In this document: in pieces, positions 1-64,000 of the stretch
How positions within the stretch are numbered: position 1 is the stretch's first letter
How the letters are laid out: each line of letters opens with the position of its first letter
Assembly: GCA_017654855.1 (NCBI GenBank)
Contig: JAFMPO010000001.1
Span: forward strand, 682,001 to 746,000
Length of the DNA: 64,000 nucleotides
Reading direction: 5' to 3'
Source of the DNA: Podospora anserina
Lineage: Eukaryota
Position numbers and translations under genes: made by a program
The notes under the pieces: generated by a model
What the model was told of the DNA's origin: nothing
Databases searched by the model: none
The model's input: only the letters and a program-made list of their open reading frames with translations

Positions 1-2132
1 AGCACTGCATTAGGGGGTGCTTCGTGCTTGCAGCAAGTGCGAGAGCTTGAGCCCTCCGCCGAGAGCTTGAGATGCCGTTGCTGCCGACGAAAGCCTCAAA
101 CAAAAAGGTGAAATGTGCGAGTCGCTTGAACACGGGTCTGGTGCCAGAGGTTTGTAGTAGGAAATAGGGGCCGTCGGGAGCAAGGAGATAGCTGTCACGT
201 CTGTCTGCGCCTTCATCAGCAGCTGTTTCGGTTTATGCAGGTTGCCGCCCTGTCTCACTTGCTGGCTTCCTCTGCTGGGAGCCGTCCATATCAATCACGG
301 ACAGTCGGAACGGGAATGGAAGCTCACAACCGCGATGAATGTGTTCCTCCTCCACGAAATGCCCCGACTTGAGAATCTCATAAGCCTTGGCTGACGTCTC
401 GACGCCCTAGTGCTAGGGCATATGGTGGTGTGTGTGCTGTCGACCCACGGCGTATCGTGGTCCACAACCGTTACAAGGGCCATCGAGGTCCTAGTAGCGC
501 TAAGCCTGTCACTAATTATTAACAGATTGATAGCCGTCAGGAAACGTGCCTGGAAAAAATGTCGCGCGTATCAGAATATCTCGACGAGGGTGGTGGAGTC
601 GCACTGTCCCGTATTCTGTTGCATTCCACCCACTGCCAGTCACGTCCTCCTTGTCCAAGGAGAACGGGGTCCCGAGATGCGCCGAGCATGCCAACCACCC
701 ACTTAAAGCGTTGCTGTTGCTGCCGCGTTGAGCTGTCTCTGAAGCCCTTGATAAGGGGTTGTGTGGACAGGTCGCGAACAATCTCGGGTGAGGCGTGTAT
801 TGGTTCGAAGGATAACGAGAATTCCGCAAGCCACCGATGAGAAAGATCTTCAGGAACGGGCGGCGTCTTTCGCGGCTCGATTTCCACGATGCCCAAGACC
901 CAAGTGAGCTGAAGAATGGGTACCGGCTACCCCACCAAGCGGCCCAGTGCTAAGGTTGGACCGGGCATCCTGCGCATCTCACGGCACTACAGGCCGCTCC
1001 AGCGGTTTCAGCGTGCCGCCATTGGCCACGAGTGGCTTTCAGCGCCCAGAACCACTAACGTACCCAGAGAATCCCAAGTACTGGCTACCGGGGGGCTGCG
1101 TGGATAGCTGTGGGAATCACGAAGAGAAGCGAGGGCAGTGACGCCATGGGCCCATTATCCATTTCCTAGTTGTTGCTGTTTCCCGTGAGCCCGAGCTCCG
1201 CTGGCCTCACCACTCAGCGGGGCTGCTTGCCCTGTCAACCCTTCCCTGCGGCAGCGCTGTGCCTTCCAGGTGTTCATGCAGCCCCTCTCCTCCTCCAGCT
1301 CTCCCGTCCCCAAGAAACGTGTGAAGCTGTGTCCCATCAAATATTTTAAAAAAATAAAAAAAAACCCCCCCCCAAAAAAAACACAAAGAGGCAACAGGTG
1401 AAACTGCTGACACTGGGGAAGCGTTGAGCGTGTACTCACTCCGTACCAGTATTTCATTACTTGTGCTCTTGAACCAGCAACAGCGGAGCCATCTTCGCCC
1501 ATCAGTTGACTTATCGGCAACAGCGCTGGTCAGATCTGGCTCCTTCTCACCCAATCCTTGTCATCAAACACCCGCCTCTCCTCGCCGTCCCCACCTGCTC
1601 ATTGTTGGTGCTTCGGCCGGCTGGTTTTCTCTTTTTACCTGCAAACGCTCCCCACGCCGCCACACACACCACCTTTTTCTCCTCTTCCTTCCTCCTTCAA
1701 CACCCTCGCGGGAACACCATCGCTGTCCTGTTCTGTCCGTCGCGCGGCTTCGCCGTGTTCAATTCTAGCTCACGGACTCATCCCATCTCCGGCTCTCTCG
1801 CTCAGGTCTCTCGTACGAACCATCAGGTCTCCAATCTCCAGCCGGTCTGATCGGGCTCAGGTGTCTCCAACTTTCCCTGAAACCCGCTGTCAGCAAATCT
1901 CTCTTTCACCACTACCCAACCTGACAAAATTGTCCAACCTGGCATGGCCGTGGCCCAATCCCAGCCAATTCGTGTGTGAGGATCTACTGGGAACAGTTGC
2001 GTGGGATTTTCGACTCGATTGACAACGAAATACATCGCCGTGTACCAAACGAGAGATCCACCAGCTGCTCTCCCTAGGGTCAACGAACACCGACACAACA
2101 CACCAATACCACACCATACAGCCTCGCCCACC

Positions 2133-3542
2133 ATGGGGCAACCACTAACCGCCCTTGTCTGGGCTTTCTTTGGCATCATTGCTCTGCTATCCAGCCGCTC
2201 TCAGGCAACGCCCTCTATCCCAATGGAGTATTGTGCCAGATACAACACTGGTCTCAAGTTTGACCCATGTAGGTGGTCAGTCATCTTGGCACACGGCTTC
2301 AGTATACTGACGTTGTGACTCCTGATAGTTGTCAGCGACTTCCAGAGCATGGGTCGTTGCAGAATAAACTGCACGGATCTGAACTTTGCTTTCGCAATTT
2401 TGCTCGAGAAAAAGTGCTGGTGCTCAAGCACCGTCCCTAACAAGGCCGATCAGAACGACATCTCGGACTGCAGTTTTCCATGCCCGGGCTATCCCGACGA
2501 TATTTGCGGTGGAAAGGGTCCTGTTTATGGGTATCTTGAGATTGCCCAGTTCAAGCCTACAGCAACAGCGCCGCCAGCCTCATTTTCCACCACCCGACAG
2601 CCGTCCAAAACAGCATCCGTAAGTACTCCCCAGTTTTCGAGCGCACAGCACAGAATGCCCGCCGAAGCCCTCCCGCAGCCGTTTTTCTTTTGTCTGCCTC
2701 AGCACCACGAGTCGTTGTTCCATCTCTTGGCCGCGCTTGAGAGCCCTGGAGTTACGGCCGTTTTTAACTTTCCCATACCACCCAGGCCCATGTCCCTGCA
2801 CCCGTCCCTGTGACTATCGTGACCACTGAGGCTGAGATTGTGCAGAGCACATTGCACATCACAGTGACCGTGACACCGTCGATCTCCTCGGCGAGTGTAT
2901 CTTCAGCTTCATCTCCTGTATGCCCTGTTTTTTTTTTATGAATATATATATATATATTTTTAGTTTGTTTGCGATGTCTGGCGACATTTTATTGTTTTGA
3001 TTTGAGATGGAACATTGCTGACTTTTCGATAGCCTGATCAAGTCGTCACGTCGGAACCGGGCGGCGCAGTGGAGACGGTAACCGTTGGAGGCGTCGTCAA
3101 AACTGTGACGGCGGCCTTTCCCCAAGCCACCGGCGGGACGGTGCCAAGTTCTAGCAGTGGCCTGCAGGCCGGAGCCGTTGCCGGCATTGCCGTAGGCATC
3201 ATCGGTGGCTTGTCGGTTCTTGGACTGTTCGTCTGGCTCTTGTGGAAGAAGAGGAGACAAGAAGAGCAGCAGGGATTTATCTCACCCATGAGAGGTGGTA
3301 GTGCTTCGGGCATGGGCTCTATGGGGTCAAAAGCCCCTCAAGTGACGGAGCAGCCATTAACATGGGAGGCCAAACGTCGAAGCCAGCTCATGCCCATTGA
3401 CCCGCGACTCGACCCGTTCTACGTACGCGATCCGAACCGAAGCCGCGACAGCGTCAACTCCCTACAAGACAACCACGACTATTCCAGACGACTTGATGCG
3501 CCACGAGTGCTGAGAGCCACCAATCCAGACCCCGATTATTAG
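2133..3542 (+). CDS. WSC-domain cell-wall integrity sensor (Wsc1/Slg1-like); exons 2133-2268, 2329-2618, 2786-2917, 3033-3542 (~355 aa)
   Basis: Signal peptide MGQPLTALVWAFFGIIALL, Cys-rich WSC domain (C..C..FA.L....CWC....C.FPCPGYPDDICGG), Ser/Thr stalk, one TM helix (AGAVAGIAVGIIGGLSVLGLFVWLLW+KKRR) and a conserved tail (SLQDNHDYSRR..VLRATNPD). GT..AG introns with branch sites keep the frame. Confidence 0.9.
2942..2957. repeat. (AT)8 microsatellite in WSC intron
   Basis: Direct read of atatatatatatatat next to a poly-T run. Confidence 0.9.
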
Positions 3543-4431
3543 ACTGGGGGTTTTTCTCGATCAATTCTTTCGTTTTGCAATTTTCTGGGTTGGAAAATAG
3601 GGGGTCGGCGGGCTGGGCTGGGTTTTCATGACGTACACGAACGAATCCCGACTATCTTTTTTCTCTGGGGCATTTTCCGCGACGAGTTTTCGTTTTCTTC
3701 ATTACTGCATTTGCATTCCACGATACCAATGGCGTTTTCGGGCTGGGTGGATACACTAGGAGATAAGGGAAGGGGGACACTTCCGTTGCAATCGCTACTG
3801 CTTGCCTGGTGGTTGCTTGAGTTGGGTTGGGAGGCAAGATAAAGTTATGTGTGCGGTCAAGAAAAGATAGGTTTTCTTTTTGGGCTGGAAACAAAAGGTA
3901 CGGTCTGAATGGGGTTCTTTCCGTTCTGGGTGACAGCTGTGGCGATGGATTTAATAGGGGATGGTTAGGGCCTGAATCGACTGACTGGCATGAAGCGATT
4001 CTGGAAAAGACTGACATGGCAAAAGGGTGGGTGAACACATGAAGTTGGCCAAGTGCTGGTCAACGGATGGTTTATTTGTACATATTTACATTGACATTGT
4101 CGAGGCTGCTGTCACCCACGATCTGAAGACCACAAGCACATATTTTATGTCTAAAGTTTTTATTTTTTTCATATTGCTTAATTGCTGAACAGTCTTTGAG
4201 ATCCTTCAACCTCGGACTCTCCACGGGGATAATATTCAGCGTGGACTGCGCCGCAGTTAGGCAGATGAGAAACGGCTATCCAAATATCATTGGCCAAGCT
4301 TGGAGCTCTGAGGTCGTGATTTCCGGCCTCCGAACCGGTGAGATTCGAACTGTGCCGCCCGTACCTGATTTTTTTCTTCCCCCGGATTCTGAAAGCAATG
4401 ACACTGCCTCTTTGACAAAGTGGAGCTGTTG

Positions 4432-4458
4432 GATGATGATGATGATGATGATGACGAC
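4432..4458. repeat. (GAT)7(GAC)2 microsatellite
   Basis: Direct read. Confidence 0.9.
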
Positions 4459-5800
4459 TGTGGGTGCTACGGGCATACTACAGGTGACTGCGTGAATAGC
4501 GCAACGATTTTGGTTCTGGTTGGCAAGATCGAGAATCGCATCTTCCTTTTTGACATGCATGAAACCAACCACCACATCATCAAACGATGGGATTGGGTGA
4601 GATTTGGGGACGATCCAGACAGGAACAAGCTTTGGTAGGGAGGGGTGGGGATGGAAAGGGAAGTCGTGCCTGAATATCATTTTTCTCCTCTGGCAAATAA
4701 ATGGGAGCCGGATTTTCCGGTTGCTGGGTGTAACAATGGGTGGTTGAGGTTGTGGTTTCTTTTACCCCTGAAGATCCCCTGACGGCGTGCACCCAATGCC
4801 GTTTGGTGGTCACCCTCCATGATGGGGAGGAGGGGGTGGTATATCGTTACTGTCTCCCGTACCTTGCATAGCATTCGATTCATTGATGCTTGAGATCGAG
4901 ACAAACAAACAAAAGCCTCCATGTTTGTCAAAACCGTCGAGATGGTTACCAGGATGGTGGTGAGGATGAAGAGAGATGTGATGTCATCATCAATTTGAAA
5001 CACCGCCAGCCCACTCACAAAATAACGATTGACAGTTCTGCAGCAAAAAAGACGACCAACAGAATCCGCAAACTTGAGAGGTGGCAGAATAACTTCGTCA
5101 TATCTCCGGACCCTCAGGTATCCGGGTAGATGTAGTGGATATGCTGACTACAACCAAGAAGGCGATACGCGGACAGATACAACAGCAACCCTCAACATCA
5201 AACGATCGCGGACTCGGCCTTTATCACCGACGTTGCCGTGCTCGCAGCTCCATTCTGCCGGTACCGATGAGTTGCAAAGCTTGATTTGGAGATGAACCGG
5301 AGGAAAATGACCGGCCGAGGCGGATGGGAGTTCTATCAATCACTTTTCCGGTTGTTGCCAGTTGCCTGCGGTTGGGAGATTGGGGGTGGGTTACATGACG
5401 TAGAGGACTTGCAGGTGCAATCACGGCTCGGCTTTTTTCTCGCAAGGATGATGGAACGATTTGTTATCAAGAGGGTTTTGGTGAATGGATGCTGTCAAGT
5501 GTCTCCCTTGGACAAGCCGGTTTCGCTGCTGACTCTTCGAAGCCCAGAACCGGAGGGATCCTTGCAGAACGTACACCCAAACTTGACATTCACAGCAATT
5601 CAACTCCATAAAACAACTTGCGCCAAACATTTATTCTCCCCAAGCAAAACAAACAAGATACACTGTCAAACGGCTATACCACTATTCACACTCCAACATG
5701 TCCTCACAACAACCTTGACTTGTACACAATATTGACCCAACAAATTATCATACACCCTTCTCACCCCTTTAAGCCACCCCCATTTCACCATTCGGCTCCC

Positions 5801-8800
5801 CTAAACCTCCATCAAAACCTCACCCTCATCCAGCAAATCCACCACCTTCTTCAGATTCCCAATCAAGCTCCTCCCCAACCCAACAAGCAACAACTTCTCC
5901 GCATTCGCCGGCAACCCCAAATACGTAGGCGGCTCTCTCTCAGGCAGCCTCTGGATCCACCCCATAAACTCCTGAAGGGACGTTCCGCTGGGAACAACCA
6001 GCTCCTCGCTCCCCGTCTCGGGCGTGGCCTCGACAAGCTTGTGACCAATATCAAACGCGGCCGGGGTCAAGAAAGTAGATACGATTTGCCGCAGCATGTT
6101 CATGTCCCCTTCGTCGTCAATCTTGCCTCCGTAGGTTTCTGTGATCAAGTACCGGATCATGTCCCAGGGAATGTTGGTCGGCGCAATGTTGGTGCGGTTT
6201 TGTGCGGCGACGTCGATCCAAGTGTCAATGACAAAGGCGGAGCATTCGTACTATTTTCCATGTTAGCGTCCTGTCAATTTCCAGCAAAGGTTGTTCGGAG
6301 GGACTTACATCAGCATCGTTGAACTCCCAGAACCCCTTCCAACCCAGATTGGGGGCATACCGCAACCTCTCCTGCACCACAGCATGCAGGAACGACAGCA
6401 ACAGATACAGTCGCGTTCTCTCCACAGGTGACTTGACGCTCCTTGTGCTCAGCGAGCCCATCGAGTCCTTCATATTGGCCCTCACACCAGCAGGCTGCTC
6501 GTACATCAACACTCGGGATGCTCTCAGCAGGTTAACAGGAATCTTTGGCGAAGACTCCATAGACAGGAACAGTCTAAACTCTGGGTTCGGGTTCAGGCTC
6601 TCCATCCGCTTCTCAAGTGACTGAAGCCAAGTAGGAGCCAAGTGGACATTCTTGATGAGAACCCAAGAGCCAGTCTGGGCAGCATTGCTGATAGCCTTGT
6701 CCGCACTGGCCAGACCTTCGTTGGAACCCATGGCAATGTTGGTGCAGCGGACACGCATGCGCTCAACCAGACTGTCAACCTTGTAAGAGGCGTCAAAGCC
6801 AGGGCTAGAGACAAGGGAAATGGGGCGAGTAGCAGAAACCTGATCGACAGTCTGCTTGAGATCCTCGACAATGTCAAACAGATCATTGCCAAACACCAAT
6901 GTTACAAACCGTTCGGCAGTAGGGACGAACCGATCAAGACGGAAAAGCTTGACCAAGAGCAGCGATATGAGAGCACGATCCGTCTCAGCAACACTGTCAT
7001 CCCAGATCTTGGGCACGAAGTTCTCAGCAAGCTCCTCCGAAAGAAACTTGTCCCAGTCCGCCTCAGGCACATTCTCAATCTTGTCCTTGAGAGCAGTGAT
7101 ACGCTTGGCCCGAGCAAAGACCTCGTCCTTGGCGCCAATGTCAGTCGAGAGGTCCTTACCCTCAACCTTTTCATCAAGTATAACATCCAACAGGCCCTTG
7201 TCCATTTTGTAGGGCGATGCCTGAGCAAGCAGCATGGCAAGCGTGATCCTGTCCTTTTGCAACAGACCCAGAGCAGTTCGCTTGAAGGCAGCCACGAAGA
7301 GATCCTTGACAATGAGATCTCTCCTGACGTTATGATTCTGCTCCCCCTCCAAGTGCGGGTTGCCGTGCAAGACCGAGTGGAAGATATCCAGGAAATACTG
7401 CAGCGAGAACTGATAGAAGTGATTGATGTAGTGCAGCTGCTCGAGGACAGCAAAGACAGCACTGCAAGATCTGGCAATGATGTTGTACTGCAGCGTGATC
7501 TCCTCCACCTCGGCCATAACACCCTCGGTGTTGCTCATCTTGGTTGAAATCTCGGCCGCCTCCGTCTTGAGAGTCTCGAGAGTCTCGATGACATTGTCAT
7601 CATCCAGTATATTGCCACGAGATTCGTTGAGCGCTTGCAGCAGACGCTTCTCAAGCTGTCGAAGATGAACCTTGAACTCTCCTTGTAACTTGATGAGGTT
7701 GGAACGACGCTCATCAACATCAGGACGCTCAGACTTGAGCACCTCAGCCAAAGACTGGGTTTGCAAACTGCTCTGAGTGACAGTAAAGTTGACAAATGTC
7801 GTCCGCGAGCAAATATCAGGAGCAAAGGTGGCCGAAGGATCCCGCGTGGAAAGGTAAATCTTGAACGCAGGCGAGAAATCGATCTGCTGCTTTCCAAGCT
7901 GGATCAGCACACGACCACCAGTCTTTTGGTACTCCTTATTGAGCACATGATTGAGCACAGGGTCGAGATGTTCGGCATCCTGGATGAGGATCGGGTTACC
8001 GAAACGGAGAGAACTCTCGAGCTGCTTGGTGAACGAATCATCCAAGAAGCTGGTCACGGTAAGCCGGCGGTCCTTGCACTCGCGCTGCAAGAACTCAGTG
8101 ACACGGCCCGAGGGGTCGATGATGAGCGGGTACCGGTTGAAGCGCTGCAAGATGATGGCGTTTTCTGTGCACAGGTCGTCCACAGGCAGCGTGTTGGCCT
8201 GCCAGCTGAGCCTCTCATCGGCCGTCGAGAGGTATTCCGTAACAGGATTGTGCTGCTTGAATTGAATACCACTGAGATGCAGCTGGTGCAGCCAATCCTC
8301 CATCATCGATTTTCTGAACACCTGGTCATAGAGACCGCTGTACGCCAAGAAAGCAGCAGCAACCAACACATCGCCCACCAGTGTGCTGATCTGCGTCTCG
8401 AACGACTTGCTGCCCTCCTCCCAGCGTGTCCTCTCACTCGACAAGCTATCGAGCAGCTTGACACTGCGGTCGACCTTGAATTGCACCCTTGACATCTCCG
8501 ACTTGATAGCCTGCGTCTCGCTGATCAACGACGCATACTCAACCTTGTAAGTGGCAATGCTAGCCTCGAGGTTTTCAATCGTCTGCTCGACCGCCTTGGC
8601 CTCAGCCTTGGTCTGGAGAGCCTGTTCCTCGAGCTGCCGCACTTCCTCTCTCAGCGGCCCAACACGGTCCAAAATCTCGGCGTACTGCACCTGCGCCTCA
8701 ACCCACTGGACAAGCGGACCGCAAGCCTTGGAGGCACGGTTGACCTTCTCAAAGGTAAACTCGGGGTTGGCCAAGAACTCGTTCCGCATCTTCATCCTCA

Positions 8801-11800
8801 GCGCCTTGGTCATCTGCCTCTCATTGTCAAAGTTGATGATGCTGGCGATGAAATCATCACGACGGACAACAGCCTGAATCTGCTTCCAATCGTTGACCTT
8901 GTGACCAATCAATGTGCAGACTGAATCGAGCGCCAGCCTGACACCAGGTGGAGGCGCAGACATGGACCTGACTTCGGTAAGCTGGGGCTTCTTGATGTTG
9001 CCGACACTAGCCTTGGCCGCCTCAACAGCCGGTTCGGCCTTGGCTAAATCCTCCAACACAAACTTCTTGCGAGAAGCAACCTCAGCCTCCTGCTTCCCAA
9101 GCGCAACCTGAATCTCCAACGAAGCATTCTTCCTCTGCTCAGCCTCACGCTGATCAGCAACCATCCTCTGCAGCTTCTCATTGGCCTCCGCATCCTTCTG
9201 CTCAAGCTGGGCCTTCTTCTCCGCCAGACTGACCCTCAAATCCCGAACCTTGTCGACCGTATCTCTCAGCTTCTCCAACCCAACATTCAAATGCCTCTGT
9301 TGCTCCTCCAAATCTTCTCTCTTCTCATTGTACAGCTTGACATACTGCGCCACAAAGTCCAGGAAATGTCTCGGAGTAAGGAAAGTGACCTTGCCCTGCT
9401 GCTTGAGGAGCTTGCTGTTGAACCGCTGCAACGAGTAGTGAATATACACCATGGAGTTGACGACCGCCTCTCTGTGCGACGGCGGCAGGTTAAGACTGCG
9501 GTACGCCACAGGAATTGTATCGGGAGCAGCCCAGTTTGACCTGTCCAAGTCCACAGAGTGCGTGAGCTCATGACCGACCTGGAACAAGGCCTGATCGGAC
9601 CAGTCACCAAACCAGTTGAGCACGCAACGGTTGAACAGCGCAGGCGACGTCGCAGCCTTGGAACTCAAGCCATCCTCCGGCGGGTTCATGGTGAACACCA
9701 CGTGCAAGTTCTTGACAATCTGCCCCGTGAACCACTTGTACAGCTCCTCCTGTGAATCCAACAACAACCCCTGTCGCTGAGCACCCTCCTTGCAAGCCGT
9801 CATCAACGCAGCCAAATCATCACCCTCAAACAGACCCGGCACCTCAGCATTGGCCAACAGAGTATTCATCCTCTCCAGGAAACCCGAATCCAGCACATTC
9901 GACTCGTCCATAATGAAGCACATCTTCTCCCCCTTGCAGCCGCACCTCCTCAACACCTCCCTCAGATCCTCATCAAAGTCTTCCGCCGAGTACTTGCCAT
10001 GAACCTTGATCTGGAACACCTTCAAGCCATTCATCCAAGCCACGAACCTAGACAGCGTAGTCTTGCCACTACCGCTGACACCAATAAGAATAAGATGTCC
10101 CTGCGGCTGTCTGAACACACGATCAATGCGCAGCACGTGCTCCAAGACGTCATTGAACAGGATAAGCGGGACATCGACCTCTTCTTCGCAAAAGGTCTTG
10201 AGTCTGGCCTTGACGAAGTCGCGAAGCTGCTCGCGGTCAACAGGCACATAGTTCTTTGAGAGCCAATTGGAGAACAGGATTGGTCCACCAAGCGCCTTTT
10301 GCTCATCAATGGTGGGGAAGTACTCCATGGCGATTCTGCGGACAGCATCATCGGTCCATTTGCGCTCCTCTTCGGCAACCAGACGATCTTGGAACAGGCG
10401 CAACGCTTCATGGGCCCAAATTCGAATGAGACCTTCCACTGACAACGTCTCCAGCGGCCGAATAGCCTCATACACACCGCGCACCCATCTGGTGAGTTCA
10501 CGAGGACTGTAGACGTAATGGGGCTGAATCTTGGGTGTGAACCTCTGCTGTGACTCGAGATACAGCTTAACCATGGCCTGCGTGAGCGGCTCGGCATAGC
10601 CACGGAGCGAAGGAATGATCTTGAGAACCGCCGAGTTGAAGGTGCCATAAATCTGCATGAGCGAGACCTCGCCAGGGTAATCAACCATGATAAGGGGGGC
10701 ATGTCTCAGGAAACGGGGACCCATGGGGGTACGGCCAGCATCAGTAGGCGGGTTGCAAGCACCGACGAATTGGATGCGGTCAAGGGTGACCCAGGACTTG
10801 TCCGAAGTCCTCCAGAAGCCGTTGTGTTCGACGAGCTGACGGAGGAAAGAAATTGCACGCTGAGTACCGTACTTGTCGGGGGCGGGCAAGTTGATTTCGT
10901 CGCAGAAGATGACAAGCCAGCGGCCAATTTGTGTGGGCGAAAGCATGACTCCGTTAAGCGTCTTCTTGTACTCGCAATATTGCTCAAACGTCTTGATCAG
11001 CAAGTCAGGCGTCGTCGCGCTAGAAAAGTTGAGGCCGACGACTTCCATGTTGGGAAGCTTGCGGAGAGCGCTGAACAGCGTCATTGTTTTACCGGAACCA
11101 GGAGGACCGCACAGCAACAGAGGCTTATGCTCAGCAAGCCACGAGTAGAGAACATCCTCATGGCGAACAGTGTCCAGCGTGGGAATGACAACATCCGTCT
11201 GCGTGACCGAGTGAGTGTTGACTTCGATGGTAGGTACCTGGTTCTGCCAAGGTGTCCATTCAGCCTTGGGCAACGACACGTCAAAGTCGATGAGCGAGTT
11301 TGTGTTGTCCAGAGGAGGGGAGCCGAAGCTGGCCAGACCAGCAACCTTGTCACCAAACTGCTTGCGGTCATTCAATGGGCAATCACCCGTCAAAGCCCAG
11401 ACGAGTGCCAGCAAAAGCTTCTTGGAGATGTAATTCTCGACCTGCTCAGGCTCCAGAGGGAAGTCGACATGCTGACTGTTGTACTCGATGATATCGCGAA
11501 CAGCCTTGTTCAGCAGAGAGAACATGGTATTAAGGACACGAGCAATGGTGAACTCCATGATGTGATTGAAGCCCTCAGCTTGCTGTAGCGCTTCATTGAT
11601 GAAGTTATCAGTCGTGAGATAGGCCTGTAGCAAGCCGGCTGCCTGAGCCTGAACAGCAAGAGCTTTGGCCGAGCTCTGCCCAGTAGCGACAGCATCCTCA
11701 TCCAGATCCTCGAACGCAACAGACCGCAGCGTCTCAATATAGTTGGTGACCAGCATGTTCGGTGTGACGGTATCCTCACTAAACCAGACCATACCGCAGC

Positions 11801-14800
11801 GGCTGACAGTGGCGAGGGTGGCATACTTGAGATTCTCCACCTCAAACATGATGCGGACATTGGGTGGCAGGTTGAGACGCTCACCGTTGGGCAGCGTGAG
11901 AAGCTTGTTGTCGTCGAGCACGCTGTTCAAGTTTTCAACCCACTCGGGATCGACATCGCCATCGAACAAAATCCAGTGACGCTTTGTGTCCTCACCACGC
12001 AGGTTGTCGACAATCTTGCGCAGAATACTCGTGAACAGACCATCGGTCCACTCTCTGGTAGTCGAATCGAGGTTTCCGTACAGCGCCTCCTTGGACATGA
12101 CCTTGCTGTCGATGACATGGGACACACCCTCCACATTCTCAACCTGCTGTAACGCATCCAAGAGCAGCCTCCAAGCAGAAGACTTGCCCGAACCAGCACT
12201 ACCGACCATCATGACACCGTGGTGAATGCCCTGGATTTGGTACAGCTGCAACACCTTGGTCATCCAAGTATCGTTGACAACCAGCTGCCTCTCCGCAGCC
12301 AACCGCTGAATCGCCCCCCGAAGCTTCTCCAGGCTGGCAGGAACATATTTGACACCAGGGAAGCAAGTCTCCTCAATGCCCATCATAATCTCCACATCCG
12401 ATTTGATCAGCTTGGGCGCAATGGTCTCCCGGATACTCTGCACAAGAATTTCAGGCTCAACGACCTCCTCCGAGCCTAGCTCTCCCTCCTGCGTCAAGCG
12501 AGCACGCTTCAGCCCGCCAGAACTGACAAGCACACTCTTGAGCGCACGAAGACCAAAGTCGTAATGAGCTTGCTTGGACAGCTTCTGCGAGCACTGATCG
12601 AAAAATGGAACAGTGTGCTTCGACAGCTGCTTGGCCTGGCTGAAACCCTGCGAGTACAACATGACCTCGGCAATGAGCTCCTTGTCTGGCTTGGACATGG
12701 CAACACTCCTGAACAGCTTCTTCAAGTTGTCTGGCAAGTTGGAACGACCAGCATAGCCAGGGTTCATGGTGATAAAGATACCCGTGTTGGCGTTCACCTT
12801 CAGCTGGCGACCAACGAGTTCAATCTGAGCCTTGTCGTCTTCAGCACCTTGCTTCAGACCAAGCTGGATATTCTGAATCTGCTGAGAGACGGCAGACAAA
12901 ATCCTCTCCTCCAGACGGTTGAACTCATCGAAACAACCCCAAGCGCCGACCTGGCAGATACCAAGGAAGATGCGACCCATGGCCTGGAAATCAAACGTGT
13001 CGTCACAGCAAAACACCAAGGTGAACCGACCGAGCTGGACACCGAGAGCCTTGACGGATTCTGTTTTGCCCGTACCGGCAGGACCATAAGGCGAGCCACC
13101 CAAGCGTTGGCAAAGAGCCTGGGTGAGGGTAAGGAAACATCTATCCGTGAGAGGAGTGCGGACAAGCCTCTCAGGAACACCAAGATACTCAAAGCCGTAG
13201 TTGAGCTTGGCGTTGGCCATCTTGATGTGCAGACGCTGTAAGAAGTCTCCCTCAGGTGTGTACACATACCGCATCTGAAGAAGCCACAGGTAGTGTGTGT
13301 TGGAGCTGGCGTTGACCTTGATTAACCTCTCAATGACATCCCGCTGGTGAACACACTCGGTGATAAGCTGCTCGCATGTCTTCCTCAGCAGCACCTCCAG
13401 ATCGCCCAGGACCGTATCAGCAAGCAGGCGAAGAACTTGGACCTCACGCTCAAAGAGCGCTGGCAGACTCTGGCCGCCCTCAGCAAGCGCCTGCTCAACC
13501 GCAGTAGTCCAGACAGCCTGAGTGGCAAGCACAACAATCTGACTGGGATACGCCGTCATGAACTTGTTGAGCGCCTCCCGGTTGATCTCACCGCTGTTGA
13601 AGATAGGAGTGAAGTCCTCGACAGCCTCAGCCAACAGCTCAGCAAGCGTAGCCTTCATGCCATTCTCCAACAAGGCCAACCAATCATTGATCTTGGGCGT
13701 CTTGACAAGGTTAATCTCCTTCTTGAGACGAACCACCTCTCCTTCTTTTGATGTGAAGCCAGTGATAACACCTTCCTCCTCCATAGTCAGACCGTTAAGA
13801 CCAGCAAACATCTTCTTGAAGTGCTTGGCAATGCGCATGGTGTCATTGCTATTACCGATCATCTCCAGCAAGTCTTCGTCACCAACAAAGTAAAAGCGCG
13901 GGAATGAGACACGCTCCTTCTCGAGGTACTCACCAAGCGCCTTCTGAATCTTGTTGAGCAGCTCAGCCAGACGCTCGAGAGACTTTTGCACATTGGGAAT
14001 GTTGAGAACATCCAACACATTGGGCTGCTTGTACACCTTCTTCATCACAGCCGAGAACTCGCTGTTGATGTTCTGGAAGCGAGAAGACTCGATGGGGAGC
14101 AGGTGCTTGATATCGGCATTGCCGGTGAACACACCCTCGAGGTACACCCACTGGCGCTGCACGTCAATCCAGACGTCAAACAAAACGTGCACACGGTTCA
14201 GCTTGTCCTCCCAAGCAGTGGCCTCCTCCTCGAACTCCTTGTAATAAGGTGAATGCCTCATGGCCTGCAGCGAATTGAGATTCTCACTGCATTTAGCAAA
14301 CAAATCATCCCAGCCACGGATGAGACGGCACTTGTTCTGGTAATTGACGAGCTCGAGTCCGTAGCCAGTCCAGGTCTCGCGGACTTGCTTCAAGAACTCC
14401 TCCAGCGCCATTTCTCCCTGCGCCTGGATAATGATGTCCTTGACGATGACCTCGGTCGCCACAAGGTTGAGGTCCCACACGTCACCCAGCGTCATTGAGA
14501 CAGGCGAGTACCGCTTGCCAGGCTTGATCTGCTTGTAGATTTTGATCCAGTGTCTGTCACGAACAGCTTCCGACTTGAGCTCAGCCAGCATGGGGTTGAC
14601 CTTCATGAACTGACGGAGGATGTTCTGAATGTGCTCGAAAGCGGCATACTGGCGCATCCTGCTGGGCATATCCTTGGTCATCTTGATCAAGTTGTCGATA
14701 GAGGACCGGATCTTTCTTGGCTGGACGCTGTTCCACAGAATCTCGCGCAGCTCATTAAGGTTCTTCCAGATGGTGGAGAGTGACGCCCAGACAGACTTGA

Positions 14801-17800
14801 AGTCCTGAACTTCTTCAAGAATCACGCCGAGAGACGTGTCAGGAGTGGCGGGCAGGTCGAGAGCCTCCTTGGCCTTCGAAACCATGGCCGAGTCATCCTG
14901 CAGCTTGGTGATACGAGTTTCAAAGGTGCTGAGGGTAGCAGAAGCAACATCGGGGGCAATGGTACCCGAGACAGGCTTCTCTTCGTTCCACTGAACGGCA
15001 ACCTCGTTGATCTTGTCGATAACCACCTTGTCCTCGGCAATGATCTTGGCACGGAGCGCGTCGGTCTGGTCTTGCACAATCTTGGACTTGCGGGCGAGCA
15101 ACTCATTGAGCATATCCCACATGCCATCCACTTGCTCAGCATGCAGCCAGTCATTAGGGAACTGATAGCGCTGGCGCACGAGGGTTGACTCTCCCTGCCT
15201 GAAGGTCTCCACCTCAGGCGCCCAGAGCTTCACCTGGCGCTTGCAGGTTTGGACAATGGTGATGAACTGCACAGCCTCGGCCGTGGAGTTGGCCGCCATA
15301 GCCTGGCCCTCGAGGTCCTTACGAGCCTTCTCAATCTCGGCGTGAACCTCGCGCATGCGAGTGCCGAGCCGGCTGGCAAACTTCATGAGAATGTCATGCT
15401 GCCATTGGTCGTACTTCGCATTGACCTTCGTCTGAACTTGGTCATAGTCGATGGTGATGTGGCCAAAGGAACGGCTGACCTCGGTGGTGTCAAAGGTCTG
15501 GCGCGTCTTTCTGATTTCTTGGAGAAGCTGAAGCCATCTCGACAGTTGGTCGCCGAGAACATCATACACATGCTCCGACTGGAGATCCCACAAAGACTGG
15601 AATTGCAGCCATTTGTCGACATAGGCGCCAATCTCACGAATCTTTTTCTCGACTGACGTCTGCACACGCAAGAGAGCATCCGTGCACTCACTAGGCAGGT
15701 CGTCAAAGCGCGCTTCGTCCTCTACCGTCGTGCTGATGGTCATCTGGTACCGGGTGGCCTTGATCTTCTTCAGGTTGCAAATGACACCGATCCACTCTTG
15801 CAACTGGGAAAACCAGCTTGCTCTGGCAAACTCAAGAGGCGGGTCCAGATAGATGACTTGGTTCCGCATGGTGATTTCGTGAATGAGCTTCTTGATGACA
15901 GGAACATCAGTCTTGGGGGCGTTGACAGTCTCGAGTGTTCTCTTCCGATCACTCCTGTCCTCCAAGTACTCGTCCTCAAAGGCCTCAATCCAAGCCTGAA
16001 CAGCATGCTGAAGACGGGCGAGAAGGATGGCCTTGATTTGCTTGTTCATGCGATCCACCCAGAAGCCAAGGTTAACATACTGCTCCAAGTTGAGTGTATC
16101 AACGGCTGTCTGAATGGCAGTCAGCCGGCCCTCAAATTCCTTGACTTCATAAGGGCACTTCTCCAGTTCCGCAAGCGCTTTTTCCACCGATCCATGAATG
16201 TTGGCCAGCTGAAGTGTCTTGGTCTGGAGGAGGGATACTGCTAGGGCGAAATCCTTGACAAACTTGACATGCTTGCTCTCTCCGTTCTTGGTGTAATTGC
16301 TGTCAATGGCACTCTGCGCGTGGTTCTTAAAATGCACTTCGTACGTATTGACAAACGATTCCCACCTCAGAGAGATTCCCTTGGCGATCAAGAGATACAC
16401 CCCTTCGCGGTAACCGCTGAGCAGCACCGAAACCTCAGACATGTCATTGATCTGGCGGTTGGTCTGCGCAAACGTCCTAACGCTTTCCATGAGACTGACA
16501 GCATAGGGATACACTCGCTTGGCCTCCTTTGCGACATTGTTGACTGAGTGGGGAACTGGGAAGCTGAGCCAGACCAAGTTCCTAGTCTCCTTGAAGAGGG
16601 CGATGACTTGAGCGTCGAAATTGACTGCGAGCTCCAGCACATTTCCGGCGGAGCGGATCCTGTTAATGTTGAACAAGAGACCCGAGATCGTGATCTGCTT
16701 CCGCTGCACATCATGCAACCAGGCCTCGAAGATAGGCCGAGTATCGAGCTTCTTGCGGAACAAATCACCTTCGGCTTGGAGTCTTTGACCCTCGGCATGC
16801 ATAGCCCAATCAGCACCGAGAACATCCTCCACCTTCTTCATGTATGTGTCAAGCTGCCGCTCAATCTGCCGAGCCCAAATGATGGCTCCGGAAACAGGAG
16901 GAAGATCGTGAAGCTGGGCCATGGCGTGTGCCTCTGAGTGACCATACTGCTGCTTGAACCGCTCGTGCAAGGCGGTGATGGCCTGTTTGACATTGTCGAT
17001 AAGCTGGGTCTGATACTCGGCGATAGCACCGCGAATCTTGGGGCGCACAAAAAGGGCGTTGAACTTGGAAAAGACACGGAACATCTCGTTGGCATTCTTC
17101 GCAGTCGCCAACCGGTCGCGAAGACGGGCGATGATGGAGTTTTCGACGCGGGACGTTCGCTCATTGTACGTGTTCTCGGCGCGAGCCCACTTGGCCGTTC
17201 CCTCAGGAGTGACATCAAGCAAGTCAACGTCTTTCAAGCCCTCCCAGGCTTGCTTCACCTCCTCAACGGCGTCAACGTCACCAATCTCCTCCACCACGAC
17301 CGTGCCGTTGGCACCCTCTGAGACACCATTCACATCGGTCTTGGGCCCAAGAACATTGACAATAGTCCGCTGCAGCTGCTCGTGGTTGGCACGGAACGTG
17401 GCGACATATTTAAGACGAGCCTGCAGGTCGCCGTGCCTAGGGTTGATCTTGATGGGAATAAACCTCTCGTTTCGACGACGTGTAACATCACGAGCCACGT
17501 TGGTGAATTCCTTGATGCTGTCATCCCAGACTCTGAAGATGGAATCGGCCTGCTTGATAACCCGGCTGAACTCCTGGTAGTCGAGCTTGACAAGCTCCAG
17601 GCCTGGCAACAGGCGGTGGAGAGCCTCGTCCAAATCGGCCGAGATAGCCCCGACAAGCGGAAGGGCGCGATGAATTGGGTAGGGACAGATCCTAAGCTTC
17701 TTGTTCAAGTGAGCAAAAATTTGGCCAACCGAATCTTCCACTTTCTGGAGGGTGGTAGCAGAGAGCAGTTCATCAAGGGGAAAGTCCCGCATGAGCTGAT

Positions 17801-18968
17801 TGTACTTTTGCACCTTTTCCATCGCCTCTTTCAAGCCAGTGTCTGCGGTAAAACTGACTGTAGCCTGGAAACGTTTCGCATGCTTGAGAACCTCAAGGGT
17901 AAGCGTGACACCTTCACTCCTAAGCTGGCTTTCGATGCCTTCCAATGCTGATTCCATGGAAAGCCAAAAGTTGATCTCCTGGTTAGCCGGGCCTGTGTTC
18001 GGGTCCCTCGTCATCTTAGTGATAACCTGGATCGACTTGATCCAGCTGTTTACCGTGGCCTGGAGATTGTTGAGAAAACCGCTGTCTGTGAGGAATTGCG
18101 CAGGAATCAGATCAATAGTAGGTTTCGTCTGCTTTTCTCTTGCCTGGTCGAGTGCGGCCTGCACAACAGGGTGGAAGGGCAGAGAAACCTCGGGGATCTC
18201 AACATTTTGCTGCAGATGGGACAAGCTGAGCTCGAGCTCGGTCCAGCGCTTCTTGGTGACAGGAATGCCAGTCTTTGCGTCTGCATCTGCGCGGCCTCTT
18301 CCAGTGCTGGCCGCCTGCTGCCGGCTCTTGGTGCTCGCATCAAAATATGGCGCCAGACCGTTATGAAGATAAAGTTGAAGAACCTCGTACGGGGAAGTGA
18401 TGGAGCCCTGGTCACCAGCGTTCACCGCCGTGTAGGCTGGGCCGGGAAGGTTGAGCATCTGGATTTGGGAGGTCAAGGGGATGGATGCGTCCAGAGGCTG
18501 TGCACGCTTCAGGATCACAAGAAAACCGACGGTGGTCGAGGTTGCAGACGAGGACATATCAGACGTAAGACTGTAGACATGCGTAGGTCCATCTGCACCG
18601 CTGTTAATCCTGGATTTTCGTGCCTCTTTCACCAAATCGATGTTCTGACCTTCAGAAATGACACTAACATCTTCCTCGATGAGGTCCTCCTCGATAGGCT
18701 CCAACTCGACAATGTCCTTTTGAATGGTAAGGGCGACTTGTGTGTCCAAGGCCCATCGAGAGCATCGTTGCCAAGTATCCTGATACCGGGTTCCAGATAG
18801 CAAACTGCCGGGGGATTCAAGCTCCAGTCGAGTTGCGCCGAGCGTAGCTTGCAACAGTACAGCAATATGATCGATGACCCGGGCTACATCGACAGAGGCA
18901 AAGGGCGTACCGCCGACGCCGTTCGAGGGGCCCGGGCTCGTGGCCGGGGGAGGCGTTGCCGCTTCCAT
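5801..18968 (-). CDS. DYN1: Cytoplasmic dynein heavy chain (ro-1/nudA/DYN1 ortholog), ~4350 aa; intron 6251-6308, probable in-frame intron 18593-18649
   Basis: 4247-aa ORF with four AAA P-loops ([32 protein letters not shown]), the FPRFYF linker and a stalk coiled coil. A GTAAGT..GCTAAC..TAG intron joins a last exon ([27 protein letters not shown]). Confidence 0.99.
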
Positions 18969-20441
18969 GTTTGTGTGGTAATTTTGATTTCCCCTCTTTT
19001 CGTTCGCGAAGCAAAGAGCGGGAGTTGGGTTGGAGGTAGTATTGGATTTGTTGACTTATGAAAAAGCCGATCTCATCGTTCGTTTTCTCGGACGTCTTTC
19101 AGTTCGGGGCCGCGGGGGGGACAAATTACAAGCGTAAACGAAGCAATCGTGACTGGATGTGATCGGTGTGGCTTCCTGCAACAAAAAAAAGTAATCTTGG
19201 TGCAAACAAAATGCACAAACCGAGAAGAGAAGGCGGGAAAAAAGAGCGAAGGCCGTGATGGGGTATCTCAGGTTGCGGATGATGGATGATTATTATCGCG
19301 AGCCTCCTCTGTCAGAGAAGATGATGTTGTGGCAAGGAGGTAGTCGTCGAGAATGGAGCATCTCTGAAAGGGAAGCTCGCTCCAGGGCCTGGTGTTTCCT
19401 CATCCACAACTCGACCCAATGATTGCCCGTTTGACGCGACTTCCCCGAATCCCTGTCGCGGAATGAGCATGGGGGCATGTGTCAGGGGCCCTGGATCCCT
19501 ATGCGGTGGCTTGCGCCCTGATTGGCCAACCCCTCATGCTGCGCGCTGCAGAAGCAACACCCACGCAACTGTCCCGCCGCCGACAAGGCCTGGCAGCTGT
19601 CGTTCGGCATTGAAAGTGCACACAGCTTTGTGGCATGTATCACTGGAATTAGAATGAAATGCGAGAGAAGAACGCTTCAGATTCATATAAGCAAACCATA
19701 TACCGAGACAGATTCCCTCCCCGCAACACAAGTAGAAATCTACTACAAACACAACTTGATGTCCACATCAAAGTGTCACCTACTTGCCAGCACTGTATTC
19801 TCGGTACATGTACATCTACCCATCTACCTATGAAATCGAGTCTCTTGCAAAAGTATTTGATCTGCAGCTTTACCGTCAGATGGCTCCCATCATCAGAGAA
19901 GCCCGAACGGTTTTACATGGGAATCAACACACAAGGGAGACACTCCCACTTAGGGGTAGGTATCCGGTTGCTATTTACACCCCCTTTGTGAAGGTGGTGT
20001 GACGTCTGGAAGTACACACATATCAAGTGTCATAGAGAAGCAGCACATCCTCAAGTGTCAAAAAATGTCGTTTTATCCCGAGAACCGAAAACACCATTCT
20101 TTCCCCTCCACTTCGAGATCCCCATAACAACTATGCGCCAGCTGAAAAGTAAGTCACACCATAATAAATGCCCTCATACGTAAATCCCAGCACACAGGCC
20201 GGACTATGAATCCATCCGTCCATCCCATCTCATCCCTCATCAATCCCATTTCAACTCCACACCTGGACGCCTCATGCTTTGTTCGTGAAAAGCCGTTTCC
20301 CAAAACCATGCCCATGCCTTATGACCGACCAACCGCTCATGCTCGCCACATAACGTTCATTTTTTTTTCTCAAAAGAAACAATAAAAAAGGCTGGAAAAT
20401 ATGCTGACCCAGAGCAAAACGCCTTGACCGTCTCCAAAAAC

Positions 20442-21729
20442 TCAGGAAGTTGCCGCACCAGCTGCACGACTAGCATCATCCTTGCTCGAAAGGCTGACCA
20501 TGACACGCTGGTTGCAGATATCAATGAACTGCTCAAACTTCTCAATGATCTTGTCCTTTTCCCGCAACTTGTTCTTTAATTCTTCGATCTCCTTCCTGTT
20601 TTCTTCAGCCATCTTCTCGTAATCTTCTTTCGTCTTGGCCAATTCGCGGCGGAGATCGGCCCTGATTCTTTCCTCTGCCGACGGATGAGGTTTGCTGTAG
20701 ATGGTCGGCCTGTTCTCGGCTAATCCGGTTGCGACCTTTTCAGGATGTCGGTTGATGGCGGCCCTGGCATTGTATATATCGCGAGGAAGAAGAGGGACAT
20801 GGGGGTTGTGCTGCTGAAGGATCTCCAGCGTTTGCGTGACACCTACCCCTGAGGGTCGAGTCAGTGGACGAACAGGTAAACCCAAGGGAGGAGATGATAC
20901 ATACCGCTCTCTTTCAGATTTTTGATATCTTCAACCATCTTGCTATCCAGCTTCCTAGCTGCCGGGTGCAGCAGTGGGCTCTCACTCGGACCATGGTTAT
21001 GCTGCAGGTGAGCGGGATCTGGGCGGTAACGCACCGTCCACTGGGTTCTCTGCTCGATGGCAAAGAATCCGAACTGGCAATCACATTTCCGGGATGTGGT
21101 CTTGCGCTTTCGAAGTTCAGGACTCACGCGTTTTGGGGGTTTGCCGGCACGATCACAGACAAAAAGAACCTTTTTGAGGCCGGGAACCGTCTTCTTGGAC
21201 CGTCCGATGACAATGGCATAGCCAACAGACGTGCAGTAGGTTAAAACATGCTTGTGGACAGCCTCCAGAGTCGGGAAACTACCACCTTCGGGAGGGGCAG
21301 ACATCATTGGCCCCATTGGTTGACGCGGCACGAACGGGGTGCCCTCGATCAGCTTGGGCTCCATTGACGTGTCACCCTCTCCTTCTTCCTGGCTTCCCAT
21401 CTCCATTTCTTCATCCTGATTTCCTTGTACCGGCTCGGCAGACTCGGGCTGCGGAGGCGTTGGTTGTTGTTGGACAGGCTGAACCTGCTGGACTTTTTGC
21501 ACCTGTGGCACCTGCACCTGGGCAATCTGCGGCAGGGAGGTGGGAAGGGCCGGGTGGGGCGGAGGCTGGGGAGTAGACTGCTGAGAGTGCGATATGATCG
21601 GGTTGCCGTTTTGCTGGGTGGGCTGCACCGACTGCACACTCTGCACCGGCTGGGCCAGAGACTGGTGGCTGAGAGACTGGGTCATGGATTGTGCCATTGG
21701 AGGCTGGCTCAGGGGAGGTTGGCTCAAGG

Positions 21730-21760
<31 letters not shown>

Positions 21761-22306
21761 AATCTGTTGACTGATAGACTGGGGAGTAAGAGACTGTGAG
21801 CTCAACGATGGTTGACCGAGAGTCTGCTGGCTCAAGGGTTGCTGGGACAGGCTGGGCTGGCTCAGAGATTGATGGCTCAGCGACTGCTGGCTGAGCTGCT
21901 GTGGGTTCATGGGCTGGTTGTTTATGCTCTGGGAAGTCATCGGCTGCTGGGCCATGGGCTGGTGATTCATGGCCTGCTGTAGGTAGCTCGGGGCGGGTTG
22001 CATCTGTCTCGAAGGAGGGCCTCGCTGGCGTGGTCCGGGCAGCGTGGGCGGCACCTGCGAGGGCTGTCGTGCGGCATTTTGGACCGTTTGTTGACTGTTG
22101 ACGGCGGGAGGAGTGTATGGGTAGACAGAGTACTGGCTCGACGGCGCCGGCTGAGGCTGGTAAGCTTGAGACTGATACGGGGACGCGTGCTGCGGGAGCG
22201 ATGGCGATGGCTTGTTGGGTGGGTTGTGTGGATGCGGTGGCGGAAAGGCTCGCCTGATGTTACCGACGTTGTAGGATAGTCCGGGGTGACTATTTGTGGT
22301 GGACAT
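20442..22306 (-). CDS. Gln/Pro-rich protein with MULE-transposase-derived FAR1/WRKY-GCM1-type Zn DNA-binding domain; exons 22306-20905, 20848-20442 (~602 aa)
   Basis: Motif F.TLEA..K....Y....GYAIVIGRSK...K..FVCDRAG.....RKTTSRKCDCQF......W.V......HNH, followed by ..PRDIYNAR. The phase-1 intron GTATGT..CTGAC..CAG joins the two ORFs. C-terminal coiled coil present; no DDE domain. Confidence 0.85.
21652..21979 (-). repeat. Degenerate 15-bp coding minisatellite (Q-x-L/M-S-Q pentapeptides) plus poly-Gln
   Basis: Translation QPMAQ QPMTS QSINN QPMNP QQLSQ QSLSH QSLSQ PSLSQ QPLSQ QTLGQ PSLSS QSLTP QSISQ, then a Q run and further QPLSQ-type units. Confidence 0.85.
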
Positions 22307-23868
22307 GTTATCTAGAAGGAAGCCAGAAGCTCGAACAAGGAAAAAAAAAGTAAACTTTGGTATGCTGGGTCTCGACCCTCTCTGGCATCCCGTCACCAAA
22401 TCGTGGGCGGGCGTGTACCGAGTAGGGAGGTGTGGGCAACTGGGGATGGATGGAGAAAGAGAGAGTATGGGGGAGGGTGTAAAAACCTCGCGACCGGGTG
22501 GTAGCAGAACCCGCAGAACCCATCCCTCTGGGGCACTGTCTGGGTTCTGCCCTGGCACTGTGGGAGCAACCTGTTTGTCTGGCACTGCCTGGCCAATCAA
22601 GGCCTCCAAAAGCTAGGCAGTGTCCCACAATAGGCAGGGATGTCCAAAAAAAGGCTTCTCCACCAACAGGTGTCATGTAAGACCGCTGCACCCAATCCCA
22701 GAGCTAGAAACCGCGGGGCAGCGCAATACATGCACACCAGACAGTTGAATTTTGGGCTTGTACGTCTTTGAGTCATGAGAAATCGAGGTGATACAAGCCA
22801 TGATCAGGTACGGGAAGCTACAAAAAAGTTCAGTCTTTCTAAAGCCTCTTTGAAAGTCGGTTCGGCCCCGAGATACTAGGTTCGAACGTTTGGCGCGTGC
22901 GGGTGGGGGAGTGCCGGTGGTGGGGTTTCGAAAAGACACACCCCAGGGTAGGTGTGGTACACCACGCAGATCTGCTTTCTTCTCACCACCCAAGTCGGAC
23001 GACAAGCTCAAATGGTACTACCTCCATCTGCTGGTAGAGTCCGAAGATCAGTTGGGTTTATAGAGAGGCAATTCTTTCATGAATTTCTTCAACGTGGAAT
23101 GAGATGGTCACTTTCAACCCGAACCATTCCCTACTTTGACTTTGGCCCAATTGTCATCTGGGGCAAGCCCCAAGCCCGGTGCCACCAAGAGAACGACTTG
23201 CCTCGTAATTGATAAAGAGACATGTACCTGTCAACTTTATTTGCTCTTCGGACAGCTGTCGAGGTCCAGACCATCATCCTATGACCTCTTAATCCCCTGC
23301 CTTGATCATCTTTCCTTCTTCCCAGCCTACAAGCAATCATCTCATCCACAAACTCGGATTACAAACTCATATCCCGATATCGGTATATATATTTGACAAC
23401 GTGGCACGGCTCTGTTAGTACCCTCGTTGCAGCTAGTGGTTTCAACCTTGCACTATAGGTAAGCGAAGACATCGGGGATGGCCATGGTCCATGTCGGACC
23501 TGGTGAGAGCTTCATTTGGTTCTGATGACCGAATGGGAATTCCCAGCAGGTATACACAAATTATTGTCCTCGATACAATGATATCAGTCACATGATCCTT
23601 GAATTTGCCACTTTTGCACACTGCCTCTCGTACTCTTCGCTATGCTAAAACTGTTCACGCCTCTCGCCCTGCTGTGCTTGCTTTGCTGCCAGGACACTCG
23701 TCCACGCTGTCCCTCACTGCTGATCCGAAAATGCATCCCCGTCGCAGACGCGGCAGCTGCTGTCCGTCTCCCGTTTCTGCTGGGATTTTGTCATAATCAT
23801 GCTTTTGTTGGTCGTTAGTTTTGCCGAAAGCGACTTCCTCACTCTGATTTTCACCTTCCAGCTCTTCC

Positions 23869-24535
23869 TCACATGTATTCAGCCGACCCTAACGACCAAA
23901 AATGTTCTCCCCCTACCACATCCACCCCTATTTCCCCTTCTACCCCATAATCCTCCCTAGCACTACTACCACCACCAAACCAACTCCCGAAATCCAACTT
24001 CATCAACAACCTATCCAACCCCCCAACTCTCCGGGGTACATATTCCCCCTTCTCCCTCATAACCATCTCCATCTCCTCCCCTCCCTCCCCAAGAACCACA
24101 TCCTCATGATCATGCCTCCCCTCGAGCCGCCTCAGCTCCCCAACCAACCCCTCGATTCCCTTTTTGACCTTCATTTCCACCTCCCTCAACACCTCCTGAA
24201 CATCTCTCTCCTCCTTGGCCAAATCAACAAACGCATCAACAACACCCACATCGGCTTCCAAATCGGCGGCTTGCCACACCTGATGAAGACGGTTGACGCA
24301 AGCGACAAGCTGGTCGATCTGGACAAGCAATTCATAAAGGGGATCGGTGAATGTAGGCCGCGAGAGCAACAGCAGCGAGACAAGCGTGCGGAGGTAGAGT
24401 CTATGGGCATGCGACAGTGTCTCTGGGTCGTGAAGACCCAAAAAGGAAGAAGCATTCGGTGGTGGGGAAGACGTATTTGACTCATTAAGCCAGATGTCGT
24501 CGTCGTTGGCTTCTTGTTCTTCGTTGTTGTTGTTT

Positions 24536-24567
<32 letters not shown>

Positions 24568-26442
24568 ATTGTTGTTGTTGTTGGTGGTGGTGGTGGTGTT
24601 ACTGGTAGGTGGTGCTGGTGGCTGGGCAGGTTTGTTCAGATCGGTTTGTGACTGAGGATGGTAGTCGTCTTCGCCTGTGGTTAACCACCTGTGGAAGCCA
24701 TCTGACAAGCCAGCAACGACTTCTGTCTGCAGATAAGCTTCTGTTTCCCCAAGGAAGAAGATAGCGGCGCTAGCAGTAGCCCAGGCACTGCGAAGCATAT
24801 CTGACCTTGCCGTTTGCCGCTGTCTTAGAAGCAATACCGTTTCTCTTCCGCCTCGTGTGCTTCCCCTTGGCGGCCCTGGCGGTGCAGGATGATGCCTCCT
24901 CAACGAGGTAATCTTCCACAGATCTGTCAACCGTATGTGCGCTCGTCTCAGTGACAGCAAGTACGAGTTGATCGCAGTATATGTCTGCAGATCTGCCTGT
25001 GTCAGAAACAAATCCAATGGCGATGGTATTTTAAGTGTCAACACCACCGGCACCGAGAATAGCAGGTTCCGAAACGGAGTGTCAGCAATATTCACCAACC
25101 CGCTCTCCACCGCTGCCGGCCCTGAAGCGCTCGGCGCCCGTCTCTTCGCAATCGTCAGCCGCAACAAGTCCCTCGCCAGTTCCACCCCTTCATCCTCCTC
25201 ATCCCCAGCATCATCATATTCTCCCCTCATGTTCCCCATCGCCGCCCAAGTCCGGCTCAGCACAGCAGCCACTTCCCCTTCTTTGACGGTCACATTTCCC
25301 AACTTATCCCTCTTCTCCCAACTCATATTCTCCGCCCTCTTCCACCGACTTCTAATCTTCTCATCCGCCTGCTGCGTCAACGCCATTGCAAACTCCCCCT
25401 TTCTCAACAGAAAGAAATCTCTCAACAACCCCAACGTCTCGACAACCTTACTCAACGGCAGCAGCTTCTGCAGAGTTGTCCTAGAAAGGTATCTCCTGAT
25501 ATCCGAGATCGCCCTCCCGAAACTCGCCGCATCCAACGGATGCTGCAGCTTGGACAACCTCTCCAACTGCGTCGACAAATGCCCCTTGCCTCTCAGAGAA
25601 TAATCCCCCACGGCCTTGGCGCGAATCTGGTTCAAACTCCTCCCGATAAAGAGCATGCTCGCCGCCGCAGCAGGCGTGACAAATCCCGGCAGTAAGTACT
25701 CCTCCACCACCCACTCCTCCTCCCATTTCATCTCTTCCTCTTCTTGCGCCGTCACTCCCGTCTCCCCAGTCCCCACCCCAGCAACAGCACGCCTGTCCAC
25801 CCTCCTGATAAAAAAGTCCCCATCACTCTTTTGCGGCAACTGTCCATACACTACCCAAGCCCCCACCTCCCTCAACCACGTCCCCTCCGCCACGCTGAGC
25901 AACTCCCTCGCCAACACTTCCACATCCTCATAACCAGTCTGCAATTCTTTCCTCAGTACATCCATCAACCTCGGTCCAGTACACCGCTCCCCTTGTTGCT
26001 GCTGCTGCTGCTTCCCCATCCCCGTGACCATAAACCCCGTCACCTCCCCCAAAAACTCCATCCTCCTCCTCCACGTCCCCTCGATCAACCCCACCACCTG
26101 CGTCAACGGGACAATGTTGTACCCTCCGACCATCTTGCTGTCTTTGGTGAGAATGTCACTTTCGATTTGGAGGAGAAATTGCTGAAATGAATGGAGGTGC
26201 TGTGAGAGAATCGACGAGGCGACAGATCGGCAGATGACAGATGGGTGGCTGGTTGATATCAAATTTGACTGACTTGCTATTGTTGTGTGGAGGGTCGACA
26301 AGGTGGCTAGGGGTTGGAGCAGTGCGGCCTCGCTTGGCGTGAGGGAGAGGGTGGGTGAAAGGTCATTTGGGGAAAGGGTAGCGGCTGCGCGGAGGAGCGG
26401 GGAGGGGTGCCCAGAGAGGGAGAGCAGAATTTCGTGGAGCAT
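23869..26442 (-). CDS. Gamma-tubulin complex component, GCP4-like (Spc97/Spc98 family)
   Basis: Starts MLHEILLSLSG (GCP4-type N-terminus). Contains W..YG.L....DFFI, LPGFVT....SMLFIG, LRDFFLLRKGEF, PLDLFL....L..Y..I.SYLL, L..AH..YL and LDRLLMKLDF, consistent with GRIP1/GRIP2 domains. Confidence 0.9.
24523..24600 (-). repeat. (AAC)n/(ACC)n coding microsatellite (poly-Thr/poly-Asn) in GCP4-like gene
   Basis: ttgttgttg.. run on + strand; translates [25 protein letters not shown]. Confidence 0.9.
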
Positions 26443-27140
26443 TTTGGCTGGTGTGACGGCTTTTTGTCATGAAGGTGGTGGTGAGGTTGGGATGTGGGTG
26501 AGCTGAGGGAAGTGTCAGTCTAACATACGAATGAAGGGCGTGAAACATGCAAAACATACATTTCAGTCATAACCGGACCTCTTTCATCGAGTTTGGTATT
26601 CTCGTCTGAACTCTTCCTCAGGGCTTGGATAAATAATATAATTGTTCCCAAAATTTCGAACCGGCAGCACATGGAGCGGCCTGGTCGTGTTGCAGTGCCA
26701 ACTTGCAGCAAATGAAAGTGAAAGTGGGAGGATTCGTGTTTTGAGCAAACAAACGAAATTTGTAACTAAAAAGTCGAGTTTTGTTCGAGGTTCGTACCAG
26801 GCAATCAACAAAAGAGTGATGCGACTCAAAGGCGGCTCTGACTTGGTAACGGTGGACGGATTCAGCTCCAACGGTCACTTGTTACAAGCCAGGGACTCGG
26901 TGAACTCAACCGGTCGATGCTAGGTAGGTAGTCAGAGTCGTAAACCGGTCTTCAAAACTTGCCCCATTGTCTGTGAAAGGGCGGCAGGTGTGACTGACGG
27001 GGCCCCCTATATCAGCCAGCTCAGCTGTTTGCTCCTGCTGTTGAGTGTGTGAAGGCACCTTATCTGAAGCAATGAAATGCCGTCAGTGGTGGCACCACTC
27101 GACAGTTCACAACGCGACTTGATGAAAAGGCAGGGGGTCG

Positions 27141-27154
27141 ACATCACGTGATGT
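27141..27154. promoter_or_regulatory. Perfect 14-bp palindrome ACATCACGTGATGT containing a bHLH E-box
   Basis: Self-complementary sequence with ATCACGTGAT core, about 700 bp upstream of the GCP4-like start; function inferred. Confidence 0.4.
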
Positions 27155-27329
27155 ATTCATACCCCTGTGTAAGTCCTGCGATCTTCTCTCACTTCATCAT
27201 CACACACATTTCTCATCCGAACATCCCGTTCATATTACGTTAAATTATGATATCAAAACAGGACATTCCAAAACAACTCGTCATGGTAGAAAAGAATATG
27301 GCCCATACCTCGTCTGCCTCGCCAACATT

Positions 27330-28967
27330 CTACTTATAGATATCTCCGTTGCCGTTGCCATTCGCTGGTTGCTTCCCCTCCGCAACTGTCATTCCGCTCA
27401 GCGACTGTGTGTCAACCGACGACTTTCCTCCGTCATTATCAATAACAGCTGCACCGCCATCGCCCCCGCCCACAACGATAGACTCGCCCTTCGATGTCTT
27501 GCCCACAACCATCCCCTTGGCCACGCTCTTGATCAGGGCCCTGCGCGAGACGCCCGTTACATCAATGTAGACCAGTCCGACATTCTTGACGCCACCACCA
27601 ATCGACCTGCTCACCTCTCCTGCCTCGGGTCCCCACTTGTGCTGAACGACAGTTGTGGCGGCATCTGACGTCGACGCAAGCAAGTGACGTCCGGCCTGCT
27701 CTACACCGTCCATTACAGTGGAAAAAGCCATCATGCTCTTGTTCAGGATGCCTGGCTTATATGTGTCAAGCGGTTTGCCGTCCGGTCCATACCCCTTGTG
27801 ACCAGTGGTCGCCTTCTTGCCATGTCCACCGAGCGTCGCTCCGAGGTTCTGTGCAACTTTGCCAATCTGGCCTACCGTTTTGGCCGACAGAGTGGCCGCA
27901 CCGCCAGTAAAGGTGCCGATGCGACGGATGTGCTCCTTGGTGGTCGGCTTGAAGGTCATGGGCTTCGCAGCAGGCTCGGATCGCTTGGTGTAATTGTCGG
28001 CCTGGCCTTGGAGAAGTTTGGCAACCATGTCGGAGCCAGTGATGATGAGCCGTGAGGCAGCGTGCGCGTTCGAGACAAGGAAGGAATTCTTGTAGGCTGG
28101 ATGCAGCTCTGCATCCCACAGCTCAGGGGAGATAGGTGCCACCTGAACATTCGAACCACCATCGGCAGGGAGCGTGATCTCGACCGGATCTGCAACATCA
28201 CAATGGTTAGAAAGGACCCGTTATGCCGTGCCACACGGTTCGGACTCACCTTTCGATCCAGGTTTCAGGGAACTGTGCTCAACAACCTGGAAGTTCTCGG
28301 CAAGCTCGCCAATCACGCTGCCGTCCTCTTCATCAACCAAAACGATCTGTCCTGGCGCGTGAGCGGTGTTGGAGGGGCTTCCACGCGCATAAGCCTCGCC
28401 AGGTTTGAAGTCTGCTGGGTTATACGCGGGCAACTGTTCGCCTGTGGCGACAGCCGCCTTGGAGCCAGTACCCCCGCTGCTGACCTTCTGGTCGGTGTCC
28501 TCCCACCACTGCTTCTCGCTTTTTCCATGAATTTTTGGGGGCGGGGCCCTCTCGAGGAAAGCGGTGCATTGCGCCAAAATGGTCTCGAATGTGTCGACGT
28601 CCTCCTGGATCCCCTTTCGGCTTTGTACCGAGGGAAACTCAATCCTGGTGAATGCGCCGCTGTCCGGCCCCAAATCCCACCGCGGAATCAGGTAACTGGT
28701 TGGCGGCTGATGGTAGATTTGCGTGGTGGCTGGCAGTGGGAGATCGAGCTCAGGGGGCAGGTGAAGATGGAGGTAGAAGTCCTGCTCGGCGTTTGACGTC
28801 TCCGGGTCGATGGACGGGTCGGCGAAAACAGAGCTCGTAGGAACCATCAGCAGCGACAATGTCTGCGGGCCCGTTGGCGTGAGGGGCTGCTCCTTGCCAT
28901 TGGCGATATGGTATGCCTTTACGCCATTGATGGCATACAGCAGCTTTGGATCCTGTGGTTGGCGCAT
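27330..28967 (-). CDS. Senescence/spartin-associated domain protein; intron 28190-28249 (~525 aa)
   Basis: N-terminal LLY...GVKAYHI..G.E..L...GPQTLSL and YLIPRW..FTRIEF..FETIL. C-terminal senescence domain (ASRLIITGS...FSTVMDGVEQAGR.LL.ST..A.T.VV.HKWG.EAG...G.KNVGLVYIDVTGVSRRALIK). The intron GTGAGT..CTAAC..CAG joins the ORFs in frame. Confidence 0.85.
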
Positions 28968-31900
28968 GGGATTAGATTATGTGTTTTTTTGGTGGATTGG
29001 GGTGTCTGTGAGATCGGTGTGGCCAAGGTAGGTTACTCACATTGTGTCCAGAAGCCATTACGTCGGCTGTCCTTTCAGTTAATATGTGCCGATATTGTCG
29101 CCGCGCGATGATGCGGGATGTCCAGGTGTGTTGCACTCGAAAAAGGGGCGATGACGCTGCGACTTGGGCTTCTTTATCTCAGCCGTCAAGTCGATGAAAT
29201 CACCCAAAAACCGCTCGCCCAGGAAGATTGGTGTATGGCAAGAATAGCTCTGTCGCAATGGCACGATTTGACCAAGAAGGCGGGGTTAAATCACTTATCA
29301 CTTTCAGTTCTTGCCCCAACGAACAGTTCCAGTGTTCAAAATAGCAACAGCGAGACACCAGCACCCCGCGCAAGAGGTCCCAGGGCGCTTAGAGAGCTCC
29401 CCTGTGTGGAGCATGGGCGCGAGGCCTCGCCCTTCAAGGGCGACGTCATTGGTTTGCCGCATGAAATCAGAGCCTCCAATGCCACAAGATACACCTCTTG
29501 CATCCGCCACCGTGTCTATCATGAAACAGGGAACAAAAGGTGGAGAGTTTTATGCTCTGGTTAGCTCTACATCTTTTCTGATCTTCAGATATAGTTACTG
29601 ATGACGCATTTGTTTCACCGTTGTCACCTGCAGGGAAAAGGGTCGTTTATGCATGAAAGCCCGCTCGCTGTAGCGTACACATATAGAACCCCTGAGCGAG
29701 CTGGTTGCGATCATGGAACCTCCGGTTTTCTCCCCACGCTCCATGTCGGTAGTCGGCAACTCCAGGTGTTCATCCAACTCAGCGTGGCCGACGGATGTAA
29801 GGTCAACTTTGGGCCTCGCGTGCTCTGGCCGGTGTTTCCTTTTGTATGGTTTGTGGCGGCGTCCTTTTTGCTGGGAGTGCGGGGGAGGGGGGTGCAGTAC
29901 TTTGGAATAATTAGGTTGTGATGGTCTGACTGGCTGGAGTTTGAGCGTGCAAAGAGTGGTTGATGGCGGGGCACAGTTGTTGGTTACATAGCCAGATCGA
30001 GGGTGTTTGGGTCACGAAGAGATCGTGTCCCGCCCAACCTGGAAGACTGTGCAACTGTGAAGGAAACAGCCCAGTATCTTGCGTTGTTCAACTCGAAGCT
30101 GTCATGGCTGAGCTGCTTTCCACAGGCTCTTCTAGATAGGCCTTCCCTAGCCTCATCCAAGGCCCAACTTGAGACCTGGCTTCTTTAGCATACTGAACAA
30201 GGTGGTAAAGCAGAGTTCGGATGCCTGAGTGCAACCTGGAAGTCACGATCGAAACTGTTTGAGAGTTCCGAGGAAAAGAGCGTCGGGGGAGCTCGACTCG
30301 ATCGAATCAGGGGCGCATTTCCCGTTGCCGAGTGGCTGCAGGCACTCCCGATTCGGCTTCTTCACTGCGGCGGGTACCCATCAGTGTGCAGTTGCCGACC
30401 TGCAGTGTCCTCCCATCGTAGCAAAGCGTGAATACCCAACAAATCGAGGCATTTACCGCGAGAAAAACGACACTGCTTATAGTAGGCTTCTTCCAGGTCG
30501 TCGGTCTTTGATTCCGTTGGATTCCAGCCAACGGGGAGGCTTTCCGGCTTTTCAGGTGCTGTTTTGTTTTCCTGTACTCCGTATCTCGTCACTTCTTACT
30601 CCTCACGCATCTCCCGTCCCCTGTGCGTCTGCATGGCTCACAGATCGTCCCTTTGCGGACGTACCGAAAAGCCCTCTTCTCTTCCACCGCCCCTCTTGGA
30701 AAACAGGAACCCGTTGCGCTTGTTCCACCGTCCTCGGAACACTGACCTGACGGACAAGCCCAGCCTCGTCTTGTCAGCAGTTCCACCACAGAGGAGTTGC
30801 TGAGAGTCGGTCGTAAGCGACGTCGGCGGTCCGCCCGCCTCAAAACAGGCGAGTGTCCACATGCCGTTCGGCCCTAGAAACGATCCAGATGCCGGCCCTT
30901 TGGTGGGAGGAAGAGATCCTGGCCGGGAGTCAGGCGGGCAGTCTGTGAGCCAAATTGTCCTGCAAAACATAGATTGATAATGGGCGTAAACGAAGGGTTT
31001 TGTATTCAGGTCAACCACTCATAAGGCTTCGTTGCTGTTCCGTGCCGTGCCTGACTCTTCGACGCCGCCATCTTCTTCCTGTAAACAGCGGAAGCGGGGT
31101 GTTGCTCGAAAGCCGTGCCAAGGTCAAAGAAAAAGGCGCTAACCCAGGGCCCCTCTTGCCGACATCTCCCTTACCTGAGGGCGTTCTGTGGCCCGTGTGA
31201 GCGTTGAGCTTCCCAGGTCGCCGTTGGTCAATGCGCCTAGTACCAAAGAATGTCATTGTTTTCAAGACGAAGATCGTTTCACAACCTATCTAACATATCA
31301 AACATTGGGCGGATGTGTCAAGGGTCGCGTAGACTAGAAAGTACCTGTCTTCAAGCGTGGAGTGCAATGCTCCTTGATACCAGGCAGGCCCCATCGTTCG
31401 TCCCTGATGTCAATCCGTGACATGTCAAACTATGACCGTGGGTGGCTGCCCAAACCCTCAGCCCAGGCCGGCCCAGGTGCAAAACTTCGCGATATGGTAA
31501 CCCGGGAAGATGCTGTCCGAGCCGTCCCCGGAAGGGCTGTTGACTGGCTCTTGGCTAGATGCTAGCTTCCCCGTTCCTCGATGGCAGATGGCACTTCATC
31601 TTCAGGGATTTGCCTATGAACAGTCCAGCAGGAGAGGTCTCTGCGACTCTGCTCTGTGGAATGCCAGTCCTCACTCAGTGCCGTCAAATAAAAAGACCGC
31701 AACGGGCCACTTCTTTTTTTTCCCCATCGCCTCTTTTTTGGGATTCCCCGTCCGTTCCACCACGTCCAGCTCCAAATAGCCCAGGCCGAAGAGATATCGA
31801 ATCGCCGTCAACGACACCAACCAAACCCCCGTCCGTTTTCCGATCGATCCCCAAACATCCCGTCCACTGCCGCCCCCGTCAGGTATCCGTACCTACGCTA

Positions 31901-32350
31901 CAAAAAAAAAATCCCTGACCTGGAACTGTCCACCCTCGCTCTCGGAACTCGGAGCTGCTTCGCCTGACACTGACGCACCCGACCCTGCCGACACACTGTT
32001 TGTTGCTTGTTGGCCGTTGCTTGCTGTTCCGAATTTCTCTCGATCTGGATGTAGATTATCTGAATTATCCTTTTTCCCCTCTTCTCTAGCCCCCTAGCTG
32101 CAAGCTGCGTCCACCCTCACGGCTTGTGTTGTTTGTCTGCACCATCGTGCCTCTGTGCAGCCAGTAGCATCTCGTGTGCGTCCCAGTCCCGCCCAAGCCC
32201 AAACACCACCGCGCCGTTTCCCGCCCGCCGTTTCCCACCTCACCGTCTTCGTGCTCCCCGACTAGATCAGCTTCCAAAGGCTCTCTTCTTATCAAGCAGC
32301 ATAGAGGCTAACCAGCAAACTAGTCGACCATCCCGTTGCGCGTCCCACTG

Positions 32351-32459
32351 CCGCTCCCGCTCCCGCTACCGCTACCGCTACCTGCCGTACGGAGTATCCG
32401 TTGGCCACAACCACCACACGCGCGCAACCTCCACGACCCACGACCCACGACCCACGGCC
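32351..32459. repeat. Short tandem repeats (CCGCTM)5 and (CCACGAC)3-4 in long TF leader
   Basis: ccgctc ccgctc ccgcta ccgcta ccgcta at 32351; ccacgac x3 plus ccacggc at 32431. Confidence 0.8.
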
Positions 32460-33085
32460 TGGCCCACGCAGCAGGCTAGATAGCATCGGCATCGTTAGGA
32501 TCGGATCAACTCAACAGCTGCGTTTCGGCGTCACATTGCTCTTCGGGTAGACACACCCTTTTTCTCGCTATCTGTGGCCCTTGACTCGTCCGGCCACCCG
32601 CGCGCGCAAAGGACGGCTACGTGCATTTCTTGTCGACGCTGTAATACCTTGTGCCAACGCCCGTTCGACTGTTCTGGTAGCACTGGCCCGTCCGGGAAAC
32701 CCTCTCTGCCACTTGTCTGCGCTGCCTCGACTGGGCTCCCCCCCCTCCCTCCCCTCTCTCGCGCCGCCGTCGTGCTTCCGTCTTGCCGTTGCCCGCCCTC
32801 CCCCCCTCCCTGATCCTATCATCTGGGTATCTCGCCGCGCTCCCTCCGAAGTGTGAGTACCTTCCGTACCCTATTTAGTCCCGTCCGCTCTTCGATCCGC
32901 CCGACGACACCGACTACCTAGCCTCGGCTCTCCTCCCCCTCCCCGTGCCCTGCACATCGCTTTCCGCCGAGCGGTCTCTCTGCAGTAGCAGTCTGTTGCA
33001 CTGTGGAGTGTGGCCCAAGGACGGCCTTGTTTCTTGACAGCGCCTGTATCAAGGGGTCCCCTCGCGAGACCCAACCGCCGTCACA

Positions 33086-35447
33086 ATTGCGTCCCAGCTG
33101 CGCATCCAGTCCATCTTATCCCCGGCCGATCCGTCGGAGCAACCTCCCCCGAAACGAAAGTTTCACGACGCCTTTGCCGGACCGGCGCCGGAACCATCTC
33201 CCGCACCCACGGAGTGGCCTTCACCGGCCCCTCCACCGCCCTCGGACCCGGCACCACCAGACCGGCTACCGAATATTCGACAGCCGCTTCCACACAGCCC
33301 GCCGCGCCCCTCTGCGGCCGGGGGCGGGAACCGCGCTCAACAACCAACTCCGAAGCCTGTCGTCGTCCCTGACGATGACAGCCGGGTACCAAATTCGGCT
33401 ACAATGATGGCTGGCAGCCCCAGCAGTCCGGGCACTGCGGACAGTCGACGGGGAGCCAATGCGAAGCGGCCAGCTCAGCGATCCAGCATTGCGTGCCAGA
33501 GCTGCCGCAAGTCAAAAATCAAGTGCAACAACACAGGTGGCGATTCGCCGTGCGACACTTGCATCCGAAATGGCAAAGAATGCACCTATCCAGAAGCGCC
33601 GCCGGTGCAGCCTAAGCGCTCAGAGCCCCCCGCCGGTCCAAAGGCGGAGCAGGGCACTGAACGCAAGCGGGTGCGGAGGATGGAGGATATCGTGAAGATG
33701 GAGGGTGCCGTGCCGGCCGCTATGATCGCCGAGGATGTGCTATCGATGCCGTATCTAAACGAGGCTGTTTGGTCACAACTGTTTGACATATACCGGCTTC
33801 ACTTTGCGACCGAGTTGCCTTTCCTGCACTTGGCAACGTTGAAGGAGAAGTTGGGGAGCAGATTCAGGGCTAAGCCCAGCGATACATCCCCAGAAATCAA
33901 TCTTGTGCTGCTCGGCATTCTGACCTTGACGGCGCGCTTCCATCAGACCTTGGTATCATATGTTACCGTGCCGAAGAATGCATCAAGCGCTGCTGCAACA
34001 CCAAAACCGCAGCCCCCTGGACCTGACCTCAAGGCGTCTGTGGCGTCGGAGTACTATGCCGAGATCCTGACTAAAGCTCTAGGCGGGCTGAGGACCAGCA
34101 TGACGGTGGCCTCAGTGGAAAGAGTTCAAGCTTTCCTCATGCTTGGCTTGTACGAATGGAGCCAAGCGGTCCCGAGAGTTGGCGGCATGGCTGCGTGGAT
34201 GTATGTCGGTGTGGCTATCCGCATGGCCCAGGCCTTGGGTCTCGGCCATGGCGATGGGGAACCCGGAAAGAAGTTCAGCATGCGACCTGCGCTCGCGTCA
34301 GGGCCTAGCATTCCTCACTCACAAATGATTATCGCCAAGGAGATTCGAAGGAGGACCATGTTCAGTTGTCTGATACTGGACCGTCTTTTGGGCTGTGGTA
34401 AAGACCGGGTGTCTACGATTCGATCTGAGGACCTCCGGATTCAGCTCCCATGCGCCGAAATGTCGTTTGATCTGTCAGAGGACGTTTTTACGGGATTCTT
34501 GAACCCTGTCCCGGGAATCGACAAGAAGCGGCCTATCAGCGACAGTGTCCTGGGGCGTTTTGTACGTCTGGTTGACCTTTGGGGCGAGATCTCACGGTGG
34601 AGCTTTGCGGGTGGTCGCTTCACCGAGACGGAAGCTCCATGGCACTCGGCATCGAAGTTTTGCCAGCTGCGCGAGAAACTCGAGGGTTTCTACGCTGATC
34701 TACCTCCCAACTTCCAGTGGTCGGACTCTAACTACTACAAGCACGAGAACCACCAAGCGAGTAGCGTGTATGTTTCGTTGCATATGCTCGGTGCTGTTTG
34801 CAGGATAATGCTTCACCGGGAGTATATCCCGTTCATCCCCATCCGCTGTGACAGGCCTGTGGGTCCGCTCGACGAGCCCGTGTTCACTGAGGGTCAGGAG
34901 CCGGCCGGCTTCTGGGACACCAGTGCCGAGGAGATCTTCCGTGCGGCGAGGGACATTGTTGACTTGGTGGAAATCTGTGGCGACAAGCTGCCCATGTCAG
35001 CACTGGTTTTGTTTTCTGTCTGGACTGCAGCCTTTGTCGGTATCTACGCCGTCCATTTTCCCCACATGGACACCAAGGGCCACATGCTCCCCTCCTTTTC
35101 AGGTGATCTTGAAATCACCAAAAACGGTCCTACTGGGACAACCTTCTCCACCCTCAAGCAGATGTCCCGGTGGTTGAAGCTGGCCGAGACGTACTGCAAC
35201 TACTTCCGTGAGATGGCTTGCTACTACGAAAAGGTCAAGTCAGACTGGGACAAGCACAGCGGTAGGCCGGGCAACAACGAGGGCAAGCTCATCAGCGTGC
35301 GGTTAGGCGGTGGCGGTCTCGAAGAGTGGCAGAAACAGAGTCGAAAGATCATCAATAACGGTGAGATACTCGGCACGGGCGGCCCAGACGACAAGCAGTC
35401 CTCCCGAGACAGCACCGTCGAGCCAAATTCCCACCAACAGCAACAGC

Positions 35448-35487
<40 letters not shown>

Positions 35488-35929
35488 CCACGAAGAGAAG
35501 CCCTCCCGGTCAACTTCATTCACCCCGATCAACTCTTCCAACCACCACCCCCAACCCTACCATCATCAGTCGCACGACTCCAACGGCAAAATGGAAGACA
35601 ACGCTGACAACTGGCGCTTCCACCCACATCACCCGCATCAACCATCCCCTTCTCAGTCATCTACCACGATCCCCTCGCCAGAAATGCCCATGGTTTCCTT
35701 CCCGACGCTGCCGCTGGGGTACTCGTCGAATGAGATTGTGAGCTATGTGGCCGAGGCGCAGAGCATGCCCTGGTTTCATGCTCCCGGGGGGATCGACCAA
35801 TTTGCGCACGGGACAAAGGAGAGCGAGACGCTGGATAACGGGAATTTGTTTTGGGGGAGTATACCGGAGGCTATCTTGATGGGGGCTGGGCCCGGGGGGC
35901 AGGCGCAGATGGGTGGGGGTTTTGCTTAG
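33086..35929 (+). CDS. Zn(II)2Cys6 fungal transcription factor; first in-frame AUG 33404 (841 aa), probable AUU-initiated long form from 33086 (947 aa)
   Basis: ACQSCRKSKIKC..PCDTC..GKECTY binuclear cluster, fungal TF middle homology region (VQAFLMLGLYEW..AWMYVGVAIRMAQALGL..EIRRRTMFSC.ILD) and poly-Q C-terminus. The frame is open upstream to a stop at 33035. Family call is high confidence; the AUU start is moderate. Confidence 0.92.
33375..33407 (+). promoter_or_regulatory. Out-of-frame uORF MTAGYQIRLQ* whose TGA overlaps ATGATG of the TF
   Basis: ATG at 33375 (acgATGa), ending caa TGA at 33405-33407 inside ATG(33404)ATG(33407). Confidence 0.6.
35435..35486 (+). repeat. (CAA/CAG)n poly-Gln coding microsatellite
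   Basis: Direct read; about 17 Gln. Confidence 0.9.
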
Positions 35930-37170
35930 TTGGGTAGGATTGTGGTGAATGACCATGTATGTGTGTGCTTTTTGCAAGGGGCGATGTGCTTTTTGAGAGA
36001 GAAAGATGGTGATTTGGTGGGACATACTTTGACTGAATATGGATTGGAATTTTTTATTTTATTTTATTTTTTGATTATTTATCCGTGTGCTTTTACTGGT
36101 TTGTCATCTGTTTGTTGTGTTTTTGTCAAGTTAAGGGCGGCGGTGGGTATATGTTATCTCGCATTAGGGGTTCAAGGAGCGGGGGGGGAAGTGGAATGGG
36201 AAAGAAAGCTTGGTTATTTATCACTTATAACTTGAGACCGAATTTTTTTTCCTTTTTTCTTTTTTTCACGCGCTTGTCTGTTCTAGGAAAACTCTTCTCT
36301 GGCTTTTGGATTTGTTTTTGGATGCGTGTACGAAAACAAAGGTTACGGACTTTGGTTAGGTAAGTAGGGTATGAAGGGCAGGTTTCATGTGATCCACATG
36401 TTTGTTTTCATGATGTTCTATATGACGGTGCTCTTTAAATGGGCAAGGCTGTGGTCGATGTGGTTATTGGTTTCATGGGAGGGCATTTGTTCTTGAAACC
36501 CGGTTTTCTTTGTGGTTTGGCAATTACCATCTACATGGTTGGGGAAATAAAAATGAACGTGGTGGAAGTAATGAATGGCCACCTTCAAGAAGAGTTCGAT
36601 ACCGGGGGCTGTGGCCTGTGTTTACGTGGTGAAACATTAGGTTGAAGCTGGCTGTTCGAAAATATTTATAGGAAATTTGGGGCGGGGGTTGGGCAAGCAG
36701 GGAAAATGACAGAGTCAATGACCAAGGGCAAATTGTGGTAGGGTGTGATGAAAACTGACGTTGGTTTTAAACACACTTCTTTCAGCACAAGAGCCAGTCC
36801 TGTCGATGAGGTTTTGTATGGGGCTTTATTTCCTGTTTCTCGCTGGAACATGTATTTTTGTTTCTCTTGAACTGTGTAGGTAGGTAAAGTTACACTCCAC
36901 GTGTACAAACCTCGTCTTGCTTGTTGCTGCTTTGTCAAGGTACATGATGGCTTGCCGAATGCGGCCAGGATAGGTTGGTAAGGTATGTTCGACCTTTGAA
37001 TTCCAGTACCAAGTGCATCAACGAGAATCCGGTCTTTGTTTCAGCATGCTGCTAGATAAACCCAGACGAGTAAGTCCACCAAGCTACCGTGTTGCACCTG
37101 CAAAGAGCTCGACAAAGTTTCCACAAAACCAACATCCTGAAATCCAAACCACTTAGCCAGGGCAGCAAAT

Positions 37171-39431
37171 ATGCCACCGGAAAGATCACCGAGGCCCAGC
37201 AATGCTGGCGTAACTAAAGTTCCTGCTGGCCCCAGTAATACTGGTGCCTCTGGTAACACCATTGTGTACGCTCTCCAGAGGTTGACAAGAAGGCAAGAAA
37301 GAGAACTTGCCGACAGATTAGCAGGCACGATCAACGTCCAGCACGCTCCTGTTAGAGAGGATCACACTCGCCCTCAAACCCTTGAAGAAGCGACCTACAG
37401 GAACGTCGCGCTCTTCTTGCCGATCGAGTATTGGCCAAACCAAAGAAATGTCGAATCAGCAGCTCACAGAATGCGCGCCGCCCTAACGAGCAATCAAGCG
37501 TTTAGATTTCAGAATCTCGGGGACCCGCTAAGGCAGCATTGGTACGCAGATGAGGAATCGGGACGAACAGTACAGCAGATGTACAAGGGGTGGAGTGACC
37601 AGTTTGATGAGAAGCTTAGACAGACACACCAAAACATCCGGGCAGTAGCCAACGAACTCGGCATGACTGACGAGGATAGCCAAAACAAGGTGTGGAAGAG
37701 AATGGAGAACATCTTTGGTGACGCCGCGAAGATCAAAAGGCTCGAAAAGGAACTCGCCTCGGCGAAGGAGCTTGTTGAGAGTTACCACACTCAGTACAAC
37801 TTTCTAGATCCAAAAATCGAGTCCAACGCTAGGAAGATAGAACGACTTCAGACGGACGTCAAAGCCAAGGACACGCTCATCAGCAAGGCGGATGCAGAGA
37901 GCGACAAGTACAGGGTTGACTATCGTCTTCGCATGCTCCTCCAGCATTGGGGAATCACGAATGGGGATCACCTGGACCCAACCCGGTGGCAAAAGTATGA
38001 CAATGCGAACCGCTTTGCCGCGGAGTTTCAGGAATATCTCGACGACGTGCTGAATGGCATACCGACATCTAGCGGCAACCTCCTGGTGCAGGTCAGGCCG
38101 CCCATCGGTGTCAAGCAGCTGATGCGTGTGGCCTCGGTACACCGAACCGTCCACGGGGTCGACCTTCTGGCCGACTGCCGAGTTGTAGCTCTGCGACTTG
38201 TTTCGGCTCGACATGATGAGGCAAACACCACCGAGGTGGGCCTGTTGCCCAAGGACCTTGAAGGTCGTTCAGAGGGCGAGACGTTGAGCCAGGTCTATGT
38301 TCCTCCTCCGCCCCCTCCAACCGTATCAGCGGTGACGACTGGCATGGCACAGTTGACGACCTCTAGCCAAAGAGCCCAGCTCACGGAAGAGCAGCGAGAA
38401 GAGAGGGCCCGGGCGATCAAGATGGAAGCCCAGTTCTTGGTCGAGCCTGGAGCGACAAACGAGGAGCGTACCTGGCAAGCGCTGTTCGACGGGACAGTCC
38501 TTCAACTATACAACCTGGACGCCATCGCCTGCGAGCATATTCGTAAGTACCCATCTGTGCCGGGGAAAAGCTGATGACTGACAAATAAACCCACCTCCCC
38601 AACAGTCGTAGCCTTGACCGGACGCAAATCGCTCACCAGTCGACAGTTGGAGGAACGCAACATACTCCAGAGCCATGTCGACTTCATTAACAAATGGGCT
38701 TCCATCATGGAGATGGTGCACCTCTACGCCAAGAAGGCCCAGCTCCGTCCAGGCTCGTGGAAGCTGTGGGGCGGGCACTGGTTCAGAATCCGAAACAGGA
38801 TGACGGAGCAATGTTTCGGCGCCCACGATACTCTCGCACCCGGCCAGAGCCCTTGGTCGAGAAGGACCAAGCGCGGCCTCTTTCACGACTACGTCGGCCT
38901 GTTTGGACAGACGTGCAAGCTCTTCAATCAGCCGGCCTTGCAAACCGAAGAGTCGTTCAAGAAAGAGCTGCACCGGCTCGACATGGAACGCTGGAACCTC
39001 TACCGGTATGCCATTCAGACATGGACCCATGGCGACGCCAGGGGCGGGATCAACGACAACGGCCAGTACCGCGGTAATCCGCCAAAGCCCACGCACCCCA
39101 AGAAGGCCAACATATGGGCGGAATGGAACTGGATCTATGAGACCGATCAGTGGAAGTATGCGCCACGGCTAGACCCCAAACAGCCTCCTGGAGCTCGTAA
39201 GTGTTGGCAAGTCTCTGGTGGACTTCGATGCTAACAGCACCTCTAGCCGCCCTTTGGGACCCCCTCATTGGAACAGAACCCTTCAAAGACTTCAGCCCTT
39301 ATGGTCCTGTCAGACTCGCGATCAGGTTCGAGGAGCATAACAACCCCCACGCGAATACGTGGGGGATCGTCAATAAAAAGAAGCACCCACCAGGATGGGA
39401 TTTACAGAAAGCGAGGCTTGGGGTCTTTTGA
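37171..39431 (+). CDS. Hypothetical protein (orphan-like, coiled coil plus Trp-rich C-terminus); exons 37171-38542, 38606-39196, 39247-39431 (~715 aa)
   Basis: Three consecutive ORFs joined in frame by two canonical phase-1 introns (GTAAGT..CTGAC..CAG and GTAAGT..GCTAAC..TAG). No recognised domain. Confidence 0.75.
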
Positions 39432-39780
39432 ATCCTCCACCAAAGAAAACGAAGTTCGTTACATATTCTACAACCTGAAAACTAAAATAAAATTATCTAA
39501 AGTGTTTTCATATGAATACGGACAAGCAGGCAAAGAAACAGCCAAGCGCTCTTATAGCGCCCCACTGTGAAACAGGAGAAGTAATCCGACTGAAGAGAAG
39601 GGCGAAGTCATGGATAAAAAGAAAAAGGTCAACACACCGAATACACAACTAACTCCCATGCCGTGGTCAAGGAACCCCTCAACCTCCACGCACGCTTTTC
39701 CTGTATAAAACAAACTCTCTTGCAATGTTTATTCCAGACCTGATGTGTGGTATTGAAGAAAGACCAACATCTCCCGACAA

Positions 39781-42700
39781 CTATCTGTTCTCCATCTTTT
39801 TGATCAGATTCCTAACCGGCGAGTTTTTCACAGCAGGCGTTCCCACCCTCCCAGCGACGGGTGGAGGCGGTGACGATACGGGCGTCTGGGGTGGCCCCGG
39901 CGAAAAGGGAATTGCCCCGGTGCTACTAAAGACGGGCAAATCTCCTCTCTTCATCGGGGCCATGGTCGACACGGGAGTGGCCACGTTGGGAGGCAGCCAC
40001 TGCAGTGGTTGCTGTTGCTGTTGAACATTCGACTCAGGGGTAGGGCCATCAGGATGATAATGGACGAACATATCCATCGGGGTTGGAGTTGAGGTAGTCC
40101 TGTGGGGCGAAACTCCACGAACGGGACTCGAGAAGGTGGGAGTGACAGAACTCATAGCGGAGTTGGAAAAGGTTTCAGAAGCCGGGTAAAGCGGAGATGC
40201 TGGCGATTCTGAAGGTTGATAATGGCCTGGTGATGATAAGGCAGGCAGAGGGTAGTTCTCTGCGGCTGACGCAGGGGGGCTCGAGACAAAGGTGGACTCA
40301 GTGTCGGATGGGGTGGCGGGAACCGTCTGGTTTTCCGGTGGTTGAACTGAGAGGAGAGGTTTATTTTCGTTCGGCTCGGTAGGCACCGTCACAGAGATGG
40401 TATCTGTTGCGGCAAGTTTGGCTTGCGCATTTCGTTCCCGTTCCCGAGCGTCACGCACCGCCTTGGACACAACAGTGATCTTAATCTTCTTCATGTCTTT
40501 CGCCAGCTTATCGACTTCGTCACCACCCTCGCCACCGGACTTTGGAAGTTCGGGTGCTGCCACAGCGGGGGCACCAACATGTTTCTTGGAAACTCTTGGG
40601 GCTCTGGGAACAGGCTCCTTCTTGGCTGGGGCCCGAATTTTTCTCACATTGATTCCGGAAGCATTGGTCCGAACACTTGCGACAGAATCAGATCTGACAT
40701 GCTCCAACCTCGAGCCGGCACGTATCGGTGCTGTAGGAAGTGGCGGTGCCGAGTCCACAGTCTCCGACACCGCTGTCGACGCCGTTGTCGACGCAGTACT
40801 AAGTCGCCGACTGGGGGGTGGTCTTTTCTTCTCCGTAGCAAGCACTGCTGGTCCGGCGACTGTTTTTCGTCGTGATTTGCGATCATCGTCCTCGTCTTCC
40901 AAGTACGTCGGCCTAGTTTTACGCTCTCTTAACGACATTCTGGTGGGTGCTCGTTCTACAATCACCGGAGGAGGAACGTCAACCGGCATAGTCTGTGGAT
41001 CTGCATCTTCTGCACCTTGAGCCAAGGCAAACTGACGTTCGCGCCGGGCTCGAGTTGCCTCTGCGCCAAGCTCCTCATGAGTGCAGCTGTCCGTCTGTCG
41101 TCCTGATGGGATCAGCAATCTGCTTAGTTCGAGAGCTGCTGTGGTCCACGCAACGTCAGGTGGAGGAGGTGTAGGCGCCCTGTAACTATGGCCGTGGCTG
41201 TTTGGTACGCCGAAACCTGACACACTGCGGCGAGTATTCTTTGGAGGCACAGCTGCTCTAGCTGCTGATGCTTGTGTTGGCGAAGAGTAGGTGGGCGGAA
41301 TGACATTTCGAGGCTTCCTGATCTCAACCGAGGGGGCACTGATGGCGGCTTCGAGTGCTTCAAGCTCTGGAACAGACCACCACGATGGGTCATACTGACG
41401 GGCTCGGTCCTCTTTTGGTGGGTTTCCTTTCACAGCCTCTACTGTGCCCAGCTTCTGGCCCATCTCGTAACCAAGTCCAGAGGGAGCTACCTCCTGCTTG
41501 GCGCGGGGACCATCGCCAGCGAGACCACATATGTGGCTCAGTACCCCCGAGCACAAAGCCCGATCGCTGTAACCGCCTTCCAGAACGCTGATAACCCGCC
41601 CCTCCACACTTGTGCCCTCTTCGGCAGCAATCTTGACGACGTCTCTGGTTAGTCGGGCATAGAATTCAGTCGGGACATTGACGTTGTGCCGTTGCATGCC
41701 GGGGCTTTCCCACTCGCTGGCGTCAAAACCGGCAGACAAAAAGATGGCGGCTCTTGAATTCACCCCCTGAGCACGTAGTTTCTCGGTCTGGACCCTCAAG
41801 TACTCCCGAGTCTTGTCTAGCAAGATCGAGTATTTGGACTCGTACAATGCCCAAAAGTCGGTCTCTGTCTTCCATGGCTGCAGATGAACATTCCAGATAC
41901 TCTGGCCGTGCGCGTTGTCGATGCATATGCTGGCGTTCCTAACCTTGTCTTCATCGCCCATCTCGCACGGGTAAGAGTTGATGTCGTGCAAACTAAAGTA
42001 CCCAATCGATGTTTTCTTCCACCAGGCTGCATTCTTACCCAGCCCAGCGGACCTCGCATTATGTAGCCAGGCAATGGACTGGGAGCCATCGCCGTGATGA
42101 AGGTCGAAATCGATGATCGCCGCGTGGGTCAGACCGTGGCTGAGGATGGCGTGCATGATACCGACATGAACATTGTTTATCCAGCAGAACCCTGACGGAT
42201 AGGAGCCAGAGCAATGGTGACCAGGCGGTCGGATGGCAACAAAGGCCCGCTGTGGCCCCTGGGGACGAAACACGGCATCGACCGCATCACATACACCCCC
42301 CAATGCTCCCTCGAGAGCCTCCAAGGTTTCTGCGCAGAGATATAGATCCCCCTCATGAAGCTTTTGAGGAGCGCCCGTGTTGGCCCCGCGGTCGATATCT
42401 GGTCGCTGGAGCTCTTTTCCGTTGACGGCCAGCTTCGATTCGGCCGTCTCACACATGATCTTGAGCTCTTCCATCCATTTCGTACCGTGGACATTGGTCA
42501 CCGTCTGGGAGGTTAGCGGAAGTCGCCTGTCGCTTTTTTGTATTCGAAAAGGTATTGTGGGCAGCTGCGCCGGGTTGGCCTTTGGGGCAATTGGAAAGTC
42601 CCCATCCTGATGTCGTTCGCCCAGCCGGACATATGCGGCCGATACACCCAGGACACAGGCCTTAACCCTCTCTGGTCGTTCGACAATGGTGCTGAGCTGC

Positions 42701-43341
42701 GCTTTCGAGGTTTTTGGTCGCGAGAATCTGTGACCGTAGCAGGCATCCTGAAGAATGACAACCGTCTCGGCCGGGCGGTTCCAGTCCGGCCCATGGAGAG
42801 CATCTAGCTCGGCTTTGAAGTGGGCATTCGCGACGGCTTGCGGGGTCAGGATGGGCTTCTCTGGAAATTCGGGCGACATGCTTCTCAGTGGTGATCTGGC
42901 GGACCTCGATGGGGTTGGAGAGAGGATGCTGGCGGAGCTTGCTCGGCGGAGTGGCGTTACACCGTTGACCGAGCGGAGCGAGTTCGTCGAGGCTTTTCTT
43001 AGTAGGGCGGGAGTGCCAGCCCTGGATGGTGATCTGACGGAGGAAGAGTTGGACAGCGGACTGCGCATGGCACTGCTTGGTCGACGCGGGGAGATCTCAG
43101 AAGGATAATCATACGAGGAGGTGGGCTTGAGGGGGCTAGGCCGAGGGGCGCGGGGCTGCCTTGCCGGTGATGAGGTGGTTGATATGGTCAGGTGTTGGAG
43201 CGACTGGGTCAAGTCGCCCTCTCTGGGACTCTTTGAGCCATCTTTGTTGCTTGCGGGCCTGTCTTGCTGGAGGTCAACTTGAGGTTGGGAGGTCCTCTTT
43301 GGACGAGAGGACAACTCAGACAACGACGCCGGCGACGCCAT
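39781..43341 (-). CDS. HOS3: Hos3/HosB-type fungal histone deacetylase
   Basis: IVERPER, DLYLC, AFVAIRPPGHH, GFCWINNVHV, DFDLHHGDGSQ, SLHDINSYPCE, SAGFDASEWE, VLEGGYSDRAL. First ATG is MASPASL at 43341. Confidence 0.95.
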   Translation of the reverse strand: MASPASLSELSSRPKRTSQPQVDLQQDRPASNKDGSKSPREGDLTQSLQHLTISTTSSPARQPRAPRPSPLKPTSSYDYPSEISPRRPSSAMRSPLSNSSSVRSPSRAGTPALLRKASTNSLRSVNGVTPLRRASSASILSPTPSRSARSPLRSMSPEFPEKPILTPQAVANAHFKAELDALHGPDWNRPAETVVILQDACYGHRFSRPKTSKAQLSTIVERPERVKACVLGVSAAYVRLGERHQDGDFPIAPKANPAQLPTIPFRIQKSDRRLPLTSQTVTNVHGTKWMEELKIMCETAESKLAVNGKELQRPDIDRGANTGAPQKLHEGDLYLCAETLEALEGALGGVCDAVDAVFRPQGPQRAFVAIRPPGHHCSGSYPSGFCWINNVHVGIMHAILSHGLTHAAIIDFDLHHGDGSQSIAWLHNARSAGLGKNAAWWKKTSIGYFSLHDINSYPCEMGDEDKVRNASICIDNAHGQSIWNVHLQPWKTETDFWALYESKYSILLDKTREYLRVQTEKLRAQGVNSRAAIFLSAGFDASEWESPGMQRHNVNVPTEFYARLTRDVVKIAAEEGTSVEGRVISVLEGGYSDRALCSGVLSHICGLAGDGPRAKQEVAPSGLGYEMGQKLGTVEAVKGNPPKEDRARQYDPSWWSVPELEALEAAISAPSVEIRKPRNVIPPTYSSPTQASAARAAVPPKNTRRSVSGFGVPNSHGHSYRAPTPPPPDVAWTTAALELSRLLIPSGRQTDSCTHEELGAEATRARRERQFALAQGAEDADPQTMPVDVPPPVIVERAPTRMSLRERKTRPTYLEDEDDDRKSRRKTVAGPAVLATEKKRPPPSRRLSTASTTASTAVSETVDSAPPLPTAPIRAGSRLEHVRSDSVASVRTNASGINVRKIRAPAKKEPVPRAPRVSKKHVGAPAVAAPELPKSGGEGGDEVDKLAKDMKKIKITVVSKAVRDARERERNAQAKLAATDTISVTVPTEPNENKPLLSVQPPENQTVPATPSDTESTFVSSPPASAAENYPLPALSSPGHYQPSESPASPLYPASETFSNSAMSSVTPTFSSPVRGVSPHRTTSTPTPMDMFVHYHPDGPTPESNVQQQQQPLQWLPPNVATPVSTMAPMKRGDLPVFSSTGAIPFSPGPPQTPVSSPPPPVAGRVGTPAVKNSPVRNLIKKMENR

Positions 43342-43574
43342 TATGAATGAGGTCGGTGTTGATGCAGCTGCTGCATGGGGCACAAAGCCGTCTTTCTCGT
43401 TTTGAAGGCCAGGAAAAAGCCAAAAAGTGATTTATTCCGTCCGATGTCTCGAACAGCAGCTGGCATGAAGTCATTGGTCTATGCTTGTGGTGGACAGCTG
43501 TAAATTGGCTCCAATTTGGCCTCCCTGTGCCCCCCACAAGCTCCTGGACTTGGCGCAACAATCCAGACCGCGTC

Positions 43575-43612
43575 ACGCGTCAGGACGTCATAGCAATGCC
43601 TGTTCACGTGAC
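43575..43612. promoter_or_regulatory. Candidate MCB (ACGCGT) and E-box (TCACGTGAC) sites upstream of HOS3
   Basis: ACGCGT at 43575, GACGTCA at about 43584 and TCACGTGAC at 43604, clustered about 250 bp upstream of the ATG. Confidence 0.35.
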
Positions 43613-44453
43613 AGGGAGCTTTAGGCATTCTTGGTAGTGTGAATTGCATCTCCTGTAACCTCCAAAGTCCGTCGGTGGAGGTTTTCAGAAAGTTATCCGA
43701 CACCGCCTCGAATCTGTTGTCTCCTGTCGATATCTCTCCATCCATATTCACATCTGTGGACAAGGGCTCCCTGCCGATGGAGCACCCGACCTTTTGGATC
43801 ACTAGGTCATCGCTGCTTTGACCAAGCTTCTGGAAGCATGCATGAGCAAGTGCCGGCATCAACAGGTGGGTACTGAAGCACTGTTAGCAAGAACAGCGCA
43901 TCACCGGCACAGATTGGCGAGGGGCACAAGTACTTTGAGCATGAGTATTTCTCTCATTCGAGGTGGACAGTTGAAGGATCTCCATAAGGCTATATTTCTG
44001 TCCGCATTTCCCTGCACGTTCTACAAGCAAGCACTAAGGAGTATTGATTGATGAGATGCCAAGAATATTGAATGCAGACGCGGGGTAGCTACACTTCATT
44101 GTCGTCACCCCTTCCCGTGAAGCCCAATCATATGCTTCCACAGCCTTCAGGCCAGGCGTTTTTGTCGCCAGGAGCATGCGGTGGCCTTCCAATGCATTTC
44201 AGCCGCACTCTAACAGAACAAAGAGTCGGTCATGGAAACCCTACCGAGCCCAAACAAAACAGAGGCGCCATGTGGCAGAGGATGAAGAGCTCGGGACTTG
44301 CTCGACGATATTTATTTCAACTGGGCCACAATATGCGAGACCCCAGCCTCGCCCTTGAGATTTCTATAGCTACTTAACTGAAGCTATGTCCTTCTCTCCA
44401 TTGTGCCTGTGACCGTTCTTGGGCACTTCTCGTTGGTTTACCAAGACGACGGA

Positions 44454-45595
44454 ATGATGGTTCGAAAATATCTCCCAGTCATTGCCCTGGTGCAGCCAGG
44501 TGTCGTCACTGCGATACTCGAGCAATATGTCGAGGTAGTCCACACCATCGATGTCCAGGCCATACATGTCAACAATTTTCCACCACCAAATATGACTGTC
44601 CAAGCAATGGCACTACAGGCAGGCGTCACGGCTTGCTCTGTTGCCAATCTTGTGGTCACATCATGTGCCAGCGCTGGTGCTCTCGCTACAACAGCTCCAC
44701 TCGGGGAGATGTTTGACTGCTTATGCTGCTTCTCAGGCACGGCTCTCTACCCGGCATACTCGTCATGTGCATCATATATCTACAATTCAGTGGAGGGGGC
44801 CACTTCGGCCTTTTCAGGTATGTTGGCTGAGGCTTACTGATATGTCACTGGAGGGCCACGGCCACTAATTGCCCCAATCACCAGCAATGTCGGTCATCTG
44901 GGATGGTTGCCTTTCTGTTAGTCCCATCTGTTCCAACCGTCCAACGACCCCAAGGACGACCACGGTCGATGCCAGCACCACCCGAGACGTAGTGACTGCT
45001 GGACCTTCATCCACCCCCAGAGCCTGCGCCTCCTTCGCCAATATTGTACGATCCTGCTCAAGCAAGATCCCCAACTTCACCGCTATCTCGGACAGAGAGC
45101 TGGCAGAGTGCATGTGCTACGACCCTTTCGGCTCATATACGACCGTCGCGGAGGACTACGCGAGCACCTGTGCTGCCTGGGCGACAACAGGCAGGTCGAC
45201 TGATTACAGCAGTAAGCAGAAGCAACCAGTCGTGATATAGCTTTATGAGGTTGAGTCTAACGTCAAAAACAGTCTTTGCGGCGTTTACTACATTCTGTGA
45301 TGACTACCCACCTGGTGGAGCGACCATCAGGGGAAGCAGCGGCGGCGGCAATGATAATGGCGACATCATCCTCACCTCTGCCGGAAGCCGAAGCCTGAGG
45401 GGCAATGGCAATATTGTTGATCTCATCCCGACTGCCTCACCGACTGAACCTCCACCCAATGACGAAGAATCCAACACAACCCCAACGCCTCCACCTTCGC
45501 CCTCTGGACCTTCCGGCGCCATGTCCTTGCGAGATGCAAGATATGGCCTGCTGAGCTGGATCATGCTGGCTTTGTCGGCATATATGCTCTGTTGA
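44454..45595 (+). CDS. Secreted, probably GPI-anchored Cys-rich cell-surface protein; exons 44454-44817, 44885-45211, 45273-45595 (~337 aa)
   Basis: Hydrophobic N-terminus, two Cys-patterned repeats, Ser/Thr/Pro linker, and an SGA omega-like site with hydrophobic tail (YGLLSWIMLALSAYMLC). Introns GTATGT..CTAAT..CAG and GTAAGC..CTAAC..CAG keep the frame. Confidence 0.8.
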
Positions 45596-45907
45596 GAGCA
45601 TGCTGAACACATGACACCGAAGAGCAGATCAACCTCATATGAGAACCGAGTGGACATGGCAAGGTATTTTAGAAGGGTTTTCATAACATCCAATAATCCG
45701 TACCCCTATTATGTACACATGACCCAGTATTTACAACACTAAATACAATATTTGTCCCTATCTATCCTCCTTATCCCCCTCCCCGAATAACCTTCTAAAC
45801 CAGCGCTGTTATATGCCGAAAAAACCGAAGGAAAAAAAACCAGAAGCCAAACAAATGCTAGAACTTGAAGCAACCAAAAAAAAAATAATGCAAAAGAAGG
45901 GAAAGCA

Positions 45908-46651
45908 TCACCCGCAAACCCCAACCACACCTCCAGCACAACCCCCCCAAACCATCGCCTTCGGCACAAGCTCCAGCCCATTATACTCAATCCTCCCATC
46001 GACCCACTTCTCCTTTTCTTCTTCCTCTGCCTCCTCCCGTTCAACCTTTTCCCCTTCACCATCCTCCTCGACCGGCGAAGGAGCAGGCAGCTCATAACAA
46101 AAACTCTCCCTCACCCTCTCCATAATCCCCATAATCTCCTCCTTATCCCCCCTCGGATCAATCAGCTCAATTGCCCTATTTCCCCTATCGCCATCACCGC
46201 TGCTGCTGCTGCTGCTGCTCTCTTGCGCATTAATCACAAGATACCCCTCCTCCAAATTGGGGAACGACTTTAAGAAGGAATATTTGTTGTACACCTCCCA
46301 CTCTCTCCTGATTTCTGAGCTGACATAGTCGACAGCGACTTTGGTGATGAGCTCCAGACAGATGTCGGCTGGCGGGGAGGGGGTGGAGTAGCCTAGCGGA
46401 GAGACAGGACGGGGGTAGTACAGGATGTCGGTGCCGGGGTGGAAGTAGGTGTTTATCTGGGGGAGGAGGATCAAGGAGCGGAGGGATTCCTGGCGGGATT
46501 CGTGGCAGACGGAGAGAAGGGTGGGTGGGGGAGTTGGGGAGGTGAAGGACTGGGTGAGGACGACGACGCGAGGGGAAAGGGCGAGGCGCCAGATTTGGAG
46601 GCGGAGTTCGGCTGGGAGAAACGGGAAGAGGTGAAATTCATCGGGGGCCAT
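45908..46651 (-). CDS. 2EXR-domain protein
   Basis: FHLFPFLPAELRLQIW...PRVV...P.LL.VC.ESR.E...YF.P..DILY, matching the fungal 2EXR signature. Confidence 0.85.
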   Translation of the reverse strand: MAPDEFHLFPFLPAELRLQIWRLALSPRVVVLTQSFTSPTPPPTLLSVCHESRQESLRSLILLPQINTYFHPGTDILYYPRPVSPLGYSTPSPPADICLELITKVAVDYVSSEIRREWEVYNKYSFLKSFPNLEEGYLVINAQESSSSSSSGDGDRGNRAIELIDPRGDKEEIMGIMERVRESFCYELPAPSPVEEDGEGEKVEREEAEEEEKEKWVDGRIEYNGLELVPKAMVWGGCAGGVVGVCG

Positions 46652-48374
46652 CCTTGATGCTGTGGTTCAGAAGATGGTGGTGTATAGTATCAGCACAGGA
46701 TATGGCGCAGGTGTGTGAAGCTTCCAGGTTGGGTTCGAAACCAGGCGTGTATGAATCAGTCCAAAGCGGCCGGAGGGATGGCAACCTGGCTTGAGAAAAA
46801 GAACCGATTAAATAGTACACAATTGGACTTGTCGAGATGTCGTGAAGGTATCTCAAAAAAAACATGAGAGCGATGCGAATGAGAGAAATCGTGTCGGGGT
46901 ATCCCCTACAAGAACCTCAAATAGAAACGAACCACGAAACAAAAAATTGACGAGGCCAAGACACAGCTAAGCAATGACCAAATAGATGAACGGCTCTTTT
47001 GTGCCCGTGTTGTATTGTGTTGTCAGGTCAGAGCCGGTCAGGCTGGTCCCGAGGTCAAAACTGTGCTTCCAGTGGAGTATCCTTTTTCGTTGTCTAAAGT
47101 CCGTGGTCATTTGACAGCACTTTTTGACACTTGGATGAAGTCTGAGCACACACACACGACGCAAGCGCAAGGAATAGCCTAGAGTTTTATAGTTCTGGTC
47201 ACAATGCAAACAAGGGAAAGAGTTGGCCAGGTCGGACAACCTGAGAAACAACCATTCCCAAGCTTTCCAGCTCCGATTTGATGTCATTATGCGCCGAGGC
47301 TGGCGCAGCAGAGTCGGTATCGCTGGGCAGCGCGGCTCGGATTTTGCTAGTGGTGAAGAACAGGGAAGGGCCAAGGGGTCATGGGTGCGGGAGCGCTTGT
47401 TCGACGATCTCCCTGAGTTGAACCGAATTTTTTTCTACATGGCGAAGGAAAAATTGGACTCGGGATGCAACATTATAGCCGAAGTAGGAGGGAGTACAAC
47501 AAAGAGGAATAGCCAGATATTGTTGGTGCCCGTCGCCGGCAATGCGTCCCGGCAGGAGAGAGAAATCGCCTGATTTTGGGCCAGAAGGATCTTTGACGTT
47601 GGTCATTTGGGACTTGGGCTCGGGTTGGGGTTAGCTGGGCAGAAGTGGGGCATCAATGGAGAAACCTGAGGGATCCAAACAATCTCCTGGAGTTCCAGGA
47701 AGGTTGCCATATCTTCAACTTGGCCAGAGTTTAAACATCCAGTTCAAGCTTCGGGCGTGGTAGGTCATGTTATCTTCGGGTCCTGCTAGGTTGCGTCCGT
47801 GGTGTTCATTTGACATTTGTGCCTGTTGCCATAGCGGACCGTCCTCCAGAGAAGGAGACAAGGTGGTGAATAGACGATGAATGATAGTTGTGGCATATTG
47901 CTCAATCATGCCATAAGGCTCCAAATTGCGTACCGATATGAGAAAACAAAAGCCACTGTTCCCTGGTTGCGAAATAGGAGGGATTTATGCCGATCTTGTG
48001 GGTTGCGGAAAGGTGCTGGTATCTTTTCTTGGACGTGGCCGTACTGATGGCTTCTTGAATTCAAGACAGGAGATGCATCCATATGGGCCAAGATTACTGA
48101 TAATCTAGACATATGTACATACGGCGATACGTCACAATCACAACAGCTTGGAAGGGCCCAAGAGACAGTCATGGTGGGGCATGGGTTGGAGATCAAATCG
48201 AGGGGTAGCCTTATGGATCCACCTTAACCGTTTGCTCCACTCGACTTTTGGAGAATTTCCAGGCTTGGCAGCGGGTTCAAAGAACGAGGGGCATTTTCAC
48301 GAGCAACAGTCGACAACGGCTCACTTGGCTTTTGGTTGCGGTAACGGACAGGAATGTGGGCAACTGCAAGAAGA

Positions 48375-49727
48375 ATGGCTTCTACGACCAGATCGGCATC
48401 CTCTGCCGCCCTCACTTTTGAGCTGGTGGGAAAGTGCTCTGTATGTGCAATCCCTCTCCTCTCCATGCTGCTGGACATGCCTGACAACTAATGCAGATAT
48501 CTAACAGACAACCCGTGCCCGCGCATCCATCTTGACGTTGCCCCACGGTCAGGTCAACCTCCCAATTTTCATGCCTGTAGCCACGCAGGCTTCACTCAAA
48601 GGCCTTACCCCCGAACAACTCGAGGCAACTGGATGCCGTCTCTGCCTCAACAACACCTACCATCTCGGCCTGAAGCCTGGTCAGGAAGTCCTTGATGCTG
48701 TAGGAGGCGCGCACAAGTTTCAGGGATGGAATCACAATCTTCTTACTGATAGTGGCGGGTACGTGGCCAACTCTAGTCATGGAAAGCAAAATAGCTGAGA
48801 TGTCAAAGGTTTCAGATGGTCTCGCTACTCAAGCTGGCCAACGTCACCGAGGAAGGTGTGCGCTTCCTCTCACCACACGACGGCAGCCCTATGCTCTTAA
48901 CCCCCGAGCACTCGATGAGCCTCCAAAACTCGATCGGATCCGACATTATGATGCAGCTGGACGATGTCCTCGTCACTACACACCCAGACAAGGCGCGCAT
49001 GAGAGAGGCGATGGAGCGCAGTGTACGTTGGCTCGACAGATGTATCGCTGCCCACAAATACCCAGAAAGGCAGAATCTGTTCTGCATCATTCAGGGTGGA
49101 CTGGACCTGGAGATGCGCCGGGAATGCTGCCGCGAGATGGTCGCCCGTGACACACCCGGTATCGCCATTGGCGGACTGAGCGGAGGTGAAGCAAAGGATG
49201 ACTTCTGCAAGGTGGTGGCCACTTGCACGGAGCAACTACCAGAACTCAAGCCGAGATACGTTATGGGAATTGGGTACCCAGAGGATCTTGTGGTCAGCGT
49301 GGCGCTGGGAGCAGACATGTTCGACTGCGTGTGGCCCACACGCACTGCGCGGTTTGGGAATGCCATCACCAAGCATGGTGTACTCAACATGAAAAGAGAG
49401 TTGTATGCCGCTGATTTCGGGCCCATCGAGGAGGGTTGTGGGTGTCAGTGCTGCAGGCCTGTCGGCCAAGAAGGGTCGCTGGGCATTACAAGGGCATTCA
49501 TTCACCACAATGCCGCCAAAGAGACAGTTGCGGCGCACCTGCTGACACTACACAACGTGTGGTATCAGCTGGATCTGATGAGGCAGGCCAGAGAGGCCAT
49601 CATTGCTGACCAATTCCCGGCATTCGTCAAGAAGTTTTTTGTTGGACTGTACCCTGATGGACAGAACTATCCATCGTGGGCAGTCAACGCATTGCGTGGT
49701 GTTGGCATCGAGTTGCTAGGGAGGTGA
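48375..49727 (+). CDS. QTRT1: Queuine tRNA-ribosyltransferase catalytic subunit; exons 48375-48440, 48508-48758, 48809-49727 (~411 aa)
   Basis: [27 protein letters not shown] (across the intron), [35 protein letters not shown] and Zn site CGCQCC..HN. Confidence 0.96.
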
Positions 49728-50029
49728 TGTAAAGGTATAGACAAAAATGAATAGATGTACAAGATACCCAAGATATGTCTCTAAATCACTTTACATACTA
49801 GTACCTAGGTAATCAGGGGTAACTTTGCATGACAAAGGGTTAGGGTTGAAGAACTCGGCCTTGGCATGAACTGATGGCCAATGGGGCATCCATTCAACTT
49901 TTGGAGCTCGGGAATTTTTGCAGCTCAACTCGGCGATTGAAGGAACGAAGCCCCGATCTCTCGCGGCCCCGACCCCGACCTCGACGACAGCCAGGAGAGC
50001 GCTTTCGGGCCCATCCAGCCACATTGACC

Positions 50030-51412
50030 ATGGTTTCCAGGAGCGTGTCCCCGGGAGGCGCGCTTCTCCGGGCGTCGCGGATGTTCTCTATGCCGGCACC
50101 CCTCCCACCACCGGCGGCAGAAGCCGCTCAAGCAACCTTCAAATCGCACTCCGATACAGCTACCTCGGCCTACCCAACACACCAGGTTATCACAACCCTT
50201 AGTCACGCCCGCAAGGAGGGGGACTGGGGCTTGAAGCGTCCTCTTCCTCTTCGATCAACTACCAAGTCCTCGACTCCCATGCTCCGCATCAAGGGCATCG
50301 ATACGATCGAGCAAATTACCGACTACGCCTCAGGCGCCGACCACGGCCTCACCCTTCTCAAGTTCCAAGAACTTGGTCTCCCGATCTCTACGCCCTCCTC
50401 TTTTTCAAGCTCGAGACACAGAACCGATGCCGCGACCAGGTCCGTTTTCGAGGACGACATCGATCGCACCGCCATCGCCGCGAAGGACCGTGCAAAGCTT
50501 GTCGACCAACGATGGAGGTTTTCTGGCCCATGGCTTGCCGGCATGTCGCCCGGCGACTTCAAGAAGTACTTGGCTGAGAGGGTTCGCCCCCGTCGCGCCG
50601 CCTTCCGTATGTTTCTGAAGGCCAAGATCGCCCGCGATCTCAACGAGACGGCCAGGTTGAAAGCATTGGACAACGCAGAGACCGAGTATGACAAGGTCAC
50701 CGTCGATTCTATTCTTGAGGATGACGTTACCGAGTACTTGCGGAATGTTCGGAACCAGAACGCAGTGCTGTATCAGCTGGTTGGGGAGTTCTTGGATCTC
50801 GCACCTCTGAAGCAACCGACGGAACTGACGACTGAGCAAATGTTGCATCCCCCACAACACACATATTCAACCCACGACACCAACAACCCGTATGCCGAAC
50901 ATGGTCCTCCAAAGACCCACCCTTCCGCCGGTCTCTCGTACATCCGCACCGGTGCATACATGGACAACCACCCGCTGTACGGCCCGCAAAAGGAACATAA
51001 GCCGGTTGAGGCCAGAGTGCTCAGGCCGCGCAGCCAGCAGAGCTACAGCAGCGCCAAACTGGGTGTTGCTGGTTTCGTCACCGAGACCAGCGAGGGCGAC
51101 AACGCTCACAATCAGAAGTCCGGGAAGTCGCCTCTTCGACATTTCGACCCTGATCTCAAGAACGGCGCCAAGGTTTACGTTCAGCCTGAAACGGCTTCCG
51201 TCAACTCAGATGGCAAGCTGCGGATCGTGCTCAAGGACTCAGTGGATGCCGAGGCTGAGCTGGTTGCCCGTGAGCTGATTGGTGATGGTGAGGGCATTTT
51301 TGGACAACAGCGGAAGGAGGTTGAGGTGGTCAGCCAGTCAACCATTCGCAAGTCCTACTCAACTAAGCTCTCGCAGGGTGCACAGGACTATGGTTTGAAT
51401 TCGGAGAACTAG
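50030..51412 (+). CDS. MRP51: Mitochondrial small-subunit ribosomal protein MRP51 (bS1m)
   Basis: LLRASRMFS, YPTHQVITT....R..GDWGLKRPLP, IDTIEQITDY, GPWLAGM..G.F.KYL and HPSAGLSY. An in-frame ATG at 49874 is considered the less likely start. Confidence 0.88.
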   Translation: MVSRSVSPGGALLRASRMFSMPAPLPPPAAEAAQATFKSHSDTATSAYPTHQVITTLSHARKEGDWGLKRPLPLRSTTKSSTPMLRIKGIDTIEQITDYASGADHGLTLLKFQELGLPISTPSSFSSSRHRTDAATRSVFEDDIDRTAIAAKDRAKLVDQRWRFSGPWLAGMSPGDFKKYLAERVRPRRAAFRMFLKAKIARDLNETARLKALDNAETEYDKVTVDSILEDDVTEYLRNVRNQNAVLYQLVGEFLDLAPLKQPTELTTEQMLHPPQHTYSTHDTNNPYAEHGPPKTHPSAGLSYIRTGAYMDNHPLYGPQKEHKPVEARVLRPRSQQSYSSAKLGVAGFVTETSEGDNAHNQKSGKSPLRHFDPDLKNGAKVYVQPETASVNSDGKLRIVLKDSVDAEAELVARELIGDGEGIFGQQRKEVEVVSQSTIRKSYSTKLSQGAQDYGLNSEN

Positions 51413-51852
51413 AGTCGATTGGGAGTGACTGGACTATCTTGCTGATAGCTCCATAATGTACAACATGTTCTCTGTAGAAATATATACCATGTGAGCCATT
51501 TCCCTTGTACTGATGTCTAAAGGCATTGTTTACTATTGTTGGCTCAAGTTTTTGGAGCAACCGTCAGAGTGAATCCGGGAATGCCTCAGCCGCAGTTGCC
51601 CCACCTCAAGTGGCAGCCACAAAATAGTAAGCTTCACCAGCTCACCAGCCACACCCCAAAAGATTGGCATGCCCTAAGCGCACGCAACCCCCACAATTGC
51701 AGACCCACTCTGAAAAACCACCACAGGTTTGGCGAGCTCGACTGCGAGAATCCTCTTGCTTCTTCTTTTCTGTGTCCGAAACTCCAAGCGTCGCCCTCGG
51801 TAGGTCTTTTTTTCCCTTCACCAACAACCAACCACCACACCAAACCGTCAAA

Positions 51853-52421
51853 ATGGGTCGCGTTCGTACCAAGACTGTCAAGAAGTCCGCCAAGGTCATC
51901 ATTGAGCGGTACTACCCCAAGTTGACTCTCGACTTCGAGACCAACAAGCGGTATGTTTTTCTCCAACCTGGATTTTGGGTAGAGGGAAGACCCGGCTGAC
52001 TCTGAGGAAAAAGTGTCTGCGATGAGATCGCCATCATTGCCTCCAAGCGCCTCCGCAACAAGATTGCCGGCTACACCACCCACTTGATGAAGCGCATTCA
52101 GCGTGGCCCCGTCCGCGGTATCTCCTTCAAGCTTCAGGAGGAGGAGCGTGAGCGCAAGGATCAGTACGTTCCCGAGGTCTCCGCTCTCGACTTCACCCAG
52201 AACTCCGAGAGCGGCCAACTCGATGTCGATACCGAGACTAAGGACCTCCTTAAGCACCTCGGCGTATGTGTTGCCCAGTGTCTGAAGGTCACGAGAGTGG
52301 AAAAACTGACAGCAATTCACAGTTCGACGCCATCCCCGTCAATGTCATCCCCGTTACCCAGAACCCCGCTGTTGAGCGTGGCCCCCGCCGCTTCGGTGGT
52401 GACCGCCCCCGCCGCGACTAA
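51853..52421 (+). CDS. RPS17: 40S ribosomal protein S17 (eS17); exons 51853-51950, 52014-52263, 52323-52421 (148 aa)
   Basis: [87 protein letters not shown], with two canonical GTATGT introns. Confidence 0.99.
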
Positions 52422-52996
52422 ATTGTTTCTTCGAAAGAGGGGACATTTAAGGACCACCAACAGAAAACGACGCTTGACGACTTCGATCACGATACCCTTT
52501 TATGACGGTCAACAAAAGTTGGGAAAGGAGTATGAAGATCTCTTCATCACATGGGAATCATCATGCTGCGGCGTTGGGCCAATACTGACGGCGCTGGGTC
52601 GTGGTCGGTCGGAAAGGGAAAAACAAACACGGCATGCGATAGCTTTGAAGAATAAAGCAATCTGTTGCCCCACCCATTCAGGTGTCGCTGAGTCCTGCAG
52701 GTAATGCTGAGGACGACGCTCGACTGCCAGACTACGCTTCTCCTTTATGGTGATGCGGATGGGATTTGTTGTGTGAGACGGCTGGGTCCCGCCTCGTTGG
52801 GGAGCCCATGTCTGCCCAGGTGATAAATGCTGTGACTTTGATCTGTCATGTGAATCCTCCAGATGTTGTAAACTCAAGGTAGGTTTTATTTCCAAGGTCC
52901 GACAATCGTAAACCGGGTATCATAAACTATCAAAACGCCATTTGTTATGCAACCCTAATGCTGTCTGTTTGCCTGTCCCTTTTACCAAAGATAGAA

Positions 52997-53893
52997 TCAA
53001 GGCCTCCCATAGTTGAGGCTCTCAATACGAATAGAAGGAATAAAATCATCGTCATCATCATCTTCGCCTTCACCGCCAGTGTTGTTTGGTTTCTTGCCCT
53101 TGCTGCCAATCTTGTATCCTTCCACCATGAGATGGGCATCGCTCTCGCCTCCCTGGGCGCTGGTGAAGGTGGGAGCTGTGGGCGGCTGGGTGATCTCCTT
53201 CTCCCCAATCGTGACCTCGACTTTATCGACGCCCATCCCATTCCTCTCGACGGCTAGTTTGCCCGCTTGCTTCTTTTTCTCGTGGGCTTCATCTCCCTTC
53301 TTATCCCTCTCGTCATCGGCCCCATCGAGCGAGAGCCCCTCCACGGCCTTTTTCACCTCTTTTACACCCGGTTCCTTGTCCTCCCTCAGCCGAATCTTGA
53401 CCTTCATCTCCCCCTTTTCTCCTGCCCACTCGTACGAAGGATGCTCGAGCTGAACATGGATGTACATACCCTTTAGCGCGCACTCATCGCTGCACCACTT
53501 GTTTAGGTCCTCCGTTTTCGCCACGCCCGACCGCCGGATTTTGACCTTGCCGGTAAAGTTGCGGCGGGGTTTGGAGCAGAGCGCGTAGCCGCATGTGTTG
53601 AGGCAGTTCCGTTCGTCTATGAGATCGAGGTACTCTGAGGGGGAGAAGTTGGGGAGGTGGGAGAGGAGGAGGGAGATGTCGGATTGGGAAGGGGGTTGGG
53701 AGGAGGGGAAGGCGGCGGAGAGGAGCTCGAAGGTTTCGATGGGGATGGGGGGTTTGAGCTCGGTTTTGGAGAGGGTGAGGAGTTGGGCTGCTTGGGCGCG
53801 GGTTAGGCCTGTGAGTTCGAGGGCCGAGGGAGCGTCGGGGGTGGGTGGTTGTTTTTTGAGGATGGATTTAGGAGGGTTGGGGGTGGACGCCAT
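52997..53893 (-). CDS. RTR1: Rtr1/RPAP2 family RNA polymerase II CTD phosphatase
   Basis: F.PSEY.DLIDERN....CGYALC...KWCS..C Zn-finger signature. Confidence 0.85.
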   Translation of the reverse strand: MASTPNPPKSILKKQPPTPDAPSALELTGLTRAQAAQLLTLSKTELKPPIPIETFELLSAAFPSSQPPSQSDISLLLSHLPNFSPSEYLDLIDERNCLNTCGYALCSKPRRNFTGKVKIRRSGVAKTEDLNKWCSDECALKGMYIHVQLEHPSYEWAGEKGEMKVKIRLREDKEPGVKEVKKAVEGLSLDGADDERDKKGDEAHEKKKQAGKLAVERNGMGVDKVEVTIGEKEITQPPTAPTFTSAQGGESDAHLMVEGYKIGSKGKKPNNTGGEGEDDDDDDFIPSIRIESLNYGRP

Positions 53894-54806
53894 GGAGGTG
53901 ATGGCTTGGGGGTTTGGTGATGTTGTTGGAGATAAAGGAGGTTATCGTTAGGAGAGGTGACGTTGATAAAGAGTAGTAATTTAGCCGATCGACAGGCGGT
54001 AAGTACCTTGTGTTTGCTGCTGGCGCAAATGTCGTTGTTGATGGGCATGTGAAACAAAAGATGCCAGGCTAGAGATATCAGAAAGTTACAAATGCGATGG
54101 AGGGGCGATGCCTGCCGGACAGAGGGGACACTTGCCAGCTGCCAAGCAGCTTGGAGCTTCCGAGGTGAGGCGTTGATCCACCTCGTCATTTCACTGAGGG
54201 GTCATCTCCAAGCAACACACAGCGACAACAGGACATGAGATAACCGCCCAAGCCACCTCCTGACTGCAACACTCCCAACTCCGGTTGAATTGCTGCCTGG
54301 TGAGGTGTCCAAACCAAAAAGACAGATTCGAAACACGTAGACCATAGCAACAAACGCAAGGTGTGGTAGCCTCTTATGCGCTGACGTTGAGGATCAGATG
54401 TGCGCCTTAAGCCAACACTTTTAGCCACACTGCAGAACAAGCTGAGGCGTCCGACGTCCGGCTTGCAAGGGGTGACCAAGCAAGGACCGCCCTTCCATGA
54501 CCACCAGCTGTTGGAGATCGAGCGGTTCTTCTCTCGCACTCCGCCTTCAGCATTACGTTTACACAGCAGGTCCTACAACCTCACTTGCACTTGGCGTGTG
54601 TTTACATTGAAAAGTCCTCGAAGTCCAGGCCCACGCAGAGAAGCGGACCGAAAGCCAACCCCGCCCCGCATCTGCCGAGCCAGCGAGCGACGTTTAATAG
54701 CTTGCCTGCCTCTGACGACAAGCCCAAAGCACGCAACACAACACTGCAGACATCAACAGTAGCTACCTCGCCGTCCACTTACTCCGAGGCCTCGAGCCGC
54801 GTCATC

Positions 54807-57800
54807 ATGTCGTTCAAGGTCAAGGCCTTGTACGAATACAACTCGGGCCACGAAGATGACCTCATTTTCAGCGTCGGCCAGATCATAACCGTGACCGACG
54901 AGGAAGATGCCGATTGGTATGCGGGGGAGTACGTCGACGAGGCCGGCAACAAGCAAGAGGGTATTTTCCCCAGGAATTTCGTCGAAAAGTATGAGCCTGC
55001 AGCACCTCCTCGTCCGGCAACACGGCCCCAGTCCAAAAGGGAACATAAACCCGCCGCCGAAGCTCCGATTCCAGCCCCGGAATCTCCGAAGCACGAAGTT
55101 GCTCCGGAGCCTGAACCTGAGCCCTTGAGATCTCCCTCGCCCGAGCCGACGATTTCCTCTCCTCCGCCAGCACCTGCGGCTGTTCCGGTGCCAATTCAAT
55201 CTGCCCAAGCTCCCGCCTCCCCTCCGGCTCCCGCACCCGCCCCTGTTCCAGTGGCCGCGCCCGCACGTCCTGTTCCCCAGCCCACTGAGGCGCCGTCTGC
55301 CGCAAAGTCGCCCCCTGCGCCCAAGCCTGCTGCCGTTGTCTCCAAACCCAGTGCTGTACCTCCACCTGTCTCTGATAAGCCAACCGGAAATTCTTTCAAG
55401 GATCGTCTTGCTCTTTTCAACAAGGCAGCTGCAGCCCCCCCCGCCCCCTTCAAGCCTAGCGGGCTGAGCTCAGGAGGCGGCTCGAGCTTCATCAAGAAGC
55501 CGTTTGTTGCCCCCCCTCCTAGCAGGCACGCCTATATTCCACCGGTCACCCAGGCCCCTGTTGCTAAAGTATATCGTCGTGATGAGGATCCGGAGGTCAA
55601 GGAGCAAGAAGCCGAAACGCTGGAGAATGCTGGAAAAGCGGGACTTGTTGGTAATACGGCACCAACCTCATCAAGGAATGAGGGTGAAGCCGCTGATGAT
55701 GAACCCAAGCCCATGAGCTTGAAGGAGCGCCTCGCTCTTCTCCAAAAGCAGCAAATGGAGACTGCGGCTCGTCATGCCGAGGCTGCTGCCAAGAAGGAGA
55801 AGCCCAAGAAACCAGTGAAGAAACGTTTGGATAGCCACGATGCCACTGCCGCCGAAGGTGAAGCTACTATTCCTGTTCCACCCCCTCTGGAGCGTCGCGA
55901 TACCGAAGACACCACAGGCCGCGGCTCTCTGGATGAATCTCACCCACCTCGAATCCCGCACCCTGGGCGTCGCAGATCTTCAAGAGGAATCGAACCGAAT
56001 GATGGTAATGAGGCTGATATGTCTGGGGCTGGCGAGACCACCGAGGGTCTGGAGGAGCTCACCGAAAAGGAGGAAAATGACGTCAGACCAAAGCATGTTG
56101 CTACTGCCGCGAAACAAGACGATGATGAACAGGCTGATGAGGAAGATGAAGAGGAAGAAGAAGAGGAGGAGGAGGATATCGACCCAGAGGTTCGGCGCAA
56201 GGAGGAACTGCGCGCAAGAATGGCCAAGATGTCAGGCGGTATGGGCATGCCGGGTATGGGCATCCCTGGGCTGTTTGGTGCCCCGGCACCTATGATGCCC
56301 AAGAAGAAGAAGGCCGCCCCTGAGAAGCACATTGAGGAGCATGAGGAGCCGGTCTCGCCTACTGCCCGCGCGCCCCCCGTTCCTATGCCCGGCATTCCTT
56401 TGCCTGGGCTCTCGCGCCCACCGCCGCCTCCCGAGCGAAAACAGTCTGCTGCCGAAGAGGTGGAAGATGACGAGGACGAAGCCCAGCTGCAGACTCCCCA
56501 TCAGGAAGCTGCGCCAGCCCGTATGTTGTTTGTCGAGCACCATCTCAACAAAGCTAACACAGGTGTAGAAACGCCCAACGAACATAGCGCACCCCCCCCT
56601 ATTCCTGGCGGGAGATCAGCTCCCCCCCCTGTTCCTTCTCTGGACTGTGAGTATAGTGATGCCCATCGTTTTGCACTGTGGAGTGTCATTATTAACCTCG
56701 CAAAGCACGTCCGCCACCACCACCGCCAACTGCGTCGGCGATTAAGTCCCCGAGCGAAGGGTCGGTGTCTGACGACGAGCTCTCCGAAAGGCCCAATGAT
56801 GAATCCGATACACCAAAACCTGATGTAGCCCATGCGACTAGAGCTCCTCCTCCCCCGCCACCTGGGGCTGGCGGTCCTCCACCACTGCCACCTACATCAC
56901 CCCGGGCTGCCCCCCGTCGGTCTCCTGATGAGAGCCCTCCAACTTCACCATCGGCACCTGCTATTCCCAGGCGCGACAGCAGGGCACCGCCTCCAATCCC
57001 TGGCGCCGCCCCTCCACTCCCCACACAGAGCAGACCTCCTCCTCCGCCTCCCACAGCCGCGCCCCCGCTGCGTAGGGATTCAACGGCTGACACCCGGCCG
57101 CCCCCAATTCCCGGCGCACCACCAAGGGACGAGGATAGTGGTGACGAAGAAGAGATCACCGAATATGAGGGCGATTACGACACCGACATCGCCTCGTCGG
57201 TTCCTCACAAAGATGCGCTCAAGGCCCATCAGCGGGAGTCGAGTTTCGAGGATATCGGACCGAGATCGCCAACGAGTGAGGCGCCCCCGCTTCCTTCCAC
57301 AGCGGTCCCGAGAGCAGGACCTCCTCCAATTCCCAGTCAGCCTCCCCCTCCACCAAGTGCGCCAGCGCCCTCGCGCAAGTCTGTAGATGCGCCCCGCACA
57401 GCCCCCCCTCCCCCTCCCCCGCCGAAAGAGGCGCCGCCTGCTCACTACGATGATGAGTACGATCCATACAACTATAGTTCGTCTTCTCAGGCAGCTCCAG
57501 CTGTTCCGTCATTCCCGATGCCCTCTCCGCATGTCAGGCAGAACGAGGAGACATCGGCGCATGAGACCCTCCAGTTTTCCCCGCCACCTCCTCCCCCTCA
57601 GAACCTGAGGTCGCCTATCCCCCCTCCTATTTCCTCACCGCCAAACCGAGCTCCTCCGCCGAGAAAGTCGCTGGATGTCCCCCGTGGTAGCGGTGGAAGA
57701 CGTTCGGTCGATGTTACTCGGCCTTCCATGGAGTCTGGGTTTGTTGCTAATGACATTGATCTAGCCAACCAGTCAGGATGGTGGCTGCAGCCCAACGGCC

Positions 57801-58543
57801 TGCCTTCGCAGCTCCACGGCCGCAAGGATATCTTCTTCGAGTCTGAAGAATCAACCTCCTCTGATCCCCACCAGGGCGGCAAGACAATTGTGACTCGGGA
57901 TATCTATGTGTTGTTCCAGGACTACTCCCAGACCGTTATCACCGTTCGTTTCAACCCCCAGGACCCCTCCGATGTCCAGCTCGACCAACGTCACGAGGCC
58001 CCACCACGAGCCTTGCGTCAGGACCAGCTTGAGGAAAGCTACGAGCGGTTTGGTCGTGCCATCGGCGAGGCCGTCCACAAGCTGAAGGACACCGTTGTAG
58101 GCGATGGGACTCCACAAGGACTCATTCACGAGCTGCTGCGTCCCCACAAGGACGCTCTTCACCCTGTCGGCACGCGTGCCTATGGCGCCCTGGTGTACAG
58201 CAACCTTGCCAACGCCAGCACAAGCCAGAACGACGAGATCCGCCCCGGCGACATCATCAGCATCCGCAACGCCAAGTTCCAAGGCAAGCACGGCGCCATG
58301 CACGCCAAGTACAGCGTCGAGGTAGGCAAACCTGACCACGTCGCTGTCGTGGGCGAATGGGATGGCACCAAGAAGAAGGTCAGGGCTTGGGAGCAGGGCC
58401 GTGAGAGCAAGAAGGTCAAGCTGGAAAGTTTCAAGCTTGACGACCTGAGGAGTGGTGAGGTCAAGATTTGGAGGGTGATGCCTAGGAGCTGGATTGGATG
58501 GGAGGGTGGCGATAATGGTGGAGGAGCAACCGGCGGGAATTAG
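54807..58543 (+). CDS. BBC1: Bbc1/Mti1-like SH3 and proline-rich actin-patch protein; introns ~56521-56562/56568 and 56647-56705
   Basis: N-terminal SH3 (FKVKALYEY....EDDL.F..GQII.V..EEDADWY.G...EGIFPRNFV), SFKDRLALFN, MSLKERLALLQKQQ, LRARMAKMSG, polyproline tracts, and a conserved C-terminal domain (YVLFQDYSQT..EIRPGDII..KLDDLRSGEVKIWRV). Confidence 0.88.
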
Positions 58544-58680
58544 GAGACGCTGTTGGGCTTGGAAGTTGCCCAGCTTGCTGGGTGGGAAGGAGTGAGGATG
58601 GTGGGTGTGTTGGTAAGGGTTGTAGATTCGTTTTGAAGAGTTGTTGTCGTTGTAAAGAGTAGTGCTGGGTGGAAGTGTGG

Positions 58681-58716
<36 letters not shown>
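58681..58716. repeat. Compound (GT)10(GA)8 microsatellite
   Basis: Direct read, downstream of the BBC1 stop. Confidence 0.95.
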
Positions 58717-59417
58717 CGGAAGACCATTGGCAAAGAGAACGGGAGGGAACAATATCGTATTGAAGATTTTTTTGTTACACTTTGTTTATCAAGTTAAAAA
58801 TTATTATTGTGTTTGTTTTTTAATTACGCTGCATTTTTTACACCGCTTTGCTGTTATCATTCCCGGCGGTGATGCCCGAACTTGCGATGCGTGGATGTAT
58901 AACTTGTAGCAGATCGTTCAGCATAAGACGGGGCCTCGAAATGCAGTCAGTTTCCACGTTGACCAAGAATCAGCGCAGGCAACCAACCGTGGCATGTTGA
59001 GCAAGTAGCAATGTCTTTCCAATAACCAACTGTAGGTAGTTTGTAATTTTGTTGGCTACAGCTGCCAAAAGCAATGAGAACACTACCTTATATATAGATG
59101 CCCCAAAATTACTATATCCATCTCATCATAGACGCCCATACAAAACACCCAGTCGGTTTTACTCTAATTCCAACCTGACCAGCCTGCCAAAAACCTCATG
59201 CCTGTCTACTACCATAATCTTCCCTTATCATCCTCATATAGAACCATCCTTGTCTGTCTGCACCATCCTGACCGCTATCCCTCCCTATACTGCTAATACT
59301 CCCAAAATACAACCCATCCTATGCCCTTGGTCCCTCCTCAAACAGTAAAACGCCGTTACCATGCATCCTCTTGGTCTTCCATAAGCACACCATCCTCTAT
59401 TTTACCCACCCCACCCC

Positions 59418-61162
59418 CTAATTCCTCCTCCTCTGATTCACCATCATCGTCTCCTTCAACTCCCTCCTCACAACCTCATTAAACTCCTCGGGGTTATCCA
59501 CATAGAGATGATGCCCCGCCTTCCTCACCACAACAACCTTTACACTCCCATTCTCCTTCTCCGCTCCCCCTTCCTCTAGCAATTCTTTCTCTATTCTCTT
59601 TTTGATCTTTTCTTCGGCGGCATACCCCCCAGCAACATCCATCCAGTCGTTTTCTCCGTACATGAACACAATCGGGAAACCGTGCTCTTTTACTTCTGGG
59701 GTGGTTTCAGTCTTGGGGGAGATGACCTGCCGGCCGACGTCCTGAATGCGGTTGATGACTGGTGATCTGGCATACGCCCCCGGAGCGAGGAGATACGGCA
59801 GGGCATACTCGCCGGACCCACGCTGGCGGAACAGAGCATAAGAGTAATCGTGCAGTGCTTGCTTTTCAGGTGAGGGCAGGTGGTTGAACCGGCGGGCTGT
59901 CCACCCCGAGACGAACCGGGGACCCAACGGCCCGGCAAAGCGGACGATGCTAAACGGGGAGACGTTTGCGTCCCAGAGCCAGACCAGCCACCCTGGAAGG
60001 GGTCGCTTGGGGGGCGTGGTGGAGGTGTTGGGCTGGGAGGCGACGGATTTCTTGTCGCTGGCTTTCGCGTTGACATACTCGGCGTTTTGGCCAGCGGGGG
60101 TTTGGTGGACGATGCTTTCCTGGTCCTGGGTGAACTCGGCTGCCATGGTGGAGGTTTCGGGCTCGGGCATGTCGGCGTTGACTGCCCAGGGATCCTCCGG
60201 GATCCCCACCGGAGACACCAAAATCAGTTTGTTGAGGTGGCCGGGGTACTTGAGGGCGTAAGAAACGGCGAGGTAGCCGCCCATTGAATGGCCCATCAAT
60301 GTGAACTTTTCGAGCTTGCGAATCTTGCGCCATTCTTCGAGCGCGTCAATAAACCAACTCTCGGCCTCGGCGATTTTCTCTTTTTGTGTTTTGGCGTGGA
60401 CCTTGAACGGCGGGCGGGAGGAGTTGCCCATCCCTAGCATATCCAGCGCGTATAATTTCCAACCAGGTAATCTGGTGAGGGGTTCAAAGTTCTTGTAGAA
60501 AAAACCCAGCCCGGCGCCGTATCCGTGCAGCATGACGAGGGTGTTGTCCACATCTTCGCCCTCTCTTTCGACTGAGAACTCATTCAGGGCACGGTTCTTC
60601 CCCGACAGCTGCACCATTGATGATCGCCAGACTCGCTGGCCGAAAGGATCGGTGTTGGCGAGATCTAGGAGGCGCGTGCCGACACTTGGGCCGGTGGCTT
60701 CGCGAACGTGAGGAATAAATGAGAGTACATTCTGTTCGGCTTGTCGCGATGATAGGCTAGTCCACTGCATGCTCGTCAGCCACTTGTCCACTGATGCGCC
60801 GTGTTGGCTGCTGGAGCGGAAATACCCACCCATTGGTGCGCCGCCTCCTTGTAACCTAGGGGAAATGCCATCATTCTGGGCGTGTGTTTTCTCGGTGCAC
60901 CTTCAGCGTGGTGCTGACGGTGATATTGATGCGACGGGTTCTTTTTGCGGTGCGTAGGAAAAAGGAGAGGTTGTGTTGTAGGTGGCGGGATCGAGGAAGA
61001 AGTATCCGTAGAGGCAGAGATCGATTCGGTGGACATTCGGCTGCTCGACTCCTTTGAGGGACTTGCTGTTCCAGTCTTTTCCGAGGGCGGACCGGCAAAC
61101 ACGGACGAGGCGAGCTTAGGAATACGCAGCAAAAGACTTGTAGGGTTAGTAGACTTGAGCAT
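59418..61162 (-). CDS. CLD1: Alpha/beta hydrolase, Cld1/ABHD4-5 type (cardiolipin deacylase-like); exons 61162-60830, 60764-59418 (~559 aa)
   Basis: LVMLHGYGAGLGFFYKNF, DMLGMGNSSRP, GHSMGGY nucleophile elbow, MYGENDWMD and AGHHLYVDN (HX4D). Intron GTGGGT..GCTGAC..CAG. Confidence 0.85.
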
Positions 61163-62084
61163 GGTGACGGTTGGAGGAACGCGTCGGGACAGCGCCCCTT
61201 ATACAATGCTCCTGCATTTGTGTCGGGATGGCGTGTCCGGTGCAGACAAGTGCGGGAGAGAAGAAGTGTAAATTCCGCCTCCTCCGACAGCGAATTCCCC
61301 AATCAACCAGACCGCTTGCTCAACAATGTCCAGCGATCGGATTTTACGTCGCTCCGCTACCCGATCATGGGAACATGGGGGGAAGGCCAAGCAGTGGCAG
61401 GCTGGGAGCTCAATGGTAATGCGGGCGAGTGGTCCCCTGTTTTTGCCGCTAACCATTCTCCCAAAAGTACCCGAACGATGACGTTGCAAGCCGAGACTGG
61501 AGACTGCCTGGGGACAGACCCCTGTGAGAATCGAGAATCGAGAGCGAGCGGCCAGCCAAAAGGAAGAATTCCGGGTCCAACCGAGGGTGAGAAGCTCAAC
61601 ACCGCCCCAGTCTTTTTCCAACAACCCTCAAGTTTGCTGTTGTACCTAACCAGCCACCAGCCTGACGAATAACGCGACCAGATAGATATGCATCCATGAC
61701 ATTGAACGACTCGGCGATATACAAACTCCGGCATAACTGCGCAATTTGAATTGGTTGCATCTGCACTGCGACGGCCCTCTGACGCGGTTGGCGCTCTCTA
61801 CCTATTATCAACAGCTGACCGCTGGCTGGTTGACTGCGCATAGGGATAAGCTCAGCCAGCCCCTTGCCTACCCCCCCCCCTTACCTTAGGTAACCTAGAG
61901 AAATTCCAGCTTCTCAACGACCACCAACAAGCGCCACGCGCCCGCCGCGCGCAAACAACACTGATTGAACCGAAATCCTAACGAACACACAATCCTCACC
62001 TTCGGAGTTCGATTCCCGACTCCGACTCCCTCCGGTCCGCTCCCCGCCCTTCCCCCCCATCCGGCGGCCGGAACGAATCAGACC

Positions 62085-63383
62085 ATGGCCGATACCCTTG
62101 ACTCCATTGTCAAAGGCGCCCCCCTCTCCTCTGCGGCCGGCCTCACCTCCCGCAATGACCTCTCCAAAACAAGCGGTGTTACTGCCGAACCGGGCCCAGG
62201 AGGCGCAGATGAGAAATCATCGTCGCCAACGGGAGATCCCCTCTCTCACACGCCGTCCTCCCCATCCATGATCTACCTCAACCTTTTGATACTCGAAGCC
62301 TCCCTGCGCGTGCAGTATCTCGAGCTCCGCGCCCGGCGCCGGCATCACACTTTCTTTCTCTCGCTGCTCACGATATGGACGGCTGGGTTTGGGTACGCAC
62401 TCTTTCTGGCACCAAGAGAAGACGGCTCGGGCGTGGGCGGATCGGTATACTGGATGGTGGAAACAACAGAAAGGATGTGCTTCCTAGGTGGCGTCATGAC
62501 CGGACTGCTCGTCTGGCTGACTGGGATCTGGGAAAGGGGCGTGAGGTGGCCGAGAAGGTGGTTTACGGTCAGCAACAGGGGGCTGAGGGGGTTCAACTGT
62601 AAGTTGGTGGTTATGAAAAGGCCATGGTGGAAGGAGGCGCTGAGCACAATCGGCTGGTTTTTGACGTATGGTGTGTTTTCGAACAATGGGAGTTCTTACC
62701 GGTTTGTGGACCCGACCGTGTTGAGGGAGGTGGATAGGGAGTTGAATTTGAGCAAGGACTCGCATCCGAGTGTACATGTCACAAATTGGGATGAGGAAAA
62801 GGGGGGGCATGAAGAGGACCTGGCGCCGGGTGGGGATTATGTCAAGCTTCTGCTGCTGGCGAAGCCGTTCTCGCCCAGCTTCCGGGAGAACTGGGAGTTG
62901 TACAGGGCGGAGTACTGGGAAAGGGAGAACGAAAGGCGTGCTTTGTTGAGGGTGAAGCTTAAGGAGAGGGACCTCAGGCTGCGAAGGGAACACGGGGGTT
63001 GGCTTTGGTGGCTTCCCTGGCGCAAGGTGGTGGACAAACCGTCGCAGCACCATCCCGAGAAGGTAGCCCATCATCCACACCACCCTCGCCATGCGGCAGT
63101 ATTGGATGAACACAAGCGGACGAGGAGCGGGAGTGGCACCATGAGAAGAGGAAGCATGAACCTGGGAACACCAGGATCGCGAAGCACGACACCGACGCTC
63201 GAGGTTGACGACCAATATCTCGGTGTCACACGAAAGGCAAGCACATCTTCTACGGCGTCTGAAAAGAAGCGAAAGAAGCTAGGCTCGGCCAGCAAAACAC
63301 GACCCCGTGTGGAATCGAGGTCGGTGACGCCCGAAATAACGTCGCCCTTGGCCAAAGAGTCGACGCCGACGAAAAGAGTATAG
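62085..63383 (+). CDS. SPO7: Spo7, regulatory subunit of the Nem1-Spo7 lipin phosphatase
   Basis: IYLNLLILEASLR.QYLELRARRR..TFFL, two TM segments, PRRW....NRGLRGFN.KL and VKLLL..K.F...FRE.WELYR.EYW.RE. Confidence 0.92.
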   Translation: MADTLDSIVKGAPLSSAAGLTSRNDLSKTSGVTAEPGPGGADEKSSSPTGDPLSHTPSSPSMIYLNLLILEASLRVQYLELRARRRHHTFFLSLLTIWTAGFGYALFLAPREDGSGVGGSVYWMVETTERMCFLGGVMTGLLVWLTGIWERGVRWPRRWFTVSNRGLRGFNCKLVVMKRPWWKEALSTIGWFLTYGVFSNNGSSYRFVDPTVLREVDRELNLSKDSHPSVHVTNWDEEKGGHEEDLAPGGDYVKLLLLAKPFSPSFRENWELYRAEYWERENERRALLRVKLKERDLRLRREHGGWLWWLPWRKVVDKPSQHHPEKVAHHPHHPRHAAVLDEHKRTRSGSGTMRRGSMNLGTPGSRSTTPTLEVDDQYLGVTRKASTSSTASEKKRKKLGSASKTRPRVESRSVTPEITSPLAKESTPTKRV

Positions 63384-64000
63384 ATCATGTCGATCAAGTT
63401 TCTGAGAAGAGTTTTGGGTTTGAAATGCTGCTTCTAGCGGCTGGCTGCATTGCACACAGATAGACCTGCTTGGTTGAGCGAGCATGCTTTCGTTACTACC
63501 CTGAATGCAATGCCTTGAGGCGGTGCCTATGTTGTCGATGTTTTTACTTGGTTGTCCAACGAAGTACGATGCAAGGTACCAGCTGAATAGCTCTAATTCA
63601 ACTCCTCCATAAGATTTGGGTATTACTCTCGACTCCTCAACTGAACAACACATCCTGGGTGGATTTAATGAAGATGGGCATTCTTTTAGGTGGTTCTCTA
63701 TCGAGTTGGAGACGTTATCCTTTTATGTAAGACGGTGCATCAAAGCTCCCAACTTCTTTCACTGCGCCCTTGTGGTATAAAGTCTCTGGACTGGCTAAGC
63801 TGCAGGTGACATGCCGCCGCCCCACACTGCTGCCTGCCACTCAACTGTTCCCTTGCGGCAGGTTAGGTCTGCATCTCACTTGAGTCGAGAGCCACAGGCA
63901 TAGCGGACGTTCATCTCACCAATTCACACCGTCGACTTCAGTAATCCTCTATCAGGAGATTTTTTTTTGCTCACTATATACCTACGTGGCGCGACACCAT

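Follow-up and report, generated by a model that had tools for sequence, protein, structure and literature searches.

The gene for a Zn(2)Cys(6) transcription factor (TF) in the window, by which is meant the whole 64,000-nt stretch of Podospora anserina DNA analysed here, has its AUG start at an ATG ATG pair (33404/33407), and its reading frame stays open well 5' of that pair. The question raised by this locus is whether the upstream part of the frame is translated, and from which codon. The frame is free of stops over 33038-35926, directly after a TGA at 33035-33037, and no in-frame ATG, GTG or TTG is found from 33038 to 33404. A sequence-only reading had placed a start at the in-frame ATT at 33086-33088, within the context ccgtcacaATTgcg; translated from there, 33086-33403 gives 106 residues and the long form has 947 aa. 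The open frame, the ATT, the residues as quoted and the length were all found in the sequence. Membership of the Zn(2)Cys(6) family was given by the Zn_clus and middle homology domains, both above the Pfam cut-off (Table 1), and the N. crassa ortholog is NCU06990.

From the sequence comparisons, 33086-33403 is probably true coding sequence of this TF that lacks an AUG and is initiated at a conserved AUU, with a 947-aa and possibly an 841-aa form as products. The structure of the mRNA, the absence of an AUG and purifying selection at the protein level were established directly, as was the retention of codon and context among Sordariomycetes.

Sequence sets

The transcript data were assembled contigs of four runs from four studies (X1, X9, X10 and X14). 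The RNA status of the runs is not on record and was guessed; the contigs were taken as transcript assemblies because they lack the introns (GT..AG or CT..AC) of the genes nearby. Contigs lose rare variants, and minor spliced isoforms would escape them.

The ortholog set held 16 distinct Sordariomycete sequences, namely the window and 15 metagenome loci, one of them Colletotrichum-like; the metagenome loci are related to one another, and counts over them are of non-independent events. Left out were L006 (the same as L005), L014 (the same as L002), L013 (which begins inside the gene), L021-L023 (other Zn-cluster genes), and L015 and L020, two degenerate copies that are rearranged, carry stops and have Cys changed to Tyr in the cluster.

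Table 1. Features of the TF locus (positions in the window)
Feature	Position	Strand	Remarks
Leader exon 1	31505..32050	+	X10 record 9 contig; 5' end undefined; 31662-32050 without ATG
5' leader intron	32051..32323	+	GT..AG, gctaac branch-like site, ctag acceptor; 273-nt skip in 3 runs
Leader exon 2, ahead of the proposed start	32324..33085	+	762 nt, no ATG in any frame; X1 record 3 contig spans 32324-35425
In-frame TGA closing the TF frame 5'	33035..33037	+	Retained in mature mRNA
Conserved palindrome-like nucleotide element GGGGTCCCCTCGCGAGACCC	33053..33072	+	13 nt 5' of ATT; from alignments and folds
Start context ccgtcacaATTg	33078..33089	+	-8 C, -7 C and -6 G invariant in 13 tabulated sequences; -3 A in 16/16
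Proposed AUU initiation codon	33086..33088	+	Only in-frame near-cognate of 33038-33403 with A at -3 plus G at +4
N-terminal extension	33086..33403	+	106 codons; conserved blocks ASQLRIQSILSP, PKRKFHDAF, DRLPNIRQPLPHSPPRP and DDD; predicted disordered
Out-of-frame (+1) 10-codon ORF	33375..33407	+	UGA overlaps AUGAUG 33404-33409; first AUG after the AUU
AUG-started ORF	33404..35929	+	841 aa plus stop; annotated form of the closest named relatives (P0003, P0004)
Zn(2)Cys(6) binuclear cluster	33491..33598	+	PF00172, E=4e-09, 36.9 bits (cut-off 21); long-form residues 136-171
Fungal-specific TF domain (Fungal_trans)	33785..34684	+	PF04082, E=1.2e-20, 74.1 bits (cut-off 23); long-form residues 234-533

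The mRNA and its AUG-free leader

Contigs of X1, X9, X10 and X14 ran without a joint over 32324-35425, 32090-35425, 32798-35425 and 32975-35425, respectively, and all four assemblies were colinear through 33035-33404. The only joints in the leader were 32050>32324 (X1, X10 and X14) and 32175>32324 (X10), the second being an alternative donor after 32175 with a 148-nt skip. An intron at 32855-33040 (GTGAGT ... acag), proposed by eye, was rejected on finding that the transcript contigs run through it. With 32051-32323 as the sole leader intron the TGA at 33035 stays in the mRNA, and the extension is therefore not fed by any upstream AUG. ATGs at 31510-31661 would lie in the mRNA only if transcription starts further 5'; some transcripts may start upstream of 31661 and carry uAUGs.

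The donor of the leader intron cuts through the sole nearby ATG (32049), and the spliced junction reads AT+T. Leader exon 2 holds no ATG where 4.73 were expected (P=0.0015), and the whole spliced leader none where 8.05 were expected; not one of 2000 shuffles was free of ATG. The stretch from 32049 to 33375 is the longest without ATG in the window (1326 nt; the runner-up has 668 nt).

An upstream exon bearing an AUG and spliced in frame at 33040 had been named as an outcome that would speak against the extension. It was sought, and the contigs pass 33040 unspliced. It is extremely improbable that a minor or condition-specific transcript joins such an exon to an acceptor near 33040 (ttgacag/) and so excises the TGA. 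An acceptor-like ttcttgacag does end at 33040, GTGAGT is found at 32855, the TAG stops of L004 and L017 look acceptor-like too, and rare variants go unreported in contigs. Against this, the four assemblies are uninterrupted through 32855 and/or 33040, ATG is absent throughout 32052-33374 and 31662-32050, stops stand 4-8 codons ahead of the ATT in L008, L012 and L019, and none of the orthologs shows a conserved peptide upstream.

Coding-type conservation of the extension

An open frame of this length is often expected by chance: 986 of 5000 dinucleotide shuffles of 33038-33403 were open too, the +1 frame of the window is likewise open throughout the extension, and of the window's 11 further long ORFs 3 have 100 or more open codons ahead of the first ATG. 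The openness of the frame in this window alone does not exceed chance; the lack of ATG in the leader and the pattern across species do.

Between the Ile codon and the first Met, the frame was open in 15 of 15 aligned rows, with stops in the +1 frame of 11 and in the +2 frame of all 15, and the extensions of L008, L011 and L012 had a frame pattern like that of the other 15 rows. The frame is preserved though the first 13 sequences have 13 different extension lengths. For the extension pN/pS was 0.27-0.51 in 9 of 9 pairs versus 0.94-3.57 in shifted frames, the alignment being guided by the frame-0 protein, which somewhat favours frame 0. Between the window and its relatives the values were 0.40-0.51 in frame and at least 1.0 in shifted frames. 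Variation downstream of the start codon sits at third codon positions. The alignment thus bore out the expectation of a kept near-cognate codon, a kept frame and substitutions biased to synonymous sites. Stops or frameshifts in the extension of close orthologs, which would have told against it, were met only in the degenerate L015 and L020 and in none of the functional-looking copies.

Named Sordariales gene models carry TIASQLRIQSILSP..PKRKF.DAF..RQPLP. The motifs I-x-S-I-L-S-P, PPPKRK and LPxI had been called typical of fungal TF N-termini; this was not supported, the motifs being specific to this ortholog family. No domain match was returned by a Pfam scan of the extension. In an AlphaFold model of the 947-aa form built with 20 sequences the mean pLDDT was 41.9, and the extension, at 28-43, was not confidently folded. 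A search with the extension alone against 1.84 billion representatives gave 1 match (P0018, E=2.5e-4), and a word-based search gave 13, all of them already known Sordariales orthologs. As only known orthologs were returned, these searches add no outside relatives and no wider taxonomic range.

The extension might instead be an untranslated relic in this species, with protein made from AUG 33404 only and the conservation reflecting a function of the leader RNA or DNA. In the closest named relatives (P0003, P0004 and P0133-P0135) the annotation begins at the AUG, leader nucleotides just 5' of the start are also conserved, and near-cognate use in vivo can be below 1% (N. crassa cpc-1, PMC5487733). 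A relic is nevertheless highly improbable in view of the in-frame pN/pS of the window and its relatives, of a frame kept over 13 different extension lengths, and of amino-acid blocks kept while synonymous sites vary. The out-of-frame AUG at 33375 also comes before the annotated AUG.

The proposed start codon and its context

Initiation of the extension is most likely at the conserved AUU at 33086, as judged from the sequence comparisons. A sequencing error does not account for the ATT: contigs of the 4 runs, from 4 studies, had 0 differing letters. An ATG at this position, as would be left by such an error or by a strain mutation, was looked for in reads and orthologs and was absent from both. 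The homologous codon is ATT in 14 of the 16 distinct sequences, ATA in 2 and ATC in 0. Among other Ile codons of the same ORFs 277 of 400 are ATC, and the next two invariant Ile columns have ATC in 11/13 and 10/13. The A at -3 occurs in 16/16 sequences and the G at +4 in only 7/16. Agreement of the context with ccgtcaaaATGggt at 51845, pointed out earlier, was confirmed, 7 of 8 upstream bases and the +4 G being identical; the ORF starting there is presumably RPS17-like, as recognised from its opening residues.

Between the upstream stop and the start codon there is no in-frame ATG in any of the 16 sequences. In 14 of them the first ATG met going upstream lies at a distance of 63-1150 nt, and contigs L007 and L010 end before any. 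The upstream in-frame stop lies at codon -4 in L012, -7 in L019, -8 in L008 and -12 in L002, L004 and L017; in L008, L012 and L019 the ATT is the sole in-frame near-cognate. First and second codon positions vary 5' of the start codon while third positions (-7 and -4) are fixed, and the substitution pattern switches at the AUU codon, which forms the 5' edge of coding-type conservation. Upstream of the AUU it is the nucleotide sequence that is conserved, and the frame is not kept there.

The ATT could also be a plain Ile codon in an extension translated from another near-cognate, either the CTG at 33044 here or the ACG before the ATT in orthologs. The CTG is in frame 14 codons 5' of the ATT and recurs at codon -13 to -16 in L001, L003, L016 and L018. 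ACG stands immediately 5' of the ATT (gtcACGATT) in 5/16 sequences (L001, L003, L004, L005 and L017), ATC does so in one (L016), and adjoining ACG-AUU starts have been described for Cryptococcus LeuRS (PMC7049704). With ACG or ATC adjoining the ATT in some orthologs, the exact start codon may differ among species. This alternative is improbable. The CTG has a poor context (C at -3, T at +4), stops intervene between such upstream positions and the ATT in L002, L004, L005, L008, L009, L012, L017 and L019, and 11/16 sequences are without ACG before the ATT. A plain Ile codon should mostly be ATC, which never occurs at the start site, and the substitutions and indels upstream of the ATT are not codon-like.

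The element upstream of the AUU

The palindrome-like element at 33053-33072 may form a hairpin, as predicted by folding. Its spacing to the start is 11, 13, 14 or 15 nt across orthologs, so that the distance is not kept in threes. The hairpin was present in most single-sequence folds and lies upstream, not downstream, of the start. RNAalifold retained only 3 pairs, and covariation of the 5-bp helix was no better than in shuffles, of which 224/500 (MAFFT alignment) and 245/500 (model-fitted alignment) reached the observed score. The MFE z-scores were mixed (mean -1.08, window +0.51), and a covariance model of the element failed to match L012.

Proposed course of initiation

In the reading preferred here, which starts the long form at the AUU, the 43S complex would scan a long, spliced leader without an AUG. 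A part of the complexes would start with Met-tRNAi at AUU 33086, whose strong context, kept over long evolutionary distances, has CCG.CA over -8 to -3, with its A at -3, and G at +4. The product would have 947 aa and the N-terminus (M)ASQLRIQSILSP, the best-conserved block of the extension. Ribosomes bypassing the AUU would reach the out-of-frame AUG at 33375, whose 10-codon ORF ends within AUGAUG 33404-33409, an arrangement of a short +1 ORF shared by 10/13 sequences. The in-frame AUGs met next could yield the 841-aa short form. We infer that the AUU is the codon used and that both isoforms are made. The extension, which is predicted to be disordered and contains a basic block (PKRK) as well as Ser-Pro sites, may have a regulatory role, and the ratio of long to short isoform would be tied to initiation stringency.

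A broader proposal, speculative and on balance unlikely, is that in Sordariomycetes this regulator functions principally as the AUU-started protein and that the leader acts as a dedicated translational switch. Its more than 1 kb without AUG, stem-forming element, AUG traps and +1 ORF would then set the isoform ratio by start-codon stringency (eIF1, eIF5 or eIF2 status). Placed 10-15 nt ahead of the AUU, at the 40S exit side, the stem-forming element would aid capture of the scanning complex. Out-of-frame AUG 'traps' within the extension are suggested by the share of GAT/G, which was 30/60 in the extension versus 27/111 in the main CDS.

Annotation and significance

Models of this gene in the Neurospora clade vary in length between 716 and 1182 aa and begin with several N-termini unrelated to one another, and the four Colletotrichum proteins that best match L010 start at position 88 of the extended L010 ORF, six residues ahead of the Zn cluster. 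Since the extension has no AUG and likely an AUU start, gene catalogues cut or mis-model the front end of the protein. The models lose about 90-130 conserved residues or gain unrelated N-termini by invented ATGs or introns, and an AUU start would explain both. AUG-based constructs in any functional study of the gene would express a truncated protein.

No non-AUG start for this gene was described in the literature searched, the supplementary lists of PMC5487733 and PMC7049704 being outside its scope; NCU06990 was mentioned there only in one row of a knockout-screen table (PMC5940138). The extension is apparently an undescribed case of a known kind (cf. cpc-1 and idi-4). It adds to the few in filamentous fungi a well-supported non-AUG case in a Zn2Cys6 rather than a bZIP protein, and it is distinct from known cases in having one start position conserved over a whole class. 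As the leader is wholly without AUG, the design is simple enough for direct testing.

Comparison with known non-AUG starts

The precedents cited in the sequence-only reading, the cpc-1 extension and the CUG of P. anserina idi-4, agree with statements in PMC5487733 (Ivanov et al. 2017). There, N. crassa cpc-1, which encodes the CPC1/Gcn4 homolog, has its N-terminus extended by initiation at conserved near-cognate codons, with reporter activity in vivo below 1% of that of the main AUG. The two genes are alike in encoding a filamentous-fungal TF behind a long leader with a stop-free in-frame extension (that of cpc-1 being conserved across Pezizomycotina), in having conserved near-cognates in good context, an AUU among them, and in the inconsistent automated annotation of their N-termini. 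As described in that paper, cpc-1 differs in being a bZIP gene that has several candidate near-cognates besides two regulatory AUG uORFs; here there are a Zn2Cys6 protein, an AUG-free leader, one conserved position and stops close 5'. According to that paper cpc-1 was tested in vitro and in vivo, while the present extension is known from sequence and transcript assemblies.

IDI-4 of P. anserina, a bZIP protein, has a proposed CUG start conserved in N. crassa (as cited in PMC5487733). It resembles the present case in genus and in being a TF with a proposed conserved non-AUG start, and it differs in codon, CUG and not AUU, and in protein family.

Near-cognate N-terminal extensions of Cryptococcus ArgRS (AUU) and LeuRS (adjoining ACG-AUU) are given in Wallace et al. 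2020 (PMC7049704). The AUU stands there in a strong context (cccaccAUU, gccaccACGAUU), and the ACG-ATT pair is likewise found in 5/16 of the present orthologs. By the same text, those extensions target housekeeping enzymes of a basidiomycete to the mitochondria; here the extension belongs to a nuclear regulator, is predicted to be disordered and carries a basic block.

PMC5487733 also cites a PTEN proteoform initiated at AUU, and mammalian non-AUG N-terminally extended proteoforms have been found by phylogenetic criteria (PMC9789052 / 10.1101/2022.05.02.490320). Kingdom and genes differ; the mode of detection is the same, by a conserved, AUG-free in-frame extension with a near-cognate at the edge of conservation.

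Reading frame of the transcription factor gene

In the sequence-only reading, the Zn2Cys6 transcription factor (TF) was proposed to be translated also from a non-AUG codon, ATT (AUU) 33086, which would add 106 codons (33086-33403) to the 841-aa AUG-started protein and give a long form of 947 aa. The open frame, the in-frame ATT and the late first AUG described there were all seen in the window sequence (see table), and Pfam gave no domain match in the first 106 residues of the 947-aa reading. In this region of about 65% G+C the open frame by itself is weak evidence, because a stop-free run of 122 codons was also obtained in 986 of 5000 dinucleotide shuffles and the +1 frame of the window is likewise open over the extension. 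Open codons 5' of the first ATG were also observed in other long ATG ORFs, at 57518 (+ strand, 274 codons), 54807 (+, 102) and 22306 (-, 102); these may be spliced exons or more cases of non-AUG extension.

Features of the TF gene (nucleotide positions refer to the window, residues to the 947-aa reading)
Feature	Position	Strand	Remark
TF frame	open 33038 to stop 35927-35929	+	preceded by TGA 33035-33037
ATT codon	33086		in TF frame; first in-frame ATGs downstream at 33404 and 33407
Zn2Cys6 cluster	residues 136-171		Pfam
Fungal_trans domain	residues 234-533		Pfam
Palindrome-like element GGGGTCCCCTCGCGAGACCC	33053-33072	+	nucleotide conservation in 15 of 16 sequences

Transcript structure and leader

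The run search returned 20 matching runs, none recorded as RNA, and four assemblies from four studies (X1, X9, X10 and X14) were compared over 27000-41000. Their contigs skip canonical introns in neighbouring genes (28189>28250, 28951>29040, 29558>29633, 38542>38606 and 39196>39247), and the four runs are therefore transcript assemblies. The TF leader had only two joints, 32050>32324 (X1, X10, X14) and 32175>32324 (X10), both GT..AG. Contig cover was colinear over 32324-35425 (X1), 32090-35425 (X9), 32798-35425 (X10) and 32975-35425 (X14), and was interrupted only at the CAG repeat. Splicing at 32855 or 33040 was not found in the contigs of the four runs; the in-frame TGA 33035 is therefore retained in the mRNA. 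With colinear contigs and an ATG-free leader, there was no sign of an upstream AUG-bearing exon joined near 33040.

The + strand has no ATG between 32052 and 33374. At 1326 nt, the gap from the ATG at 32049 to that at 33375 exceeds every other ATG-to-ATG gap in the 64-kb window, of which the second longest measures 668 nt. The leader intron donor splits the sole nearby ATG (32049) as AT|GT, so that the spliced junction reads AT+T. Shuffles of the spliced leader (31662-32050 plus 32324-33085) averaged 8.05 ATGs and 0 of 2000 had none, although the 5' end is not fixed by the contigs and transcripts starting upstream of 31661 would have uAUGs.

The alternative donors of the leader intron delimit 32051-32323 and 32176-32323. 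The X9 contig begins within this intron, at 32090, which could reflect retention of the intron or another transcription start. Over 29558-31251, the X1 contig continues from the upstream + strand gene to 31251, well beyond the ends of the other runs (30136-30323), perhaps as read-through in the direction of the TF leader. The CAG/poly-Gln run at 35426-35501, the break point of all RNA contigs, also accounts for most of the difference between the 841-aa AUG-started protein and that of its closest named relative (834 aa).

Orthologous sequences and coding signature

The metagenome scan gave 23 loci, of which 17 span the N-terminal region; after removal of two duplicates, 15 distinct loci and the window made a set of 16. 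Protein identity reached 43-64%. Locus L010 shares 86% identity with a Colletotrichum protein, L016 and L019 are nearest to Zalerion and Seiridium, respectively, and L007 has its best named match in Cytospora. Rearranged, degenerate TF copies with stops, frame breaks and Zn-cluster Cys>Tyr changes were observed at L015:3001-5759 and L020:3001-3849 (G+C 0.48 over the L015 locus as a whole and 0.56 in L020); a relic of the SILSPPDPS block persists in another frame in L015. From their sequences these two look like inactivated duplicates.

The extension frame was open in 15 of 15 rows, without the stops or frameshifts that would speak against coding, and stops were present in the +1 frame in 11 of 15 and in the +2 frame in all 15. 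The extension ranges from 87 to 133 codons and differs in length in all 13 sequences; the conserved blocks are nonetheless in frame. In 9 of 9 pairs pN/pS was 0.27-0.51, against 0.94-3.57 in the shifted frames, and the JC-corrected dN/dS was 0.15-0.57 where dS was unsaturated. The extension is almost certainly coding.

The TF family was found throughout Sordariales and beyond in a protein search with the 947-aa reading. The nearest named proteins, of Podospora pseudoanserina (99%) and Triangularia verruculosa, begin at the AUG. Many models from Chaetomiaceae, Lasiosphaeriaceae, Sordariaceae and Zalerion carry TI[AS]SQLRIQSILSP...PKRK[FY].DAF...RQPLP in frame, with L5, R6, I7, Q8, S9, I10, S12 and P13 invariant over 20 aligned sequences, and have nothing in common 5' of the first block. 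Among the Neurospora and Sordaria models of near-identical orthologs (P0040, P0123-P0132, P0139-P0141), lengths vary between 716 and 1182 aa, and at least five unrelated N-termini are fused just 5' of TIASQLRIQ. Such variable N-termini are the expected output of gene callers where no ATG is available.

Start codon and its context

At the codon homologous to 33086, 14 of the 16 sequences have ATT, 2 have ATA and none has ATC; by comparison, 277 of 400 other Ile codons of these ORFs are ATC, as are 11/13 and 10/13 in the two invariant Ile columns that follow. An ATG at this position was thus absent from the orthologs, and no variant letter was found at 33086-33088 in any of the four runs. Position -3 is A in 16/16; C-8, C-7 and G-6 are invariant among the 13 tabulated sequences.

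Third positions vary 3' of the ATT (Leu CTA/CTC/CTG/CTT/TTG, Arg CGC/CGT, Ser TCC/TCT). The pattern is reversed 5' of it, -7 and -4 (would-be third positions) being fixed or nearly so and -9 and -5 variable, and a conserved element lies 11, 13, 14 or 15 nt upstream of the ATT, a spacing that does not change in steps of three. On this evidence from the alignment, the switch from nucleotide-type to codon-type conservation is at the ATT codon.

Between the upstream stop and the ATT/ATA, an in-frame ATG occurred in 0 of 16 sequences. The stop lies 4 (L012), 7 (L019), 8 (L008), 12 (L002, L004, L017) or, in the window, 17 codons before the ATT, and farther in the others; in L008, L012 and L019 the ATT is the sole in-frame near-cognate available. 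The window has nine in-frame near-cognates 5' of the AUG, and A at -3 plus G at +4 occur only at ATT 33086; CTG 33044, for example, has C at -3 and T at +4. Near-cognate codon and frame are conserved and substitutions are synonymous-biased, in support of the original interpretation, and AUU 33086 is most likely the start of the extension.

The palindrome-like element lies 10-15 nt 5' of the proposed start, and most of the sequences, folded singly, form a hairpin there; in L012 its place is taken by an unrelated 8-bp stem. Covariation scores were not above those of shuffles, and fold stability z was +0.51 in the window (a fold not more stable than those of its shuffles) with a mean of -1.08 over the 16. 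The element might have a role in initiation.

Downstream AUGs

In the window the first AUG past the AUU, at 33375, is out of frame and opens a 10-codon ORF that stops at the UGA within AUGAUG at the annotated start; ORF and AUGAUG together span 33375-33409. A +1 ORF closing at this UGA was found in 10 of 13 sequences (7-12 codons in all 10), an arrangement that could represent a stop-start overlap. This AUG is created by an Asp codon that is GAT, whereas GAC dominates elsewhere. At +52 to +58 after the ATT/ATA (L001-L019), 12 of 13 sequences carry another +1 AUG, which lies within a D-A-D-E block; in the window it is missing through deletion of this segment. AUG-creating GAT|G accounts for 30 of 60 Asp codons of the extensions versus 27 of 111 for the main CDS, counts that are phylogenetically non-independent. 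The first in-frame Met of L010 and L019 comes just 6-7 residues ahead of the Zn cluster. Together, the out-of-frame AUGs, the GAT|G share and this late first Met suggest that the AUU form would be the main product in many species. Two isoforms may exist in some ratio, and the extension may have a role.

Comparison with known systems

In the article texts searched, no non-AUG start was described for the TF gene, and by gene identifier its N. crassa ortholog, NCU06990, was found only as a row of a knockout-screen table (PMC5940138). For cpc-1, Ivanov et al. (2017; PMC5487733) describe conserved near-cognate extensions, one AUU among them, with in vivo activity of the near-cognates under 1%; they also cite a CUG start proposed for P. 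anserina IDI-4. In Cryptococcus, starts at AUU and at ACG-AUU are described by Wallace et al. (2020; PMC7049704). The same authors characterise Neurospora leaders as long and AUG-rich, and for this reason the AUG-free TF leader stands out. The TF would be a further case of a non-AUG-started extension, a kind already known.
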